Below are positions 1-64,000 of a DNA stretch of 64,000 nt, piece after piece. The DNA comes from an uncultured Clostridium sp. Its GTDB lineage: Bacteria; Bacillota_I; Bacilli_A; RF39; UBA660. The notes under the pieces were generated by a model. The model saw only the letters and a program-made list of their open reading frames with translations, was not told the DNA's origin and did not search any database. Location: positions 384-64,383 of the forward strand of contig CABUQZ010000005.1 in the NCBI GenBank assembly GCA_902493795.1, in the 5' to 3' direction. Numbering within the stretch: the stretch's first letter is position 1; each line of letters opens with the position of its first letter. The translations under genes and the position numbers were made by a program.

Positions 1-89
1 ACCTAGAATATATGTTACTACGCTTACAATTAACATATAAGTTATTTCATATGTACTCCATATTTTACTCCAAAAATTATTATTAAATA

Positions 90-299
90 TTATTTTATTA
101 CTCTTATTTCAGTTAAAATATCAATTATTGCAGCAACAAACAAGAAAACTCTAACTACTACATAAAACAATATTTTCCCAAATAAAGATTCTGGAAGAGG
201 CTGTCTTTTGAGCAACATGTGATTATAAGAAAATTCCATAAATCTTTTAAAAAAAATTGTAATAATTATCAAAATAATATCAATTATAATTTTTATCAT
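90..299 (-). CDS. Small hydrophobic protein (69 aa, two predicted TM helices); candidate immunity or partner protein of the upstream Rhs toxin
   Basis: The ATG at 299 lies 3 nt after the Rhs TAG stop (303-305). The stretches MIKIIIDIILIIITIFF and FYVVVRVFLFVAAIIDIL are hydrophobic and separated by a charged loop. The position matches the immunity slot of polymorphic-toxin loci. No family recognised. Confidence 0.45.
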   Translation of the reverse strand: MIKIIIDIILIIITIFFKRFMEFSYNHMLLKRQPLPESLFGKILFYVVVRVFLFVAAIIDILTEIRVIK

Positions 300-302
300 T
301 GT

Positions 303-3300
303 CTATTCATCCCACTCTATAGTATATTCAACGCCATAATCAAAACCAACCGCTGTATTAAAGTTCATTTGACCATTATTAGAATACACAGGAGCATAAA
401 AATTGTAATTTAGTCCATTAAATCCACCACTTATCGATGAAGTGTATGGTGAATAATATCTTGGATAAACTAAATCAGTAAGATCTCTTATTTTGGTTTC
501 AAATTTAAATGAGGCATTTAATGACAAAGGGCCAAAAATGCTTGCAGATTCAGTTATTCCGGCTCCGAAACTAACAGATGATTTATTTATGTTTGAATTA
601 GGTGCTATTTCTCTAGTATAGTTTACAGAAGCATACGTTTTACCTGAACTATATGATGCGCCAACATTGCAAGTTAATTTGCTATTATCAATTATTTTAT
701 TAATTGAATAATAAGTTGGGCTTGGCTTTGCGGCTTTTCTTTTTTTATTTTTGATTGGTGGTTCAACATTTTTTACTCCATATTTATTTGCACTATAGTC
801 AAAAGTTGATTCAACAAAATTAACAGCTTCTTCAAGCAATCCTTCAAGGAAATCAAGTAAAAACCACTTTCCATTTTTATCTGAATGATTAATAAAATTA
901 TTAGCAGTATAAGCAAATAAGTTACATACCATAATACTTTGTTCTAAGTATATTAATCCATCAGCATTTAAAAACCTTCCCCACATCGGATTATAATATC
1001 GAGAATTTAAATAATAAAGTTCTGTTTCTTTATCATAATAGTATCCTCTATATCTAAACGGATTAACAATAGCTACATTAGATGGATTAGTTATTTCTTG
1101 ACCACAAGAATTCTTAATACTCAAAATGGTTCCCATTGAATCATACTCATAACGCGCAACTATCTGATAATTAGAGTCAATAATACCCACTATATCTCCC
1201 TGTATGTTCTTTAGATAATAATATACCATATTATTATATTTTAGTCCAATAATATCACCATCATCATATAAATAGTATATTATATTACCACCAGTTTTTT
1301 CATATATTATTAAATTATTCTCTATGAAATAGTCTGTATCCACCCCATTTATTGTTTTCTTTGTTCTAATTCCATTTATATTATATTTGTATGAAACTGA
1401 AATGTTACTATCTTTGTATGTATTCAATTGCCTACCATTTATCCATGTAAGCTTTTTACTTCCAATTGTCAAAGGATTTCCAATTTCATCATATGTTATT
1501 AATTCATCATTATATTTTGTTAATAGGTCTTCCCATGATGAATCATTATATTCATATGTATCAGTAGTAATACTTTCATTTGTAGATATATTTTTCTTAA
1601 CTTTTGTTAGAATATTTCCTTCGTTATCATAAGTATATTCCGTTTTAATATTATTTACATAATCTTCATCACTAATTAACTCATTATAATCATCATATTC
1701 ATAGTGATTTATTAGATTATTATTTAAATAGATATCGGTAATATTATATAACTTATCATACTTATATGAATACTTTTTATTTCCATTAGTAATTGATTTT
1801 ATTATTGCTGAAGTTCTGTTTCCAATTGAAAGATACTCATACTTTGTTTCATAGTTATTATTAATATTTTTATTAGTAACTCTTAATAATTCATCATAAG
1901 TGTATTTTATCTTTGTACTATCTAAATTAGATTCTAATACCATACCATCTTTATTAAATATATTTTCTATTATATGCGATTCATTATCAAGGCTTAGTTT
2001 TTGTTTTGTAATATTATTATCATTATCATAATAGTATTCAATATTAAAATTATTATTTTTCCTATCAGTTACTATATTATTCTCTTCATCTTCATAAGTA
2101 ATTGTATAATATCTAGTATCAGTGTATTTTTTTAATCTTTTATCTTCATCATACAAGAAAAATGACTCGCCATCATTTTCAGATAATCTATGTATATCCC
2201 CATTATTGTTATATAAATATTCATATTCATTATTATCTTTTTTTACTTTTTTTACTCGATCAAATTCATCATATTGAAAATTGATAACAGAATTATTCCC
2301 ATACGTAGAAGATAATAAATTTCCATTGTTTTCTTCATATGTATATGTAATTAAATTTCTGTTATTTATTTTAATGTTATTTTTATGTAGAAATTCATCG
2401 TATGTAAATTTATAGGTTTTGTTTCCTTGAATTATTTCTGACAACTGATTTTGGCTGTTATAATTATATTGTATTTCTTTATTACCTTGTTTTATTTTTG
2501 TTATCTGATTTTTATCATTATACAAGTATGATGTTTCTATTCCCTTTGCATTCGTTTTCTTCTCGACAAGTCCTTTTGTTTTATTTCTAGTATATTTTAT
2601 CTCATTTAACAAACTATCTTTAACACTTTCAACAAATCTTCCATCACTTGAATACATTGCTTCTTGTTGAATAAATAATCTTGAGGCATCTTCAAAATAG
2701 AACTCATACAAATAATTCTCTTCGATATCTGAATAATCACTTACAAACTCAAAAGTATTATCAACCCATTTTAAATATTTTTTATTATCTTTATCATCTA
2801 AAATATAAATGTGATAACTTGCATTTTGATTTTGTTCTATTTTAAACAAGCAGTTTCCAAGGGTATCAAGTATTATTTTATTATTTAACTCTACTAAATA
2901 TTTATTTGCTATTACAGCATCACTTATTTTGTATGAATCATCTATCTTTTCAACTTTAAAAGTTGTATTACTACAATAATCGTACTTTAATGTTAAATTA
3001 TTATCCTGTATTTTTAAGTATTTATTAGTTCCCTTTTGTCTAATCTTATAATATCCAGTTGTTATTTCTTCACTATAATCCTTTGAAATTTTAGTCTGAA
3101 TTGGATTTCCAAAATCATCATATACTACTTTATTTGAGATACCAGTTGATGAAATTGCTCTTATAACTCTATCTGTAATGTTATTATCATATTCAACCTT
3201 ATAATTTTTTCCTCTTGGATTTGTTGCACTAATTAGTTCATTATTTTTATCATAATTAAATACATCAGACTCTTTTATATCTTTAACTTGTGTTATATTT

Positions 3301-6300
3301 CCATATTCATCATATTCATATCTATTTGTTTTAATTTTCTTAAATAAAGAGAAATTAGTTAAATATAAATCACCTTGATCTCTTCCTTGATGTAGACGAA
3401 TTATAATTTTGTTATAATCTTTAATTGGAGCAAATAAAGCATAAAAATATTGCCAATTATCTTTATTACTATACAAAGGGTATGCTGGAACACATTGTTC
3501 TATCTCACCATCAACAGGTTTAAAATAAACACTCACTGTATTTCCAACAATTGATCCACTAGGATCATAACCAGTAGTTGGGTCAATTCCTGTTTCTACA
3601 CCATTATTTTTATACCAAAATCCCAAATAATATAAATCATCTTTCTTTCCTTTAACTTCTATTTCTTTTACAACGTCACTCATATTGTAAGATTGCATAT
3701 TTACTTTTAAGGCTTTATTACCATTGCTATCAATGTTAACAACTTCAAATACATCACTAACATTTGGTTCAACTTCAGTATCTAATGCAGAAGCAGTTAA
3801 ATTCCAGTTACTTGTTTCTTTTTTAAAATCTGGATTTTCTATTATGTTATAGTCATTTTCTATAACGCCTTTTTCTATTTTTATATCACCAATATATGTT
3901 GCACATGGTTCTTCATGAATTATTCTCATCATTAAATCAGTATCAACTGACCTATTAAATGTAAAAACAATTTTTTCATAGTCATCGTTCTTTTTAAATT
4001 CTTTTTCATATACTGTTTCATTTGTGTCAAATAAATAAAAACGAATCTTTGCTGATAATGTTGTTTTAACATATAAACTTACTGTATAATCTGTAATTTC
4101 ATCTAGCGAAAATCCTGTTAAAGAATTCTGAATTATATTATCACTTGCAAATTCTACTAAACTTACTCCATTAAAAGTTTCATCATAATGATCTGACATT
4201 CCCATATTATTTGAAAAAACTGTATAACCATCTAAATTAGCATAATTTGTTAATCCACACATGTTTTTTGAAAATTTTATAGGAATTGTATTTGATAATA
4301 TTTTATTCTTATTCTCACTTTCATTTCCATAAGTTCTTGTTATTGAATAAGCATCATTTATGTTAACTCCATCTGCCATACTATTTGAAGATATTAAATT
4401 ACCATAATAATTATAAATATTATTTGTAATTTTATTTTTATTATCGACTATTTTTGTGCTAAACAATTGATAATCAAGAGTAAAACTTTGACCTTCTTTA
4501 TTATTTAATCCATATTGTGTTACTTTTTTTACTTTCTTTGAATTTCCACTATAATAATCATAAACAATAGATAGCCCTGTAACATCTGTAATTTTTGTTA
4601 TTATATTATTTGTATCGTAATCAAATGTTGTTGTTCCTTCTTTGGTTACAATTGTCTTTAAATTATTATTTTCATAATTTAATATTGTTGTTTCGCTTGG
4701 TGATATAAAACTTATCTTATTAGTTTCATAAGAAATATTTATTTCATTATTATTAAAGTCAAGTATTTTAGTAATGTTATTATTAACGTTTCTTGTAATA
4801 TTTATTTCTTGATTACTAATGTTTTTAATTTTACTTAAATAATAAATGTTTCCATTTTTGGTAAAAATAGTACTATTTCCATTTTTATCTTTCATAGTGC
4901 AAGTTGTATCAAACAATTCTATTTCAAAATTTAAACCATCTTCATCTTTATATTTAGTTTCCAAAAGATAAAAATAGTGTATTGTACCATCACCATCAAC
5001 GTATTTTAACTTTTCATCGTTACCAATTGGAACTTTTTCAATTGTTTCATCGTAGGTTAATCTATATCCTTTTCCATAAATCGAGCTATTATTTGTTATA
5101 ACATCATTTGTGTTATATACAATTCCTACACTTGCTGGAAATACTCCTATTGTATTAGAAAGAGAAAATAAAGTTGTTAAGTTACCATTGAATGTATTTA
5201 CATAAGCAGTACCATTTGAAAATGACTGACTCATATAATCAAGATATGATTCTAAACCATTTTGATTTCTGTATTCAATTGTAAGAAGTGGTGCAAGGTC
5301 ACCTTCTCCAAAATTACTAGAAAAGAACATTGGTATCATAGTATTGATATATTCTTCTTTTGCTTGTTTAATCATTATTCCATAATTTGGACTTCCATTT
5401 AACCATCTTTTTACTAGTGATGTTATTAGACAATCATTAAAGCTTGATCTTATTACTGGTCTAAGTTCTGCTGGCACCACAGATAAGTCATATTCAAGAT
5501 AACTTCTACTAATATATGCAACATTTTCGACACTACTATTATAAGCATTATTCATATTGTTCCAATTAGCTTCACTTAAGGTCCAATCTTTTGTGACTTC
5601 ATGTATTGTAACTAATTTATCAGTGTTTTGAGAAGCTTCATCTTCTGTTAATTCTCTAGCTTCCTCTACTGCCATATATCCATATAAATTTAGTGTTGCT
5701 CTAATTACTTCATCACTTGTTCCTATTTCTGGAAGTACAAATTTTAATAAACTTCTATTAACTCTATCTTGATTATTTACTTTTTCTACACCAGCTTTTA
5801 AATAATCTTTATTATACCTTACATCATTTGTATCACCAGGATAGATATATGTATCATTTACTCCTTTATCATTATTCTCTAACGATGGATCTATAATAAC
5901 TGGGTACTTTCTATTGTTTTCATTAATCCATTCCTTATCAAATGATAAAGTTAAAATGTCATTTTCTATTTTATAAGATACATTGCTACACTCAGCACCA
6001 TCAGAGTCTTTCATATAAGGAACTATAAAAGTAAATACTGTTTCCCTTTCATTTTTACAAAACAAACTATTATTTTCAACATTTATTTCTAAGTTTGATT
6101 TTATCTCATACTCTACTTTTTCATTTTCTATTTTATCTTTTACAATTAAATTTTCTTTGACTCCAGAAAATGATAAAACGTATTCTAAATCTATGTTTGC
6201 AAAAATATTTTTGTATAATATCTTACTTATATTTTTAGTGTTCTTTTCTATTTCATACTCTTTTATATGTGTACATTTTGGAATTATTTCTAAATAATAG

Positions 6301-6530
6301 TCACCTTTTACATATTTAATTCCACTATTTGTTTTATTAAAAATTACTTTGTAATCATTTTCTTCGTTTTCAAATGAGTTGTTAGTTTCTTTTAATTCAT
6401 TACTTATTTCTTCATATTTTCCATTTTTCAGATAATGAACTTTTTCTCTAAATAACTGTACTTCGATATTTCCATTATCTTTTAGAAAATGTTTCTCATT
6501 TGGTTTTCTTTTGTCAATTAATTCTATCAT
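303..6530 (-). CDS. Rhs/YD-repeat polymorphic toxin (2075 aa) with a DNRLRE-like N-terminal domain, lectin-like inserts, an Rhs-associated core and an unrecognised C-terminal domain
   Basis: YD repeats are readable throughout (YEYDEYGNITQV, YKVEYDNNITDRV, VVYDDFGNPIQT, YLYNDKNQITKI, YTYDNEGNILTK). The core ends PFRYRGYYYDKETELYYLNSRYYNPMWGRFLNADG. An N-terminal LVTIHEVTKDWTLSEANWNNMNN-type segment is present. I moved the start from the ORF-track 6557 to the ATG at 6530, which has AGGTGG 4 nt upstream and sits 6 nt after the upstream stop. Confidence 0.9.
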   Translation of the reverse strand: MIELIDKRKPNEKHFLKDNGNIEVQLFREKVHYLKNGKYEEISNELKETNNSFENEENDYKVIFNKTNSGIKYVKGDYYLEIIPKCTHIKEYEIEKNTKNISKILYKNIFANIDLEYVLSFSGVKENLIVKDKIENEKVEYEIKSNLEINVENNSLFCKNERETVFTFIVPYMKDSDGAECSNVSYKIENDILTLSFDKEWINENNRKYPVIIDPSLENNDKGVNDTYIYPGDTNDVRYNKDYLKAGVEKVNNQDRVNRSLLKFVLPEIGTSDEVIRATLNLYGYMAVEEARELTEDEASQNTDKLVTIHEVTKDWTLSEANWNNMNNAYNSSVENVAYISRSYLEYDLSVVPAELRPVIRSSFNDCLITSLVKRWLNGSPNYGIMIKQAKEEYINTMIPMFFSSNFGEGDLAPLLTIEYRNQNGLESYLDYMSQSFSNGTAYVNTFNGNLTTLFSLSNTIGVFPASVGIVYNTNDVITNNSSIYGKGYRLTYDETIEKVPIGNDEKLKYVDGDGTIHYFYLLETKYKDEDGLNFEIELFDTTCTMKDKNGNSTIFTKNGNIYYLSKIKNISNQEINITRNVNNNITKILDFNNNEINISYETNKISFISPSETTILNYENNNLKTIVTKEGTTTFDYDTNNIITKITDVTGLSIVYDYYSGNSKKVKKVTQYGLNNKEGQSFTLDYQLFSTKIVDNKNKITNNIYNYYGNLISSNSMADGVNINDAYSITRTYGNESENKNKILSNTIPIKFSKNMCGLTNYANLDGYTVFSNNMGMSDHYDETFNGVSLVEFASDNIIQNSLTGFSLDEITDYTVSLYVKTTLSAKIRFYLFDTNETVYEKEFKKNDDYEKIVFTFNRSVDTDLMMRIIHEEPCATYIGDIKIEKGVIENDYNIIENPDFKKETSNWNLTASALDTEVEPNVSDVFEVVNIDSNGNKALKVNMQSYNMSDVVKEIEVKGKKDDLYYLGFWYKNNGVETGIDPTTGYDPSGSIVGNTVSVYFKPVDGEIEQCVPAYPLYSNKDNWQYFYALFAPIKDYNKIIIRLHQGRDQGDLYLTNFSLFKKIKTNRYEYDEYGNITQVKDIKESDVFNYDKNNELISATNPRGKNYKVEYDNNITDRVIRAISSTGISNKVVYDDFGNPIQTKISKDYSEEITTGYYKIRQKGTNKYLKIQDNNLTLKYDYCSNTTFKVEKIDDSYKISDAVIANKYLVELNNKIILDTLGNCLFKIEQNQNASYHIYILDDKDNKKYLKWVDNTFEFVSDYSDIEENYLYEFYFEDASRLFIQQEAMYSSDGRFVESVKDSLLNEIKYTRNKTKGLVEKKTNAKGIETSYLYNDKNQITKIKQGNKEIQYNYNSQNQLSEIIQGNKTYKFTYDEFLHKNNIKINNRNLITYTYEENNGNLLSSTYGNNSVINFQYDEFDRVKKVKKDNNEYEYLYNNNGDIHRLSENDGESFFLYDEDKRLKKYTDTRYYTITYEDEENNIVTDRKNNNFNIEYYYDNDNNITKQKLSLDNESHIIENIFNKDGMVLESNLDSTKIKYTYDELLRVTNKNINNNYETKYEYLSIGNRTSAIIKSITNGNKKYSYKYDKLYNITDIYLNNNLINHYEYDDYNELISDEDYVNNIKTEYTYDNEGNILTKVKKNISTNESITTDTYEYNDSSWEDLLTKYNDELITYDEIGNPLTIGSKKLTWINGRQLNTYKDSNISVSYKYNINGIRTKKTINGVDTDYFIENNLIIYEKTGGNIIYYLYDDGDIIGLKYNNMVYYYLKNIQGDIVGIIDSNYQIVARYEYDSMGTILSIKNSCGQEITNPSNVAIVNPFRYRGYYYDKETELYYLNSRYYNPMWGRFLNADGLIYLEQSIMVCNLFAYTANNFINHSDKNGKWFLLDFLEGLLEEAVNFVESTFDYSANKYGVKNVEPPIKNKKRKAAKPSPTYYSINKIIDNSKLTCNVGASYSSGKTYASVNYTREIAPNSNINKSSVSFGAGITESASIFGPLSLNASFKFETKIRDLTDLVYPRYYSPYTSSISGGFNGLNYNFYAPVYSNNGQMNFNTAVGFDYGVEYTIEWDE

Positions 6531-6538
6531 AAAACCAC

Positions 6539-7072
6539 CTACGCAGTTCTTTTCCATACATATACTGCTAAGTATGGTGGCATATTATTGTGTTCTTTAT
6601 CTCCTCCAGTATTATTAGTATTTTTATTTCCAGTACCAATATATGTACCATAATTAGAACCAACATTCATTAATACAGTTTTACCAATATTAGATAGTGA
6701 ATGATTATGTTGAGGAAGTTCATCAATTGTTAATTTATGTGCTGCTTCTCCACCGGTTTCTCCATTTTGATACGTATCACCACATGCTAGTAAAAAGCAA
6801 TCTTTTATTTGTTCCCATATTCCTCCAAAAAGTACACTTGGACTTGTTGCAGCTACTGACATATATATTGAACCAACTGGATATATTGCATTAAAATCCA
6901 AACCAGCTCCACTTTCTGTTGTTATCGATTTAACTATTAAATTCCCTTCACTATCTAAACTAAATTTATTATTTTTTGATGTAACACATCCTACATTTAA
7001 ATTATCTACCTCTAAGTTTGTGTTATCTCCATCTTTTGTAAAAGCTTCTACTATGTAATCATATTCATTCAT
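6539..7072 (-). CDS. Phage tail-collar domain protein (tail-fibre / MdpB-like), 177 aa
   Basis: The C-terminal half (IYPVGSIYMS...GGEAAHKLTIDELPQHNHS...GGDKEHNNMPPYLAVYVWKRTA) matches the tail-collar signature as I remember it. A strong RBS (AAAGGAGGAG) precedes the ATG. Confidence 0.8.
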   Translation of the reverse strand: MNEYDYIVEAFTKDGDNTNLEVDNLNVGCVTSKNNKFSLDSEGNLIVKSITTESGAGLDFNAIYPVGSIYMSVAATSPSVLFGGIWEQIKDCFLLACGDTYQNGETGGEAAHKLTIDELPQHNHSLSNIGKTVLMNVGSNYGTYIGTGNKNTNNTGGDKEHNNMPPYLAVYVWKRTA

Positions 7073-7362
7073 TTTACTACTCCTCCTTTTTATTCGAATA
7101 AATATTTCTTATTTTTTTACTTAGTTAACATCTCCTCCTATCTAGAAAAAAAATATCATATTGTATAGTAAAAATAACACACCAAATTAGTAGAATTTTA
7201 AATTTCCCAAAAATAGAGAGTAATTCTCCAAATAAGAGAGTTAGTTATTCAAAAAAAAGATGTATAATTAAAATTTATTATATTTTTATATTTTAAAATT
7301 AATATTTTTTACAACAATGTATAATCTTTTACATACTATATTAAAATTCTAATTAATCAAAA

Positions 7363-7390
7363 AAGACTAAAAAAGATGACTTTCGTCATC
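7363..7390 (-). terminator. Rho-independent terminator after xseB
   Basis: The minus strand reads GATGAC-GAAA-GTCATC followed by TTTTTT. Confidence 0.6.
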
Positions 7391-7453
7391 CCTATAAAAT
7401 AAATTAATTCATGAGTTTATTGTCTAACAACACTTTTTTGAAAAAAACTTGAA

Positions 7454-7684
7454 TTATTCTTCTATTTTGAAGTCTTCAAGTTTACCGTTTTCTTTTAAAA
7501 TTTTGTTTACGTTTTCTTCAGCATTTTTAAGTTTTTCATTACATGATTTAGATAAAGCCATTGCTTCAGTAAACTTGTTTATCGCGTCATCCAATGATAC
7601 CTCTCCACTTTCCAGACTTTTTACAATACTTTCAAGTTTAACAAGAGACTCTTCAAATGTTTCTTCTTCTTTTTTATTTGCCAT
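7454..7684 (-). CDS. xseB: Exodeoxyribonuclease VII small subunit
   Basis: A 76-aa helical protein with FEESLVKLESIVKSLESGEVSLDDAINKFTEA. RBS is AGGAGG. It lies directly downstream of xseA. Confidence 0.9.
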   Translation of the reverse strand: MANKKEEETFEESLVKLESIVKSLESGEVSLDDAINKFTEAMALSKSCNEKLKNAEENVNKILKENGKLEDFKIEE

Positions 7685-7693
7685 TTATACCTC

Positions 7694-8944
7694 CTAAATA
7701 ACTTCTACATTAACTTTTCCATCTTTAAGTTCTAACTCAAGATTATCTTTTTTCTTAATATCTTTAACACTAGAAATAACTTTATCATCTTTTCTTACTA
7801 CAGAATAACCTCTTTTAATAGTAAGCAATGGATTTAATACTTCAAGCTTACTTATTATCTTAAAGAAATCATTCTTATCTTTAGTAATTTTATTATTAAT
7901 TTCGTTATTAAGCTTCGTACATGTTAGTTCTAGTTTATTTTTATTATTAGCAATAATATTTTTAAAATCATTAACTAGTCTTTCGAATAAATTATCAAAT
8001 TTTTGTTCTTTTATTTCATATATTGTTATTGGATTTTTTAATACGTAGCTATTCTTTAATTTATTTACTCTTTCTTTTCTAATATTTACTATATTAGTAA
8101 TTCCATTAACTGTTCTTATTTCCAACTGATTTAAAAGTTTTACTATATCAGTAATATTTGGAACAGCCATTTCAGCAGCTCCTGTTGGAGTTGGAGCTCG
8201 TAAATCAGCTACAAAATCAGATATTGTAAAATCTATTTCATGTCCAACAGCAGATATAACAGGAATATCTAAGTCATATATTGCACGTGCTACTATTTCT
8301 TCATTAAAACACCATAAATCTTCAATAGATCCTCCACCACGTCCAACAATTAAAACATCTAAATCATAGTTTTTTGCAAGTTCTATGTTTTTAACTATAT
8401 CAGGTGCTGCTTCTTTTCCTTGTACTAACGAAGGAAATAATATAGTCTCACAAAGTGGCCATCTTCTTTTTAAAGTAGATAAAATGTCTTTAATAGCAGC
8501 TCCTGTTGGTGCAGTAATAATTCCAATACGATTAGGTATCTTTGGAATAGGCTTTTTATGTGCTTCATCAAACAAACCTTCTGCTTGTAGTTTCTTTTTT
8601 AACTGTTCAAATGCAATATAAAGATTTCCTAATCCATCTTCTAAAATAGAATCAACATATATTTGATATCCTCCAGTTGCTTCATAAACCGATACTTTTC
8701 CAGTTACTAAAACTTTCATTCCATCTTGAATATCAAACTTAACATCTTTTGCATAAGTACTAAACATCACTGCATTTATTCTTGAGTTTTCATCTTTAAT
8801 TGTGAAATAAAAATGTCCCCTAGAATGAGCTTTAAAATTAGATATCTCACCTTTTAAATATATCTTATTAAGATTTTGATCATTATCTATTTTATATTTT
8901 ATATATCTAGTTAATTGAGTAACTGTAATATAATTATTGTTCAT
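7694..8944 (-). CDS. xseA: Exodeoxyribonuclease VII large subunit
   Basis: An N-terminal OB-fold segment (ITVTQLTRYIKYKI...LKGEISNFKAHSRGHFYFTIKD) and a central GRGGGSIEDLWCFNEE motif are present. Confidence 0.9.
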   Translation of the reverse strand: MNNNYITVTQLTRYIKYKIDNDQNLNKIYLKGEISNFKAHSRGHFYFTIKDENSRINAVMFSTYAKDVKFDIQDGMKVLVTGKVSVYEATGGYQIYVDSILEDGLGNLYIAFEQLKKKLQAEGLFDEAHKKPIPKIPNRIGIITAPTGAAIKDILSTLKRRWPLCETILFPSLVQGKEAAPDIVKNIELAKNYDLDVLIVGRGGGSIEDLWCFNEEIVARAIYDLDIPVISAVGHEIDFTISDFVADLRAPTPTGAAEMAVPNITDIVKLLNQLEIRTVNGITNIVNIRKERVNKLKNSYVLKNPITIYEIKEQKFDNLFERLVNDFKNIIANNKNKLELTCTKLNNEINNKITKDKNDFFKIISKLEVLNPLLTIKRGYSVVRKDDKVISSVKDIKKKDNLELELKDGKVNVEVI

Positions 8945-9344
8945 CTATTTCCTCACTATGATAGACTTTATCTAAAACAGCATTAAGCATCTTAGTTACT
9001 TTTTCATCACTATACTTCTTAGAAAGTTCAATAGCTTCGTTAATTGCTACAACACTAGGAGTTTTAGTATACATTAGTTCATAAATACCAATAGATAAAA
9101 TAGCTTTATCTACTTTACTTAATCTATTAATATTCCAATCAACTAAATACTTATTGGCAGTTTTATTGATTTTAGTTTGATTTTCTATTACGTTAAATAC
9201 AAGTTCATTAACAAACTCATTTTCAACTTCTAATTGTTCTTTTATTAATTCTTTTACATCATATTCTTGTTTGCCATCTTGAAAGATATAAACTTGATAT
9301 AACACTTTCATAGCAATTTCTCTTAATTCGCTTCTGTTTTTCAT
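8934..9344 (-). CDS. nusB: Transcription antitermination factor NusB
   Basis: 136 aa, with RSELREIAMKVLYQV...INEAIELSKKY. The nusB-xseA-xseB order is as in Bacillus. The stop overlaps the xseA start by 11 nt. Confidence 0.85.
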   Translation of the reverse strand: MKNRSELREIAMKVLYQVYIFQDGKQEYDVKELIKEQLEVENEFVNELVFNVIENQTKINKTANKYLVDWNINRLSKVDKAILSIGIYELMYTKTPSVVAINEAIELSKKYSDEKVTKMLNAVLDKVYHSEEIDEQ

Positions 9345-9394
9345 TTAAATCACCTACTAGAATTTTAACATATTTCTAAAATAAATTAAACTTA

Positions 9395-10966
9395 TTATTT
9401 ATAAATATCGTATATTAATATTTCTCCATCTCTTTTTAAATTAGATTTTACATAATTTATAACTTTTTTTGGTATTTGTCCAGTAGTAAAAAGATCATCC
9501 TTTAACACAAGATAAATTGTATTTTTAGAATTTTTTATTTCGTTGATTAGACGCTCTTCACCATTTTTACCAAAGTTTCCCCTCATAAATAAATCATAGT
9601 CTTTATAATATATATCTTGAGGAAGATGGTACAATACTGCATCTTGAAATAAAATAATTACTTTAATCCCTTTTTCTTTCATTTCTTTTTCAAAAGAAAT
9701 AACATTATCTATTATATATAATGAATTATTAGAAATAACAACATAAGAAATATTACCATAATTATTATCAAGAACCACTGAATCTTTATTCTTTTCTAAA
9801 AGACAGTTAAAATAAAATACAAATGGATTAAAATAAAGTATTATCAAAAGACATATAACCCATATCAAAAAAATTCTTTTAATTATCTTAAGCTTAATTT
9901 TTCTATTGAAAAGAACTAATTTATCATACAAAGAATTAAATATCAAAATGGATATTGGAATAATTGATGGAAGTAAATGTGTTAAATCACTTATTGGATA
10001 AAAACAGGCGAAAGCTGGTAAAGAATAAAAAAGGACCAAAATATAAGTATAAGGATATAATTTATTTTTACTTTTTAATTGCTTATAGAATTTATAACAT
10101 ATATAAATAGCAGCAAAAGGAAATAAATAAGCTCTCCAATAAAGAATATATGCGTAGATTCCTCTATGCCTATTTATGGTAAATAATTCATCTAAAAAAT
10201 GGAAATAACTAACATAATTACCTTTAAAATCCTTAAGTCCTAAAACACAATAATCAATAAAAGAAGATAAACTATTAGTAAGAATTAAATACATTAAAAA
10301 GATAAGTATAGGAACAAAAACTCCCAATAATCTAAATAATATTTTCTTCATCTTACTATCTTTATCAAATAATAAAACTTTTAAAACAACAAAAAAGATA
10401 ACTATAAGTCCTATAGACTGTTTAGAAAGAATTGATAAAGCTGAACATATTCCAATAAGAAAATGAAACCAATAGTTATCTTTCTTCTTTCTATAAAGAA
10501 CAATCTCTAAATAGATAATAAATAGCAAAAAGAATATAGCAAAATAATTATATTCAAAATAAAAATTATAAATTAAAGTATGCATAAGCAAAAAAGATAA
10601 AAGAAAAATCTTAAATTTATCTAATTCTTTCCTACTTTCTATTAGAATTGATGAAATCTTAGAAAATAAAAACACTAAGCTTATTTTAAGAAAAGCCATA
10701 AATATTACATAAACTACTATTGAAGAGCCAAATACTTTTAACACTCCTCCAGTTAAAAAACACAAAAGAGGCGTTAAAACCATATTAAATCCAGTATAAG
10801 GAAGTACTCCTTTAGATATTTGTAATCCAAAATTATAATTCCAAAAGAAATCAAGTTTATTTCCATAAAAAGATAATTGTATAAATATATCAAATAAAAA
10901 AGAAAGAAAAAATATTAAAAAATAGAATAAAATTCTATTTTTTTCCTTAGTAAAAAGTTTATTCAT
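9395..10966 (-). CDS. Polytopic membrane protein, possibly a GT-C (ArnT/PMT-like) glycosyltransferase, with a soluble C-terminal domain
   Basis: There are about 12 hydrophobic segments, an N-terminal loop (FWNYNFGLQISKGVLPYTGFNM) and a C-terminal hydrophilic domain of about 130 aa. The start overlaps the ldh stop (ATGAATAA). The functional call is weak. Confidence 0.45.
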   Translation of the reverse strand: MNKLFTKEKNRILFYFLIFFLSFLFDIFIQLSFYGNKLDFFWNYNFGLQISKGVLPYTGFNMVLTPLLCFLTGGVLKVFGSSIVVYVIFMAFLKISLVFLFSKISSILIESRKELDKFKIFLLSFLLMHTLIYNFYFEYNYFAIFFLLFIIYLEIVLYRKKKDNYWFHFLIGICSALSILSKQSIGLIVIFFVVLKVLLFDKDSKMKKILFRLLGVFVPILIFLMYLILTNSLSSFIDYCVLGLKDFKGNYVSYFHFLDELFTINRHRGIYAYILYWRAYLFPFAAIYICYKFYKQLKSKNKLYPYTYILVLFYSLPAFACFYPISDLTHLLPSIIPISILIFNSLYDKLVLFNRKIKLKIIKRIFLIWVICLLIILYFNPFVFYFNCLLEKNKDSVVLDNNYGNISYVVISNNSLYIIDNVISFEKEMKEKGIKVIILFQDAVLYHLPQDIYYKDYDLFMRGNFGKNGEERLINEIKNSKNTIYLVLKDDLFTTGQIPKKVINYVKSNLKRDGEILIYDIYK

Positions 10967-11882
10967 CTAATTCTTTAATTGCTTCCTTTAGAATATTAAT
11001 TGAATTAGTTAATTTAGCTGTTTCTTCTTCATTTAATTTAAAATCTATCTTTCTATCTGCACCAACACTATTGATAACGCTAGGAAGTCCAACATACACA
11101 TCATTTGTATCATCATAAGTAGATACAACCATAACACTATTTTCATCTCCTAAAATAGCATTAGTAATCTTAACAAGGCACATACCTATTCCATAATATG
11201 TAGCTCCTTTAGCGTTTATTATCTTATAAGCAGCTGTTTTTACTTCTTCTTCAAACTCTTTCATTTCTTCATGTGAAATAAAAGATGAAATATCTTGAAG
11301 AGCAATATTAACATCACTCCAAGGAATAAATTCAGAATCTCCATGTTCACCAATTACATAAGCATGAACATTAGAAGGAGATACTTTTACTCTATCAGAT
11401 ATTAAAAATCTCAAACGAGCTGTATCAAGAGATGTTCCACTACCAATTACTTTATATCTAGGTAAATTAGAATATTTTTGAGTTAGATATGTCATTATAT
11501 CAACTGGATTAGTAGCTATCAAAAATATTCCATCAAATCCATTTTTCATAACTTCAGTAATAATTCCTTTAAAAATAGAAGCATTTCTTTTTAATAAATC
11601 GATTCTAGTTTCTCCAGGTTTTTGATTAACTCCTGCAGCAATAACTATTAAATCGGCATCTTTACAATCTGAATAATCACCAACTTTAATCTTCATTTTA
11701 GATGGAGAAAATGCAAGGCAATGGTTTAAATCCATAACCTCTCCTTCTACTCTTTCTTTATTAAGATCGATTAACGCAAGAGAATTAACATGAGTTCTTT
11801 GGTTTAATAAAGCATAAGCATAGCTCATACCAACATTACCACAACCAATTATAACAACTTTTTTATTATTCTTATTATTCAT
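10959..11882 (-). CDS. ldh: L-lactate dehydrogenase
   Basis: Rossmann motif VVIIGCGNVGMSYAYAL, plus GTSLDTARLRF and VIGEHGDSEFIPWS. Confidence 0.85.
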   Translation of the reverse strand: MNNKNNKKVVIIGCGNVGMSYAYALLNQRTHVNSLALIDLNKERVEGEVMDLNHCLAFSPSKMKIKVGDYSDCKDADLIVIAAGVNQKPGETRIDLLKRNASIFKGIITEVMKNGFDGIFLIATNPVDIMTYLTQKYSNLPRYKVIGSGTSLDTARLRFLISDRVKVSPSNVHAYVIGEHGDSEFIPWSDVNIALQDISSFISHEEMKEFEEEVKTAAYKIINAKGATYYGIGMCLVKITNAILGDENSVMVVSTYDDTNDVYVGLPSVINSVGADRKIDFKLNEEETAKLTNSINILKEAIKELDE

Positions 11883-11935
11883 ATTATCACCATAATAAGT
11901 ATAACATGACTAAATATAAACATAAATATAAAATT

Positions 11936-11962
11936 TAAAAAAATAGAAACCTAAGTTTCTAT
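11936..11962 (-). terminator. Rho-independent terminator after obg
   Basis: The minus strand reads ATAGAAAC-TTAG-GTTTCTAT followed by TTTTTTT. The stem includes the obg TAG stop. Confidence 0.6.
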
Positions 11963-13233
11963 TTAAATTCGAATTCATAATCTAGAATTCTTACTGTATC
12001 TCCTTCTTTAACTCCAAGTTCTACAAGCTTATCGTCAATTCCCATCTTACGAAGTTTATTAGCAAATCTGGAAACTGCTTCATCAGTATTAAATCTAGAC
12101 ATTTGCAATAATTTTTCTATTTCTTTTCCTTTAATTAACCAGCATCCATCAACATCTCTTGTAATTGTATATGGCTCTTCTTTCTTAAATTTATAAAGAA
12201 CATAAGATTCATATTGCTCTTCTTCTACTAAATCTTTAACTTCAATCTTATCAAGCACGTCAGCAATATGATTAATAACTTTATCAAGGCCTTCACCATT
12301 AATGGCGCTTATTTCGAATATTTCTTTATCTTTAACATGCTTTTTAAATTCTACAAGGTTATTTTTTGCCTCTGGAACATCCATTTTATTAGCAATAATG
12401 ATTTCGGGTTTCTTAATTAGAGATTCATCAAAGTTTTTAAGCTCATTTCTAATTATTTCATAGTCATCAATTGGATTTCTTCCTTCAGTACCACCCATAT
12501 CGATAACATGAGCAATAACTCTTGTTCTTTCAATATGTTTTAAAAACTTGTCTCCAAGTCCTTCTCCTAAACTAGCACCTTCAATAAGCCCAGGTAAATC
12601 AGCAACGACAAAACTTCTATCATTTGATGCCCTAACTACTCCTAAATTTGGAGATAATGTAGTAAAGTGATATGCAGCAATTTTAGGTTTTGATGCAGAA
12701 ATTTTTGAAATAATTGTACTTTTTCCGACACTAGGAAGACCAACAAGACCAACATCAGCTAAAAGCTTTAGTTCAACTTTTAAAATTCTTTTCTCACCAG
12801 GTTCACCGTTTTCTGCAAAATTAGGAGCAGGATTACTTTGAGTTTTAAAAGCAGTATTTCCACGTCCACCACGACCACCAGAGGCAACGACAACTCTATC
12901 ACCCTTATGTTTTAAATCAGCAAGTACAAGACCAGTTTCATTATCAGTAACAATAGTTCCCTCTGGAACTTTAATAATTACATCATCTGCATTTTTTCCA
13001 TTTTGATTTTTACCAGATCCATTTTCTCCCTTGTTACCTTTTATAGTTTTCATATATCTTAAATCTAGTAATGTATGAAGTCCAGTATCGACAATGAAAA
13101 TAATATCACTACCTTTACCACCATTACCACCAAAAGGTCCCCCCATTGGGATATATTTTTCTCGTCTAAAAGCAAGACATCCGTCTCCACCATTACCAGC
13201 TTCAACTTTAATAATTACCTCATCTACAAACAT
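11959..13233 (-). CDS. obg: GTPase Obg/CgtA
   Basis: MFVDEVIIKVEAGNGGDGCLAFRREKY, a Gly-rich Obg fold, G1 motif GLPSVGKST and a C-terminal TGS-like domain. Confidence 0.95.
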   Translation of the reverse strand: MFVDEVIIKVEAGNGGDGCLAFRREKYIPMGGPFGGNGGKGSDIIFIVDTGLHTLLDLRYMKTIKGNKGENGSGKNQNGKNADDVIIKVPEGTIVTDNETGLVLADLKHKGDRVVVASGGRGGRGNTAFKTQSNPAPNFAENGEPGEKRILKVELKLLADVGLVGLPSVGKSTIISKISASKPKIAAYHFTTLSPNLGVVRASNDRSFVVADLPGLIEGASLGEGLGDKFLKHIERTRVIAHVIDMGGTEGRNPIDDYEIIRNELKNFDESLIKKPEIIIANKMDVPEAKNNLVEFKKHVKDKEIFEISAINGEGLDKVINHIADVLDKIEVKDLVEEEQYESYVLYKFKKEEPYTITRDVDGCWLIKGKEIEKLLQMSRFNTDEAVSRFANKLRKMGIDDKLVELGVKEGDTVRILDYEFEFK

Positions 13234-13247
13234 TTAATATCACCCTT

Positions 13248-13994
13248 CTATTCTTTTAATTTTCTTTTTAGAATTTTTCCTTTATTAATATCACTAACAA
13301 GTTCATGAACAGCATTATATCTTTTTAAAGCAACACTAACAAGTCCTAAATTATCTCCTACCATATAACCATTATAATCTCTAATCATTTCAAAGTCATT
13401 ATCATTATCACCAATAGTATATATATTTTCCTTAGAAACCCCAATTTTATCAGCAAGAGATTGAACAATAACTCCTTTATTAGCTCCTTTTGCTCTAACT
13501 ATATAATAAGAAACATTACCATATCCGTATGTAATAAAATCATATTCCTTATGATTTTCTTTTAATGATTCAAAATCATCAAGAAAAGAAGGTGTTATGT
13601 TTTTATTATTGATAACAAAAGCAACACTAGCAAGTAATAGATTATCATCGTAAGTTTTACCATTAGTCTTAGGATATGTATATTGTACTTTATCAAATAT
13701 ATTATGTTTTAATAAAACATCAAGCTCTTTAACTATATCATGAGGCATAGTAAATGAATCAATCATATCTCTTTTATTATCAAACAAGAAGCTTCCATCA
13801 CTTGTTGCAAGATAAGTATATGGAATATTATACTTTTTCACTTGATTCATTAAAGAGTCATAAGCTCTTCCACTTGATAATAAAAAATAATTTCCACGAG
13901 ACATAAAATCAAATATTTTTTCACAATTTAATTCAATATCCTTTACACTTGTTGAAAATGTACCATCAAAATCACTTACAATTAAATTTCTCAT
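13248..13994 (-). CDS. Cof-type HAD-IIB phosphatase
   Basis: Motif I is VSDFDGTF. The C-terminal motif is GDNDNDFEM. Confidence 0.7.
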   Translation of the reverse strand: MRNLIVSDFDGTFSTSVKDIELNCEKIFDFMSRGNYFLLSSGRAYDSLMNQVKKYNIPYTYLATSDGSFLFDNKRDMIDSFTMPHDIVKELDVLLKHNIFDKVQYTYPKTNGKTYDDNLLLASVAFVINNKNITPSFLDDFESLKENHKEYDFITYGYGNVSYYIVRAKGANKGVIVQSLADKIGVSKENIYTIGDNDNDFEMIRDYNGYMVGDNLGLVSVALKRYNAVHELVSDINKGKILKRKLKE

Positions 13995-14043
13995 ATATAA
14001 TTACCCCCCAAAAATACAATGCATATTATAACACAATTTATGC

Positions 14044-14068
14044 AAAAATAAAAGAGCACATTGTGCTC
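14044..14068 (-). terminator. Rho-independent terminator after rpmA
   Basis: The minus strand reads GAGCAC-AAT-GTGCTC followed by TTTTATTTTT. Confidence 0.6.
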
Positions 14069-14078
14069 AAATTTATAA

Positions 14079-14369
14079 TTATTTTGTAGTTGTATAGCAA
14101 CTAACTTGTTTACTATCTCTTCCTAAACGTTCAAATTTAACTACACCATCAACTGTAGTATAAAGAGTATCATCATTTCCTCTTTTTACATTAACACCAG
14201 GATGAATTTTAGTTCCTCTTTGACGATATAAAATAGATCCAGCAGTAACATTTTGTCCATCACAAACTTTAGCTCCTAATCTACGTCCAGCTGAGTCACG
14301 TCCATTAGATGTAGAACCTTGTCCTTTATGGTGTGCAAATAACTGTAAATTTAGTTTTAACATATTCAT
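14079..14369 (-). CDS. rpmA: 50S ribosomal protein L27 with a cleavable N-terminal extension
   Basis: The N-terminus [26 protein letters not shown] carries the LNLQxFA propeptide site typical of Prp-processed L27. Confidence 0.95.
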
Positions 14370-14373
14370 AAAA

Positions 14374-14676
14374 TTAGTTCTCCTTTCTTATCTTAATATT
14401 TTTAGGATAATCTTCTTCAATATCTTTTAACATATTTATCATATTTAAAAGTAATTTATCTGTAATAAGAGAATGCTTAATAACTACTATATAAAAATTA
14501 TCAGGCAAACTTTCATATTTAATACTATTCTCATCAAAAGAAAGTATTGCATTAATTGTAGTAATAACAACACTTGATACTCCGGCACAGACGATATCTT
14601 TACCAGAAGAATCATACATAGCATGTCCTAAGAATTCTATTTTATCGTTATTACCAATCAAATTAACTTTAATCAT
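14374..14676 (-). CDS. prp: Ribosomal-processing cysteine protease Prp (YsxB family)
   Basis: It lies between rplU and rpm[20 protein letters not shown] contains the catalytic His/Cys context. The start is set to the ATG after GAAGGA; the ORF-track start is a TTG at 14688. Confidence 0.8.
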
Positions 14677-14677
14677 A

Positions 14678-14980
14678 TTATCCTTCAATTTTAGTAATAG
14701 TTACTTTTGTATAAGGTTGTCTATGACCATGAGTTCTTCTATTAGAACGATCTTTTTGTTTATACTTGAAAACTAAAACTTTCTTTTGTTTTCCTTGTTT
14801 TTCAACTTTTCCTTCTACAACAGCACCTTCTACATAAGGATTACCTACTTTAGAATCTAACATTAATACTTCATTAAATCTTACTGTTTCACCAGGAAGA
14901 GCATTAATCTTTTCAACGTAGATAACATCTCCTAAAGATGCAAGAACTTGTTTACCACCAATTTTAATAACTGCTTTCAT
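14678..14980 (-). CDS. rplU: 50S ribosomal protein L21
   Basis: [24 protein letters not shown]...[13 protein letters not shown]. The start is set to the ATG preceded by GAAGGAGG; the ORF track begins 21 nt upstream. Confidence 0.95.
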
Positions 14981-15076
14981 TAAATTACCTCCTTCTTTCA
15001 TTGTTCTGGCTCGCTCTTAAGGTACACAAATGTGTTTCCACCTTTTCAATGCGGTTTGAGCTATAGAGGCTACAAA
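14981..15076 (-). promoter_or_regulatory. Structured 5' leader of rplU-prp-rpmA, consistent with the ribosomal L21 leader of Bacillota
   Basis: This is a roughly 95-nt untranslated leader between a good promoter and the rplU RBS. Nested pairings are visible (GCTC...GAGC; AAGGT-GGAA-ACACA / TGTGT-ACCTT). Identity with the Rfam L21_leader was not verified. Confidence 0.45.
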
Positions 15077-15083
15077 CGTATTA

Positions 15084-15112
15084 ATTCTAACATTTTTTTT
15101 AGCATAAGTCAA
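15084..15112 (-). promoter_or_regulatory. Sigma-A-type promoter for the rplU operon
   Basis: The minus strand reads TTGACT, a 17-nt spacer, then TAGAAT. Confidence 0.55.
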
Positions 15113-15144
15113 TTAATATCAAATAAAAATTATAGTATTTATAC

Positions 15145-15633
15145 TTACACTTTTAATTCATCGATTACTAAATGATTGAAATCCAAATTGTTTTTTAGAA
15201 TATTTTTTAAATATTTTGGTCTAATATCATATTTCTCTATTTCTTCTAAGTCTATCCATTTAAAATCTAATTTAATAATATTTCCCTTGTCATTTTCCAT
15301 TAATGTAAAATTATTTATATCCAACTCATCATTAGAAGTCAACAAATAATAAAAAGATATCTCATGAATATTCTTATTATATTTATTTTTAAAGAAATTT
15401 TCAATTACTCCACAATACTTATCTATTTTAAAATCTTTTCTAACTTCTTCACTTAGCTCTCTTAAACACGCTTGTTCGGTTGTTTCTCCTAATTCTACAT
15501 ATCCTCCAGGTAAACATAAAAATCCACTATCATCCATATCCACAAATAATACTTTCCTATCTTTAATAACTATTCCAGATACCCTAAACTTAAAATTAAG
15601 TTCTTCTCTATTCATTTTAATGCTTTCTCTCAT
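15145..15633 (-). CDS. NUDIX hydrolase
   Basis: Nudix box GGYVELGETTEQACLRELSEEV. Confidence 0.8.
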   Translation of the reverse strand: MRESIKMNREELNFKFRVSGIVIKDRKVLFVDMDDSGFLCLPGGYVELGETTEQACLRELSEEVRKDFKIDKYCGVIENFFKNKYNKNIHEISFYYLLTSNDELDINNFTLMENDKGNIIKLDFKWIDLEEIEKYDIRPKYLKNILKNNLDFNHLVIDELKV

Positions 15634-15705
15634 ATTGTTACCTCTATTGCTAAATAATACTTATCTAAATTTCTAAAAAGAAAAAGAACAGCAAACTGTT
15701 CCTAA

Positions 15706-15921
15706 TTACATATATTTTCCCATTTGTTTCATCATTTGGTTTACTTGCTTTTGAGAAGGAGTTCTTCCCATCTGAGTCATTAAAGCTTTAATCATTTCTT
15801 CGTTAATAGGAGGATTAAGCTTCAAATACTTTTGCATAAAATGCTTTGCAACAAAGAAACCTGCTACTCCACCAGCTAAAAAAACTAACAAATATTTAAG
15901 TATATCTAAAAATATATCCAT
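15706..15921 (-). CDS. yneF: UPF0154 membrane protein YneF
   Basis: It has one TM helix, then [37 protein letters not shown], closely resembling B. subtilis YneF as I remember it. The start is set to the ATG after AGGAG. Confidence 0.85.
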
Positions 15922-15961
15922 TATATCATCTCCTGTAAATAATATACTAAATAATAAGAAT

Positions 15962-16387
15962 TTATACAAGAGTTTTTATATTTCGCAAATAAAAATAATC
16001 TTGATTATTAAAGTCACACACCAAACAATTTTGATAGACTTCATTAATAATTGGAAAAAACTCAGTAAACTTCTTATTAGAATTTATAATAATATAACTT
16101 TTCTTAACTTTCATAATGCTCACTTCGTCTTTATAAAAATTATTGATTATATGATCATCACTTTTCTTAACATACCTCATTTTATTATGAAGTTTTAAAT
16201 ATATATCAAGATCTAATTCATCTTTATCAAAGTAGTCAGCAACTTGCCTAAATATCATATTACAATAGTCTAAACTATCCTTTTTCAAGTAATACAATTG
16301 ATTTAGAAAATTATATAACACACTTGGTGTTTTTTCATATATTTCTAGTACATCTTTTTTAATGTTAAATACATAATATATTCTCAT
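15962..16387 (-). CDS. SirA/YneE-like protein (sporulation inhibitor of replication family), tentative
   Basis: The tkt-X-yneF position matches B. subtilis yneE. The N-terminus ([12 protein letters not shown]) and C-terminus ([19 protein letters not shown]) parallel remembered SirA (MERHYYTYLIKEE ... VSPCFLAMDFNSKRYGWL). The start is set to the ATG after AGGTGA. Confidence 0.5.
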
Positions 16388-16448
16388 AATTATCACCTAA
16401 TATAAGAATATATTAATTGCTATTATAATTATGTCGAAAAAAAAGAAA

Positions 16449-18446
16449 CTATTTATTATTTAGTTCCTTTTCAATTTTTTCTTCTATTAAATTAACGTCA
16501 AATCCATATTTTTTATCAACATCATCTTTATTTCCACTTGCTCCAAATGAGTCTATTGTAAACATACGATTTTTATCATTTACATATTTATACCAAGAAA
16601 GAGATGCTGATCTTTCAATAACAAATGTTTTAAGACCTTTTGGTAATATTTCGTTTTGGTATTCTTCACTCATTTTCTCAAATCTAGACATAGAAGGCAT
16701 ACTAACTATTCTTATTCCATATCCTTTTTCAATAAGTAAATCATAAACTTTCATAGTAAGGTCGAGTTCTTCTCCAGAAGTTATTATAATTCCTTCAAGA
16801 TTATTTCTTTCTTTTTCTACAACATAAGCTCCATTAATAACCATACTACTAGAAGTATGTTCTTGTATTTTTACTTTGTTTCTTCCTAATATTATTGCAG
16901 CAGGTTTTCTAAGTTCTAGAATTGCTTTATAGGCTCCAATTGTTTCATTTGCATCACTAGGTCTATAAGTATCAAAGTTAGGAGTTGCACGTAAAGATAC
17001 TAATTGCTCAACAGGTTGATGAGTTGGCCCATCTTCTCCTACACTAATAGAGTCATGACTAAATACATAAATTACTGGTAAATCCATTAAAGCACTAAGT
17101 CTTAATGATGGTTTTAAGTAATCAGAAAATGAGAAAAATGTTGATACAAATGGAGTTAAATTAGATAAAGCAATACCATTTCCAATAGCTGCCATAGCAT
17201 TTTCTCTAATTCCAAAATTAATATTTCTTCCTAAAGGAGTTAAGAAAGAATTGTTTTCAGTATCACCTAGCCTTGCTTTAGAAGACTTAGATACATCAGC
17301 ACTTCCTCCAATTAAAAATGGATAGTTTTTAGAAATAGAATTAAGTATTTTTCCAGATACATTTCTAGTTGAATCCATAGAGTCTTGTGGTGCAATATAA
17401 TCAACATCAAGAAGTTTAACAGGCTTTTTATTATTAATTAATAAATCAAGTTTTTCTTTTAATTCCTGACTAAGTCCTTCTACTTTAGAGTTCCACTTTT
17501 TAATTACATCTTTATTTCTTTCATGAATTTTTGAACTCATCTTTTCTTTTGTATCTTGTGAGATGGCAAAAGGTATTTCTCTAAGTCCTAATTTCTGTTT
17601 TATATAGTTGATATCGTCACTATCTAAAGGCGAACCATGTACTAAACAAGTTCCTTCGTTTTTGCTATATCGTCCAATAACTGTTTTAACTTCGATAATT
17701 GTAGGTTTAGAAATAGACTTTTTAGCTTCTTCTATTGCTCTATCAATTTTAAAAGTATCTTCTCCATCATCAACTAAAATATAATTCCAGTTCATCGCTT
17801 CAAATCTCATTTTAATATCTTCATTAAATGATGTATCTAAATTACCATCTAATGTAACACCATTTGAATCATATAAAACAATTAACTTATTTAGGTTAAG
17901 GTGTCCAGCAAGAGATGCTGCTTCATAGCTCATTCCCTCCATCAAGTCACCATCACCACACAATACATATGTATAATAATTGATAATATCTTCTCCAAAA
18001 TAATTCCTTAAGAATCTTTCACTAATTGCCATTCCAACACTAGAAGCTATTCCTTGTCCTAAAGGTCCTGTTGATATATCTACTCCTTTAGTTACAGAGT
18101 ATTCAGGATGTCCTGGAGTAATAGAATCAAGTTTTCTAAATTTTTTTAACTCTTCAAACGGTAAATCAAATCCTGCCATAAATAAAGTTGCATAAAGTAA
18201 AGCAGAACCATGTCCACAAGACATAACAAACCTATCTCTATTAATCCATTTATCATCTTCTTGATTTACTTTAATATGATTAGCATAAAGTGTAGTAATT
18301 ATAGGTGCAGCCCCTAAAACAATACCAGGGTGACCACTATTTGCTTCACTAATCATATCAATTCCAAGTGCTCTTATATTATCTACTATTTTTGAAATGT
18401 CATCATATACTTCTGTATTTTCTTCTTTTACATTAATATTTAGCAT
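16449..18446 (-). CDS. tkt: Transketolase
   Basis: SGHPGIVLGAAPI, the ThDP motif GDGDLMEGMSYEAASLAGHL, and GEDGPTHQPVEQL. Confidence 0.95.
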   Translation of the reverse strand: MLNINVKEENTEVYDDISKIVDNIRALGIDMISEANSGHPGIVLGAAPIITTLYANHIKVNQEDDKWINRDRFVMSCGHGSALLYATLFMAGFDLPFEELKKFRKLDSITPGHPEYSVTKGVDISTGPLGQGIASSVGMAISERFLRNYFGEDIINYYTYVLCGDGDLMEGMSYEAASLAGHLNLNKLIVLYDSNGVTLDGNLDTSFNEDIKMRFEAMNWNYILVDDGEDTFKIDRAIEEAKKSISKPTIIEVKTVIGRYSKNEGTCLVHGSPLDSDDINYIKQKLGLREIPFAISQDTKEKMSSKIHERNKDVIKKWNSKVEGLSQELKEKLDLLINNKKPVKLLDVDYIAPQDSMDSTRNVSGKILNSISKNYPFLIGGSADVSKSSKARLGDTENNSFLTPLGRNINFGIRENAMAAIGNGIALSNLTPFVSTFFSFSDYLKPSLRLSALMDLPVIYVFSHDSISVGEDGPTHQPVEQLVSLRATPNFDTYRPSDANETIGAYKAILELRKPAAIILGRNKVKIQEHTSSSMVINGAYVVEKERNNLEGIIITSGEELDLTMKVYDLLIEKGYGIRIVSMPSMSRFEKMSEEYQNEILPKGLKTFVIERSASLSWYKYVNDKNRMFTIDSFGASGNKDDVDKKYGFDVNLIEEKIEKELNNK

Positions 18447-18457
18447 AACTCCTCCAT

Positions 18458-19252
18458 TTAATTAACTTGAGAATATAATTCATCAAGAACTAATTTAACT
18501 CCATTTTCTTTACTAGAAAGTGTAACAACATCAGCTAATTTCTTAACTTCATCACTTGCATTAGCAACAGCAACTTTAAAACCAGCTTCCTTAAGCATAT
18601 CTATATCGTTAGAAGAATCCCCAATAGCCATAGCTTTAGATTTATCAATATTTAAGTACTCACATAATCTAACAAGAGCATCTCCTTTAGAAACTTCTTT
18701 ATTAACTACATCATAATATAGAAGTTTACCTTCAAAAATGTGTTTTGTTTTATTAGCTATTTTTAAAGTAGTATTTTCTTTAATATCTCTATTTAAATAT
18801 TTCATGTTTTCAAGATTATATGATTCTAACACAACTTGAGAAATCTCATCATCAATATCAAGAAGTGATGAAACAACAACAAAACCAGTATTATCATCAT
18901 TTTTATTTGTATATCTTTTTTGAATACTATTAGCAACAAAGAATAAATCATATTTTTTAACAAATTCATCCAATTTAGCTAAGTTATCCTTATTTATGGT
19001 ATTATTATAAATAACTTTTTTATTTACTATGTTATATATTTCTGCACCATTAGAAGTAATAACATAACCACTTGTATTAAACTGCTTACATATTGGTATT
19101 GTATAAGTAAGCGGTCTACCAGTATTTAAAACAACAAAAATACCTACACTAGCTAGTTTTTCAAAAATAGCTTTGTTTTCAATATCGATTGTCCCATTTT
19201 CTTTTGTTAGAGTACTATCTAAATCTGTAAATACAATTTTTACATCCTTCAT
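18458..19252 (-). CDS. Cof-type HAD-IIB phosphatase
   Basis: VFTDLDSTLT and GDSSNDIDMLKEAG. Confidence 0.75.
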   Translation of the reverse strand: MKDVKIVFTDLDSTLTKENGTIDIENKAIFEKLASVGIFVVLNTGRPLTYTIPICKQFNTSGYVITSNGAEIYNIVNKKVIYNNTINKDNLAKLDEFVKKYDLFFVANSIQKRYTNKNDDNTGFVVVSSLLDIDDEISQVVLESYNLENMKYLNRDIKENTTLKIANKTKHIFEGKLLYYDVVNKEVSKGDALVRLCEYLNIDKSKAMAIGDSSNDIDMLKEAGFKVAVANASDEVKKLADVVTLSSKENGVKLVLDELYSQVN

Positions 19253-19312
19253 ATTATCACCTGGTTACTATTATATCACATTATGTAAATTTTATTAACA
19301 AATTATAAAACG

Positions 19313-19342
19313 AAAAAAAGAATACAGAAAATTCTATATTCT
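19313..19342 (-). terminator. Rho-independent terminator after cls
   Basis: The minus strand reads AGAATATAGAA-tt-TTCTGTATTCT followed by TTTTTTT. Confidence 0.55.
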
Positions 19343-19348
19343 TATAAT

Positions 19349-20854
19349 TTACATTAATGGAGCAAATAGTCTTAATAAGCCTTGCCATATTCCTTTAATA
19401 ATAGATGGAGTTGCTTCTTTTTCTGTTACCTTATGAGATCGAGCTATTGTTTTAACTAAATCTTTTTTTACATTTTTAATCTCATCAACGTTTTCCATAT
19501 AGACACCACATTCAAAATGCAAATAAAGGCTTCGATAATCAAGATTAAATGTTCCAACAGTACAAACAGAGTCATCTGAAACAAAGACTTTAGAATGTAT
19601 AAATCCAGGAGTATAAGTATATATTTCTACTCCATTTTTTATTAAGCTTTCAAAAAATGATGAAGATAAGCTATAAACTATTTTTTTATCAGCAATCTTA
19701 GGAACGATTATTTTAACGTCTACCCCTCTTTTAGATGCTAATATAAGAGCTTTTTGAAGTTCCGAATCAAGTATCAAGTAAGGAGAAGAAATATATAAGT
19801 ATTTTTTAGATTGGTTAATAATATTTAAATAAATATTCTCTCCAACATAATCGCTATCAAGTGGATTATCACAGTAACATGAAAGATATCCATTATCTTT
19901 ATATTTTATACTATGATCGACATCATACTTAGTGTAATCTTCTTCATTTTCTTTATAAGCATTCCATAATGATAAGAACATTACAATAAAGTTATGTATT
20001 CCTTCACCCTTAATCATAATTCCATTATCTTTCCAATATCCAAAACGTTCTTTTTCATTTATATATTCATCTGCTAAGTTAATTCCTCCACAAAATGCAA
20101 CCCTTCCATCAATTATTGTAATCTTTCTATGATCACGATTATTCATTATTATTCCACGAAATGTTTTAACTTCGTTAAACACAACCGTTTTAATACCTTT
20201 GCTTTCAAGCTGTTCTGCAAAATCATTAGGCATTGGAGCAATACAACCAAAATCATCAAATATAAGTCTAACTTCTACCCCTTCTTTAACTTTTTTTTCA
20301 AGAATATCTAAAATAGTATTCCAAAATCTTCCTTTATCAATTCTAAAATACTCCATAAATATATATTTTTCTGCCTTATTTAATTCAATTTCCATCTGTT
20401 TAAATGTTTCTTCTCCAGTTGGAAAATATTTTACTTTATTGTTTTTAGTAACTGGAAAATTAGCAGATAATGCAAGATACTTAAGTTTATCTAAATTCTT
20501 ATCATCTAACTCATTAAGTATTTTTTCATCTTGAACATAATATCTTTTAGAATTAGCAACTTCTTTATTTACTTTTTTTAGCATTTTACTACTATGTAAA
20601 TCATTACCAATAAACAAATATAACATAGTTCCTGCTGCAGGAAATAATAATATTAAAACTATCCAAGGAAGATTAGAACTTAAACTTTTAGCATTCTTTA
20701 TAATTTCCAAGACAAGAAGAATACTTAAAACTGTATATATTATTTCAATTGCAGTAACTAGTTCACTAAAAAGAGTGCCTAAAGACATTACAAATACAAT
20801 TTGAAAAATAAAACTTAATAAAACTACTCCAAATCTTTTCTCACCAGGCGTCAT
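19349..20854 (-). CDS. cls: Cardiolipin synthase
   Basis: Two N-terminal TM helices and two HKD motifs (HRKITIIDGRVAFCGGINLADEY; HSKVFVSDDSVCTVGTFNLDYRS). Confidence 0.9.
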   Translation of the reverse strand: MTPGEKRFGVVLLSFIFQIVFVMSLGTLFSELVTAIEIIYTVLSILLVLEIIKNAKSLSSNLPWIVLILLFPAAGTMLYLFIGNDLHSSKMLKKVNKEVANSKRYYVQDEKILNELDDKNLDKLKYLALSANFPVTKNNKVKYFPTGEETFKQMEIELNKAEKYIFMEYFRIDKGRFWNTILDILEKKVKEGVEVRLIFDDFGCIAPMPNDFAEQLESKGIKTVVFNEVKTFRGIIMNNRDHRKITIIDGRVAFCGGINLADEYINEKERFGYWKDNGIMIKGEGIHNFIVMFLSLWNAYKENEEDYTKYDVDHSIKYKDNGYLSCYCDNPLDSDYVGENIYLNIINQSKKYLYISSPYLILDSELQKALILASKRGVDVKIIVPKIADKKIVYSLSSSFFESLIKNGVEIYTYTPGFIHSKVFVSDDSVCTVGTFNLDYRSLYLHFECGVYMENVDEIKNVKKDLVKTIARSHKVTEKEATPSIIKGIWQGLLRLFAPLM

Positions 20855-20932
20855 ATTACCACTTCCTTACATACCAGATACTAAAAAAATATCTATAAAT
20901 AATATAATATCGTTTGACATTTTTTACAACAT

Positions 20933-20956
20933 AAAAAGAATAGATTTCTCTATTCT
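20933..20956 (-). terminator. Rho-independent terminator after the serpin gene
   Basis: The minus strand reads AGAATAG-AGAAAT-CTATTCT followed by TTTTT. Confidence 0.55.
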
Positions 20957-20967
20957 CTTTCTACTCA

Positions 20968-22644
20968 TTAATATTGAATATCTTTTGTTTTATCGTTATC
21001 CCATAACATTGGTTTATAAACTGTTCCAGTAAACCATACTTCTCCAGTGTTTTTATCTCTTACAAGGAATAGATAAGGTTTATCAAATGTTATGTCGATT
21101 TTTTCAACAGGTACATCATAAAAATAATCAAAAGATGAACCAGCACCTAACCCACCAATCATAGGTGTAACAGCAGCAGCTTTAATACCATCTTGATTTA
21201 ACTCTATAACTGTTTTATGAGAAATTGATTCAATATAGGTTTTATCTTCACTAGTTAACAAGCCAAGATTAGCTTTATTTTTATCAAATACATCTGTAAT
21301 TCCTAGCTTTTTCAAATCATTTAATATATCTAATTGATAATCAAAACTAAATTTTGGAATAACTCCTTTAATTTCCGTTACAACTCCATCCTTAAAGTTT
21401 TCACTTTTAATATCTTTTAAATTACTAATTACTTTATTAAGGCTAACAGAGTCTAATTTATCAATATAAGTTGTTAGTTTTTCATTCTTAGGCATAACTG
21501 CAACATATTGTAATGTAACTCCATCATATTCTTTTAAGTCTTTTGCAAAAGCTTTAACATTATCATCTGTGTATACCATAAAGTCAGTAGTTTGATAACT
21601 CTTCTTATAATTTTTATTTATTTCATTTATATATGAATCCAAGTATTTTTTAACACCAGCATCCAAATTACCACTTTTTATTTCACTTTTTGTAAAACAA
21701 TAATCGTACTTATCATACCCCTGTGCGTTCTTACCAGATACATATGTTAAATATTCTGCTTCATCAGGATTTTCTTTAACCCATTTTTTCAAAGCATCCC
21801 CAACTGTTTTTCTTACATTTTCTTCTCCTAATGTTTTAACTAAATCATAATTATTAATTGAAGCGATTACTTGCATTCCAGATACTTTAGAAGAAAGATT
21901 TTCAAATGATAATTGTTTTAAAGTATACTCATAAACCCAAGAATATTTTTCATGTTCATAGTTTGCATATGAAGTATATGAGTATCCAGCTTCCAAAAAC
22001 TTATTTTTCCATTCCATATCAATAGCTAAAGCATTAATTAAAACAAATGAACTATCTTTACTTAAATTATCAACAGCACTATCGATTAAATTAAGTGTTT
22101 TACTCTTAGCCCAATTATTAATATTAGTAGGAGATTCAAACGAATCGTATATAACTTCAGCATTGTACTCTGTTTTTAGTCTCTCTGAATAATCAGTTTT
22201 AATTGTATTTTTCTTGTTATTATTAATAAACATTGCATTAGCTAAAGACATATGAGAACTATTTGTGTATTTTTTAGCTTTATAATCACCAATTAAAGCA
22301 TCAAGTTGCTTTCTAGAGTCTCCATCAGTTCCCTCTTTTAACATTGCTAAAGCATATTTTATTGAAAGCGGACTATAAGCCTTATTCTCTTCTTTATTTT
22401 CTATTTTAAGAAATTCGATATCAAAGTCTTCTAATCCATTACTCTTTATTCTGCTTTTATTTGCTATCTCTGCTTTATCTTTATTCTTTTCTTTTTTAGA
22501 ATCATCGTCTTTTCCTAGTAAGATCATTAGTAGTACAAAAATACCAATAATTAAAACCAAACAAATTATTATTATAGCTACAAGTCCTTTTTTACTTTTC
22601 TTAGGAGGAATAGCTACTTCATTATTTTTAACATCACTTTCCAT
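20968..22644 (-). CDS. Membrane-anchored serpin-family protease inhibitor
   Basis: N-terminal TM helix (LVAIIIICLVLIIGIFVLLMILLG). Serpin start is YSPLSIKYALAMLKEGTDGDSRKQL. A hinge/RCL-like QDGIKAAAVTPMIGG is present. The C-terminus is FDKPYLFLVRDKNTGEVWFTGTVYKP. Confidence 0.8.
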   Translation of the reverse strand: MESDVKNNEVAIPPKKSKKGLVAIIIICLVLIIGIFVLLMILLGKDDDSKKEKNKDKAEIANKSRIKSNGLEDFDIEFLKIENKEENKAYSPLSIKYALAMLKEGTDGDSRKQLDALIGDYKAKKYTNSSHMSLANAMFINNNKKNTIKTDYSERLKTEYNAEVIYDSFESPTNINNWAKSKTLNLIDSAVDNLSKDSSFVLINALAIDMEWKNKFLEAGYSYTSYANYEHEKYSWVYEYTLKQLSFENLSSKVSGMQVIASINNYDLVKTLGEENVRKTVGDALKKWVKENPDEAEYLTYVSGKNAQGYDKYDYCFTKSEIKSGNLDAGVKKYLDSYINEINKNYKKSYQTTDFMVYTDDNVKAFAKDLKEYDGVTLQYVAVMPKNEKLTTYIDKLDSVSLNKVISNLKDIKSENFKDGVVTEIKGVIPKFSFDYQLDILNDLKKLGITDVFDKNKANLGLLTSEDKTYIESISHKTVIELNQDGIKAAAVTPMIGGLGAGSSFDYFYDVPVEKIDITFDKPYLFLVRDKNTGEVWFTGTVYKPMLWDNDKTKDIQY

Positions 22645-22727
22645 ATTATAACCTCCGTATTTTCTAGTAAATTATAACATTACTTTGATGTTTGTTCAAT
22701 AACTCCATTACTTTTTATTTAGTAGAT

Positions 22728-23207
22728 TTAATTAAGTATGGCTATCATTATATTTAAGTATCCTGCAAATGTAGTCCACAAAATATAAGGAATCAATAAA
22801 TAAAATGCATTTTTATCAACTCTTTTTGCATAATACATAAGAGCTAGTATTAAACACCACATAATAAATAAAGAGAAAAAAGCAAAATAATAAGCTTTTA
22901 AGTTAAAAAATATAATACTCCAAAAAAAGTTAAACACTAATTGCACACCATAAAGTATTAATGCTTTATTTTTATCATCACTTTTTATATATTCGTTATT
23001 CTTATATATTAAATAACTTGCTATTCCCATAAGTATGTAAAGAATCGTCCACGCAACAGGAAAAAGCCATGTTGGTGGAGAAAAAAGCGGTTTATTAACC
23101 ATTTCAAAGTCATCCATTGCTCCATAAGTTAAGAAAGCAGAAACACCTCCAACAATAAGTGGAATAGCTATTGCAATAATTATTTTAAATATCTTATTCT
23201 TATTCAT
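22728..23207 (-). CDS. tspO: TspO/MBR tryptophan-rich sensory protein
   Basis: Five TM helices, with FSPPTWLFPVAWTILYILMGIA and Trp-rich loops. Confidence 0.85.
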   Translation of the reverse strand: MNKNKIFKIIIAIAIPLIVGGVSAFLTYGAMDDFEMVNKPLFSPPTWLFPVAWTILYILMGIASYLIYKNNEYIKSDDKNKALILYGVQLVFNFFWSIIFFNLKAYYFAFFSLFIMWCLILALMYYAKRVDKNAFYLLIPYILWTTFAGYLNIMIAILN

Positions 23208-23257
23208 CTAATCACCCATTATTATTTTATTAAGAATTAAGATATATATTCAAAAAA

Positions 23258-23662
23258 CTAAATATTTTTTATATCTAATACATCATCTATATCAATAGAA
23301 GTTTTATCACTTAGTATTAATTTTCTATAAATATAATCTATCTTAACAACAACAGTATCTTTATCACAGTATTGTCCGGTGTTTTTTTCTTTATTTTCTC
23401 TAAAGTATCTTATTAGTACTTTCTTATTTAAGCATTCTTTTAGCTTCTCATCTAAAAGAGCTTTTTCGTCATCTGATAAAATTACTTTTGAAAATTTTTC
23501 TTTTTCCTTTTCTTTTACCTCATCACCATATCCAGTTAATGCAGCAAAAGGAGCAAAAATAGCACTCCTATTATAAATACTCATTCTAACATGTTTGCTA
23601 CTAGGTTCATGGTGTGGCATATTAATGATATCTTCATAATTATTCACTTCTATGACCTCCAA
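23258..23662 (-). CDS. YolD-like protein (accessory to a Y-family polymerase)
   Basis: It lies immediately downstream of, and overlapping, the polymerase gene. MPHHEPSSKHVRMSIYNRSAIFAPFAALTGY resembles the YolD family. The start is uncertain: TTG at 23662, GTG at 23647 after GGAGG, or ATG at 23620. Confidence 0.55.
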   Translation of the reverse strand: MEVIEVNNYEDIINMPHHEPSSKHVRMSIYNRSAIFAPFAALTGYGDEVKEKEKEKFSKVILSDDEKALLDEKLKECLNKKVLIRYFRENKEKNTGQYCDKDTVVVKIDYIYRKLILSDKTSIDIDDVLDIKNI

Positions 23663-25139
23663 TTTCCATATTTCTTTCTATCATTGTAGCACCTTCTTCT
23701 AAGTCCATTCCTTTAAGTATAGAGTTTTTTCCATATTTAGCTTTTAGCTCTATTAATGTTTTTTGAATATTTCTTTCTTCTTTTTCCAGTTCCTTTTTCT
23801 TTTTCAAATCTTTATCGCACTCTTCTTGATCACTAAATAAATCAAATTGCTTATATATTTTATTTTCTACTATTTCTTCTTCTAAAGATAAATTACATAC
23901 AGCTATATTTATTCGTCTTACTAAAAGAATTGGATTAGCGATTCTATCGAAAAGTCTCATTAAATGTTCTGTTATTACTTTAGTAGAAGATGTTTTATGA
24001 TCAATTCTAATTGTTCCATGATCTGGCTTTGGTACACTTCTTCCATAATGATCTTTTTCAATTACCCCAGTATACATAGACATTATTTTATGATTTTTTA
24101 AATTACTAACATCATATCCAATAGTAAGTACAATAATATCTGTTAAAAATCCCTTTTTTACCATATCAAGAGTTAACACCTCTGCCATTTCTCTTACTAT
24201 TAGTCTTGTTTTATCATAAGAATATGGTTCTTTTAAAACTTGTCCTTGTGAAAGACTCGTTGTTGTAGGTTTGTAGTTCTTAACATCTTTTAAAGTACAA
24301 GGTTCGTATCCCCAAGCATGATCAATTATAAGTTCAGCATTTACCCCAAACATTTTATATAAATCATCCTCATTAGTTAAAGAATACCTAGCAATATCTC
24401 CCATTGTATAAAGTCCTAAAGTCTTTAATCTACTAGAAAGACCTCTTCCTATTCTCCAAAAGTCAGTCAAAGGCTCATAAGACCACAATCTTTTTCGGTA
24501 ACTCATTTCATCAAGAAAAGAAATTCTTACTCCATTTTCTGAAGGATCACAATGTTTAGCATCAATATCCATAGCTATTTTAGCAAGATACAAATTAGTT
24601 CCAATACCACCAGTTGCAGTTATTCCTGTTTGCTTATAAACATCTGTAATAATCATTGAAACTAACTCTAAAGGAGTTTTCTTATAAAGCTTTAAGTAAT
24701 TAGTAATATCACAAAAAACCTCATCTATAGAGTAAGCAAAGATATCATCTTTAGATAAATATTTAAGATAAATACTATAAATATCTGTACTGTACTTCAT
24801 ATAAAGAGCCATTCTAGGAGGAGCTATTATATAGGAAAGCTCCAAATCATTATTTTTCAAATCTTCACTATTATATGATTTTCCAATAAAATCTCTATTG
24901 TTGTTTTTTTTCTTTCTTATAAGATTTACTTCTTTAACTTTTTGTACCACTTCATAAAGTCTAGAACGTCCTGAAAGTCCATAAGCTTTTAACGATGGTG
25001 TTACAGCAAGACAGATTGTTTTCTCTGTTCGAGATGAATCAGCAACAACTAAATTCGTAGCAAGTGGATCAAGCTTTCTTTCAACACATTCACAAGAAGC
25101 GTAAAAACTTTTTAAATCAATACAAGCATAATATCTCAT
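23640..25139 (-). CDS. Y-family (UvrX/ImpB/DinB-like) translesion DNA polymerase
   Basis: MRYYACIDLKSFYASCECVER...ICLAVTPSLKAYG...SIDEVFCDIT. A C-terminal QFDLF clamp-binding-like motif is present. The start is set to the ATG after GGAGGGAGGAG. Confidence 0.85.
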   Translation of the reverse strand: MRYYACIDLKSFYASCECVERKLDPLATNLVVADSSRTEKTICLAVTPSLKAYGLSGRSRLYEVVQKVKEVNLIRKKKNNNRDFIGKSYNSEDLKNNDLELSYIIAPPRMALYMKYSTDIYSIYLKYLSKDDIFAYSIDEVFCDITNYLKLYKKTPLELVSMIITDVYKQTGITATGGIGTNLYLAKIAMDIDAKHCDPSENGVRISFLDEMSYRKRLWSYEPLTDFWRIGRGLSSRLKTLGLYTMGDIARYSLTNEDDLYKMFGVNAELIIDHAWGYEPCTLKDVKNYKPTTTSLSQGQVLKEPYSYDKTRLIVREMAEVLTLDMVKKGFLTDIIVLTIGYDVSNLKNHKIMSMYTGVIEKDHYGRSVPKPDHGTIRIDHKTSSTKVITEHLMRLFDRIANPILLVRRINIAVCNLSLEEEIVENKIYKQFDLFSDQEECDKDLKKKKELEKEERNIQKTLIELKAKYGKNSILKGMDLEEGATMIERNMEIGGHRSE

Positions 25140-25249
25140 AGCTCCTCCCTCCATTAAATAAGATAACACTTTTTTATACAAAATGCAAGAACATTTGTTC
25201 GACTATAACAAAAAAAATAAAAACGCAAAACTTTAATAAAGTAAGCATT

Positions 25250-25939
25250 TTATTTATATTTTAATATTCTAATAATATATTTAGAGCTTTTCGTATTTTT
25301 TAAAATTGAATGATATTTAAATTTACCAAACTTTCTAATACTAAAAACATCATTTTCTTTTAATACATAAGAAGATTTAGAACATATTTCATAATTTATT
25401 ACTACTTCTTTTTCTTTAATCTTTTCTAAAGTTATTTTACGCGAAAGATTACACACACTTGATACAACATTATCAATTCTAAGACTTGATACAATAACAT
25501 CAATAATGTCATATTCTCTTTTATAATCTTTTAATGTATCAAAAGAAACTTCAGAAATTTTAACTGAAGATTTACCAACCATAGTAAGATTATCCAAAAG
25601 AAAATCCCCAATTTCATTAAAAGCATACAAATAAAAACTACCACGAAAAAGCACTATATCTCCAAAATAAGAAGGATTAATTTGTAAAGCAAACAAACTT
25701 CCAAGTATATCTTGATGTCTAATTTCAAAATAACTATCAATTTTAAATAATCTTATCTTAGGTAATTTATCACGATAAAGAATTACTTTATCTGAATCAG
25801 GATAAACATTAAATATTTTATAATCACTCTTTTTTATTTTGCCTTTAATACAATTTAATTCTTTTAAGTCGAGAAATAAAGTACTATCCCCTCTTAATAA
25901 ACGCTCTATAGAATTGTTAATCTTATAATAATCAATCAC
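25250..25939 (-). CDS. YlmH-like S4-domain RNA-binding protein
   Basis: A C-terminal S4-like segment: LRIDNVVSSVCNLSRKITLEKIKEKEVVINYEICSKSSYVLKENDVFSIRKFGKF. Confidence 0.6.
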   Translation of the reverse strand: MIDYYKINNSIERLLRGDSTLFLDLKELNCIKGKIKKSDYKIFNVYPDSDKVILYRDKLPKIRLFKIDSYFEIRHQDILGSLFALQINPSYFGDIVLFRGSFYLYAFNEIGDFLLDNLTMVGKSSVKISEVSFDTLKDYKREYDIIDVIVSSLRIDNVVSSVCNLSRKITLEKIKEKEVVINYEICSKSSYVLKENDVFSIRKFGKFKYHSILKNTKSSKYIIRILKYK

Positions 25940-27387
25940 TGTAAATTACCTTTTTTCTTCTTAACATAACTATCATCAAATGTAAAATGATGAGTATTAA
26001 GATAATTAAGGATACCAAGAATATCATACTTATCCAAATTCTCAGTAATATGAACCATATCTTTATTTGTTTTTTCGTTATAATTATCAAGACAATTATA
26101 AGCAAGTAAAGTACCAAATAGATACTGACACCCATCAAAGAAGAATGATCCATTTTCTACATAGAATATAATTTTACTATCAATACTAGTATCTAATATC
26201 TTTTTTAAAGAAGAAAAATCACTTTCATTAGATTTATCTTTTTCTTTATCACAATAGTTATCACCTAAATTATTATAATATTCATATAAAATTTGAGGAG
26301 TAATCGCTCCTTCTTTTAAATATATCATAAGATCGATAAAAAAAGGAGACAAGCAAGTAAAAATACGTTTATTATCTAAATCTCTAGAATATAATACATT
26401 TTTTAAAGTATCATCACCATATCCCTTTTTAATAAGAAAATCAGCTGCAACATTTTCAAAATATATTGAAGGAAATTCAAGTAAAAGAAATGATGGATTT
26501 TTATTTTCACATGAAATATAATGAGCAAATTCATGAGCAAGACTAGTAAAAGAACTTAAACTACCATCACTACTAACTCTTATTTTTGTTACACCATCAG
26601 CGTCATCAATAAAATACTGGGATTCATTATCTTCGTTCATTTCTTCAAAAACTATTCTATTTTCTTTAAGAAGTTTAACAAAATCATCTTTCCAATTAGA
26701 TGCACCTATATAATCTAAAAATTCTAAAAACATTTTTATAAAATCATCGAAAGATAATTTATCCACATTAATATCTTTATGATTAATAAAAGAATTATTA
26801 TCGCTTAAAAACTCTTCCAAAAACTCAACATATAAATCTTGAAGATTATCGTAAAATGAAAAATTGTTAACTTTTAAAGATGATAAAGCAGTTTTACACA
26901 AAAAATTATAGACATTGTATCGTTCATTTTCTTTTACCCAACCAAGCATTTCTTCTTCACTAGAGATCTTTAAAAATGAAGAAAATTCTTTAAATTGTTC
27001 TGGTAATTTAAAACGTTTTAAAGCTACAGCAAGATAAAGTAAATTTTCATCAAGTCCATCTAAATCAAAAAATGAATTATCTTCTTCGCCTGCTTTTTTA
27101 ACAAGCTTAGCATAATATAAAATTGGTATTGCATTTTCTTTAAGCAAAACTTTAAGCTCTTCATTTTGAGTTAACCTCATAAAAAAATTATCAAAAAACG
27201 AATCAAAATCATCTATATGAAATCCACAGTCATCTATTTCATCTTTGTTATCTAAAATTAAATTAAAATAGCCAAAATATAAAAATAAAAAGGAATATCT
27301 TTCAATAATTTTTAGAATTCTATTTATATCTTTTAGATAACTATCTGTATATTTAATGTTTATACCATCAATGGTAATGCTCTTCAT
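25936..27387 (-). CDS. Hypothetical protein with an HExxH motif; possibly a degenerate M3-like zinc metallopeptidase
   Basis: SLAHEFAHYIS is followed 13 residues later by LLEFPSIYFE, a possible third ligand. The N-terminal ~270 aa are unrecognised. The stop overlaps the ylmH-like start by 4 nt. Confidence 0.4.
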   Translation of the reverse strand: MKSITIDGINIKYTDSYLKDINRILKIIERYSFLFLYFGYFNLILDNKDEIDDCGFHIDDFDSFFDNFFMRLTQNEELKVLLKENAIPILYYAKLVKKAGEEDNSFFDLDGLDENLLYLAVALKRFKLPEQFKEFSSFLKISSEEEMLGWVKENERYNVYNFLCKTALSSLKVNNFSFYDNLQDLYVEFLEEFLSDNNSFINHKDINVDKLSFDDFIKMFLEFLDYIGASNWKDDFVKLLKENRIVFEEMNEDNESQYFIDDADGVTKIRVSSDGSLSSFTSLAHEFAHYISCENKNPSFLLLEFPSIYFENVAADFLIKKGYGDDTLKNVLYSRDLDNKRIFTCLSPFFIDLMIYLKEGAITPQILYEYYNNLGDNYCDKEKDKSNESDFSSLKKILDTSIDSKIIFYVENGSFFFDGCQYLFGTLLAYNCLDNYNEKTNKDMVHITENLDKYDILGILNYLNTHHFTFDDSYVKKKKGNLQ

Positions 27388-27630
27388 ACAAGTCCCCCAA
27401 AACAGAGCATATTATAATACAATAATCTAAAAAAACAATAAAAGTCCACTACCTATTTATTCTTAAATGCTACCAAAATTCAAATATTTAATTTTTTTTA
27501 ACAATAAAATGCATAAATTTAAAAAAGTGATATTTGACTTTCAAAAAAATGTTAGAAATATATATTTTAAAATAAAAGTTACAAAAAATACGTTATCACT
27601 AATTTAACCAAACAATAAGATCATAAAATA

Positions 27631-28341
27631 TTACTTTTTATTTGATAATTTTTTGGTTTTCCCCTCATTATACAAATATTCTTCAATATGAATTTGATGT
27701 CCTATATCATTAACATCATCTATATTTTGCATGTTATTATACATTCTCATAAATATTATATTGAATGGAGCATATGAACTGCCAGAATTACGAAATCTAA
27801 TTGGTATATAACCTGGATTATGAAAGTCTTTGTCATACCCTTCTATATATTGTTGAGTATAAAATTCTATTTTAAATGTATTTTTCTCCTTTTTTATTTT
27901 CAAAATATTAGATACTTTATGAGCAGTTTCATCAGAATACCAGGTTATAGTTTTGCTATTTTCATCAAATAATTCGTTGTAATTAGAATAATTATATAAT
28001 CGATATCTCATTTTATCCTCAAGAACTTGTTTTCTACGATTTTCTAAATACTCAAGTTTTTCTTTATCGTCTTCAATATAAAAAGGAACATCATCTTCAA
28101 AATCAAATATTTCTATATTTTTTATATCATTATATAACTGTTCGAATAATCTATATACAAAATAATTTTCCTTTGTAATAACAAAAAACTCATATTTATT
28201 ATCACTATTTACATCTACATTTCTATTATGAATTGTCCAATATAAGTCCCCATTACCTCCAAAACAAAAAGCAAGATATTTTTCATTTTCTAGAAAAAAA
28301 ACAGTTAAACCAAATTCATCATTTTTCTTTATAACTTTCAT
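27631..28341 (-). CDS. Hypothetical protein (236 aa), no recognised domain
   Basis: A clean ORF with a GGAG RBS and its own promoter and flanks. It is Tyr/Asn/Glu-rich and has no TM helix. Confidence 0.6.
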   Translation of the reverse strand: MKVIKKNDEFGLTVFFLENEKYLAFCFGGNGDLYWTIHNRNVDVNSDNKYEFFVITKENYFVYRLFEQLYNDIKNIEIFDFEDDVPFYIEDDKEKLEYLENRRKQVLEDKMRYRLYNYSNYNELFDENSKTITWYSDETAHKVSNILKIKKEKNTFKIEFYTQQYIEGYDKDFHNPGYIPIRFRNSGSSYAPFNIIFMRMYNNMQNIDDVNDIGHQIHIEEYLYNEGKTKKLSNKK

Positions 28342-28361
28342 ACAACAACTCCATTACAAGT

Positions 28362-28390
28362 ATTATGTAACATTTACTAACAATTTTCAA
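28362..28390 (-). promoter_or_regulatory. Sigma-A-type promoter for the 236-aa orphan gene
   Basis: The minus strand reads TTGAAA, a 17-nt spacer, then CATAAT. It sits between the copA terminator and the ORF. Confidence 0.5.
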
Positions 28391-28405
28391 TATTTTTCAA
28401 ACAAA

Positions 28406-28431
28406 GAAAAAACCAACTATCTAAAGTTGGT
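28406..28431 (-). terminator. Rho-independent terminator after copA
   Basis: The minus strand reads ACCAACT-TTAGAT-AGTTGGT followed by TTTTTT. Confidence 0.6.
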
Positions 28432-28449
28432 CTACCATATAATATCTTC

Positions 28450-30648
28450 TTATTTTTTTAATCTTAGTGTGTTTAATATAACAGTTAAACTACTTAGTAC
28501 CATCGCAATACTAGCAAGCATTGGATTAATAGATATCCCAAATGGTTTCAATATTCCAATAGCAACAGGAATCATTAGAACATTATAGAAAAATGCCCAG
28601 AATAAATTCTGTTTGATATTTCTAATTGTTTTTTTACTTACTTCTATTAGTTTTACAATACTTTTTAAGTCGTTATTTGTTAATATTACGTCAGATGAGT
28701 CCATTGCAATTTCAGTTCCACTATTAACACTTACTCCAATATTAGATGATGCAAGAGCTGGACTATCATTAATTCCATCACCGCACATCATGACAAACTT
28801 GTTATTATCTCTTAATTTTTTTATAACATCTCTTTTTTCTTTAGGTAAAACATTTGAAATTACATTTTTAATTTGAATTTCTTTAGCAATTGTTGTAGCA
28901 GTTTCTTTATTATCTCCAGTTAACATTATTGTATCTATTTTCATATCGTTTAATGCTCTGATAACAGAAACTGTCTCACTTCTTATAACGTCATTAACGC
29001 CAACAAGCGCTAAAACTTTTTTATCTTCTACTACATAGATAACACTATTTCCAAGACTAGTAAGCTTTTTCTCATCATCCAAATATTTATTGGAAATCTT
29101 ATATTTTTTTAATATTTTAGAGTTACCTAATACTATTTCTTTACCATCAACACTTCCAACAAGTCCATATCCAGAAACATTTTCAAAATCATTAACATCA
29201 AGCGTCTTAATATTATTTTCTTTCATATAATTAGTAAACGCATTTGCAATTGGGTGTGTTGACTTAGATTCAACGCTTCCAGCAAGTTGCAAAACTTTAT
29301 TTTTGTCTATTGCACTATAATTTATAACTTCTGATATTTGTAACTTTCCATAAGTTAGAGTTCCTGTTTTGTCAAAAACAACAGTATCTATCTTTGAAGC
29401 ATTTTCTAATATTTCACTTTTTTTAATTAAAATACCATTTGTTGCACATACTCCTTCACTTACAATTATGGCAAGTGGTGTTGCAAGGCCTAAACTACAA
29501 GGACATGCAACCACAAGAACAGTAACAAATGTAACTAGAGCTTGTTCTAAACTATCTCCAAGAAGTAAATAAATAATGAAAGTTAAAACGGCAATAATTA
29601 TAACACTAGGTACAAAATAACTTGCAACTTTATCAGCTGTTTTGGCAATTGGAGCCTTAGTGCTAGTAGCTTCAACAACAAGCTTAACTATTTCTGATAC
29701 AGTTGATTCTTTTCCAATTCTAACGGCTCTATACTCGATATACCCATCGTAATTTAAACTACCTGCAATAACAGTATCTCCTACATTTTTTGAAACAGGC
29801 TTACTCTCACCAGTAATAAATGATTCATCTAAATGTGTTTTACCACTAACAATTTCACCATCAACTGCAACTTTTTCTCCAGCTTTTGATACAACAATAT
29901 CACCTTTTTTTATCTCATCGAGAGTAACTTCCTTAAGTTCATTATTTACTTTGATAACAGCTTTATTAGGTGTAATAGTAACAAGTTTTTGAATTGCTTC
30001 TTTCGTTTTATCTTTACTTATACCATCAATATATCTACCAAGTTTTACAAAGTAAATAACAGTAGCTGAAGACTCAAAGTATAAATTCATTATTAAAGAA
30101 GTATCACTTGTAAGTGCCAAATACATATTATATAAACTATAAAGAAAACTAGTAATAACCCCTATTCCTACTAAAGTATCCATATTAGGAGTTTTATGAA
30201 TAAGATTCTTATAACCATTTTTTAAAATATCAAATCCATAAATCATAAAAGCTAACGCTAATATAAGTAAAAACGCCATATAATTAACTGGATTTTCTTC
30301 TGGATCTAAGAAAGGAATAGTATAGAAATTAAACATATGTCCCATTGAAACATACATAAGTAAGATAACTATAATAGTAAAAACAATAAATTTAATTTTT
30401 TCCTCTTTACTTTTCTTTTCTAATTTTATTTCTTTAAACTCCCCTAAACTTTTAAAACCAGCATTTTCTACAAATTTTTCTAATCTTTCTTTATTAAGTA
30501 CTTTCTCATCATATTCTATCGATGCATTAGCCATAACCAAATTAACTACTGCACTTTTAATTCCTTCTTGCTTATTCAAATATTTTTCAAGTCCATTAGA
30601 GCAAGCAGAACAAGTCATCCCTTCAATAGATAAAATGATTTTTTTCAT
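28450..30648 (-). CDS. copA: Copper-translocating P1B-type ATPase
   Basis: N-terminal HMA motif GMTCSACSNGLEKYL, plus TM CPC (ACPCSLGLATP), DKTGTLT and GDGINDSPAL. Confidence 0.9.
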   Translation of the reverse strand: MKKIILSIEGMTCSACSNGLEKYLNKQEGIKSAVVNLVMANASIEYDEKVLNKERLEKFVENAGFKSLGEFKEIKLEKKSKEEKIKFIVFTIIVILLMYVSMGHMFNFYTIPFLDPEENPVNYMAFLLILALAFMIYGFDILKNGYKNLIHKTPNMDTLVGIGVITSFLYSLYNMYLALTSDTSLIMNLYFESSATVIYFVKLGRYIDGISKDKTKEAIQKLVTITPNKAVIKVNNELKEVTLDEIKKGDIVVSKAGEKVAVDGEIVSGKTHLDESFITGESKPVSKNVGDTVIAGSLNYDGYIEYRAVRIGKESTVSEIVKLVVEATSTKAPIAKTADKVASYFVPSVIIIAVLTFIIYLLLGDSLEQALVTFVTVLVVACPCSLGLATPLAIIVSEGVCATNGILIKKSEILENASKIDTVVFDKTGTLTYGKLQISEVINYSAIDKNKVLQLAGSVESKSTHPIANAFTNYMKENNIKTLDVNDFENVSGYGLVGSVDGKEIVLGNSKILKKYKISNKYLDDEKKLTSLGNSVIYVVEDKKVLALVGVNDVIRSETVSVIRALNDMKIDTIMLTGDNKETATTIAKEIQIKNVISNVLPKEKRDVIKKLRDNNKFVMMCGDGINDSPALASSNIGVSVNSGTEIAMDSSDVILTNNDLKSIVKLIEVSKKTIRNIKQNLFWAFFYNVLMIPVAIGILKPFGISINPMLASIAMVLSSLTVILNTLRLKK

Positions 30649-30651
30649 AAA

Positions 30652-30864
30652 TTAAGCTTCCTTTACAACTTCAAAATCAAGGTCTTCAATTTTTTCATAA
30701 ATAGTATTAATATCAACAAGAGAGTCCTTTTTTACTGTAACAAGTTCTTGCTTGTAATCAGCAGAAACCTCACTTACTCCATCGATAGTTTTAAGAGCGT
30801 TTATAACTCTATTTTCACATCCATTACATACCATACCTTTTACTTTAATTTTTAATGTATCCAT
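30652..30864 (-). CDS. copZ: Copper chaperone CopZ (HMA domain)
   Basis: 70 aa, with GMVCNGCENRV. Confidence 0.85.
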   Translation of the reverse strand: MDTLKIKVKGMVCNGCENRVINALKTIDGVSEVSADYKQELVTVKKDSLVDINTIYEKIEDLDFEVVKEA

Positions 30865-30879
30865 AATTTTCTTTCCCTC

Positions 30880-32742
30880 CTATTTTATTTGTAACTTTTT
30901 ATTTACATTTAATACTCTTAAAGCATTTAAAATTGCTATTACTGAAACTCCAACGTCTGCAAACACTGCTTCCCACATTGTTGAAATACCAAATACAGCA
31001 AGAATAAGAACAGCAATTTTTACTGAAATTGCAAAGATTATATTTTCTTTAACGATTCTCATTGTCTTATGTGATAGCTTAATTGCACTTACAATTTTTC
31101 TAGGTTCATCAGTCATAATGACAATATCAGAAGCTTCAATTGAACTATCTGCACCCAAGCCACCCATAGCAAAACCAATATCTGCTAAAGCCAAAACAGG
31201 AGCATCGTTAATTCCATCTCCTACAAAAGCTACTTTACTTTTTGAAGATTTATTATCAAGTAATTTTTGAACTATTGAAACCTTATCTTGTGGAAGTAAA
31301 TCAGTGTGCACTTCATCTATTTTTAAGCTTTCTGCAACACTTAATCCCACACTTTTACGATCTCCTGTAAGCATTACAGTTTTCTTAATATTATTTTCTT
31401 TTAATTCAAGAATTGTCTCTTTAGCGTCATCTTTAATTTCATCAGCTATTAAAATATATCCTTTATACTTATTATTTACTGCAACATATAATATCGTTCC
31501 AACATCATAGCACTTATCGAATTTGATATCATTTTCTTCCATTAACTTTTCATTTCCAACAAGAACATTATGCTTATTAATAGATGCTTTAACACCAAAT
31601 CCAGTTAACTCTTCTACGTTTTTTATCTTAGATTCATCAACATTATCATTATAGGTAGTTTTAATTGCAATTGCAATAGGATGGCTCGAATAGTTTTCTG
31701 CATATGCTGCATATTTTAACAATTCCTCTTTGCTAATACCAACTGGCTCTACTTTACAAACTGCAAACACACCTTTTGTAAGAGTTCCAGTTTTATCAAA
31801 AACGATAGTATCAACATTTGCTAAAGCTTCTAAATAGTTTCCACCCTTAATTAGAATACCCATCTTACTAGCACCACCAATACCTCCAAAGAAACTAAGT
31901 GGAATAGATATTACTAAAGCACAAGGACAAGAAACAACCAAAAATGATAAACCTCTATATATCCATGTTGAAAAGTTCTCATTAATAATAAGTGGAACAA
32001 TTAATGAAATAATTAAAGCTATAATAACAACTGTTGGAGTATAGTATCTTGCAAATTTAGTAATAAAGTTTTCGGATTTAGATTTTTTACTACTAGCACT
32101 TTCAACTAAATTTAAAATTTTACTTACAGTTGATTCTCCAAATTCTTTTGTAACTCTAATTTTAATTAATCCATTTAAGTTTATTGAGCCACTTAAAACC
32201 TCAAAAGAAGAAGAAACACATCTTGGCATTGTCTCACCTGTAAGAGATTTAGTATCAAGATTAGTACTTCCTTCTATTATAATACCATCCAAAGGAACTT
32301 TCTCTCCAGGCTTAACAACGATAATATCACCAACTTTAACTTTATTAGGATTAACTTTTTCTAAAGTATCATTAACGTAAACATTGGCATAATCAGGTCT
32401 AATATCCATTAAAGATGAAATAGATTTTCTTGACTTGTTAACTGCATAACTTTGGAATAGTTCTCCAACTTGATAAAAAAGCATAACAGCAACAGCTTCA
32501 GGAAACTCACCAATTCCAAAAGCTCCAATTGTAGCAACAGACATTAAAAAATTTTCATCAAATACTTTCCCTCTTAAAATATTTCTAAACGCTTTCTTTA
32601 ATATTTCAAATCCAACTATTATATAACTTATAATATATAAAGAATTATTTATCCAAATATTATCGAATTTGAAAATAAAAGAAACAAGAAACAATAAGAA
32701 AGAAATAATAATTTTAATTCCCTTTTTCTTCATAAAAATCAC
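30880..32742 (-). CDS. cadA: Heavy-metal (Cd/Zn/Co-type) P1B ATPase lacking its own HMA domain
   Basis: SCPCALVISIP, DKTGTLT and GDGINDAPVL. The start is either GTG at 32742 or ATG at 32733. Confidence 0.8.
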   Translation of the reverse strand: MIFMKKKGIKIIISFLLFLVSFIFKFDNIWINNSLYIISYIIVGFEILKKAFRNILRGKVFDENFLMSVATIGAFGIGEFPEAVAVMLFYQVGELFQSYAVNKSRKSISSLMDIRPDYANVYVNDTLEKVNPNKVKVGDIIVVKPGEKVPLDGIIIEGSTNLDTKSLTGETMPRCVSSSFEVLSGSINLNGLIKIRVTKEFGESTVSKILNLVESASSKKSKSENFITKFARYYTPTVVIIALIISLIVPLIINENFSTWIYRGLSFLVVSCPCALVISIPLSFFGGIGGASKMGILIKGGNYLEALANVDTIVFDKTGTLTKGVFAVCKVEPVGISKEELLKYAAYAENYSSHPIAIAIKTTYNDNVDESKIKNVEELTGFGVKASINKHNVLVGNEKLMEENDIKFDKCYDVGTILYVAVNNKYKGYILIADEIKDDAKETILELKENNIKKTVMLTGDRKSVGLSVAESLKIDEVHTDLLPQDKVSIVQKLLDNKSSKSKVAFVGDGINDAPVLALADIGFAMGGLGADSSIEASDIVIMTDEPRKIVSAIKLSHKTMRIVKENIIFAISVKIAVLILAVFGISTMWEAVFADVGVSVIAILNALRVLNVNKKLQIK

Positions 32743-32963
32743 TACATCTCTTCTACTACCACATCTGGTTCTTCATCTTTAATAACTTTTTTTACTTTTT
32801 TAATTATCTCATCACTCAAATTTTCATCGTACTCTAAATACAATGTCTGCATCATAAAGTTAATATTAACTTCTTTTACTCCCTCTATTTTTGATATTTC
32901 TTCTTCAAGAACTCTAGCGCAATTAGCACAGTCAAGTCCTTCTATTTTAAAATTTTTAGTCAT
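32742..32963 (-). CDS. Stand-alone HMA metal-binding protein
   Basis: MTKNFKIEGLDCANCARVLEEEISKIEGV. The start overlaps the cadC stop (ATGACTAA). Confidence 0.75.
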   Translation of the reverse strand: MTKNFKIEGLDCANCARVLEEEISKIEGVKEVNINFMMQTLYLEYDENLSDEIIKKVKKVIKDEEPDVVVEEM

Positions 32964-33336
32964 TTTCTTCATTCCTTTCCTTATGTTCAATATGTTGAAT
33001 TCCAATTTCAATTACTTCTTTAACATGATCATCATCAAGCATATAGTAAACTTCTTTTCCTTTTTTCCTACATCTTACAATACCACTTCTTCTTAATGTA
33101 CCTAACTGATGTGATATAGATGATTTACTCATACTTAGAACATTTGCAATATCACATACGCACATCTCACATTTATCTAAAGCATATAAAATCTTCATTC
33201 TTGTCGTATCCCCTAATATCTTATAAAAATCAGCCATTTTATAAAACAAATCATCAACAAGCATTTCTTTTGCCATTTTATCTACTATATCTTGATGTAT
33301 AACATTACAATCACATATAAATTCATTCTTAGACAA
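32956..33336 (-). CDS. cadC: ArsR/SmtB-family metalloregulator, CadC-like
   Basis: N-terminal Cys pair (FICDCNV), plus CEMCVCDIANVLSMSKSSISHQLGTLR. It uses a TTG start after AAGGAGG. Confidence 0.8.
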   Translation of the reverse strand: MSKNEFICDCNVIHQDIVDKMAKEMLVDDLFYKMADFYKILGDTTRMKILYALDKCEMCVCDIANVLSMSKSSISHQLGTLRRSGIVRCRKKGKEVYYMLDDDHVKEVIEIGIQHIEHKERNEEND

Positions 33337-33374
33337 TTAAATACCTCCTTATCATTGATTATTTATGTCATCAG

Positions 33375-33390
33375 TTGAATAAATATTCAA
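33375..33390. promoter_or_regulatory. Candidate CadC operator (inverted repeat TTGAATA-aa-TATTCAA)
   Basis: A 7-2-7 palindrome lies 13-28 nt downstream of the -10 element. It resembles the TGAA...TTCA cores of ArsR/SmtB operators. A half-site-like TTGAATA also lies in the promoter spacer. Confidence 0.45.
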
Positions 33391-33402
33391 CCTACATATA
33401 TA

Positions 33403-33432
33403 ATGATAGTTGAATACATACTCATTTGTCAA
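33403..33432 (-). promoter_or_regulatory. Sigma-A-type promoter of the cadC operon
   Basis: The minus strand reads TTGACA, an 18-nt spacer, then TATCAT. Confidence 0.55.
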
Positions 33433-33490
33433 TAAAAAAATTAAGATTAAAAAGATAAAAAAGAAAAACAATAATTTCCTATTATCAAAG

Positions 33491-35053
33491 TTATTTTTTT
33501 CTATTATTACGTAATGTCAACTTTTTTACATCACTAATTTTTTGCTCATGATTTTCTAAAGGATTATAATTAGGATCATATCTTTTTAAATTTTTAATTA
33601 AATCATCTATAGAGGTTAACATAACAATTTCTTTTTTGAAAATAATTGATAAATAATTAGCATAGCATATTAAATCTTTAGAACCACCAGCCTTAAGATA
33701 TTCATCAATAAAACATTTCAACTCTTTGTCTGAAATATCAATTCCATACATCATAGGAATATCTATATCTCTTTCAAAGTCTTCAGCAAACAAAAATGCT
33801 CTGCGAGCTCCTACTCTTCCGCTTTCAATTAGTCTATACATTACACAATTAAGAATTTCATTTTTAAAATAAGTTTTTTTATCTATACTATCTATTAAAT
33901 TATTAAGTTCACAAGAACAAGATGAATCAACCTTTCTATCTTTAAAAAGTTCGACAACATCTTTAATATGCATACCAATTAGTTCTTCATCTTTTACTTT
34001 AAAATTAGTATAAGTAAAGACATATTCTGAGTTTTCAACAATCCCATCACTATTCAAGTGCAAATGAGCACAATTATCATGATCCAAATAAAATAAATTC
34101 GGATATTTAAAATCATCAAGAAAAGACTTTTCATCAAAATTTAAACATTCAAAAAATTTATTATAATCAAAAGAATAAATATTAGAAGAAAAATTATTAT
34201 AATTTTCATCATCAGCATTGTCGTGATTAAATAACCTAATAACTTCCTCATCTGGAAATCTAAACTCATACCATGCTGCCATTTTCTCTATAAAATTACG
34301 TATTTTTCTAACTTCAACTAATTGTTGATAATGTTTAGAGTCATCACGAAAATAAGAAGATTTAATCATATTTTTACTGTACCATTTTAAAAATTCCTCA
34401 ATTTTTTCATCCAAATCAACAGGAGATGCAATCATTTTGCTTTCATCATTTTTAAGATAACCTTTTAATAGAGTTTCTTTTAAAATATTAAAATCATTTT
34501 CATTCTTATTTGCTAAATCTGGGCGTCCTAAATTATGGTTAGCGTTAACAAGATCTCTTATATCATCATAACAAAATCTAATACCATAATCTCTTTTTAT
34601 TTGTTCCATAATAGACAAAACTGAATTAATACTATTGTCTTTTAATTCATCCATCTTATTATTTAAAGCTTCATTTGTTAGATCAATACCATACCCTAGA
34701 ATATGCATTCTACCTTTATCTGTTTTAGAAGATAATTCAATACCATCAATAATTTCTATCCCACTATCAAGAATTAAGTCACTATTTTTATCTATTGATT
34801 TAACCCCTGAAATAGTATCATGATCAGTAATGGCAAGTGTACCTATCCTTTTGTCAATAGCAAGTCTTATAAGTTCTTCACAAGATAACTCACCATCAGA
34901 ACAATCTGTATGAGTATGCATATCAATTATTTTATCACTATTCCTATATGGATTAATCACATTATCAAAATAAAGTTTTTTTAACCCTTCTAGCATTATG
35001 TTATTTTCTCTTTCTTCCATTTCATGATAAATTTCACAAATACTTTTTCCCAT
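33491..35053 (-). CDS. PHP-domain phosphoesterase N-terminal half fused to a ~330-aa unrecognised C-terminal region
   Basis: IDMHTHTDCSDGELS...LAITDHDTISG...GIELS...RMHILGY...LGRPDLA are PHP (TrpH/YcdX-like) motifs. The sequence after about residue 190 matches nothing I recognise. Confidence 0.65.
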   Translation of the reverse strand: MGKSICEIYHEMEERENNIMLEGLKKLYFDNVINPYRNSDKIIDMHTHTDCSDGELSCEELIRLAIDKRIGTLAITDHDTISGVKSIDKNSDLILDSGIEIIDGIELSSKTDKGRMHILGYGIDLTNEALNNKMDELKDNSINSVLSIMEQIKRDYGIRFCYDDIRDLVNANHNLGRPDLANKNENDFNILKETLLKGYLKNDESKMIASPVDLDEKIEEFLKWYSKNMIKSSYFRDDSKHYQQLVEVRKIRNFIEKMAAWYEFRFPDEEVIRLFNHDNADDENYNNFSSNIYSFDYNKFFECLNFDEKSFLDDFKYPNLFYLDHDNCAHLHLNSDGIVENSEYVFTYTNFKVKDEELIGMHIKDVVELFKDRKVDSSCSCELNNLIDSIDKKTYFKNEILNCVMYRLIESGRVGARRAFLFAEDFERDIDIPMMYGIDISDKELKCFIDEYLKAGGSKDLICYANYLSIIFKKEIVMLTSIDDLIKNLKRYDPNYNPLENHEQKISDVKKLTLRNNRKK

Positions 35054-35305
35054 AATTAAAACTTAATCGTATATATTCACACAAAGTAATAAAATGACTA
35101 TATACTTACTCCTCTATCTATCTATATTATATTAAGAAAAATAACATAATTAAAATACATATCATTTATATTTGTCATAACAAATAATTATCATAAAAAA
35201 TAGTACAAAAATGAATGAAATTAAAAAGTTAAACTTATTATTTTAGTAACCAAACAAAAAAGAGATAGTACACTAATATAATAAGTGTTAACCACCTCTT
35301 ATTCT

Positions 35306-35971
35306 CTAATTATTTGTCTTTTTTATTTTGGCTAATTTTCTTTGATTATTTACTCGTCTATATTCCTCTTCTACCTTATCAGCATCACATCTTAAAAAAC
35401 AAGCTTCCTGTCTATAATGATCATAGCATTCTCCAGTTTTTTCTTCTAGCTCATCAGCTTTAGCCTCTAATTTTTCTCCTTTTTCAAATATATATAATGC
35501 TCTTAATGATTCGAAACCTCTCATATTTCTATTTAATCTCATAGCGTCATTCAAATACTGTTTAATATATTTTGGTCTTTCTACTTCTTCTGTTTGAAAA
35601 TCATTTGCTTTAGCTTCTGGAACTTTTTTACCTAGCAAAAGCTCAAGCCATGCAGCAATAATATGTCTATGACAAAATTGTGTGTTAGGTTCATAACATA
35701 GTAATACAGAATTATCAAGTTCACTATATACTTTTTCAGGATCTAATTTTGATAACACTTGATTCCAATATTCTTGAACATAATATCTATTATTTTCTTC
35801 TTCACTTATTTTTCCAATATTAACATGCCATGTTTTCCAAAATGATAATTTAGGTGCTAACTGAGGGTAACATTTCCCTTGATAATTTGCATCATCTCCC
35901 CTATCTCCAGAAACAGAATAGGTAGTGTACTTGTCTGACTGCCAATCATTATAACTACTTGTACAAATCAT
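35306..35971 (-). CDS. DUF488-family protein with a ~100-aa charged C-terminal extension
   Basis: MICTSSYNDW...YPQLAPKLSFWKTW...VLLCYEPNTQFCHRHIIAAWLE matches the remembered DUF488 pattern (LLC.E....CHR). The start is set to the ATG after AGGAGG; the ORF-track GTG is at 35992. Confidence 0.65.
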   Translation of the reverse strand: MICTSSYNDWQSDKYTTYSVSGDRGDDANYQGKCYPQLAPKLSFWKTWHVNIGKISEEENNRYYVQEYWNQVLSKLDPEKVYSELDNSVLLCYEPNTQFCHRHIIAAWLELLLGKKVPEAKANDFQTEEVERPKYIKQYLNDAMRLNRNMRGFESLRALYIFEKGEKLEAKADELEEKTGECYDHYRQEACFLRCDADKVEEEYRRVNNQRKLAKIKKTNN

Positions 35972-36061
35972 ATTTTTCCTCCTAAACTTCACCCTTTTAT
36001 TCCCTTGATAAGTATTTATTATAATACATTTTAATCTATTTTTATATATAAATTAAAAAAA

Positions 36062-36090
36062 TTGAATGATAAAAATAGAAATGCTATAAT
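36062..36090 (+). promoter_or_regulatory. Sigma-A-type promoter for the 311-aa orphan gene
   Basis: TTGAAT, a 17-nt spacer, then TATAAT. The ORF-track start (TTG at 36062) is this -35 box. Confidence 0.5.
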
Positions 36091-36118
36091 ACTAGGTATT
36101 ATTAAGGAGGTTTTTATA

Positions 36119-37054
36119 ATGAACAAAACATATTTGACACTTGAACAAAATATTTGTGCCGCTAGAATATTTTTAAACACTTTTGGACTTACTTTAGAAA
36201 ACGTTGACGAAGTAAATGAATTTTCAAAAATAAAAATATTTGATAAAGCTTTAAATGAAATTGGAGAATTGCATTTTAATAATGGTAAAGTTATAATGTC
36301 AGTAAACTATAACAATAGTGTGTTAAATGCAAGTTTTGATATAGCGAAAATGTTAGAAATAATTGATCCAGAGTGTAAAAGTGCTGCATATGCTTTATTT
36401 GGAGAATGGTCTAGCAAAATTGATTTCAAATTAAAAGAACAAAATGGTATAAAATTATCAGGTGAATTTCTTATAATAAGTTCTATAGATACCGAATTTG
36501 GGGTATCTTGTCTATGTCATCCTTTAATAAATTGTGAGGTTCCTGGAAAAGGAAATATTATTTTGAAAATACTAAGAGATGGAAGTTTATTTAAACTAGA
36601 AATTGTTGCAGGAGAAAATTACGAAACAATAAATGTAAGACCTTATGATTCTTTAAATGGTTTCCTTCTTCATGATATAAGAAAAGGAAAATATGATGAA
36701 AAAAAATATGCTTATCCTTACAGAAGATATGCTGGAATTTTTAATGGCGCTGAAACAGGAGAAAATAAAGATAAATTACATGTATTCTTAAATGAAGAGG
36801 AAGACAATAATCAATTAAATTTTAGAAGTGAATTTATCCCGAAAGTCAAAAGTGAAAACTCTAAAGAGAATTTATTACAAAAAGGAAGACTGATGCAAGA
36901 ATTAGATCCTGATATGTTTGAAAAAATTAAAAAATTAAGAGAATTATTATTAATTGGTGATGTCTCCTTATTAGATAATCTAATTAGTGTATGTTATGAT
37001 ATTCACACTGATGAAGAATTAAATGCTTTATTGGGTATAAAAGACGAAGAATGA
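36119..37054 (+). CDS. Hypothetical protein (311 aa), no recognised domain
   Basis: The ATG is preceded by AAGGAGG. It is one of only three plus-strand CDS. No TM helix. Confidence 0.65.
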   Translation: MNKTYLTLEQNICAARIFLNTFGLTLENVDEVNEFSKIKIFDKALNEIGELHFNNGKVIMSVNYNNSVLNASFDIAKMLEIIDPECKSAAYALFGEWSSKIDFKLKEQNGIKLSGEFLIISSIDTEFGVSCLCHPLINCEVPGKGNIILKILRDGSLFKLEIVAGENYETINVRPYDSLNGFLLHDIRKGKYDEKKYAYPYRRYAGIFNGAETGENKDKLHVFLNEEEDNNQLNFRSEFIPKVKSENSKENLLQKGRLMQELDPDMFEKIKKLRELLLIGDVSLLDNLISVCYDIHTDEELNALLGIKDEE

Positions 37055-37287
37055 ATTATCAAAATGGTGTGGAAGGTCTAGTTAATTCTTATTTTGAGAT
37101 CGACACAAGTAATTGTTTCTTCCCTTTGGAAGCTCAAAAAAGACTACTAAAGAAAAACAATTAATAATTAAAAAGATTTTAAGATAAATACATTCCTTTT
37201 AAAAAAAGAATCTTACATAATTGTCGTAAATAAAAAATAGACATCAAAAAAATATATGATATTGTAATAATAAAGGAGGATTTTAGG

Positions 37288-37878
37288 ATGAATTATTCCC
37301 AAGAAGATATAAATCAAATTCTATTAACAAAGAAAATAGAAGATTTCAATTTAGCAATAATAGAACACAGAAAAGATATTCTAACAAATGAAGAATATGA
37401 AAAAATCACAGGAAGTGATATTACTTATACAGGAGTTTCAAAAGAAGAAATAGATAGTATATCAAAAAAATATCAAGATAATGAAAAATTAAAGAATCGA
37501 GCTTCAGATTTTATGAGACTAATTTATAGTCTAGGAAGAATAAGACGAATGGTTTTATTAACAACAATTGGAGATGAAGTTTATGATATATTAAACTCTG
37601 AATTTGTTGATTTAAAAAGAAATAAAATTATTTGCTATGAGAATCTAACAAATTATTACGATGATACAAATGCTAGAACAAAACTTTTCACTCCAGAAGA
37701 AGAACCACAATTAAAAGAAAAACTTGTTTTATTAGATGCTGATGATCCATCAAGAATTCAAGGATTTGAAACAAACCATATTAATCAAAAAGAAAATAAA
37801 GATTTAACAAGAAGTTTCCTTTCTAATCTAAGAGAAAATCAAAATAGATTATTAAAAACAAGAAAATTTAAAAAGTAA
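37288..37878 (+). CDS. Hypothetical protein (196 aa), no recognised domain
   Basis: The ATG is preceded by AAAGGAGGA, and a terminator follows. The protein is charged and helical-looking. Confidence 0.65.
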   Translation: MNYSQEDINQILLTKKIEDFNLAIIEHRKDILTNEEYEKITGSDITYTGVSKEEIDSISKKYQDNEKLKNRASDFMRLIYSLGRIRRMVLLTTIGDEVYDILNSEFVDLKRNKIICYENLTNYYDDTNARTKLFTPEEEPQLKEKLVLLDADDPSRIQGFETNHINQKENKDLTRSFLSNLRENQNRLLKTRKFKK

Positions 37879-37941
37879 GAACAATAAAACCAAATTGCAC
37901 TGATCAGAATAAATAAAAGATGTAATAAAAAAAAGTTAGAG

Positions 37942-37970
37942 TACACCTCCATTTGGAAGTGTATTTTTTT
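37942..37970 (+). terminator. Rho-independent terminator after the 196-aa gene
   Basis: TACACCTCC-ATTT-GGAAGTGTA (one C.A mismatch) followed by TTTTTTT. Confidence 0.6.
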
Positions 37971-38348
37971 ATGTAAGTTCTTAAAATTCTTGATTTAAAA
38001 AATCAATAAAAAATTATTAGAATGGAATGATTTTCTATATTTGTTTTAATTTAACGATTTAATATATTCTTCTAAATCTTTGATTGGAATACATTTACTT
38101 AAGTTTTTCAATATAAAAATTCGGTTCATAATTAAATGCTAAATAAGTAACTCCTTTTATGATAATTCTATGAGGCTCTACATAAGAGATATTTGTATGT
38201 TCTATCGCTCTAACACTTCCATTATGAATTGTTGGTGTAGTATTACAAAAGCTACAAATAAACTCGGTTTTATTTTTTGAAGCTATTTCCATTTCAATTT
38301 CTTGTTTAATAATATTAACAATTAAAGAATCTCCTCACATTCTTTTAG

Positions 38349-38383
38349 AAAACAAAAAATCAATTCCATTTCTAGAATTGATT
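38349..38383 (-). terminator. Rho-independent terminator after the tRNA pair
   Basis: The minus strand reads AATCAATTC-TAGAAATG-GAATTGATT followed by TTTTTGTTTT. Confidence 0.65.
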
Positions 38384-38428
38384 CTTATCGTTAAGCTCTT
38401 ACTATGAAAGTTCGAGCAAATTCTTCTA

Positions 38429-38513
38429 TGGTGCGGGTGACAGGAGTTGAACCTGCAAGCCGTGAGGCGCTAGATCCTAAGTCTAGTGCGTCTGCCAATT
38501 CCGCCACACCCGC
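38429..38513 (-). tRNA. tRNA-Leu (anticodon UAG), CCA encoded
   Basis: The reverse complement folds by eye. Acceptor GCGGGTG/CACCCGC. Anticodon arm CTAGA-CTTAGGA-TCTAG. It has a long variable arm, a T arm CAGG-TTCAACT-CCTG, and a 3' ACCA. Confidence 0.9.
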
Positions 38514-38520
38514 ATATTAG

Positions 38521-38597
38521 TGGTGGACCCTATAGGACTCGAACCTATGACCGCCCGGTTATGAGCCGGATGCTCTAACCAACTGAGCTAAGGGTCC
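38521..38597 (-). tRNA. Elongator-type tRNA with a CAU anticodon (Met, or Ile2 if lysidine-modified), CCA encoded
   Basis: The sequence is GGACCCTTAGCTCAGTTGGTTAGAGCATCCGGCTCATAACCGGGCGGTCATAGGTTCGAGTCCTATAGGGTCCACCA. G1-C72 is paired, so it is not an initiator. C4, C5 and A37 are compatible with tRNA-Ile2. Confidence 0.9.
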
Positions 38598-38610
38598 ATC
38601 AACACTAATA

Positions 38611-38639
38611 ATAATAGCACATTTAAAGTAACGTTGCAA
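38611..38639 (-). promoter_or_regulatory. Sigma-A-type promoter for the tRNA pair
   Basis: The minus strand reads TTGCAA, a 17-nt spacer, then TATTAT. It ends 13 nt before the first tRNA. Confidence 0.5.
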
Positions 38640-38717
38640 GATTTTTTTTACTTTTTACTTTATTTTTTTTAGTTAATTGTATAGAATAAATGTTATAATT
38701 TATTTAGAGGTGATTTT

Positions 38718-39650
38718 ATGGCCAAAAATAATAGTAATAATTGTGTAGTACTTCGTGTAAATGAGAAAACAAAAGAAAAAATGATTAAATATTATGAAGA
38801 TAAAAAACGTGATAAGGTAATACCCTATGTTGTATTTCAAGCACAAGATAATGATACAGTAATAACTTTATATGAATCAGGAAAAGTTATGTTTCAAGGA
38901 ACAAGTGCAGATATAGATGCAAATATGTGGATGGATATAGATGGAGCATCAAAGATTGATAAGGTTAAAGTTAAAAAAGAAGAAAAAAAATATTATGAAT
39001 GTTCATCTATCGGATCAGACGAAGTTGGAACTGGAGATTACTTTGGCCCTATCGTCGTAACGAGTTGCTATGTAAATAAAGAAGATATTCCGTTTGTAGA
39101 AAGTCTAGGTATAAGAGATTCAAAAAAACTAGATGATTCTAAAATATTAAAAATAGCTAAAGAAGTTATTAAAAAAGTTAAATATAAAAGTTTAATTATG
39201 AATAACACAGAATATAATGCAAAATATAGTAATAGTTATAATATAAACAAAATAAAAGCTATAATGCATAATAAGGTTTTATGGAGAATGGTACACGAAG
39301 AAAACCTTGAATATGACTATATTATAGTAGATGAATTCGCACGTGAAGCTAGATACTATGAATATTTAAATGGTAACCCAGAAATTCAAAAAGGAATAAC
39401 ATTTATAACGAAAGCAGAAGATAAAAATCCAGCAGTTGCTTGTGCATCAGTAATAAGTAGATATATATTTTTAAAAGAGTTTGATAAAATCTGTGATGAA
39501 ATACATATTCCCTTAGTAAAAGGTGCTGGAAAAGAAGTTGACGAAATAGGAAAAGAAGTTGTTGAAACTTATGGAAAAGAAAAATTAAAAGAAATAGCAA
39601 AATACAACTTTAAAAATACAGAAAGAATACTTGAAAATAAGATAATATAA
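38718..39650 (+). CDS. rnhC: Ribonuclease HIII
   Basis: An N-terminal TBP-like domain, then IGSDEVGTGDYFGPIVV, IRDSKKL, IVDEFA and ASVISRY. Confidence 0.9.
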   Translation: MAKNNSNNCVVLRVNEKTKEKMIKYYEDKKRDKVIPYVVFQAQDNDTVITLYESGKVMFQGTSADIDANMWMDIDGASKIDKVKVKKEEKKYYECSSIGSDEVGTGDYFGPIVVTSCYVNKEDIPFVESLGIRDSKKLDDSKILKIAKEVIKKVKYKSLIMNNTEYNAKYSNSYNINKIKAIMHNKVLWRMVHEENLEYDYIIVDEFAREARYYEYLNGNPEIQKGITFITKAEDKNPAVACASVISRYIFLKEFDKICDEIHIPLVKGAGKEVDEIGKEVVETYGKEKLKEIAKYNFKNTERILENKII

Positions 39651-39651
39651 A

Positions 39652-39678
39652 AAAAGGTTTTATAAAAAACCTTTTTTT
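39652..39678. terminator. Bidirectional rho-independent terminator between convergent genes
   Basis: AAAAGGTTTT-ATAA-AAAACCTTTT is a perfect 10-bp stem flanked by A-runs and T-runs on both sides. Confidence 0.6.
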
Positions 39679-40870
39679 AATGCTTTGTAACGCTTTTAAA
39701 TACAAACATTTGAGTCTCTGGATCGACTCTAAATTCATAAGTAAGATCATATCTTGTATGATCACCGTTATATGTAGAAACAATAAACAAATTTTCGTCA
39801 ATTTTATATGCTTCTTTAATCTCTTCAAAAATATCAGGACTGCAAATGTTACTACATTCACCACTATTATAAAGGTAATACGTTACAGTATCACTTTCAT
39901 ATTTCATTAATCTACATGTAGGAGGTAAACTTCCACCAATTCCAAATGACTCATGAATAACAACACTATCACTACCAAAAAGTTCTTTATATTTAGCTTC
40001 CAGTACACTTGCTGTTACTGCCTTTGTAGTGTTTTTTCTTTCTGCTTCTCTAAACTTATCAATATTATTACTATCAAAAGCTACCTGCATCTCTTGTGTC
40101 ATACTTTCTCCACAATATTCAGGATTCATATTACAACTAGAATTTGAACAAGGAACATTAATAAAATCCTTAACATCAATATTTTCATATGCTAATCTAA
40201 GTCTAGTCAAATTATCATTATTTAATAAATCAGGATTATAAAGACAATTATTACTTATTTTAAATTTGCTGAACATGCTAACAACTTCTACACTATTAAC
40301 ATCAACAGCTACTTTATTTACTTCTGGTTTACTAGGCTTATCATCTTTAACACTGGTAGCAGGTTCTTTTTCCTTATTAGAAAAGATCATTCCTTTAGAA
40401 TATGCAAATACTAAAGCAACTACAGCAATAACTGCAACTGAAATAATTATAACAGAATTATTAATCTTCTTTTTATTATCAGATGGATTTTCTGTCGTGT
40501 CTTTACTTTTTATTGAATCATCAACTTCAATATTTCTATCCTGAGAATCCGTTTGATTAGAAGGTTCTTTTGTTTTCTCTGGTAAAACAACTTTTGGAAC
40601 ATGCTCTTCATTCTGAGGCAAAGTTACCTTTGGAACATTAGACATATTTGGAGGTAAAACAACCTTTGGAACATGCTCTTCATTCTGAGGCAAAGTTACC
40701 TTTGGAACATATTTTACATTTGGAGGTAATGTTACCTTAGGAACATGATTCGCATTAGGAGGTAAAGTTACCTTTGGAATATGATTCTCAACAGGTGGTG
40801 TCACCTTAGGAGTATCATCTAAACTTTCTACCTTCACTTTATTGTCATTATCCATTATATTATCACCCAT
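39677..40870 (-). CDS. Membrane-anchored protein with an N-terminal proline-rich 12-aa tandem repeat and an unknown extracytoplasmic Cys-rich domain
   Basis: Repeats are of the form xHVPKVTLPPNx. One TM helix is present (VIIISVAVIAVVALVFAY). The C-terminal ~220 aa contain 8 Cys. Confidence 0.7.
   Translation of the reverse strand: MGDNIMDNDNKVKVESLDDTPKVTPPVENHIPKVTLPPNANHVPKVTLPPNVKYVPKVTLPQNEEHVPKVVLPPNMSNVPKVTLPQNEEHVPKVVLPEKTKEPSNQTDSQDRNIEVDDSIKSKDTTENPSDNKKKINNSVIIISVAVIAVVALVFAYSKGMIFSNKEKEPATSVKDDKPSKPEVNKVAVDVNSVEVVSMFSKFKISNNCLYNPDLLNNDNLTRLRLAYENIDVKDFINVPCSNSSCNMNPEYCGESMTQEMQVAFDSNNIDKFREAERKNTTKAVTASVLEAKYKELFGSDSVVIHESFGIGGSLPPTCRLMKYESDTVTYYLYNSGECSNICSPDIFEEIKEAYKIDENLFIVSTYNGDHTRYDLTYEFRVDPETQMFVFKSVTKH
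40575..40815 (-). repeat. Coding tandem repeat (36-nt unit, about 7 copies), including a near-identical 58-nt copy repeated at a 72-nt spacing
   Basis: 40581-40638 and 40653-40710 differ at a single base. They encode NEEHVPKVVLP...VPKVTLPQ units. Confidence 0.85.
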
Positions 40871-41011
40871 CTATTCTATATTTATAATAATATAATTATG
40901 TCTAAAAATAAATAAATATAAAAAATTAAATTTTAATATTTACACAAATATACAAACAAAAAGTAAGAAAAATATTTTAAAAAATTTAGAGAATTATATA
41001 TTCTTCAAAAG

Positions 41012-41040
41012 AAAAAAAGTACTATATTTCTATAGTACTT
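41012..41040 (-). terminator. Rho-independent terminator after the SPFH gene
   Basis: The minus strand reads AAGTACTATA-GAAA-TATAGTACTT followed by TTTTTT. Confidence 0.65.
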
Positions 41041-41049
41041 TAATAAAAA

Positions 41050-42297
41050 TTAACCTTCAACTTTTGTACCACATTCAGTACAGAATTTTCCAGTAACTTC
41101 TGCTCCACACTTAGAACATTTCTTTGGTCCTTCAACTACAGGAGCCGGTTTTGGTTCACCACATTCAGAACAGAATTTTCCAGTAATCATTGTTCCACAT
41201 TTAGGACAAGGAACTCCTTCTACTTTCTTTTCTTCATGACTTACTGCAGCAACACCTTCAGCTTTTTCTTCATTTTTTGCGAATGGATCAACAGCAGTAG
41301 TAGCACTAACACCTTTATTTGCAAATGCTCCTTGAGCTGCTCCTCCAACCATTCCACCACTTGCCATATTCATCATACCAACACCATAGATACCAGTTGC
41401 TGCTCCATTAGGGTTGTTAGCGGCATCTTGTACTGCATTTGAATAAGCACCAACAAGTGTTCCTTGTTGCATATATGAATTTGAAGAAAGTTCATAGTTA
41501 TCAATCTTCTTAGTAGATTCATCATCAAGACTAACTGATTCAACAGCAAATCCAACAAGTTGAATTCCTCTCTCACGAATTGGAGCATCAAAGACTTTTT
41601 CATCCATTGTGCTCTTAATTTCATCAGTATTACTTGGTAACTCTAAAACTGGAATCTTATGAGCACTAGTTCCTAATTCATTTAATACATTTTGGAATGA
41701 AGCAATAACTTCACTTCTCATTTGCTCAATTAATTCATCTTTAGTAACAACATCAGCAGTTCCAGCATGATTTCTCATAAATACTGCAGGATCACTAATT
41801 TTAAATGTATATTTTCCATGACATCTAACTTGAACTCTTAATGGAGTCATAGTACCTGTCATTTGGTTTGGAATTGGATGTGACCAATCTTGAAAAGGAA
41901 TTGGAGTACCTGTTCCAAATTTATTATCTTTGATTTCTTTTATATTGAAATAAAAAACTGCTTGTTCTTTATTTGGTGTTCCACCATAAGTGAAACGAGT
42001 CCACATTTCTTTAAATACATCACCAAATTGACCAGCAAAGAAAGATGGTGAAGTTGATTGATCAAAATTATATGCTCCTTCTTCTGCTGTAGCATCAAGA
42101 ATAGAACCAGAATCATAAATAACAGCAACTTGTCCTGGTGCTACTATAATTCTACTATCTTTTGATATTTGACCACTTTTAGTAGTCTTCTTAACCATAA
42201 GGGTATCATTACCCATATCCTCACAGCTAATGAGATCCTTCCATTGATCTCCTAATGTTCCACCTACTGCTCCAATAGCAGCTTTAATTAATCCCAT
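41050..42297 (-). CDS. SPFH/band-7-like protein (COG4260, 'virion core protein-like') with two C-terminal zinc ribbons
   Basis: The N-terminus is MGLIKAAIGAVGGTLGDQWKDLISCEDMGNDTLMVKK...IIVAPGQVAVIYDSG. The C-terminus has CPKCGTMITGKFCSECG and CSKCGAEVTGKFCTECG. Confidence 0.7.
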   Translation of the reverse strand: MGLIKAAIGAVGGTLGDQWKDLISCEDMGNDTLMVKKTTKSGQISKDSRIIVAPGQVAVIYDSGSILDATAEEGAYNFDQSTSPSFFAGQFGDVFKEMWTRFTYGGTPNKEQAVFYFNIKEIKDNKFGTGTPIPFQDWSHPIPNQMTGTMTPLRVQVRCHGKYTFKISDPAVFMRNHAGTADVVTKDELIEQMRSEVIASFQNVLNELGTSAHKIPVLELPSNTDEIKSTMDEKVFDAPIRERGIQLVGFAVESVSLDDESTKKIDNYELSSNSYMQQGTLVGAYSNAVQDAANNPNGAATGIYGVGMMNMASGGMVGGAAQGAFANKGVSATTAVDPFAKNEEKAEGVAAVSHEEKKVEGVPCPKCGTMITGKFCSECGEPKPAPVVEGPKKCSKCGAEVTGKFCTECGTKVEG

Positions 42298-42307
42298 AAT
42301 TTTCCTC

Positions 42308-43057
42308 CTAATTATCTTTACATTCTATTAACTTCCAACATTTAAGTAGATCTACTACTTGAATATTTAGACCAGTTTTGCAATAAGAACAAGTCTTATT
42401 TTTTAGTGACTTAATAACTGCCCCACAATTAGGACAATTAAGTCCATATACATTGATATCTTTTTCATAAGAATCACTATCAACTATATATACAAATTTA
42501 GTAATATATCTAACTTGTTTCTTCTTTTTCTTAACACTATCTTTCTTCTCACCATTTACTACTTTATCATAGTAATATTCAAGTGAACTAGTAAATGTAA
42601 GAGTAGCTACACCACCACTATATTTATAGTCCTTTATAGCGTGTTTATGAAATTTTATATCATCATACGAATACATTATATCACTATTTATCAAATCTTC
42701 CAATTGTAACTTTAATTTTTTATTTATTAAATTAAAATCTTTGTCTTCTAAAATACTTATATCTTTATTTTCTATGGCATTTAATATACTTCTTATACTC
42801 TTTTCAACCAAAAGATACATTTGATTTATATTAAAATCTGGAAAATCCTTTAGAATTTGTTCTAAATAAAGAGGTGTCATACCACTAACCTGTTTTGGTT
42901 CATCATCTTCAAGCTCCTCTATTTCTTTTTTTAAACTCCCAAGAGATGCACCTTTAAAACCAAACTTTCTAAGTTTTATAACTATAAAGATATAAATAAC
43001 TACAAGTAATACTATTACACCAAATATTACTCCTAAAAATCCATATACAAATCCCAT
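42308..43057 (-). CDS. Single-pass membrane protein with a C-terminal CxxC...CxxC zinc ribbon
   Basis: TM helix FVYGFLGVIFGVIVLLVVIYIFIVI, plus CPNCGAVIKSLKNKTCSYCKTG. It starts 1 nt after the upstream stop. Confidence 0.55.
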   Translation of the reverse strand: MGFVYGFLGVIFGVIVLLVVIYIFIVIKLRKFGFKGASLGSLKKEIEELEDDEPKQVSGMTPLYLEQILKDFPDFNINQMYLLVEKSIRSILNAIENKDISILEDKDFNLINKKLKLQLEDLINSDIMYSYDDIKFHKHAIKDYKYSGGVATLTFTSSLEYYYDKVVNGEKKDSVKKKKKQVRYITKFVYIVDSDSYEKDINVYGLNCPNCGAVIKSLKNKTCSYCKTGLNIQVVDLLKCWKLIECKDN

Positions 43058-43058
43058 C

Positions 43059-44039
43059 TTATTTTAGCACATAAGGATTTCCCAATGTACCATTACCTCC
43101 ACTTATTACACTATTTCTATTTAAAATAATTACTGGATAAACTTTATTTGATGTATTAGTCTTCGCTTGTTTTAAGGAAGCAGAAGAATCTAAGTAATAT
43201 GCATAGCCAGTACTTTGTTCTGCATTAATATTATAAGTCCATCCAGCATATGCTGATAACCAACTAGTGCAGCCAGATGCAGTAAGCATACCATTTTTGC
43301 AACTAGTAGAATTAGTGGCTTTCATATAATCTGTAATTGATGGTAACCCAACTTGGGCATATAACTGTGTTTCACTTTCCTCAAGAGATGTATATTCATT
43401 AATAGAAAGAGAACCAGCACTTGCTGATGGATAAACCATAACAGGTATCCACATACCACTCTGAACTTTAGAAACGTCAACAATTCCTGATAAATAATCA
43501 TTGTTTAAATAAGTATATAACGTTGAAGATCCCCACATATCTTGAGATCCTTCATCCCATAAAAGACTAAAATTAGCAGAGCTATCTAACAATCTTAAAG
43601 TACCATCAGGTTCAACACTAATAATTCTCCAAATTTTACCAGAATATTCTAAATAGTTATCAGCACTTGCACCAGCATAAATGTATCTCTTATCTACATA
43701 AGGATCTTTAATTAATCCTCCAGTTCCTTCTTTTGATTTCAAAGTTTCTGAAATGATAATTCCTGGAGTTGAAGAAGAAACATCTGTTATTCCGAGACAG
43801 TTATCATATGCACTTCTTTTACTATCACAAGACCCAGTTGATGAAGAATAACAGTTTTCAAGTTCAACTTCTGCAGTAACACATTCATTTAGCTTCATAA
43901 GTATTGCTTCTCCATAATAATATGTAGAATCAATAGATGATTTTTGGATACTTAAAATAGCATATAATACAACAGTTACTAATGCCAAAGTACCATATAA
44001 CATTGTAGAAAACGCAAACCCCTTATTATTTAGTTTCAT
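43059..44039 (-). CDS. Pilin-like (class III signal-peptide-like) secreted or membrane protein with a Cys-rich beta domain
   Basis: MKLNNKG/FAFSTMLYGTLALVTVVLYAIL resembles a prepilin leader plus hydrophobic helix, but has Thr rather than Glu at +5. The segment NYLEYSGKIWRIISVEPDGTLRLL is of a type I have seen in Firmicute pseudopilin-like proteins. The start is set to the ATG after AGGTGA. Confidence 0.5.
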   Translation of the reverse strand: MKLNNKGFAFSTMLYGTLALVTVVLYAILSIQKSSIDSTYYYGEAILMKLNECVTAEVELENCYSSSTGSCDSKRSAYDNCLGITDVSSSTPGIIISETLKSKEGTGGLIKDPYVDKRYIYAGASADNYLEYSGKIWRIISVEPDGTLRLLDSSANFSLLWDEGSQDMWGSSTLYTYLNNDYLSGIVDVSKVQSGMWIPVMVYPSASAGSLSINEYTSLEESETQLYAQVGLPSITDYMKATNSTSCKNGMLTASGCTSWLSAYAGWTYNINAEQSTGYAYYLDSSASLKQAKTNTSNKVYPVIILNRNSVISGGNGTLGNPYVLK

Positions 44040-44071
44040 ACTATCACCTATTATCAATTATACAATGTATT

Positions 44072-44635
44072 CTATAATTTATCAAAGATATTTTTATATA
44101 TTATGATATATTTATTACCATATTTTTTTTCTTTTATTTTTTCTAAATAATCAATATCTAAATATAAATCATCAACTTCACACACAATAAGTCCATTTTC
44201 ATTAAGTAATCCATTGTCATAAATATATTTAACAACTTCATTCAAGATATTTTTTTTATATGGAGGATCAAGAAAAATTAAATCAAACTTTACACTATTT
44301 TCCTTAAAATACTGCAAAGCTTTCTTATAATCCATATTTAATACTTTAGAACTATCTTTTTCCTTAATTTCTTCAAGAACTTTACTAATTAGGGTTGTAC
44401 ACTTTTTGTTTAAATCATTAAAATAACAAAATTTTGCTCCATTACTTAAAGCTTCAATTCCCAAGTTACCTGTTCCAGAAAACAAATCCAAAACAAATGA
44501 CTCTCTAACATAATCTTGAATCATAGCAAACAAAGATTCTTTAACTCTATCCATAGTAGGTCTTGTGCCAAGAATATCATAACCTTTTATAACTTTCCCT
44601 TTGTGTTTACCACTTATTATTTTCAAAACAATCAA
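44072..44635 (-). CDS. rsmD: 16S rRNA (guanine966-N2)-methyltransferase RsmD
   Basis: TRPTMDRVKESLF, DLFSGTGNLGIEALSNGA and FLDPPY. The start may be the second TTG, at 44626. Confidence 0.85.
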   Translation of the reverse strand: MIVLKIISGKHKGKVIKGYDILGTRPTMDRVKESLFAMIQDYVRESFVLDLFSGTGNLGIEALSNGAKFCYFNDLNKKCTTLISKVLEEIKEKDSSKVLNMDYKKALQYFKENSVKFDLIFLDPPYKKNILNEVVKYIYDNGLLNENGLIVCEVDDLYLDIDYLEKIKEKKYGNKYIIIYKNIFDKL

Positions 44636-44922
44636 CTCTTTTCTATGAGAGAGCTAAGCTCTTTATTAATTAATTGAATAGTAAAATACCACTCTTTTTC
44701 TAAACTTTTGTATTCTTTAAAATCATTATTATCAAGTATTTCTTTTTTTAAAGATAAATAATCTGTATCGTATTCCTTCTTATTTTTTAATTCATTTATT
44801 TTACTAATAAGTTCTTTATTATTTTCTATTTTTCTTTCTAGTTCTTTCATTCTAATAAAACTAGAATCATTTTTAATTAAAGAAGTTATCTCATCTAATT
44901 TATTTATTATTTCTATGTCCAT
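44632..44922 (-). CDS. YlbF/YmcA-family-like helical protein
   Basis: A 96-aa all-helical pattern (LDEITSLIKNDSSFIRMKELERKIENNKEL...). Its position upstream of rsmD matches ylbF in B. subtilis. Confidence 0.45.
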   Translation of the reverse strand: MDIEIINKLDEITSLIKNDSSFIRMKELERKIENNKELISKINELKNKKEYDTDYLSLKKEILDNNDFKEYKSLEKEWYFTIQLINKELSSLIEKS

Positions 44923-47152
44923 ATGAATTCCTTATTGTATTTATAATGTTTTCAATATCTTTTTCCTTTTCGTCATATAAATCAATTCTAAATGAAGTTA
45001 ACCCCCATTCGATATAAGAAGAAATAGAATCAAGTAAATCTACGTTTTTTGAATCTAATATATGTGTTAGATGTTTTTCGTTTACAATTGGATAAATATT
45101 GTCATTTGAATCTTTAAAAGCATACTTATTGTGATCGCATAAAGAACACTTTAGATTATTATCATTAATAATCATATTGATAGGGCAATACTTAGATACC
45201 ATTAATTCTACTCTTCCATAGACAAACAAAGTAACATCAGCAAAAGAAGCAAAATCTTTTATTTTTTCGAAAGATAGTTCAACTGATAAGGTAACATTTT
45301 TTACCCCTAATTCTTTTAATTTATCAATTGTATAAGAATTAACTACATTTAAAAAGTAATCACTATCGACATTATTATTTTTAGAGTATTTACAAATAGC
45401 ACCAAGCTCTGTTGCTAACAAGTTTTCATTGTTAAATGCTATAACATCATCACTAACTCTTTTAGTTCTAAAGTAAACATTATTATCTTTATATTTTAAG
45501 TATAACTTATAATCAGTTACATATATTTTATCTACTTTATTTAAAATTGCAGCTTTTAATTGTTCCTCATTTCTTACAAGAATCGAAATAGAAAGTTTTG
45601 ATTTATTTTCTTTTATAAATGATTTTTTATAGCCATCTCTTTTAACATTTTCACAAACTGCTCTTTTTTTTCTTTTTTGAGTAAGTTCTTCTGTTAACTC
45701 TCTTCTTAATTCATTTAATTCCTTAATTGGTACAAAAACATTATCATCCATTAAAATATTAGTATCATTACTAATAAAAGGAGTATTACCAAGCTTTTCA
45801 ATTTGTGTTTTTATTCTTTCATAAGAAGTTGGAGCACTTTTTGCTTGTTCGACAACACTACCACACAATGTAACTGTATCTTTATAATCAGTTATAGAAA
45901 GTTCAAGAAATTTTCCAGCAAAAGCTTTACAATTTATCTCTATAGGAACCTTTCTTTCTGCAGTTTTATTAATAAAGTCACAAAGATTTTTATCGATTGT
46001 CTTTCTAACTTCTAAGCCTTTTTTAAGACCAATTTTATTATCAAGAACAGCAATGTTTCCCTTTTCAACATGACTAACAAGTAAACCTTTTTCATTGTAT
46101 AGCATATTTACTATCATACCTTCATTATTGTCAAATCTAATACCATCTTCTTGATTTAAGGAAGCATCTAACTTAATATATATTTTTTTGTTATCAACTT
46201 TTACTATCTTACCAAGATGGACACCAATATGATTTGAAGTTTTAATATTCATTAAAGTCTTACCATACTTATTAAATAAATATCCATTAGTTAACTCACG
46301 ATTATAAAGTTTTTTAATGTTATTAATTTCTTCATCGCTTATTTCAAATTTCTTATTTTTATAGTATTCATCTATTTTTTCTCTATATATTCTTGTGATA
46401 TACCCAACGTATTCTTTACTTTTCATTCTTCCTTCAATTTTTAAAGAAGTGACACCTGATTCTATAATTTCTCCAATTTTATCAAGTGTACACAAAGATT
46501 TAGTACTTAGTAAATATTTTCCTTCTGTTTTTACCTTTTTATCGTTTTCTAAAAACTCATAAGGAAGTCTACAAGAACCTACGCACTCTCCACGGTTACC
46601 ACTTCTTCCACCATGCATTGCACTAAACAAACAGCATCCAGAATAACTAACACATAAAGCACCATGAATAAATATTTCTTTTTCAATATCTGTTTTAAGA
46701 TTTTTTATATCATCTAAACTCATTTCCCTTGCAAGCACTACTCTTTTAATTCCTAAATCTTTAAAAAAAGTTAGCCCTGAGTCATTATGATTATGTGCTT
46801 GTGTTGAAGCATGTATTTCTAAATTAGGAAACATTTTTCTAGCAAGAGAAATAAGTCCTAAATCCTGCATAATTAAAGCATCAACATGATTATCGTATAA
46901 AAATTCAATATACTTAATAGCTTCATCAAGTTCATCTTCATAACACAATGTATTAACTGTTACATAAACTTTAACACCATATAAATGAGAATATTCGATA
47001 GCTTCAATCATTTCATCATAAGAAAAATTAGCAGCAAACTTTCTTGCCCCAAATTTCTTACCACCTATATATACTGCATCTGCTCCATTTTGTACTGCAG
47101 CAACAAGACATTCCATATTGCCAGCAGGACTTAAAAGTTCAACCTTTTTCAT
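44900..47152 (-). CDS. Peptidase U32 family protein (long form, 750 aa)
   Basis: VELLSPAGNMECLVAAVQNGADAVYIGGKKFGAR...IHASTQ...SGNRGECVGSCRLPY. Confidence 0.85.
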   Translation of the reverse strand: MKKVELLSPAGNMECLVAAVQNGADAVYIGGKKFGARKFAANFSYDEMIEAIEYSHLYGVKVYVTVNTLCYEDELDEAIKYIEFLYDNHVDALIMQDLGLISLARKMFPNLEIHASTQAHNHNDSGLTFFKDLGIKRVVLAREMSLDDIKNLKTDIEKEIFIHGALCVSYSGCCLFSAMHGGRSGNRGECVGSCRLPYEFLENDKKVKTEGKYLLSTKSLCTLDKIGEIIESGVTSLKIEGRMKSKEYVGYITRIYREKIDEYYKNKKFEISDEEINNIKKLYNRELTNGYLFNKYGKTLMNIKTSNHIGVHLGKIVKVDNKKIYIKLDASLNQEDGIRFDNNEGMIVNMLYNEKGLLVSHVEKGNIAVLDNKIGLKKGLEVRKTIDKNLCDFINKTAERKVPIEINCKAFAGKFLELSITDYKDTVTLCGSVVEQAKSAPTSYERIKTQIEKLGNTPFISNDTNILMDDNVFVPIKELNELRRELTEELTQKRKKRAVCENVKRDGYKKSFIKENKSKLSISILVRNEEQLKAAILNKVDKIYVTDYKLYLKYKDNNVYFRTKRVSDDVIAFNNENLLATELGAICKYSKNNNVDSDYFLNVVNSYTIDKLKELGVKNVTLSVELSFEKIKDFASFADVTLFVYGRVELMVSKYCPINMIINDNNLKCSLCDHNKYAFKDSNDNIYPIVNEKHLTHILDSKNVDLLDSISSYIEWGLTSFRIDLYDEKEKDIENIINTIRNSYGHRNNK

Positions 47153-47189
47153 AAAATCACCAAAAGTATTATATCACAGAAAACAGAAA

Positions 47190-47411
47190 TTAAGATAATA
47201 CTTGCAAAATTGATGAAACCATTTCCAGTTTTTTAGTTAAATCTTCTATTTTATCTCCACTTGTCAATCGATATTCCCTTTTCATATCATTAACCATATT
47301 ATTAACACTTGTAATATTTCTTGAAAGAGGTAAATACCAATTAGAATGATATTTTAAATAAGTATATAAATTATTGTTCTGTTTTATTCTAAACATTATT
47401 TCGTTAATCAT
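47190..47411 (-). CDS. YlbE-like small protein
   Basis: YLKYHSNWYLPLSRN parallels remembered B. subtilis YlbE (...QPYWYRKLSRNP...). It is adjacent to the ylbD-like gene. Confidence 0.5.
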   Translation of the reverse strand: MINEIMFRIKQNNNLYTYLKYHSNWYLPLSRNITSVNNMVNDMKREYRLTSGDKIEDLTKKLEMVSSILQVLS

Positions 47412-47733
47412 CTAAGTTCTCAAATTTACTATTTGGTACATACTGATCAAATGATTCATTAGGACTATTTTTAGTTAACCCTTGAATAATATCAATTGCT
47501 TTTGAAAGCCCATCAACTGTACTTTTAACACTTTCTAGGTTAATCTTTTTAACCATTTTTATTAATTCTTCAATACTATCATTTTTACTCGTAACATACT
47601 TATCCCAAATATCAGGATCTTCTCCATAAAGAGCATAAACTTCATACAAACTTTGCCATGATACATTATTATCTTTAACATAAGTAATCAATTTAGGATT
47701 AGCTTTAACAAATTTTTTAAAATCTTCTTTCAC
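47404..47733 (-). CDS. YlbD-like protein
   Basis: FKKFVKANPKLITYVKDNNVSWQSLYEVYALYGEDPDIWDKY parallels the remembered YlbD N-terminus. Confidence 0.5.
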   Translation of the reverse strand: MKEDFKKFVKANPKLITYVKDNNVSWQSLYEVYALYGEDPDIWDKYVTSKNDSIEELIKMVKKINLESVKSTVDGLSKAIDIIQGLTKNSPNESFDQYVPNSKFENLDD

Positions 47734-47795
47734 AAAAAAATCACCCTAATTAATAATATGCATTAGAGTGATTATTGTTTTATATTTTTAATTTT

Positions 47796-48302
47796 TTATA
47801 TTTTTAATTTTTTATTTTTTTGTTCATCATTAATCTTCGCATAACTTTGACAAAGATCAATGATAGATATGAAGCTATCTCTTTGTTCTGATCCTTCTTT
47901 ACCTAGTAATAAAAGTTCATCTAAGGCATCACTCAAAGTTGATGGAGTATCTACATCCTTTATATGACTTCTAACATCCCAAACTTCTTCATCTTTATCA
48001 TAAATTGCAGATATAAGTAATTTTCTATTACCTCTACCAACTTTTCCGTAGAATTTAATAGATAATTGATCAACATCCACAAATATTTCTTCAAATGGAT
48101 CATAAAGTCCGTTTTTACGCTTTATATCGACAATTTGAAAAACTTTACCATTCTCTTTATGTGGAACTAATATCACAACATCATCATCAAATAAAAACGC
48201 ATTATCATACATTGAAGTATAAAATGGATTTGAAAAGCTAAAATATTCATTAGCAGAAAATAAATCTTGAAATATCTCATCTTCAGAAAAATTCTCGTTC
48301 AT
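47796..48302 (-). CDS. Hypothetical cytoplasmic protein (168 aa)
   Basis: A clean ORF between the ylbD-like gene and parC. No recognised motif. Confidence 0.6.
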   Translation of the reverse strand: MNENFSEDEIFQDLFSANEYFSFSNPFYTSMYDNAFLFDDDVVILVPHKENGKVFQIVDIKRKNGLYDPFEEIFVDVDQLSIKFYGKVGRGNRKLLISAIYDKDEEVWDVRSHIKDVDTPSTLSDALDELLLLGKEGSEQRDSFISIIDLCQSYAKINDEQKNKKLKI

Positions 48303-48367
48303 AATATCACCCCTTTTAGAACATTTGCTATTTTACCAAATAATTATAAAATGTCAAGAAAAAAAGA

Positions 48368-51022
48368 CTAATCTGAATTTAGAAAGTCTTCTATAGTTAA
48401 TAACCTATCATCAATTTCTTTTAAAGAAACCTTTTCTTTAGCCTTTTTTTCTTCTTTAGTCTTAGTTTCAACTTTAACTTCAGGAACATCAACAATTTTT
48501 TCAATAATTATTCTTGACTCATCGTCTTTTTCTTCAAATAATGTAGGTTCTTCAAAATTTCCTAAAGGAGTATTTTCACCATTTGAATTTTGATTATCAT
48601 TTGTTTGTTCAAAATCTTTTTTTGTAACCATTTCAGTTACCACAAAAGCATCTGTAAGCTTTTCCTTAGTAATTGTTGATCCAGTAGAATATCTATCTAC
48701 AATAGGAAGTTCAGATAATTTAACATAATTAATTGAACTTGCCTTAAGTCCAAGCATATGCTTAGTAGGAACAATAAATACCTTTAATACTTTATAAGGA
48801 TTTGTTTTAACTTCCCTTAAAAGCATTAATCCTCGTTTAGCACGACTTAATTTATCAAACTCTGATATTTTAACTCTTTTAGCAGTACCCTTTTCTGTAA
48901 CAATAGAAACATATTCACAAGTTTCTAAATCAAAATTAGATATTGATACTACTTTATCACCTTTTAGATTAATTGATTTAACTCCTGATGTTTTAAGACC
49001 AACAACTGGAATTTCTTCTTCACCAAACCACAAACCATAAGCATTTGTTGTAGCTACAAATATTTCTTTCTTAGTAAGCTTAAATACTGAAACAACTTTA
49101 TCTTTATCTTTTAATTTCATACAGCAAATTGGTTTTGTATATCTTTGGGTATTAAAATCAGATAACTTTGTTTTCTTTATCATTCCATCTTGTGTAGCAA
49201 TAACTATATTTGATGAATCAAATTCTTTTACTGGTATTATTGCAACAACTTGTTCATCTTGTTCAAGTTTAACAATGTTACTAACATGTTTTCCTAAATC
49301 TTTCCAAGCAAGTGTTGGAATTTCATAAACTGGAATATAAAGATAATTTCCTAAATTTGTAAATACAAGAACAGTATCTAAAGTATTAAGTTCAAACATT
49401 CCAATTAAGAAGTCTCCTTCTTTTAATTGTTGTGTTTCACCATTTGATGATTGATAACTTCTTAGTGATGATCTTTTAATATAACCATCATTAGTAAGAG
49501 TTACAACAACATCTTCTTTTGCAATCATTTCTTTAGAATCAATCTTAATATCTGTTATTTCATCTTTAATTTCAGTTTTACGAGGTTCAGCGAATTCCTT
49601 TTTAACAGCACGTAACTCTTCTTTCATAACTTTCTTAAGTTCATTTTCATCTTCTAATATCTTATTATATTCAAGTACTAACTTTTTCAAGTTTTCCATC
49701 TCTTCTTCAAGTAAGACTACATCAGTGTTAGACAATCTATAAAGTTGTAAAGTAATAATTGCTTCTGCTTGTTCAGGTGAGAAAGCAAATTTAAGGACTA
49801 AATTATCTTTAGAATCTTGTTTATTTTTACTAGCTCTAATTGTAGCGATAACTTCATCAAGTATTGATAGACATCTAATTAACCCTTCTACTATATGAAG
49901 TCTTGCCTTAGCATGATCTAAATCAAACTTAGTACGTCTTAAAACGACTTCTTTTTGATGGGCAATATAAGCATCAAGCATTTCGCGAAGTCCTAGTAAT
50001 TTAGGAGCACGATTTACAATTGCAATCATATTGAAGTTATAAGATATTTGCATTTCTGTGTTTTTAAGTAAATAATTTAAAATAACTTCTCTATTACAAT
50101 CTTTCTTTAAATCAATTGCAACTCTTAGCCCTTCACGGTCAGATTCATCTCTTACTTCGATTATTCCATCAATTTTCTTATCTATTCTAATTTCATCTAT
50201 TTTTTTAACTAATAAAGCTTTATTAACTTCATAAGGGATCTCATCAATTATTAAAGAAACTTTATTTTTTTCTTCTTCAAATCTAGTTTTACACTTGATA
50301 TATATTCTTCCTTTTCCAGTTTCATAAGCTTTTCTTATTCCGTCCCCTGCTTCTACAATACCTCCAGTAGGAAAGTCAGGCCCTTTAACAATTTCAAGAA
50401 GTGATTCAAGCTGACAATTAGGAGAATCTATTCTTTTTATTGTTGCATCAATTACTTCACCTAAATTATGAGGTGGAATATTTGTAGCAAATCCTGCTGA
50501 AATACCATTAGATCCATTAACAAGTAAGTTAGGGTACCTTGCAGGAAGAACAGTAGGTTCCATAACTGTATCATCAAAGTTAGGAGCAAAAATAACTGTA
50601 TCTTTATCAAGATCTCTAACTAACTCATTACTGATTTTCGAAAGACGAGCTTCAGTATAACGGTAAGCAGCTGGAGAATCCCCATCAATTGACCCATTAT
50701 TACCATGCATATCGATATAAGGTTTTCTAAGTTTCCAATCTTGACTCATTCTTACCATCGCTTCATAAATAGAAGTATCTCCATGAGGATGGTAATTACC
50801 TATAACATCTCCAACTGTCTTAGCACTTTTTCTATAAGGCTTATCGTAAGTATTATGCTCTTTAAACATTGAGTATATAATTCTTCTTTGAACTGGTTTC
50901 AATCCATCACGAACATCCGGAATAGCACGGTCTTGAATAATATATTTAGAATAACTACCAAACCTTTGTCCCATTATTTCTTCCAAAGAATATTCATATA
51001 TTGACTCCAAAGCCTCTTTCAT
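48368..51022 (-). CDS. parC: DNA topoisomerase IV subunit A with a long charged C-terminal tail
   Basis: RDGLKPVQRRIIYSM has Q, not the H of GyrA. The active-site segment is AAYRYTEARL. I could find no GyrA box (QRRGGKG). It is paired with parE. Confidence 0.85.
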   Translation of the reverse strand: MKEALESIYEYSLEEIMGQRFGSYSKYIIQDRAIPDVRDGLKPVQRRIIYSMFKEHNTYDKPYRKSAKTVGDVIGNYHPHGDTSIYEAMVRMSQDWKLRKPYIDMHGNNGSIDGDSPAAYRYTEARLSKISNELVRDLDKDTVIFAPNFDDTVMEPTVLPARYPNLLVNGSNGISAGFATNIPPHNLGEVIDATIKRIDSPNCQLESLLEIVKGPDFPTGGIVEAGDGIRKAYETGKGRIYIKCKTRFEEEKNKVSLIIDEIPYEVNKALLVKKIDEIRIDKKIDGIIEVRDESDREGLRVAIDLKKDCNREVILNYLLKNTEMQISYNFNMIAIVNRAPKLLGLREMLDAYIAHQKEVVLRRTKFDLDHAKARLHIVEGLIRCLSILDEVIATIRASKNKQDSKDNLVLKFAFSPEQAEAIITLQLYRLSNTDVVLLEEEMENLKKLVLEYNKILEDENELKKVMKEELRAVKKEFAEPRKTEIKDEITDIKIDSKEMIAKEDVVVTLTNDGYIKRSSLRSYQSSNGETQQLKEGDFLIGMFELNTLDTVLVFTNLGNYLYIPVYEIPTLAWKDLGKHVSNIVKLEQDEQVVAIIPVKEFDSSNIVIATQDGMIKKTKLSDFNTQRYTKPICCMKLKDKDKVVSVFKLTKKEIFVATTNAYGLWFGEEEIPVVGLKTSGVKSINLKGDKVVSISNFDLETCEYVSIVTEKGTAKRVKISEFDKLSRAKRGLMLLREVKTNPYKVLKVFIVPTKHMLGLKASSINYVKLSELPIVDRYSTGSTITKEKLTDAFVVTEMVTKKDFEQTNDNQNSNGENTPLGNFEEPTLFEEKDDESRIIIEKIVDVPEVKVETKTKEEKKAKEKVSLKEIDDRLLTIEDFLNSD

Positions 51023-51030
51023 TTTATCAC

Positions 51031-51429
51031 CTACTTTTTATTAATATTAGTTAATAAATAATCATATGTATTTATATATGTTTTATCGATATTATCTTCA
51101 CTTTTACTTATTACAATATCGATAACTTTTTTAGTATATTTTATATTTAAATCTTTTTTATATGTTTTATCATCTTTATCATCTTTTGGATAAAATAAAC
51201 TATAACGCTCAAATGACTTAGTTAAATCGTTTGGTTTTATCTTTTTCATTATTTTTCCATATATGAAACTAGATTTTTCATCATCTTTAGAAAAGAAAAT
51301 GCTTTCTAAATCTCTTATATTTGTTCTTTCTTCTTCTAAAAGATAATATAGGGCCATCCCATATTCAGTAAACTCAGATAATCTAGTTTCAAGTTTTTTG
51401 CTAGTTTTCTTATCAGTTAATAATGCCAT
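51031..51429 (-). CDS. Hypothetical protein (132 aa) encoded between parE and parC
   Basis: It starts 22 nt after the parE stop and ends 8 nt before the parC start. It is Lys/Asp/Tyr-rich, with no TM helix and no recognised motif. Confidence 0.6.
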   Translation of the reverse strand: MALLTDKKTSKKLETRLSEFTEYGMALYYLLEEERTNIRDLESIFFSKDDEKSSFIYGKIMKKIKPNDLTKSFERYSLFYPKDDKDDKTYKKDLNIKYTKKVIDIVISKSEDNIDKTYINTYDYLLTNINKK

Positions 51430-51451
51430 ACTACCACTACTCTTCTTTCTA

Positions 51452-53350
51452 TCAGTTTATTTTATAATCATCTTCAAGTGAAAAAACAACGTTTTCTTCT
51501 ATCCAAGCTTTTCTAGGCTCGACATTATCACCCATAAGAACACTTACACGTTTTTCAGCAAGTAAAGCATCATCAATCTTTACTCTTATTAGTTTTCTAG
51601 TTAAAGGATTCATTGTTGTATCAGCAAGCTGATCAGCGTTCATTTCACCTAATCCTTTATATCTTTGTATTTCACACTTTTTACCCTTTGACTTTTCCTG
51701 CATTTCTTCAATTGTATAAGCATAATCTATATTCTTACCACACTGTATTTTAAAAAGTGGAGGAAGTGCAATATAAAGTTTACCTGCTTCAATTAAAGGT
51801 CTCATATAACGATAGAAAAAAGTCATAAGAAGACACTGAATATGACCTCCGTCTTCATCAGCATCGCTCATTATAATTACTTTATCATATTCACAATCAT
51901 CTATTTCAAAGTTAGGTCCATACCCAGCTCCAATAGTATAAATCATGGTATTAATTTCTTCATTTTTAAATATATCATCTAAACTAGCTTTTTCAGTATT
52001 AATTACTTTTCCACGTAAAGGAAGTATTGCTTGAAACTTTCTATCTCTTCCTTGTTTTGCAGAACCACCAGCTGAATCACCCTCTACTAAGAATAATTCG
52101 TTTTTATTTTTGTTTTTTGATTGAGCAGGAGAAAGCTTTCCAGATAAAGCTCTTTCTTTTTTGTTATTTGCTTTTCCTTTTCTTGCTTCTTCTCTTGCTT
52201 TTCTTGCAGCTTCTCTTGCTACTTTACTTTTTAATGATTTATCTAAAATATCAGTAGCAACTTTTTTATTTTCTTCAAGAAAATACTGAAGCTTTTCACT
52301 AACTATTACTTCAACTACATTTCTAGCAGCAGGTGTTCCTAGTTTACCTTTTGTCTGTCCTTCAAATTGCAATAAGTTTTCAGGAATTCTAAGACTTATA
52401 ATAGCAGTTAACCCCTCACGCACATCGCTACCTTCAAGTGAACTATCTTTTCCTTTTATATAATCATTATTTTTAGCATAATCGTTAAATACTCTTGTTA
52501 AAGCAATCTTAAATCCAACTTCATGAGATCCTCCATCTGGAGTTTTAACGTTATTAACAAAAGATATTATGTTTTCTTGATAGTCATCAGAATACTGCAT
52601 AGCAATATCAACATCGATATTATCTTTTGATCCTTCAAATGAAATAACTTTATGAAGTGGATTTTTATCTTCATTTAAATACTCGACAAACTCTCTTAAT
52701 CCATTTTCATAATGAAATTTATTTACTCTTCCACTTTCTTCATCTTTTACTTCTATTGTTAAAGCTTTAAGTAAGAAAGCAGATTCTTGCATTCTTTCAG
52801 AAATAGTTGAAAAAGAAAAATTAGTTACAGGAAATATTTCTGGATCAGGTTTAAATCTTACTGTTGTACCTGTTTTATTTGTAGTTCCAATTACTTTTAG
52901 AGGAACCTCTACTTTACCACCATCTACAAACTTAATATAATGTTCTTTCTTATCACGTCTAATAGTAACTTCCATCCATGATGACAAAGCGTTAACAACA
53001 CTTGCACCAACACCATGAAGACCACCAGATACTTTGTATCCACCTTCTTCAAATTTTCCACCAGCATGCAAAACAGTATAAATAACTTCAGTAGCACTTT
53101 TACCAGATTCATGAATTCCGGTAGGGACTCCTCTTCCATGATCTTCAACACTTATACTACCATCTGTATGAATAGTAATACAAATATAGTCCCCAAATCC
53201 ATTTATAGCTTCATCTATCGAATTGTCTACAATTTCCCATACTAAATGATGTAGTCCTTTTTTATCAGTAGAACCAATATACATTCCAGGTCTTTTTCTA
53301 ACTGCTTCTAATCCTTCTAATATCTTAATAGACTTCTCATCATATGCCAT
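51452..53350 (-). CDS. parE: DNA topoisomerase IV subunit B
   Basis: LEGLEAVRKRPGMYIGST, LHHLVWEIVDNSIDEA, GGLHGVGASVVNALS, Toprim motif LVEGDSAGGSAKQGRDR, and IMSDADEDGGHI. Confidence 0.85.
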   Translation of the reverse strand: MAYDEKSIKILEGLEAVRKRPGMYIGSTDKKGLHHLVWEIVDNSIDEAINGFGDYICITIHTDGSISVEDHGRGVPTGIHESGKSATEVIYTVLHAGGKFEEGGYKVSGGLHGVGASVVNALSSWMEVTIRRDKKEHYIKFVDGGKVEVPLKVIGTTNKTGTTVRFKPDPEIFPVTNFSFSTISERMQESAFLLKALTIEVKDEESGRVNKFHYENGLREFVEYLNEDKNPLHKVISFEGSKDNIDVDIAMQYSDDYQENIISFVNNVKTPDGGSHEVGFKIALTRVFNDYAKNNDYIKGKDSSLEGSDVREGLTAIISLRIPENLLQFEGQTKGKLGTPAARNVVEVIVSEKLQYFLEENKKVATDILDKSLKSKVAREAARKAREEARKGKANNKKERALSGKLSPAQSKNKNKNELFLVEGDSAGGSAKQGRDRKFQAILPLRGKVINTEKASLDDIFKNEEINTMIYTIGAGYGPNFEIDDCEYDKVIIMSDADEDGGHIQCLLMTFFYRYMRPLIEAGKLYIALPPLFKIQCGKNIDYAYTIEEMQEKSKGKKCEIQRYKGLGEMNADQLADTTMNPLTRKLIRVKIDDALLAEKRVSVLMGDNVEPRKAWIEENVVFSLEDDYKIN

Positions 53351-53516
53351 ATTATCAACTCCAATATAATTATAACTAATTTAAAAAAATAATAAAATGA
53401 GCTTTACAAAAATTAACTCAAAAAACCGATAAAAAAACAAGCTATTACTAACTTATCCCTATACATAAAATATAACACACTTTAAAAAGTAAAAGCAAGT
53501 TAAAAAGCAAAAGAAA

Positions 53517-54143
53517 TCATTTACCAAGTAATTTTCTAAGTTGAAGTTTATAAGATTCATCGCGTTTCTGATAACCTTTATAATTTAAATATAATGCTCT
53601 CATTTCTTTATAATCTAAAAAAGATTCAATAAGCATTTCTGTTTTTAAAGCTTCTCTATTACTTGCTAAAGCTCCAATAAGCTTTTTACTATAATCACTA
53701 AGTCTTTTGTCATTAGATTTACTACATTCAACAGAAAGAGCAAATCCACTACCTATCTTCTTTATTTCAGAAATCATCTCATCAAATATACTAAAAACAA
53801 TAGGTAAAGAAAAATCAACTTTATCTTCAGTAATTTTAGATAAAGCATTTAATTTATAATCATTCCATATAACATTATAAAATTTATAATTATCCTTTTT
53901 GTCATATCTATACATTATTTTATAGCTATATGAATTATTATTTTCTTCTAAAGGATTAAGATAAAGTTCAAAATCTCTTTCATCATCAAATAAAGTAGTC
54001 ATTGCATCAATAGTAGAAAAATTAGAACTTTTTACTTTTGACTCAGTAAACTTCATCGAAGAAAAATCAAAGTGTTCTAGTTTTCCACCTAACTCATTTT
54101 CTCTTACCAAATAACAAGTCTCTGTACTTTTTTTCTTTTTCAT
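53517..54143 (-). CDS. Hypothetical protein (208 aa), paralogue of the upstream ORF
   Basis: Its start overlaps the upstream stop (ATGA). It aligns with the 254-aa ORF in several blocks, e.g. FDEMISEIKKIGSGFA vs FDEVYQEIIKKDSEFA and DYKEMRALYLNY vs KYREFRSIYMNY. Confidence 0.65.
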   Translation of the reverse strand: MKKKKSTETCYLVRENELGGKLEHFDFSSMKFTESKVKSSNFSTIDAMTTLFDDERDFELYLNPLEENNNSYSYKIMYRYDKKDNYKFYNVIWNDYKLNALSKITEDKVDFSLPIVFSIFDEMISEIKKIGSGFALSVECSKSNDKRLSDYSKKLIGALASNREALKTEMLIESFLDYKEMRALYLNYKGYQKRDESYKLQLRKLLGK

Positions 54144-54904
54144 TCTAAATTACCACTTTCAAACATTGACATTTGATGAGGATTAACAATAACTTTTCTT
54201 TTAGGTTTTTCTTCATTAACACTAACTTGTTCCATTTGAGGTTTAAACATTTTACAATAATTCATATATATAGATCTAAACTCCCTATATTTTGATATTG
54301 AGTTTTTTAAATCTTTATAAAAACCTACTTTATCTGACGAATAAATCTCATAAACTGAGTTATACGAAGTAATAGAACCAACAGGAAAACCTAATTCTCG
54401 TTTGGCTCTAATTGCATTTTCATGAGCTCTTAAACTAACAATAATATTAATTGATTTTTGAGAAATATTTATTTTATTCTTTTTGCTCTTAATTAACATT
54501 GCTGCAAACTCTGAATCTTTTTTTATTATCTCTTGATACACCTCATCAAAAGCTTTTAAGTTCTCTTTATCTACAAAATTAATCTTTTTTCCATTATAAG
54601 TAATTGCAATATGTGCCCAAACAGGATTATTAAATATTGGTGCAATCTTCTTTTCTCCATTAAACTGATAAGAAATGTACATTAATGCTATAGGATCTGT
54701 TATCCCATAAGTACTAGCAAGTTCTTCTCTACTAGAAAAATTAGATGTCAAAAAATCAAGCGCAGGAAGCGTTGATTTTGAAGGTGTATCATTAATATCA
54801 AGTTTTACAAACCTATTTTTTTGTTTATCATAACAATATCTTTCATTTTTATCTGTAACAGCAATTAAACTGTAACGAGGTGCTCCATCAAAATTTTCTA
54901 CCAT
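54140..54904 (-). CDS. Hypothetical protein (254 aa) with a C-terminal QMSMF tail, paralogue of the downstream ORF
   Basis: It starts 29 nt downstream of the priA stop. No recognised domain. The C-terminus is ...VIVNPHQMSMFESGNLE. Confidence 0.65.
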   Translation of the reverse strand: MVENFDGAPRYSLIAVTDKNERYCYDKQKNRFVKLDINDTPSKSTLPALDFLTSNFSSREELASTYGITDPIALMYISYQFNGEKKIAPIFNNPVWAHIAITYNGKKINFVDKENLKAFDEVYQEIIKKDSEFAAMLIKSKKNKINISQKSINIIVSLRAHENAIRAKRELGFPVGSITSYNSVYEIYSSDKVGFYKDLKNSISKYREFRSIYMNYCKMFKPQMEQVSVNEEKPKRKVIVNPHQMSMFESGNLE

Positions 54905-54933
54905 AAATATACCTCACAATGTTTGTTATTGTA

Positions 54934-57090
54934 TCATGAGATAGGATTAAAATCAATGTCAATACTAATATTAGAATTACTTTTGTAATACTCTAACAAT
55001 CTAGTTAAAAAAGGATATAAGTTGTCTTCTTTTTTATATTTAAGTGTGATACCAAACCTATAAGTATTATTAACTTTAAATGTACTTCCAATAGAAGGTC
55101 CAAGAACTATTGTATTTTTCAAGTTGTCTTTTAGTTTATATGCAATAACATTGCTTTCTTTTTTTACTAAATCATAATTTTTACTTATAACTTTAATTGA
55201 CACTAAAAAGTAATATGGAGGATATCCTAATGTTCTTCTAATATTCATTTCCTCTTTAAAAAACATTTCATAGTTTTGTGTCTTAGCAAGTTTTATAGCA
55301 TAATGATCTTTATTAAATGTTTGAATTATTACCATACCTTCTTTTTCACTTCTACCACTTCTACCAGATACTTGAGACAAAAGTTCGAACGTGTATTCAC
55401 TACTTCTAAAACTAGGTATCATTAAAGAAGTATCAGCATTTATTACGCCAACTAAAGTAACATTAGGAAAATCAAGTCCCTTAGCAATCATTTGAGTACC
55501 TAATAAAATATCATATTCTTGATTTCTAAAAGCATTTATTATTTTTTCATGTGCTCCTTTTGTACTAGTTGTATCAAAGTCCATTCGAATAACTCTAGCA
55601 TCAAACAACTTGTTTAGTTCTTCTTCAATTTTTTCAGTACCAACGCCTAAATTTTTAACAGCTTTCTCATGACAACTAGGACACTCAATATGACGAGGTA
55701 CAGCATATCCACAATAATGACATCTTTCCATATCACTCGACTTATGATAAGTAAGAGTAACATCACAATTAGGGCATTTACTTACATAACCACAATTAGA
55801 ACATGTAACAAAAGATGCATACCCCCTTCTATTAAGTAAAAGAATAATTTGTTCTTTTTTACTAAGCTTATCATTTATTGCTTGAACTAAAGCCGAAGAA
55901 AAATAACTTCCTCTCTTTTCTTTATTCATATCGATAATATTAACAACTGGTAAAGGTTTATTATTTGCTCGCTTCTTAAGTTCAATTAAATGATATTTCT
56001 TAACAATAGCTCGAGAATAACTTTCAAGTGACGGAGTAGCACTTCCTAAAACTACTTTGGCATTATGATATCTTGCTCTTTCTAGTGAAACATCAATTGC
56101 GCTATATTTTGGATTAGACTCCTGTTTATAAGTATTAGTATGTTCTTCATCGATAATTATGATTCCTATATTTTTTAATGGTGCAAAAATAGCACTTCGT
56201 GCCCCAATAACAATCTTAACAAGACCATTAGAAATTTTCCTATATTCATCATATTTTTCTCCTTCACTAAGTCTACTATGAAGAATTGCAATATAATCTT
56301 TAAACCTTGATTTAAATCTAAAAACCATTTGTGGAGTAAGAGAAATTTCAGGAACAAGCACAATTGCACTCTTATTAAGTAAAAGCATTTTTTCGATAAG
56401 TTCAATATAAACTTCTGTCTTACCACTTCCAGTAACACCATAAAGTAAAAATGTAGAATCATCAGACTTTAATATAGTATCGACAGCCATTTGTTGTTCG
56501 CTATTAAGAGGATACTTAGGATAATTATATTCATCACTATCTTTTAAACGATAATTTTCAACTAAGATTTCTTTCAAAATGTTTTTAGAAAGAAGTGTTT
56601 TAACAGATGAAGAAGAAATTTTATTAAGCTCTTCTTTTCTATTATTACCCCTTGCTATATTATCTAAAATTAGTTTTTGACTATCATTTAATTTTACTGT
56701 TTCTAATTCTTCTTTTGTAATATTTAGTTCTAAAAGTCTAATAAAAGATTTATTAATTTTAGTCTTATTCTTTGCTTTTAAAGCTTTAGGAAGCATTGCT
56801 TGATATGCACTAATTAAAGTGCACAAAGTCTTATCTTTTATATATTTTCCAAGAGATAATAATTCATCTGTTAAAATTACTTCACTATCAACTACTTCAT
56901 CTATTTCTTTTAAATCATCTTGTAAAGAGTTATTTATTTCCATAATAAAACCTTCAAGTTTTTGTTTACCAAAAGGCACTTTTACTCTAACACCCACTTT
57001 GATATCTTTTTCTTGACTAGGTTTTACTTTATAAGTAAATAATTTATCGATATTTCTATTTGATAATTCAACTAATACATTAACAGTCAT
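54934..57090 (-). CDS. priA: Primosomal replication-restart helicase PriA
   Basis: Walker A LLYGVTGSGKTEVY, plus IIIDEEH and the Cys cluster CSNCGYVSKCPNCDVTLTYHKSSDMERCHYCGY...CPSCH. Confidence 0.95.
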   Translation of the reverse strand: MTVNVLVELSNRNIDKLFTYKVKPSQEKDIKVGVRVKVPFGKQKLEGFIMEINNSLQDDLKEIDEVVDSEVILTDELLSLGKYIKDKTLCTLISAYQAMLPKALKAKNKTKINKSFIRLLELNITKEELETVKLNDSQKLILDNIARGNNRKEELNKISSSSVKTLLSKNILKEILVENYRLKDSDEYNYPKYPLNSEQQMAVDTILKSDDSTFLLYGVTGSGKTEVYIELIEKMLLLNKSAIVLVPEISLTPQMVFRFKSRFKDYIAILHSRLSEGEKYDEYRKISNGLVKIVIGARSAIFAPLKNIGIIIIDEEHTNTYKQESNPKYSAIDVSLERARYHNAKVVLGSATPSLESYSRAIVKKYHLIELKKRANNKPLPVVNIIDMNKEKRGSYFSSALVQAINDKLSKKEQIILLLNRRGYASFVTCSNCGYVSKCPNCDVTLTYHKSSDMERCHYCGYAVPRHIECPSCHEKAVKNLGVGTEKIEEELNKLFDARVIRMDFDTTSTKGAHEKIINAFRNQEYDILLGTQMIAKGLDFPNVTLVGVINADTSLMIPSFRSSEYTFELLSQVSGRSGRSEKEGMVIIQTFNKDHYAIKLAKTQNYEMFFKEEMNIRRTLGYPPYYFLVSIKVISKNYDLVKKESNVIAYKLKDNLKNTIVLGPSIGSTFKVNNTYRFGITLKYKKEDNLYPFLTRLLEYYKSNSNISIDIDFNPIS

Positions 57091-57155
57091 ATTTTTCCCT
57101 CTATAAATATAATAACATTATTAAATGAAATTCACTAAAAAAAGTTAAGCAAAAC

Positions 57156-57644
57156 TTAACTTAAATTATACATACTTTTTAAAGTTTTAGCATTAACTTT
57201 TTGATTTGGAAACATATCGTTTTTCTTTTTTAATTTAAATTTAAGTGTATTTCTAGTTGTTTCTATTGTAATTGTTTTAGAAAATAACCCAGAAACCTTT
57301 AATCTTTTTATTTCTTCTCTTCTAATTCTAAAGATATGAGTTATTCTCTTTTTTTCTAGTTTAGAACAAGCAAATAATATTAATTCCATTTCATTAAAGT
57401 TAATTATAATATCTTGTCCATCAACATTTACTGCTTTTCCATAAGAAGTATAGGCATATGTACCAGTACTACCTTCACATAAAATATAATTTTGAATATT
57501 TAATCCTAAATTCATAAACATTCCAGTAATACATGCTTGATTAAATTCAGGCATATCATAACTTTCAGGCAAAACAATTTGTCTACAATTAGGACAAAAA
57601 CTTAAACCTGGGCTTAGTGGAAATCCACATCTAATACATTTCAT
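57156..57644 (-). CDS. Zinc-ribbon protein with a PH/YokE-like C-terminal domain (tentative)
   Basis: MKCIRCGFPLSPGLSFCPNCRQ. The C-terminal beta-rich segment is not firmly identified. The start overlaps the rnhB stop by 4 nt. Confidence 0.5.
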   Translation of the reverse strand: MKCIRCGFPLSPGLSFCPNCRQIVLPESYDMPEFNQACITGMFMNLGLNIQNYILCEGSTGTYAYTSYGKAVNVDGQDIIINFNEMELILFACSKLEKKRITHIFRIRREEIKRLKVSGLFSKTITIETTRNTLKFKLKKKNDMFPNQKVNAKTLKSMYNLS

Positions 57645-58285
57645 TTTATCTCTCCTTTGTTAATTTTATCTAAGTAAAAACATACTGGTTTAAAAGTTTT
57701 ACGATGTTCTTCTATTATCCCATACTCTTTTATTGCTTCAATATGTTTTTTTGTTCCGTATCCAGCGTTGTTTTTAAAGTCATACATTGGATACTTTTTA
57801 TCTAATTCTTCAAGCATTCTATCTCTTGTTACTTTAGCAATAACACTAGCAGCGCTAATTGTTATACTCTTATAGTCACCTTTGATTATAGAAGTAGTTG
57901 GTATATCTATATCAAGTTTCATAGCATCAATTAAAACGTGCTCTATTTTACATTTTTTCTTACAATTATCAATAGCTTCTATCATAGCAAGTTTAGTAGC
58001 TTCATAAATATTAACTTCATCAATTACTTTTTCACTTTTAATACCTATTCCTACTGCTAAAGCATCTTTCATAATAATATCATAAAAATATTCTCTTTTT
58101 TTCTTTGAAAGTTTTTTCGAGTCTGTAAGTCCTTCAATATAATAATCTTTAGGAAGAACAACACAAGAAGTAACAACAGGCCCAACCAAAGGACCTCGTC
58201 CTACTTCATCAACACCAGCAATATAAATAATTCCCTTTTCATTTAGTTCTTTTTCATAAGCTCTATTATCTATATCTATTTTCAT
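57641..58285 (-). CDS. rnhB: Ribonuclease HII
   Basis: AGVDEVGRGPLVGPVV, DSKKLS and ASVIAKVTRD. Confidence 0.9.
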   Translation of the reverse strand: MKIDIDNRAYEKELNEKGIIYIAGVDEVGRGPLVGPVVTSCVVLPKDYYIEGLTDSKKLSKKKREYFYDIIMKDALAVGIGIKSEKVIDEVNIYEATKLAMIEAIDNCKKKCKIEHVLIDAMKLDIDIPTTSIIKGDYKSITISAASVIAKVTRDRMLEELDKKYPMYDFKNNAGYGTKKHIEAIKEYGIIEEHRKTFKPVCFYLDKINKGEIK

Positions 58286-58296
58286 AATTAAACTAC

Positions 58297-59385
58297 CTAT
58301 TTTTTTATGCTTATCTGATTCAAATTTTCACTATTTACATAAACATAAATATTTGGATACTTAAATAAATTATAATTATATATTGTTTTTTGGTTAAATG
58401 TATCAACAAATAATTTAATTACTTCAAGACAATCATCTGCTTCGAAATTTAAACTACTTGTAAAATATAATTTTAAATCATTTTCATCATTAAACTGATA
58501 TACATATCTAACATCTGCAGTCCTATAGTAGTCAAATTCTACTCTAATTTCACCTTTAAGGTTATTATCAGTAATTACTTTCAAATTATCAAGTTTAGAA
58601 TTATTTTTTAGTATAATATTTTGATTTTTATTTATCTTAAACACTTGAGATTTATGTACCATTTGAAAATCATTTGGTAATCCATTCTTATATTCAAAAG
58701 AACTAGTCTCATAAGAAAAAGCAAGGATTCCAACAATTAGAACACAAATTGTTAAAACAAAGTGATTCTTAGTAATAATTATCTTTGAATTAAAGAATTT
58801 ATTTTGAATAAGTTTAAATGTGAAATAACAAATAGCAAATATTGAAAGTACAATAAGTATTGGACTTATAATATACACTCCATTAATAAACATTATAATT
58901 AAATAAACAAGTGTAAACATTGAAATTGCAGAAACACAAGCAACAATAGTCAAAAGGATACCTGCAAGTATTTTTATAAATAAATCAATTCCTTTAAATA
59001 CTTTCTCTTTTTTGCAAAGCATAGCTTTGTCATTCTCATAGAGGATTTTGTAATAAGAACTTCCTATAAAACTCTTTAAACTTTCATACAATACTGAAAG
59101 AACAAACAAATTCTTCATAAATCCAATTACAAACACCCAAATATAAGACAAAATACTACGTAAAGAATCACTAAAGGTATAAATAAGTGCAACTCCAAGA
59201 TCTCTTATCGCATCAAATAGCCATGTAAACAAAAGTATATAAATAACTAAAAAAATAACTTTAAAAATCCAAAAATATGGATTATTCTTTTTGTTATCTT
59301 TTCTTCCAGGCCTTAAAACATCATTAACTCTCATTGATAATGCATCAAGCACATCATTTGAGGTAATCTTATCTTTATTCATCAT
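58297..59385 (-). CDS. Multi-pass membrane protein with an extracytoplasmic C-terminal domain, unknown function
   Basis: There are about 5 hydrophobic segments, followed by a ~130-aa hydrophilic beta-looking C-terminus. Confidence 0.6.
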   Translation of the reverse strand: MMNKDKITSNDVLDALSMRVNDVLRPGRKDNKKNNPYFWIFKVIFLVIYILLFTWLFDAIRDLGVALIYTFSDSLRSILSYIWVFVIGFMKNLFVLSVLYESLKSFIGSSYYKILYENDKAMLCKKEKVFKGIDLFIKILAGILLTIVACVSAISMFTLVYLIIMFINGVYIISPILIVLSIFAICYFTFKLIQNKFFNSKIIITKNHFVLTICVLIVGILAFSYETSSFEYKNGLPNDFQMVHKSQVFKINKNQNIILKNNSKLDNLKVITDNNLKGEIRVEFDYYRTADVRYVYQFNDENDLKLYFTSSLNFEADDCLEVIKLFVDTFNQKTIYNYNLFKYPNIYVYVNSENLNQISIKK

Positions 59386-59464
59386 ATCACTCCTATAATA
59401 AAATTATACCAAATATAAGTTTTTATTTAAAGATTAAAAAAAGATTTTTATAAAAAAATATGGT

Positions 59465-60904
59465 TTAAGGATTAACCATATTTTTAAATTGTTGTATTGA
59501 TGTTGAATCATAAATTGGATATCTTGGAACTTTGTATTTATCATCGTCTCTTGATGCTTTCCTATACCCTCCAATAAAAGCGACTTTAAATCCAGACTCT
59601 TTAACTGCCTTAATAGATGAATCAGTGTATTCATAAAATGGAAAACAAAATGATGTATCATCCTTGACAACTTCAATAGATTTTTTTAAATCTTTAACTA
59701 AATCATCATAAGGAATACAATTTCCCTTTGATCTATATTGGCACCAAGAACGAGATTCATAGTGAATATCATAACCATGAGACTGAACATCCAAGTAATC
59801 AGATTTATATTCAATTGGATTCCACCAAGCAGAAATTAAGAATAATGTCCCATGCATCTTATATTCTTCAAGTAAAGGAATAAGGTAATTTCCACTAGTT
59901 TTACTAGTACCCTTTCCTCCATCGTCTATTGTAATTAATACAGATTTCTTAGGTATTTCAATTTCACCGTACATCCATTGTACAAACTCGTGAATTGTTA
60001 AAGTATGAAAGTTATTATCTTTTAAATATTGAAGTTGTTGTCTAAATCTATCAGTTCTTAAGCATATTGACTCATGACAATTATTATTATTAATATCATA
60101 AAAGAAATGATAATTTAAAATAGCAATTTTATCTGCAGTATCACTTTTATTAACTACTTTAACTTTTCTAGTAATAGAGTTTTCGTTTCCGCTAGAATCT
60201 TTAACTTTATAAGTTACAACATAATCTCCAACCTTAGTAGTATCAAGACTAGTCTTATCAACTTCTACTTTACTAGTTAAATCCCCATCATAATTATCTT
60301 TAGCAGTAACACCTAAATCTTTATATTCCTTATTTACAATATGAAGTACTTCATTTTGTCCATTTAATTTAAGCGTAGGTTTTACATTGTCAATAACTTT
60401 AACTTCTCTAATAATTTCTTTTTTCAAACTTTTATATTTGACTTTATAAGTGTAATGATATGTCCCAACTTTTGATAAATCAACATCATTAGAAACAGAA
60501 ATACTACTAGTTAGATCAATATCTTTATATTTCGCTTTAGAACCTAAATCAGTATACTCACTACCAAATAAAACCTCAACACTCTTATCACCATTTAAAG
60601 TAATATTAAGATACTTAGAATCACCATTAGCTTCTTTCCAAAAATAATCAAATACAAAATATCCAATTAAAGTAACTAATAAAAGAATAATTATAATTAA
60701 AATAATTTTAACACTCTTTTTCATTTTTCTTTTCTTTATTGGTTTATCATCATAAAGATTAATTTTCTTTTTACGAGCTTTACGCCTCTTTTTTTTAACC
60801 GGAACGACTACGTTATCCTCTTGTAAAAGAGACTCAATATCATCTTTTTCTTGAGATACTAAAGAGTCTTTATTTTCATCTACTGCATCATTTTTCTTTT
60901 TCAT
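59465..60904 (-). CDS. Membrane-anchored polysaccharide deacetylase (NodB domain) with two Ig-like (DUF5011-type) repeats
   Basis: It has one TM helix and two repeats of the form LNG...EYxDLG..A.D...DLTS.V......KVG.Y..TYKV. The NodB motifs are LITIDDGG and SHGYDIH. The start is set to the ATG after GGGAGA. Confidence 0.8.
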   Translation of the reverse strand: MKKKNDAVDENKDSLVSQEKDDIESLLQEDNVVVPVKKKRRKARKKKINLYDDKPIKKRKMKKSVKIILIIIILLLVTLIGYFVFDYFWKEANGDSKYLNITLNGDKSVEVLFGSEYTDLGSKAKYKDIDLTSSISVSNDVDLSKVGTYHYTYKVKYKSLKKEIIREVKVIDNVKPTLKLNGQNEVLHIVNKEYKDLGVTAKDNYDGDLTSKVEVDKTSLDTTKVGDYVVTYKVKDSSGNENSITRKVKVVNKSDTADKIAILNYHFFYDINNNNCHESICLRTDRFRQQLQYLKDNNFHTLTIHEFVQWMYGEIEIPKKSVLITIDDGGKGTSKTSGNYLIPLLEEYKMHGTLFLISAWWNPIEYKSDYLDVQSHGYDIHYESRSWCQYRSKGNCIPYDDLVKDLKKSIEVVKDDTSFCFPFYEYTDSSIKAVKESGFKVAFIGGYRKASRDDDKYKVPRYPIYDSTSIQQFKNMVNP

Positions 60905-60918
60905 AAAAATATCTCCCA

Positions 60919-61770
60919 CTATCTATCTAAAGTAATATTTCCAATACGCCCCTCTTTAAAATCCCTGATAACAGTAGTATAAACCTTTTCTAAATCACAA
61001 ACTCCACCCTTGCTAAGAAGTCCTCGAGATTTAGAAATATCTTCAAATATACTATCCTTATTAATTATATCTAATTTATATCTATCTTTCAAATTATTTT
61101 CATATAATTTTATAAGTTTATCAATAATAAAATATGCTAAATGTTCTACATCAACGATTTCTTCTTTAATCGAAGAAAATGCTGCCAATGTATAAGCTAC
61201 ATTTTGATCTTCAAGTTTAGGAAGAAGAATACCAGGAGAATCTAATAGTTCAATATCATTATTAATTCTAATCCACCCAAGACTTTTAGTAACTCCAGGA
61301 TTGTTACCAGTTTGAACTGCTTTTCTTCCAACTAGCTTATTAATTAATGTTGACTTTCCAACATTAGGAGCTCCAACTACAACTACTCTTACTTTTCTTG
61401 GTTTAAGACCTTTCTTAGCTCGTAGATCATTAATATTTTTTGAAATTACCTTTGTTTTGTCAATTAAAGTTTTAATGTTGTCTTGTAAAAGATTACATTT
61501 TATAATTTCACAATCTTTATATTTTTTCAAAACCTCATCTGTAACTTTTTTATCACACATATCATATTTTGTAACTACTAAAATTTTAGGTTTATTTTTA
61601 AATAAATCATCAGTATCAATAACCTTAGAACTAATAGGCATACGAGCATCAATTACTTCGTACACCACATCAATTAAATCGATATTTTCTTTAAGTTCTC
61701 TTTTAGCCTTAGCCATATGGCCAGGATACCAGTTAATTCCAACTTTAGTTAACTTTTCTTTATCATTCAT
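60919..61770 (-). CDS. rbgA: Ribosome biogenesis GTPase A (YlqF/RbgA)
   Basis: INWYPGHMAKAKRELKENIDLIDVVYEVIDARMPISS is the circularly permuted GTPase pattern, with VGAPNVGKSTLINKL. The start is set to ATG at 61770 (GGAAGGAG upstream). The ORF-track extension to 61833 overlaps the upstream gene. Confidence 0.9.
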   Translation of the reverse strand: MNDKEKLTKVGINWYPGHMAKAKRELKENIDLIDVVYEVIDARMPISSKVIDTDDLFKNKPKILVVTKYDMCDKKVTDEVLKKYKDCEIIKCNLLQDNIKTLIDKTKVISKNINDLRAKKGLKPRKVRVVVVGAPNVGKSTLINKLVGRKAVQTGNNPGVTKSLGWIRINNDIELLDSPGILLPKLEDQNVAYTLAAFSSIKEEIVDVEHLAYFIIDKLIKLYENNLKDRYKLDIINKDSIFEDISKSRGLLSKGGVCDLEKVYTTVIRDFKEGRIGNITLDR

Positions 61771-62110
61771 TATTTTGTACTCCTTCCATTTTGTTGTTAG
61801 TAGCATATTGTGGAAGATTAGAAGGAATATCACATTTGTTTGTTGGAATACCTTCGGTATCTAAAATTTTCATCAACGCAATACTTAATGCAGCATTTTG
61901 CATAACTCTTTTTCTCATTTCTATTATGGCATAAGGATTATTTACATCTATATCATCAATTTTTTGAATACGTTTTCTAAACATCCTTCGCCATTCTTCA
62001 ATATTCCACTGACCATTATACTCGCCCCACAAATATTCTTCTAGTTTTCTTGAAGCTATTATAACTTCTTTTATTTGTTTTTCTTCATCAGTAAATAAAT
62101 CTTTATTCAT
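61763..62110 (-). CDS. Hypothetical helical protein (115 aa)
   Basis: It is chained by 8-nt overlaps to RhuM upstream (ATGAATAA) and rbgA downstream (ATGAATGA). Sequence includes LEEYLWGEYNGQWNIEEWRRMFRKRIQKI. No family recognised with confidence. Confidence 0.55.
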   Translation of the reverse strand: MNKDLFTDEEKQIKEVIIASRKLEEYLWGEYNGQWNIEEWRRMFRKRIQKIDDIDVNNPYAIIEMRKRVMQNAALSIALMKILDTEGIPTNKCDIPSNLPQYATNNKMEGVQNNE

Positions 62111-63125
62111 CATCACTACCATCACTTTCTTTCAAGTATTTATTATAAAACTCATCCATTGTAGATATATATTTTTGATCTTGCACTACTCTAAACTTTT
62201 CGTACTCCTTTTCTGCTTTTTCTACTGCCTCTTTATGTGAAATATTTCCACTATTTTTTAATATATTTTTTCTTCTAAACTTTAATAAATCATCAGTTAC
62301 ATTAATCCAATCTTGCATCGTCATAATATGTCTTTCTTTTGCTTCATCTTCTGCAAAGACTAAAAACATATTTGTTAAATCATTTAACTTATTTAGTTCT
62401 TCTTCGTTTAAATAATTTTTGGCAATAGATACATCATACTTATATATTAGTCCATCCGGGCTGTTTTTCCAGTTCATAAGTCCCATGTGTTCCTTTTCGC
62501 TATTTGCTCGATTATATATTAATTCTGCAGCGGTATGTCCTGATATGGCATAATGGAGTTTGTTTTGAACAATTTTAAAAAATGTATATGCTTCCTCTGA
62601 TTTAGGATTGTAATCAGTTGATGTTGCAATAAATAAGTCTGTTATTTTTTGATAAGACATTCTTTCACTCACTCTAATTGTTTTTATCCTTTCAAGTAAT
62701 TCGTCAAAGTATTTCATATCGTACTTATTACCTTTAATAAATCTTTCATCATTTAAAGCAAATCCTTTTGTCATATATTCTTTTAATATTTTTGTTGCCC
62801 ATATTCTGAATTCTGTAGCTTTTTTTGAATTGATTCTATAACCAACTGCAATAATAGCATCTAAATTATAAACTTCCGTATTATAGTTTTTACCATCATC
62901 TGCAGTTATTTCCATTTTGGAAACAACTGAATCTTTATTTAATTCCTTTTCTTCAAATATGTTTTTTAAGTGCTTAGAGATTGCTGGAACGCCAACTTCA
63001 AATACTTTTGACATGCCTTTTTGCGATAACCATAAAGTCTCATCCTTATATATTGCATCAACAATAATATTACCATCTTTATTTTTATAAATTAACAAAT
63101 TATTTTTTTCTTCTAACTCATTCAT
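62103..63125 (-). CDS. rhuM: RhuM-family protein
   Basis: The match to the remembered RhuM pattern is end-to-end: DETLWLSQKGMSKVFEVGVPAISKHLKNIFEEKEL, YNLDAIIAVGYRINSKKATEFRIWATKILKEY, YFDELLERIKTIRVSERMSYQKITD, and HYAISGHTAAELI. Confidence 0.85.
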   Translation of the reverse strand: MNELEEKNNLLIYKNKDGNIIVDAIYKDETLWLSQKGMSKVFEVGVPAISKHLKNIFEEKELNKDSVVSKMEITADDGKNYNTEVYNLDAIIAVGYRINSKKATEFRIWATKILKEYMTKGFALNDERFIKGNKYDMKYFDELLERIKTIRVSERMSYQKITDLFIATSTDYNPKSEEAYTFFKIVQNKLHYAISGHTAAELIYNRANSEKEHMGLMNWKNSPDGLIYKYDVSIAKNYLNEEELNKLNDLTNMFLVFAEDEAKERHIMTMQDWINVTDDLLKFRRKNILKNSGNISHKEAVEKAEKEYEKFRVVQDQKYISTMDEFYNKYLKESDGSDDE

Positions 63126-63216
63126 TTTTTCACCTCTTTTTCACTATTTTACTCAAATGTGTAAAAACTTTATTTGCTCAATTCCTTTATTTATAAAGCA
63201 TTGTTAATGGTTTTCT

Positions 63217-64000
63217 TTAAATCCCGATACCCCAGTTAATACTCGTTTTTTGGAAACCTTTTTCTTCGTTTGACTTTCCTTCTTTAATTAACTCTGCATT
63301 ATGAGATTCTAAATTAGATAAAACAGTTAATTCATTTATGGAGGCATAATCTCGTACATTTGAATTTTTAGCTAAATCAGGATTTAGTTCTCTCCATTTT
63401 TTAGCAGTAGTAGAAAAAAGGATTACATTAAGAATATCAGCTTCTTCAGCATATTTTAGCCACCGTCTATCTTTATAAAAATCGTTATCAGGAAGTATAT
63501 AATTTTTAATAGCATCAGTATGAATTAAATAGTTATTCTTTGTAAGTATTCTTTTTACATCCCATTCTCTATTTTGATTTTCAAGTTCTTTTAATCTTTC
63601 AAATTCCTTTATCAAGTATAATTTAAATACTGGACTTATTGCAGAAGCAAACTCAAATGCTATATCTTTATGAGCATATGTTCCACCATATTTTCCCCGT
63701 TTTGAATATATGCCAATTGCATTAGTTTTTTCACACCATTCAGTAACACTTAATGTAAATGTATGAAGACCAGCATTTTTTCTAAACCCGTCGAATTCGA
63801 CGGAATTAAAATCAGGATTATAAATAGATTCCCATGTTCCTAAAAATTCGAGAGTTATTCTATTTCTTAACCAGTTTCGTATAACATCATCAGATTTTGA
63901 TTTCCCTTCTTTATATTTACCAAAGTCAGAAATACAAATATAATCTTTTTCATTTACACTAGTTACACCTATTCTAATATTTTGAACTTCAATTATCTTA
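63217..64000 (-). CDS. KilA-N domain protein (5' end outside the window)
   Basis: The frame is open from 63999. It reads ...YICISDFGKYKEGKSKSDDVIRNWLRNRITLEFLGTWESIYNPDFNSVEFDGF...TNAIGIYSKRGKYGGTYAHKDIAFEFASAISPVFKLYLIKEFERLKE. The ORF-track start at 63615 is an internal TTG. Confidence 0.75.
   Translation of the reverse strand, partial: KIIEVQNIRIGVTSVNEKDYICISDFGKYKEGKSKSDDVIRNWLRNRITLEFLGTWESIYNPDFNSVEFDGFRKNAGLHTFTLSVTEWCEKTNAIGIYSKRGKYGGTYAHKDIAFEFASAISPVFKLYLIKEFERLKELENQNREWDVKRILTKNNYLIHTDAIKNYILPDNDFYKDRRWLKYAEEADILNVILFSTTAKKWRELNPDLAKNSNVRDYASINELTVLSNLESHNAELIKEGKSNEEKGFQKTSINWGIGI

Follow-up and report, generated by a model that had tools for sequence, protein, structure and literature searches.

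Background

The release of colicins and S-pyocins kills the producing cell. In C. difficile, the PaLoc encodes the sigma factor TcdR, the holin TcdE and an endolysin remnant, TcdL (PMC6200909, PMC3369941). The Rhs-cage toxin complex YenTc of Yersinia entomophaga is released by a T10SS, which comprises holin, endolysin and spanin, in a subpopulation of cells (PMC10847048, PMC10847046). Toxin cargo is also found next to phage lysis genes or at prophage ends in the APSE phages of Hamiltonella defensa, where it is a YD-repeat toxin, and in Mycobacterium abscessus prophages (PMC8579659). Streptococcus suis WapA has a DNRLRE-type surface domain in its N-terminal region (PMC12704120), as does the Rhs protein described below.

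The locus analyzed here lies at the left end of a window of 64,000 nucleotides from an uncultured Clostridium sp. (GCA_902493795.1 CABUQZ010000005.1:384-64383). It pairs a gene for a collar-like phage protein with a gene for an Rhs toxin, and we found no publication that describes such a pairing. All of the window features given below are on the minus strand.

Results

Organization of the locus

The original prediction was of a three-gene cassette, and all three of its ORFs are real, with only minor corrections required. They encode a collar-like tail-fiber-tip protein of 177 amino acids (6539..7072), a signal-less Rhs/YD polymorphic toxin of 2075 amino acids (303..6530) and a 69-amino-acid protein with two predicted transmembrane segments (90..299), and they form a single operon in which the last ORF is tightly coupled to the Rhs gene. 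The collar stop codon (TAG, 6541..6539) precedes the Rhs ATG at 6530 by 8 nt rather than by the 6 nt originally counted, and the AGGTGG ribosome-binding site that was noted as overlapping this stop is found at 6540..6535. The Rhs stop codon (TAG, 305..303) is 3 nt upstream of the ATG of the 69-codon ORF at 299, as had been stated. An alternative in-frame ATG at 6557, upstream of the Rhs start, would yield an Rhs product of 2084 amino acids; public gene calls contain the identical Rhs ORF. No further ORF in the window exceeds 884 amino acids.

The upstream border of the island is formed by the intrinsic terminator of the xseA-xseB operon (7393..7372), which has a 9-bp stem, a GAAA loop and a T-run. 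Situated just after xseB, it is the sole terminator-like site in a scan of positions 1..7800. It is followed by ~300 nt of non-coding DNA (7073..7371), the leader or promoter region of the collar-Rhs operon, so that both elements that were thought to separate the cassette from xseB are present. A gap of 150-350 nt is found 5' of the collar gene in most relatives too. No convincing sigma-70 promoter was found in the leader. A possible operator is an 18-nt direct repeat within it (7204-7221 and 7224-7241), whose motif occurs elsewhere only in the closest relative (L168), in inverted orientation.

The cassette had been considered to stand alone. However, the remnants of a holin-endolysin lysis module extend it to the left of position 1. 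By tblastn with the L168 holin, positions 1..36 hold the first 12 codons (MLIVSVVTYILG) of a holin gene that has decayed. Contigs that extend beyond the left edge hold the remainder of this pseudogene and, ~120 nt past that edge, a truncated and frameshifted endolysin gene. L168 has intact counterparts, a 99-aa holin and a 301-aa endolysin, which match PHROG holin and endolysin families. In tblastn comparisons, the window lineage is 70% identical to this holin over the first 40 residues and is then disrupted, and it is 89% identical to the endolysin starting at residue 49, the reading frame being broken near residue 217. A search of the other 57 kb of the window for homologues of holins, lysins and sigma factors was negative, in keeping with the earlier statement that lysis genes are missing, but this statement does not hold for the cassette itself, given the pseudogene start at 36..1 and the endolysin remnant beyond it. 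Despite the broken lysis genes, the collar and Rhs genes are intact in most samples of this locus.

Extended contigs also show the locus bordered by xseAB/nusB and, at its opposite end, by SpoIVB/HrcA or UvrC. Inspection of the DNA left of position 1, which the original prediction had singled out, revealed the decayed lysis genes and housekeeping flanks; a prophage tail module, which by the original prediction would have refuted it, is not part of the locus, and genes for capsid, terminase, portal, tail tube and tape measure are not adjacent. With such flanks, an intact prophage at this position was rejected.

The collar-like and Rhs proteins

The best Pfam match of the 177-aa protein is Gp10_C (PF21939; E value 4.8e-18, 66.9 bits versus a cut-off of 27). 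This was its sole report even at E<=10, a threshold at which Collar (PF07484), the family originally proposed for it, gave no match. Work on the T4 baseplate relates Gp10_C to the fold of the gp12 collar, and the "tail-collar" label should be read as approximate. Residues 1-55 form a conserved, Rhs-linked N-domain, and residues ~60-177 resemble the C-terminal region of T4 gp10. In family alignments, this C-domain has invariant HxH and HNNMPP motifs and a hypervariable insert. The protein matches PHROG tail and tail-fiber families, and its profile finds T4 gp10 (2fkk, 1.3e-5) and 7z47_I (2.2e-5) in the PDB. A monomer structure model is mediocre (pLDDT 69), with a weak fold match and no significant Foldseek matches. 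A Kyte-Doolittle scan revealed no hydrophobic segment. From its profile matches, the protein is predicted to be a small tail-fiber-tip protein of the trimer type.

The other families named in the original prediction were matched by the Rhs protein: RHS_repeat (PF05593, 9.3e-17), the Rhs-associated core (TIGR03696, 1.1e-15, residues 1818-1887) and DNRLRE (7e-21, residues 226-419; CBM96, 5e-7). The shell also matches YD_repeat (TIGR01643, 8.5e-10), and the public gene calls carry a precomputed match to TEN_YD-shell (PF25023, E <= 1e-5). The N-terminal module (5274..6491) is phage-tail-like and consists of a DUF7948-like domain (residues 14-215, 1e-7) and the DNRLRE/CBM96 region. Its N-domain is homologous to the first 220 amino acids of Bacillus phage PBC1 gp18 (hhalign 99.2%, E value 3.2e-19), a virion structural protein without RHS repeats whose gene directly follows that for the tape measure. 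By these comparisons, both the collar-like protein and the Rhs N-terminal module are judged to be of phage-tail ancestry.

The Rhs protein was originally described as lacking a recognizable secretion signal, and this description stands. Residues 1-225 contain no hydrophobic segment by a Kyte-Doolittle scan, and no LXG, PAAR or other secretion domain was matched in the protein even at E<=10. Its N-terminus is charged and is kept in 23 homologues (consensus ELIxKRKPREKHFL). Wall-binding CWB2 and LysM domains were detected neither in residues 1-450 and 744-1277 (Pfam, E<=10) nor in the whole protein (E<=0.01). Therefore, with no Sec-type hydrophobic N-terminus and no such domains, a wall-associated protein of the WapA type was rejected. 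An LXG toxin of T7SSb was likewise rejected, as there is no LXG match at E<=10 and no T7SS-type gene cluster recurs in 50 neighborhoods or in Pfam-annotated flanks. A T6SS Rhs effector does not fit a protein with no PAAR or DUF6531-type domain from Bacillota hosts, which have a single membrane. A Tc toxin (TcA/TcB/TcC) was also rejected, since no TcA partner, SpvB or TcdB_toxin_midN domain is found in the Rhs protein or its neighbors.

Conservation of the gene pair

Species-level genomes of uncultured gut Bacilli were scanned for linkage of the two genes, yielding 80 loci; the relatives are nearly all metagenome-assembled. Where the N-terminal ~55 residues of the collar protein were matched, an Rhs gene of the same architecture adjoins in 51 of 54 assessable loci, whereas none of the 26 loci matched only in the C-domain has an adjacent Rhs gene. 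The intergenic gap is no more than 55 nt in 38 of 50 loci. These data show that many uncultured gut Bacilli have retained the fiber-tip/Rhs pair as one unit, the key expectation of the original prediction.

Distances between collar N-domains track distances between the N-terminal 1090 amino acids of the Rhs proteins (r 0.57-0.63). In contrast, the collar C-domain is decoupled from Rhs (r 0.15-0.39), even though its DNA lies between the N-domain and the Rhs gene.

The strong conserved linkage, together with the absence of a recognized secretion signal, makes a functional partnership between collar and toxin the best reading. Among the roles first suggested for the collar protein, targeting or adhesion fits better than export. 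An export partner would be a chaperone or adaptor that leads the toxin to a T7SS-like, conjugative T4SS or non-lytic holin route and that has no part in targeting. The tight coupling of the two genes and the lack of a signal peptide in both proteins would suit such a role. VirB4/TraG-type conjugation genes adjoin several islands, and for the large clostridial toxins a holin-dependent route of export without lysis has been put forward (PMC9527704, PMC3369941). However, LXG, WXG and PAAR domains are all missing, conjugation genes accompany a minority of loci, and T7SS genes are non-recurrent in the 50 neighborhoods. Moreover, the collar C-domain has a fold of the phage receptor-binding type and a hypervariable insert and recombines independently of Rhs, which is the behavior of a specificity module and not of a chaperone. 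A purely export-related role is therefore improbable.

Genomic contexts and lysis genes

At least four settings preserve the pair as a unit. In prophages with a complete tail module (L035-37, L178/179), it comes after the lysis cassette; in L170 it comes after an HTH-holin-lysin set that stands alone, and in L168 after conjugation genes. In L172/173, where the flanks are housekeeping genes, it lies between a sigma factor gene and holin-lysin genes. Adjacent capsid, terminase and tail genes are found only in the first of these.

In relatives, intact holin and endolysin genes, sometimes joined by a sigma factor gene, are clustered within 2.5 kb of the pair; their products match Phage_holin_4_1 (1.8e-39), Peptidase_M23 (3.1e-25), CW_7, and PHROG holin and endolysin families. 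With lysin and holin queries that were taken from the same loci as the counts, lysin density per 10 kb is 1.4 and 1.05 in the flanking 2.5 kb versus 0.2-0.43 farther out, and the density of holin-like genes, a set that takes in small membrane proteins without a holin-family match (c11, c21), is 1.66 and 1.16 versus 0-0.14. Directly upstream in L172/173 is a gene for a 161-aa protein of the sigma-70/ECF superfamily (TIGR02937, above cut-off), and at 13 of the 50 loci a sigma-like gene lies no farther than 5 kb from the pair. About one quarter of well-flanked loci have no lysin within reach. This observation, and the intact collar and Rhs genes beside broken lysis genes in the window lineage, indicate that the lysis genes are not indispensable.

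The same gene order might be a relic. If the collar gene were the last fiber gene of a decayed prophage, the Rhs and immunity genes moron cargo that had been inserted between its tail and lysis genes, and the lysis genes leftovers, then the arrangement would reflect inherited synteny and no cooperation. Genuine prophages of these bacteria do carry small collar genes, frequently as tandem copies, immediately ahead of holin and lysin genes (L052, L060, L061, L065, L071), and some of the three-way association could be synteny of this inherited kind. The lysis pseudogenes in the window lineage are what decay predicts, and mycobacteria are known to have prophage-borne polymorphic toxin cassettes. 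Against this explanation, the pair survives where every other tail gene is gone. The lysis cassette is upstream of the pair in some loci and downstream in others, and the lysins are of three non-homologous types. The complete prophage type has the pair after its lysin and, in addition, a separate 650-aa collar-bearing fiber of its own. Also against synteny are an association that is specific to the collar N-domain (51/54 versus 0/26) and covariation of that domain with the Rhs N-module that skips the intervening C-domain. We consider inherited synteny as the whole explanation to be unlikely.

Alternatively, collar and Rhs might be structural tail-tip parts of a temperate phage or a phage-like particle by which the toxin is displayed or injected, and the window island would be a dead fragment of such a phage. 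The homology of the Rhs N-domain to the virion protein PBC1 gp18 is in keeping with a virion-borne device, as are two IMG/VR contigs and three genomes in which the pair is at the end of a tail module. In such prophages, however, the pair comes after the lysis cassette and is not part of the structural block, and the RHS repeats have no equivalent in gp18. The Rhs N-domain was found in only 4 of 2.9 million viral contigs, and none of the best 80 viral collar matches is accompanied by Rhs. In addition, capsid, terminase and tail-tube genes are missing from the 10 kb around L170, L172/L173 and the window locus, the non-prophage loci that were checked gene by gene. On this evidence a virion-borne device is very improbable.

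Toxin tip and candidate immunity protein

The predicted C-terminal toxin domain of the Rhs protein comprises residues 1927-2075 (306..752) and follows a core-end motif, NADGL...NLFAYTANNF..DKNGK, that was recognized by eye. The tip is rich in Gly and Ser, is probably beta-rich, and ends with YTIEWDE. It has no Pfam or NCBIfam match, and only five relatives were found among 1.84 billion representative proteins, two of which are C-terminal Rhs fragments. The C-terminal 185 amino acids are unconserved in 45 homologous Rhs proteins, and there are at least 21 tip groups across ~40 loci. The next ORF co-varies with the tip type (c12 five times, c88 twice, c19 twice). Thus, tip and next ORF vary together, like polymorphic toxin/immunity pairs.

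In the window, the next ORF encodes the 69-aa protein. As originally proposed, it has two hydrophobic segments (residues 1-21 and 38-68, Kyte-Doolittle); it also has a charged end. It is most likely the cognate immunity protein. Its size and topology are also those of a class II holin, which would make it a surviving release factor, and the lysis-gene remnants are directly downstream. However, it matches no holin family in Pfam, NCBIfam or PHROGs, and at the equivalent position L168 has a different, 230-aa multi-TM ORF followed by its own 99-aa holin. Homologues of the 69-aa protein, ~69-72% identical over aligned residues 16-69, are encoded in small-ORF arrays on a recombinase/relaxase (mobilizable) element, away from any lysin; those elsewhere do not adjoin a matching toxin. 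The family-wide covariation of tip and next ORF also argues for immunity, and we give the holin assignment only a slim chance.

Discussion

Proposed function of the locus

On balance, and with considerable reserve, we favor the reading that the locus is a phage-derived island for a polymorphic, interbacterial Rhs toxin that is released by lysis and has the collar-like protein as a swappable targeting subunit. The constant company of the fiber-tip protein and the habitual holin and endolysin neighbors suggest controlled lysis as the toxin's way out of the cell and a phage-like receptor binder as the means by which it is aimed; gene neighborhoods are the basis on which lysis release, a collar-Rhs complex and targeting are proposed.

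Because neither protein has a secretion signal, the complex would be made in the cytoplasm. It would be freed when a subpopulation of producers lyses via the adjacent holin/endolysin cassette, a release logic like that of colicin operons, the C. difficile PaLoc (TcdR-toxin-TcdE-TcdL) and the T10SS by which Rhs-containing Tc toxins are released. Once outside, the fiber tip would dock through its N-terminal ~55 residues on the phage-tail-like N-module of Rhs. The swappable collar C-domain and the carbohydrate-binding modules of Rhs would then recognize the target surface, after which the encapsulated C-terminal toxin would be delivered. Since the immunity candidate is a membrane protein, the toxin may act at the membrane, with the 69-aa protein shielding kin. 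In the window organism, the island would have lost its own release device and may use other lysis routes or be decaying.

It is possible, though we hold this only tentatively, that such loci represent an undescribed class of diffusible, lysis-released Rhs bacteriocins of Gram-positive gut bacteria, mobile, built from three recycled phage parts and under sigma-controlled lysis. If so, a trimeric fiber tip would plug by a private 55-residue N-domain into a baseplate-like Rhs N-module, which would make specificity swappable. A sigma-controlled holin-endolysin cassette would sacrifice a subpopulation of producers to free a complex of ~240 kDa, and the island would travel between genomes on prophages and conjugative elements.

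Comparison with known systems

The Rhs protein resembles WapA of Bacillus subtilis and S. suis in its YD-repeat cage, Rhs-associated core, variable toxin tip and, most likely, downstream immunity gene. However, WapA is a wall-anchored, contact-dependent toxin that carries a Sec signal peptide together with a wall-binding domain, whereas the window family lacks both a signal peptide and a wall anchor. It has instead a phage-tail-like N-domain, an obligatory fiber-tip partner gene and lysis-gene neighbors. The fiber-tip protein itself is similar to T4 gp10 in its C-terminal ~120 amino acids by sequence profile, but it is a free-standing protein of ~180 amino acids with a private 55-aa N-terminal domain, and its partner is an Rhs toxin instead of a baseplate.

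With the C. difficile PaLoc and related loci of large clostridial toxins, the family shares a very large, signal-less toxin that is encoded alongside a holin of phage origin and an intact or remnant endolysin; some relatives add a small alternative sigma factor. Endolysin decay is common to the PaLoc and the window lineage. The sigma factor of the relatives is assigned at the level of the sigma-70/ECF superfamily, and not to the TcdR group. The window family differs in having an Rhs cage, polymorphic tips, candidate immunity genes and a fiber-tip partner, rather than a glucosylating toxin aimed at host cells; the cage, its polymorphic tips and these immunity genes suggest that it is probably antibacterial.

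YenTc and its T10SS likewise combine an Rhs-cage toxin without a signal peptide and a dedicated lysis cassette of phage type. The Yersinia system is Gram-negative and insecticidal and has a TcA translocator, whereas the window family has no TcA, SpvB or TcB-type domains but does have a ~180-aa fiber-tip partner and candidate immunity genes. The toxins of APSE and M. abscessus prophages belong to other hosts and export routes, with eukaryotic targets or ESX-dependent export, and no fiber-tip partner has been described for them. Colicin and S-pyocin operons have the same order of toxin, immunity and lysis genes and similarly swappable receptor-binding and killing modules. Their proteins are unrelated to those described here, in which the receptor binder would be a separate protein of phage type and the toxin would be encapsulated by Rhs.

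Operon organization and a decayed lysis module

The locus consists of three tightly packed genes on the minus strand. The first encodes a 177-aa tail-fibre-tip protein (collar, 6539..7072), the second a 2075-aa Rhs/YD toxin (303..6530), and the third a 69-aa mini-ORF with two hydrophobic segments (90..299). On the same strand they follow xseA-xseB, a terminator (7393..7372) and ~300 nt of non-coding DNA, broadly as the original prediction described. Also as predicted, the mini-ORF begins 3 nt after the Rhs stop, and the AGGTGG ribosome-binding site of Rhs overlaps the collar TAG (6541..6539); the distance from this TAG to the Rhs ATG is, however, 8 nt and not the claimed 6 nt. An in-frame ATG at 6557 would lengthen Rhs by 9 residues and overlap the end of the collar gene, but public gene calls start at 6530.

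The unit had been regarded as a stand-alone cassette, which must be revised. The locus is present, 100% identical at the protein level, on many gut-metagenome contigs that extend past position 1, and the DNA to the left carries a decayed lysis module. Positions 36..1 correspond to the first 12 residues of a holin pseudogene, which is 70% identical over its first 40 residues to the intact 99-aa holin of L168, the closest relative, and disrupted thereafter. The remnant of an NlpC-like/CW_7 endolysin comes next. It retains 89% identity to the intact 301-aa L168 enzyme, has lost ~48 residues from its start and contains a frameshift near residue 217. In PHROG, the L168 counterparts match families of holins (2.3e-6) and of endolysins (1.6e-19). 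Inspection of this leftward DNA found no prophage tail module, whose presence would have refuted the original prediction.

The island, that is, the three genes with their lysis remnants, is flanked by housekeeping genes: one flank holds xseAB and nusB, the other SpoIVB/HrcA or UvrC. Its GC content (~25%) resembles that of the remainder of the window. A tRNA integration site was looked for near the island and none was found, and searches of the rest of the window for sigma-factor, holin and lysin homologues produced nothing relevant. Two of the contigs that carry this locus, L001 and L006, have a still shorter endolysin remnant followed by other genes. Two strain-level arrangements (L001/L006 versus L002-L005) exist downstream of the island from ~17.6 kb, beyond window position 1. 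One reads SpoIVB/Bax1-I/HrcA and the other NTP-transferase/Impact/UvrC with a further truncated lysin remnant, and the breakpoint between them falls inside the dead endolysin.

Two additional observations concern the window itself. An 18-nt direct repeat (ACTCTCTTATTTGGAGAA / ACTCTCTATTTTTGGGAA, coding strand) lies at 7204-7241, ~130-170 nt 5' of the collar ATG. Two inverted copies of a similar motif lie upstream of the collar gene of L168 and of no other locus; the repeat may be an operator or the trace of an invertible segment. K-mer counting 5' of collar genes yielded only A/T-rich words and no common promoter motif. Separately, none of the public contigs records a Pfam match for a 523-aa ORF at 9395-10966, which lies between nusB and a malate/lactate dehydrogenase-like gene.

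Conservation of the collar-Rhs pair

Scanning one genome per species gave 80 loci, in which segments of the window proteins were then searched for. The linkage of collar and Rhs proposed in the original prediction is conserved: where the match covers the N-terminal ~55 residues of collar, an Rhs gene adjoins it in 51 of 54 assessable loci. At 30-60% identity, these Rhs proteins repeat the architecture of N-domain, DNRLRE domain, shell and core, and they start no more than 55 nt from the collar stop in 38 of 50 loci. Matches to the collar C-domain only are never accompanied by Rhs (0 of 26 loci); they belong to long tail fibres, or to small collar genes that stand in tandem within ordinary prophage tail modules. 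Examples of the tandem type are prophages of related Bacilli (L060 6970-10850, L061 8514-10420 and L071 324-3070), where 4-8 small collar genes (~125-210 aa) lie just 5' of holin and lysin genes and may encode alternative receptor-binding tips.

In nine loci of one sub-family (L025 10588-10995 and 8 others), a gene for a 135-aa coiled-coil protein with no family match (cluster c10) is situated between a long collar gene (380-400 aa) and Rhs; its product could be an assembly factor. Almost every host of the pair is an uncultured member of Bacilli, "Tenericutes" or Erysipelotrichaceae whose genome was assembled from an animal or human gut. Several bins labelled Muribaculaceae, Bacteroides helcogenes or Olsenella (L015, L024, L031-L033, L046-L048 and L051) also hold this low-GC Bacilli-type locus, and these labels probably reflect bin contamination or mislabelling of public metagenome-assembled genomes.

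Viral databases hardly contain the pair. An IMG/VR scan with a collar alignment picked up nothing but long tail fibres, which have the C-domain in common, with Rhs at 0 of the 80 best viral matches, and the Rhs N-domain is on only 4 of 2.9 million IMG/VR contigs. We consider it improbable that collar and Rhs are virion components. Two "Bacteriophage sp." records from human faecal viromes (L175 8722-15258 and L176 2597-11953, unverified) encode Rhs proteins of 2178 aa and 3118 aa, whose N-domain is related and whose tips are HNH or EC869-like nucleases.

The Rhs protein, its tip and the adjacent mini-ORF

Rhs begins with a DUF7948-like N-domain (aa 14-215) and a DNRLRE/CBM96 domain (aa 226-419), continues from aa ~420 with RHS/YD repeats that contain an insert at ~760-1090, and carries an Rhs-associated core (aa 1818-1887), followed by a C-terminal domain of about 150 aa without any family match. 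In its repeats, core and variable C-terminal tip, the protein matches Rhs polymorphic toxins. As originally noted for Rhs, no secretion signal can be recognised: both collar and Rhs lack a hydrophobic N-terminal segment and an LXG or PAAR domain. That collar acts as an export chaperone for Rhs has, in our judgment, low probability. Among population variants of the same Rhs (L005 10543-16769; P0131-P0134), some carry a frameshift or are broken into two pieces (100+1920 aa; 374+1689 aa), and most are intact at 2075 aa.

The Rhs N-domain had no match in a PDB profile search or in PHROGs. Its profile matches the first 220 residues of gp18 of Bacillus phage PBC1 (hhalign 99.2%, E 3.2e-19), a virion structural protein whose gene directly follows the tape measure gene. 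Gp18 shares the CBM96 domain with Rhs but has no RHS repeats. This homology makes Rhs a chimera that joins a toxin cage to a phage tail-tip module.

The tip (aa 1886-2075 or 1927-2075) is Gly- and Ser-rich, matches no Pfam or NCBIfam family and returned nothing in a word-indexed homologue search. An exhaustive HMMER search of 1.84 billion representative proteins with aa 1927-2075 detected only 5 relatives. Since two of these are fragments from the C-termini of Rhs proteins and carry the same core-end motif, this region is a genuine but rare Rhs tip. Neither the C-terminal 185 aa of Rhs nor the mini-ORF is conserved among homologous loci. At least 21 groups of tips can be told apart, and a different tip goes with a different next ORF, a pattern recognizable as the signature of polymorphic toxin/immunity pairs.

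Two inspected homologues of the mini-ORF are ~69-72% identical over aligned residues 16-69. They belong to arrays of small ORFs on an element that also encodes a serine recombinase and a relaxase, and their neighbourhood contains no Rhs or lysin gene. Because of this setting, an orphan immunity gene fits these homologues better than a holin. One such array of uncharacterised small ORFs (L181 5259-9285), beside a serine recombinase, a NikA-like protein and a relaxase, resembles mobile orphan-immunity islands. A membrane immunity protein would hint that the toxin acts on the membrane.

Two differently evolving parts of collar

The tail-collar label of the original prediction is approximate. Collar has matches in Pfam Gp10_C (PF21939, 4.8e-18), in PHROG families of tail fibres and to the crystallised C-terminal domain of T4 gp10, and has the features of Gp10_C fibre tips. 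A search of the 177-aa protein for Pfam Collar (PF07484) gave zero matches with the threshold relaxed to E<=10. Its AF2 monomer model was mediocre (pLDDT 69, pTM 0.37); a Foldseek search of this model against PDB had no match at E<=0.001, and the top-ranked entries were T4 gp10. The family is large, with 7617 proteins at E<=1e-3, mostly of 180-210 aa.

Pairwise distances across 36 loci for the collar N-domain correlate with those for the N-terminal 1090 residues of Rhs (r 0.57-0.63), about as well as segments of this Rhs region correlate among themselves (r 0.63-0.73). The collar C-domain is decoupled from all other segments (r 0.15-0.39), despite its coding DNA lying between the collar N-domain and Rhs. 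Because only the N-domain co-varies with the Rhs N-module, the data fit a collar with a conserved docking part and a freely exchanged specificity part, like those of phage receptor-binding proteins, although the contact itself is not proven.

Lysis genes near collar-Rhs pairs

Flanking ORFs of the loci were clustered and then annotated by profiles. Recurrent neighbours are holins (Phage_holin_4_1, 1.8e-39; PHROG holin families), other small membrane proteins, a 161-aa sigma-70/ECF-type factor, and HTH regulators. Peptidoglycan hydrolases recur as well and fall into three unrelated kinds, two of them M23 types and the third NlpC/GH25 carrying CW_7 or LysM. Counted with queries drawn from these same loci, a hydrolase lies within 5 kb in 27 of 50 Rhs loci (~21 of the 29 having at least 3 kb on each side) and a holin-like gene, a set that includes proteins without a holin-family match, in 22 of 50. 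On the same basis, the 2.5 kb on each side of the unit have lysin densities of 1.4 and 1.05 per 10 kb versus 0.2-0.43 further upstream, and holin-like densities of 1.66 and 1.16 versus 0-0.14.

The pair occurs in four contexts, in which "immunity" denotes the putative immunity gene. In L172 and L173, the order is sigma factor, collar, Rhs, immunity, two small membrane proteins and endolysin, with housekeeping genes on both sides. L170 and nine others have HTH regulator, membrane protein, holin, M23 lysin, collar, Rhs, immunity and recombinase. In L168, L007 and L012, conjugation genes (VirB4/TraG type) with their hydrolase precede collar, Rhs, immunity, holin and lysin. Finally, L035-37 and viral contigs L178 and L179 carry a complete prophage tail module, a 650-aa collar-bearing fibre, holin, lysin, collar, Rhs and immunity, where lysin and collar are separated by just 5 nt. 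A conjugative T4SS was rejected as the exporter because only a minority of loci carry conjugation genes.

The main rival to a working partnership is that the gene order was merely inherited from a decayed prophage. Both the fibre-tip partner and the Rhs N-module are of phage ancestry. Persistence of the pair as a unit in four different contexts, restriction of the association to the collar N-domain, and the asymmetric co-variation all weaken this explanation. A working partnership is therefore the reading we prefer.

Proposed function and comparison with known systems

Comparative analysis identifies the locus as a polymorphic Rhs toxin operon with a conserved fibre-tip partner gene. Lysis cassettes are habitually adjacent in the loci compared, a sigma factor sometimes, and the cassette has decayed in the window lineage. 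The pattern is clear and widespread, drawn wholly from comparative genomics of uncultured organisms, and the release module of the window copy is dead.

To our knowledge, how Gram-positive bacteria export and target giant signal-less Rhs toxins is largely unknown, and almost nothing is known of interbacterial warfare in uncultured small-genome gut Bacilli. The described Gram-positive routes for Rhs toxins are Sec with wall anchoring (WapA) and the T7SS (LXG toxins). The Rhs protein studied here lacks the signal peptide and wall anchor of the former and the features of the latter, and likewise those of PAAR/T6SS effectors and of Tc toxins. Among the passages located by literature searches and key-term look-ups, none describes a fibre-tip/Rhs pairing or lysis-cassette-linked Rhs toxins in Gram-positive bacteria. 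Zhang et al. 2012 (PMC3482391) give tail-fibre repeats as stalks of some toxins, and key-term look-ups found no mention of holins there.

We propose that a collar-Rhs complex would be freed by lysis of producer cells, with the fibre tip providing recognition of the target. If so, phage receptor-binding proteins could be re-used for the tail-less targeting of a protein toxin. The module, found in numerous uncultured Bacilli with small genomes from human and animal guts, would be a natural scaffold with a swappable binder and a swappable toxin for engineered narrow-spectrum antibacterials. For annotation, "tail fibre + lysin" genes beside a huge ORF are not necessarily a prophage remnant.

Release by producer lysis would follow the logic of colicin operons, PaLoc (PMC6200909, PMC3369941) and T10SS, which releases the Rhs-containing Yersinia Tc toxin (PMC10847048). 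The likeness of the island to PaLoc, T10SS and colicin systems would lie in the mode of working, as judged from genes alone, and not in toxin homology, which they do not share. If the proposal is correct, fibre tip, Rhs and lysis cassette would together form a third route, mechanistically parallel to colicins, PaLoc and T10SS/Tc toxins.

Follow-up and report, generated by a model that had tools for sequence, protein, structure and literature searches.

A paralogous protein pair encoded beside priA in uncultured gut Bacilli, with a candidate clamp-binding tail on one partner

Directly downstream of priA in an uncultured Clostridium sp., two overlapping genes encode a pair of related proteins, which we call X and Y. 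The family to which they belong is undescribed in the libraries and literature that we searched. The longer protein, X, ends in a tail whose conservation is characteristic of functional short linear motifs of the clamp-binding class. The carrier of this motif is new, and the docking principle is well known. The reading that we favor as a whole, with a probability of roughly 55%, is that X and Y are a non-enzymatic accessory of replication or chromosome maintenance that is tethered to the sliding clamp, DnaN.

Gene order and the X/Y family

The window analyzed here is a stretch of 64,000 nucleotides; positions are counted from its first letter, and every feature located in it below lies on the minus strand. 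Read in that direction, the gene order is rnhB (57641-58285), a 162-aa open reading frame (57156-57644), priA (54934-57090, 718 aa), X (54140-54904, 254 aa), Y (53517-54143, 208 aa), parE (51452-53350), a 132-aa open reading frame (51031-51429) and parC. priA is thus the reading frame directly upstream of X, and 29 nt separate its stop codon from the start of X. Six nucleotides 5' of that start codon the sequence reads GAGGT (54911-54915), a ribosome-binding site. The stop codon of X overlaps the start codon of Y in the tetranucleotide ATGA (54140-54143), which indicates translational coupling. The initial annotation, which had described two reading frames of 254 and 208 aa that overlap by ATGA and follow priA after 29 nt, is correct in its coordinates and features. 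Between Y and parE there is a gap of 166 nt.

The layout recurs in relatives, where the X/Y junction is equally tight or opens to a gap of at most 13 nt. The priA orthologues beside relatives of X contain the domains PriA_3primeBD, DEAD, Zn_ribbon_PriA and PriA_C. A search for terminator-like sites found none between priA, X and Y and none after Y. We infer that priA, X and Y are probably transcribed together and that co-transcription possibly reaches on to parE and parC. The GC content of X and Y is slightly below that of the neighboring genes without being distinct from it. An island of foreign DNA was considered and rejected, since the GC content shows no break at X and Y.

Two further reading frames of the neighborhood deserve mention. 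The 162-aa frame overlaps the stop codon of rnhB and encodes an N-terminal, zinc-ribbon-like CxxC...CxxC; it has no Pfam match, is present at two related loci (L002 and L038) and is absent from two others (L001 and L039). The 132-aa frame, also without a Pfam match, keeps its position between parE and parC in every relative examined from the genus, as well as in two further genera that belong to the priA-linked clade described below (L053 and L057). Its product might be a partner of X and Y or of topoisomerase IV.

X can be divided into three parts. Its core domain (residues 1-222; 54239-54904) comprises an N-terminal beta/alpha part and then a basic helical part, the latter with a pI of 9.7 and a net charge of +10. 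A disordered linker follows (residues 223-243; 54176-54238), in which the basic stretch KPKRKVIVNPH lies directly before the pentapeptide QMSMF (residues 244-248; 54161-54175). This pentapeptide, in the tail peptide ...KVIVNPHQMSMFESGNLE, is the candidate beta-clamp-binding motif. Y lacks the tail; it also lacks a helical hairpin that is inserted in X at about residues 150-200 (LRAHENAI...).

In their remaining length X and Y are, on the evidence of their profiles, true paralogues. BLASTP aligns the two proteins weakly, with 24% identity over 130 aa and an E-value of 3e-4. The decisive result is the profile-profile comparison: hhalign matched a profile of 16 X orthologues to one of 13 Y orthologues over 185 columns, with a probability of 99.1% and an E-value of 1.4e-18. 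It reproduced all four of the segment pairs on which the initial annotation had based its claim that the proteins align lengthwise.

No family had been recognized in either protein at the outset, and that judgment still holds. Pfam gave no consistent match for X, Y or 53 family members; NCBIfam, PHROGs and PADLOC gave none for X, Y and selected family members. A search of the PDB sequences with the family profile found nothing, and no clear match to an unrelated known family appeared in any of these searches. The X/Y family has no recognizable enzymatic domain. Four residues, D50, T53, Y206 and R210, are invariant over the 53 members.

Structure prediction gave confident models without counterparts. 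AlphaFold2 modeled X with a mean pLDDT of 80 and a pTM of 0.75, most of residues 8-222 scoring above 85, and Y with a pLDDT of 88.8 and a pTM of 0.85. The two models share a plan of three beta strands, two helices, a beta hairpin, a helix and a helical bundle. Foldseek, a comparison proposed in the initial annotation, returned no credible fold match for the X model in the PDB and BFVD or for the Y model in the PDB. The best E-values were 0.06-0.19, at probabilities of at most 0.33, and the TM-scores of the top hits were at most about 0.2. Both models are thus without a fold relative in the databases searched.

The C-terminal motif of X

Clamp-binding peptides follow the consensus QL[S/D]LF or QxxLF, in which positions 1, 4 and 5 are critical; PolC of Bacillus subtilis carries QLSLF at its C-terminus (PMC12309361). 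QMSMF fits the pattern Q-x-x-[L/M/F]-F at these key positions, and it lies near the C-terminus of X, where the initial annotation had placed it. The segment that holds it is flexible and exposed. AlphaFold2 predicts residues 225-254 to be disordered (pLDDT <50), and in a natural fusion of X and Y the motif sits in the linker between the two domains.

Does this pentapeptide behave like a functional motif? We compared 28 motif-bearing proteins from the priA-linked clade. A stretch of 28-67 aa that cannot be aligned lies between their last core helix and the motif, which is followed by 0-17 residues. Within these drifting flanks, position 1 is Q in 28/28 and position 5 is F in 24/28. Position 2 is L in 12, I in nine and M in seven, position 3 is S in 22/28, and position 4 is M in 12, F in nine, L in five and I in two. 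There is a preference for P at position -2 (20/28) and for D or E directly after the motif (19/28), so that the consensus reads P-x-Q-[LIM]-S-[MFL]-F-[DE]. The motif has been kept through a clade whose members differ by over one substitution per site, and its retention therefore counts as evidence, though it has been lost in Y and in some lineages. The expectation that the tail would be conserved in orthologues is borne out. Related motifs also occur in other deep branches of the family, as GQLSLFD, GQISMFE, NQLSFF and EQMSMF.

The position of the motif is as unusual as its sequence. In the 464,841 residues encoded by the source genome, the pattern Q[LIMV][STD][LIMF][FLY] occurs 13 times. Within the last 25 residues of a protein, it occurs in only two of the 1256 reading frames of at least 150 aa: PolC (...DQLSLF) and X. 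A C-terminal motif of the clamp type is far rarer in the source genome than chance would give. The same genome encodes DnaN, as a 382-aa open frame that spans G000 C1:79034-80104. The Y-family polymerase of the window (23640-25181; domains IMS and IMS_C) carries QFDLF, as had been pointed out before, and does so 10 residues after IMS_C. The PolC reading frame itself lies outside the window (G000 C3:25922-30874). It ends in QLSLF and spans 1650 aa from its first in-frame start, presumably roughly 200 aa more than known PolC proteins, which suggests an N-terminal extension or a false start upstream.

Like PolC and other clients of DnaN, X has Q at position 1, hydrophobic residues at positions 4 and 5, and a flexible C-terminal end. 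Unlike the known clients, it combines the motif with a protein that contains no known domain, be it of a polymerase, a repair protein or any other kind. It also differs from the clients with QL[S/D]LF in that Met is frequent at positions 2 and 4 across the X family, as in QMSMF. We consider it likely that X binds DnaN through this motif, a prediction from its sequence.

An alternative is that the tail docks a partner other than DnaN or serves folding or turnover, in which case X and Y would be a DNA-binding or structural family with no link to the clamp. Relatives elsewhere in the family do bear different conserved tails, F/L-D-G-L-G...KKLILKR and LFPPNSEEE..Y..YLDSLP, which makes the tail look like a swappable docking module whose target need not be the clamp. 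Tail-less copies, moreover, suffice in some species. To our knowledge, on the other hand, the motif resembles neither the acidic tail of SSB nor any other known terminal docking peptide. Within the source proteome PolC is the only other protein with such a motif at its C-terminus, and none of the key positions departs from the clamp consensus (PMC12309361). On balance we regard a partner other than the clamp as unlikely.

Distribution and ancestry

A profile search of 1.84 billion representative proteins found only 68 relatives of X and Y. Among 399 genomes scored in a sample of the whole class, 15 matched, 14 of them in the GTDB family of the window and one, marginally, elsewhere. Within that GTDB family, 67 of 301 genomes encode members of the X/Y family, as do 53 of 214 genera. 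The X/Y family is absent or undetectable in the remainder, about three quarters of the genera, so it is either accessory or evolving too fast to trace. The named records are uncultured 'Bacilli bacterium' MAGs recovered from the gut of rabbits and roe deer, and the genomes measure 0.8-1.9 Mb. A tblastn search of phages and plasmids and a scan of IMG/VR yielded no relatives. By these searches the X/Y family is confined to a single GTDB family of small-genome, uncultured gut Bacilli. At one locus (L032, G378:C9, 505-1278), in a 0.8-Mb genome of this bacterial family, a family member adjoins a gene for SpoIIGA (Peptidase_U4), so some of its reduced genomes keep sporulation genes.

The genus of the source genome offers the closest view of the locus. 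Wherever the family was found among its 17 species, it stands between priA and parE, in a variety of forms. X and Y are separate genes in seven species. One species has an X-Y fusion of 464 aa that keeps the motif, as QQISFF, in the inter-domain linker (G007, L011/P0035), and another has X alone with a degenerate QLSMN. Five species have a single tail-less gene of the Y type, one has three adjacent paralogues, and in two the family was not detected. The three paralogues (L013, G014:C17, 121-2834) precede parE and encode proteins of 224, 447 and 217 aa, the second of which is itself a tandem fusion of two domains. This lineage, with its four copies of the domain, has no clamp motif. Tandem fusion of the domain has occurred in a second, independent lineage (P0043, P0044, P0050 and P0059). 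Since five species keep only a tail-less copy, docking to the clamp is not indispensable in those species. Together with the motif-less lineage of four domains, they show that the core function does not strictly depend on the clamp tail.

Outside the genus we surveyed the context of 52 loci. Family members lie directly after topA in 16 and directly before xerC in 22; in nine they follow priA, seven of these directly, and four are also directly 5' of parE. The clamp-type tail accompanies the position beside priA. It is present in 9/9 of the priA-linked copies from outside the genus, as seven pentapeptides and two QL[VT][FI]PGF, versus 5/44 of the other copies. The association gives a Fisher p of 4.5e-7, a value that is inflated because all of the priA-linked copies group in a single clade (SH-aLRT 93) and amount to only one independent pair. 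The move to priA and the gain of the clamp tail are accordingly a single historical event rather than repeated convergence. The initial annotation had looked to the linkage with priA in other genomes for support. The linkage is indeed found in relatives and in other genera, where the position after priA recurs, but it goes back to that single event, and the pair as such occurs only in 7/17 species of one genus.

Inside the priA-linked clade, X and Y form two sister branches (SH-aLRT 94), the second of which also includes the single genes of the Y type. The pair thus arose by tandem duplication within the genus, Y then lost the hairpin and the tail, and some species later lost X.

Most members of the wider family lie between topA and xerC and have tails that are not of the clamp type. 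Two kinds recur at these positions, ...[FL]DG[LM]G...KK(L)ILKR and ...LFPPNSEEE..Y..Y[LM]DSLP... (seen at L027, L031, L047, L052 and L072 and at L051, L056, L058, L062 and L067). These recurrent C-terminal peptides may be docking motifs for other partners. At a further locus (L044, G645:C5, 5299-8248) four additional reading frames (224-251 aa) separate priA from the family gene. They are two pairs of paralogues in alternating order, each containing a hydrophobic segment, and could be assigned to no family.

Proposed function and its alternatives

How might X and Y work together? The core domain, of about 200 aa, is most likely dimeric. Species with one gene would have a homodimer, the source genome an X:Y heterodimer, and the natural tandem fusions a pseudo-dimer. 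Translational coupling and the natural fusion of X to Y make the heterodimer plausible, and the fusions also support the notion that the two proteins act together. X and Y were duplicated from a gene that is single elsewhere, for which the passage from homodimer to heterodimer is the simplest path. We therefore lean slightly toward a complex of X and Y, as their gene structure suggests.

In the mechanism that we propose, the flexible linker of X, 20-60 aa long, ends in the conserved P-x-Q-[LIM]-S-[MFL]-F-[DE], and this peptide most likely docks in the hydrophobic pocket of DnaN as does the C-terminal QLSLF of PolC. Docking would concentrate X:Y on clamp-loaded, newly replicated DNA, which the basic helical domain of X may contact. 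With its one tail, X:Y would fill one of the two pockets of the clamp dimer and leave the second free, whereas a homodimer from a single gene would bear two tails. X:Y could then assist replication restart or the unlinking of sister chromosomes, either as an adaptor without catalytic activity or as an accessory that binds DNA.

There is precedent for such a mode of action. ImuB, of the mycobacterial ImuA'-ImuB-DnaE2 mutasome, is a non-catalytic adaptor that is tethered by a clamp motif and serves partners encoded beside it (PMC10421592); we propose the same working mode for X. ImuB differs in having a Y-family polymerase fold and in being damage-inducible, and neither X nor Y has detectable similarity to it.

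The choice between restart and unlinking is harder to make. Adjacency to priA, parE-parC, topA and xerC points weakly to one or the other. In Bacilli the gene order around topA-(trmFO)-xerC and around priA joins unrelated functions; in B. subtilis, for instance, trmFO lies between topA and xerC. Because such clusters mix functions, the neighborhood is a weak functional pointer. A role specific to replication restart seems to us doubtful, and one specific to sister-chromosome unlinking is doubtful to the same degree. Of the heterodimeric, DnaN-tethered restart factor envisaged in the initial annotation, the clamp tail is upheld by its conservation, the heterodimer is plausible and the restart role is doubtful.

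A broader proposal would unite the different contexts. X, Y and their relatives might be modular docking adaptors for replication and unlinking, built on a dimeric core whose exchangeable C-terminal peptides address different hubs. The core itself would attach to DNA or to an enzyme from a neighboring gene, whether PriA, topoisomerase IV (ParE/ParC), TopA or XerC. The hub addressed by the priA-linked clade would be the sliding clamps that remain in the wake of the fork, and restart or decatenation activity would be delivered to newly replicated DNA. The duplication into X and Y would then have made a heterodimer with one tail, leaving the second clamp pocket free. We offer this scheme as speculation and think it unlikely in full.

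Could X, with Y, instead regulate initiation or the use of the clamp, as a functional analogue of YabA or Hda? YabA of B. subtilis is a small, oligomeric, non-enzymatic DnaN binder of the Firmicutes, which also binds DnaA and is not known to use a terminal pentapeptide of the X type. X is likewise small and apparently non-enzymatic, and it has a clamp motif. The source genome and 24 relatives, moreover, have no above-cut-off match to YabA (PF06156), whereas the controls from B. subtilis and L. lactis do score. Yet YabA is missing too from related lineages without the X family, so the two distributions are not complementary. X has no PF06156 match and no similarity to YabA in sequence or fold, and its genomic context is different, with no gene-order link to dnaA or dnaN. 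These points make a YabA-like regulator quite improbable. The same 25 genomes do contain canonical DnaD and a DnaB-type loader.

It is very improbable that X and Y are a selfish or conflict module lodged beside priA, such as a toxin-antitoxin or anti-phage system with a toxin that targets the clamp as SocB does. Two small genes that overlap by 4 nt, evolve fast, are patchily distributed and have a GC content slightly below that of their neighbors would suit such a module. X and Y are paralogues of each other, however, which is unusual for toxin-antitoxin partners, and they are found naturally fused. Their locus is fixed and vertically inherited across the genus and a clade of genera. Neither PADLOC nor PHROGs gave a match, and no copies were found on phages, plasmids or viral contigs.

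The idea that X and Y are highly diverged forms of the primosome proteins DnaD and DnaB, which are structurally related to each other and act downstream of PriA, draws on the position directly after priA and is effectively refuted: the source genome already has a canonical DnaD (226 aa) and a DnaB-type protein (435 aa), with DnaB_2 domains, the 53 family members have no PF07261 match, hhalign of the family profile against these two proteins gave probabilities below 1%, Foldseek retrieved no DnaD or DnaB structures, and no homology of X and Y to either was found.

What, then, would a clamp-tethered accessory of this kind tell us? The list of known bacterial clamp riders is incomplete and comes almost entirely from cultured model species. 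X is a candidate for a new clamp client, one with no recognizable domain or fold relative. It and Y are encoded beside genes for restart and chromosome unlinking in a large uncultured gut lineage of reduced genomes. If X does bind DnaN as predicted, X and Y would illustrate the way in which lineages of this sort supply their replisomes with adaptors of their own. The forms that bear one tail, two tails or none, together with the fused ones, would then also provide a natural series for studying how occupancy of the clamp is tuned.
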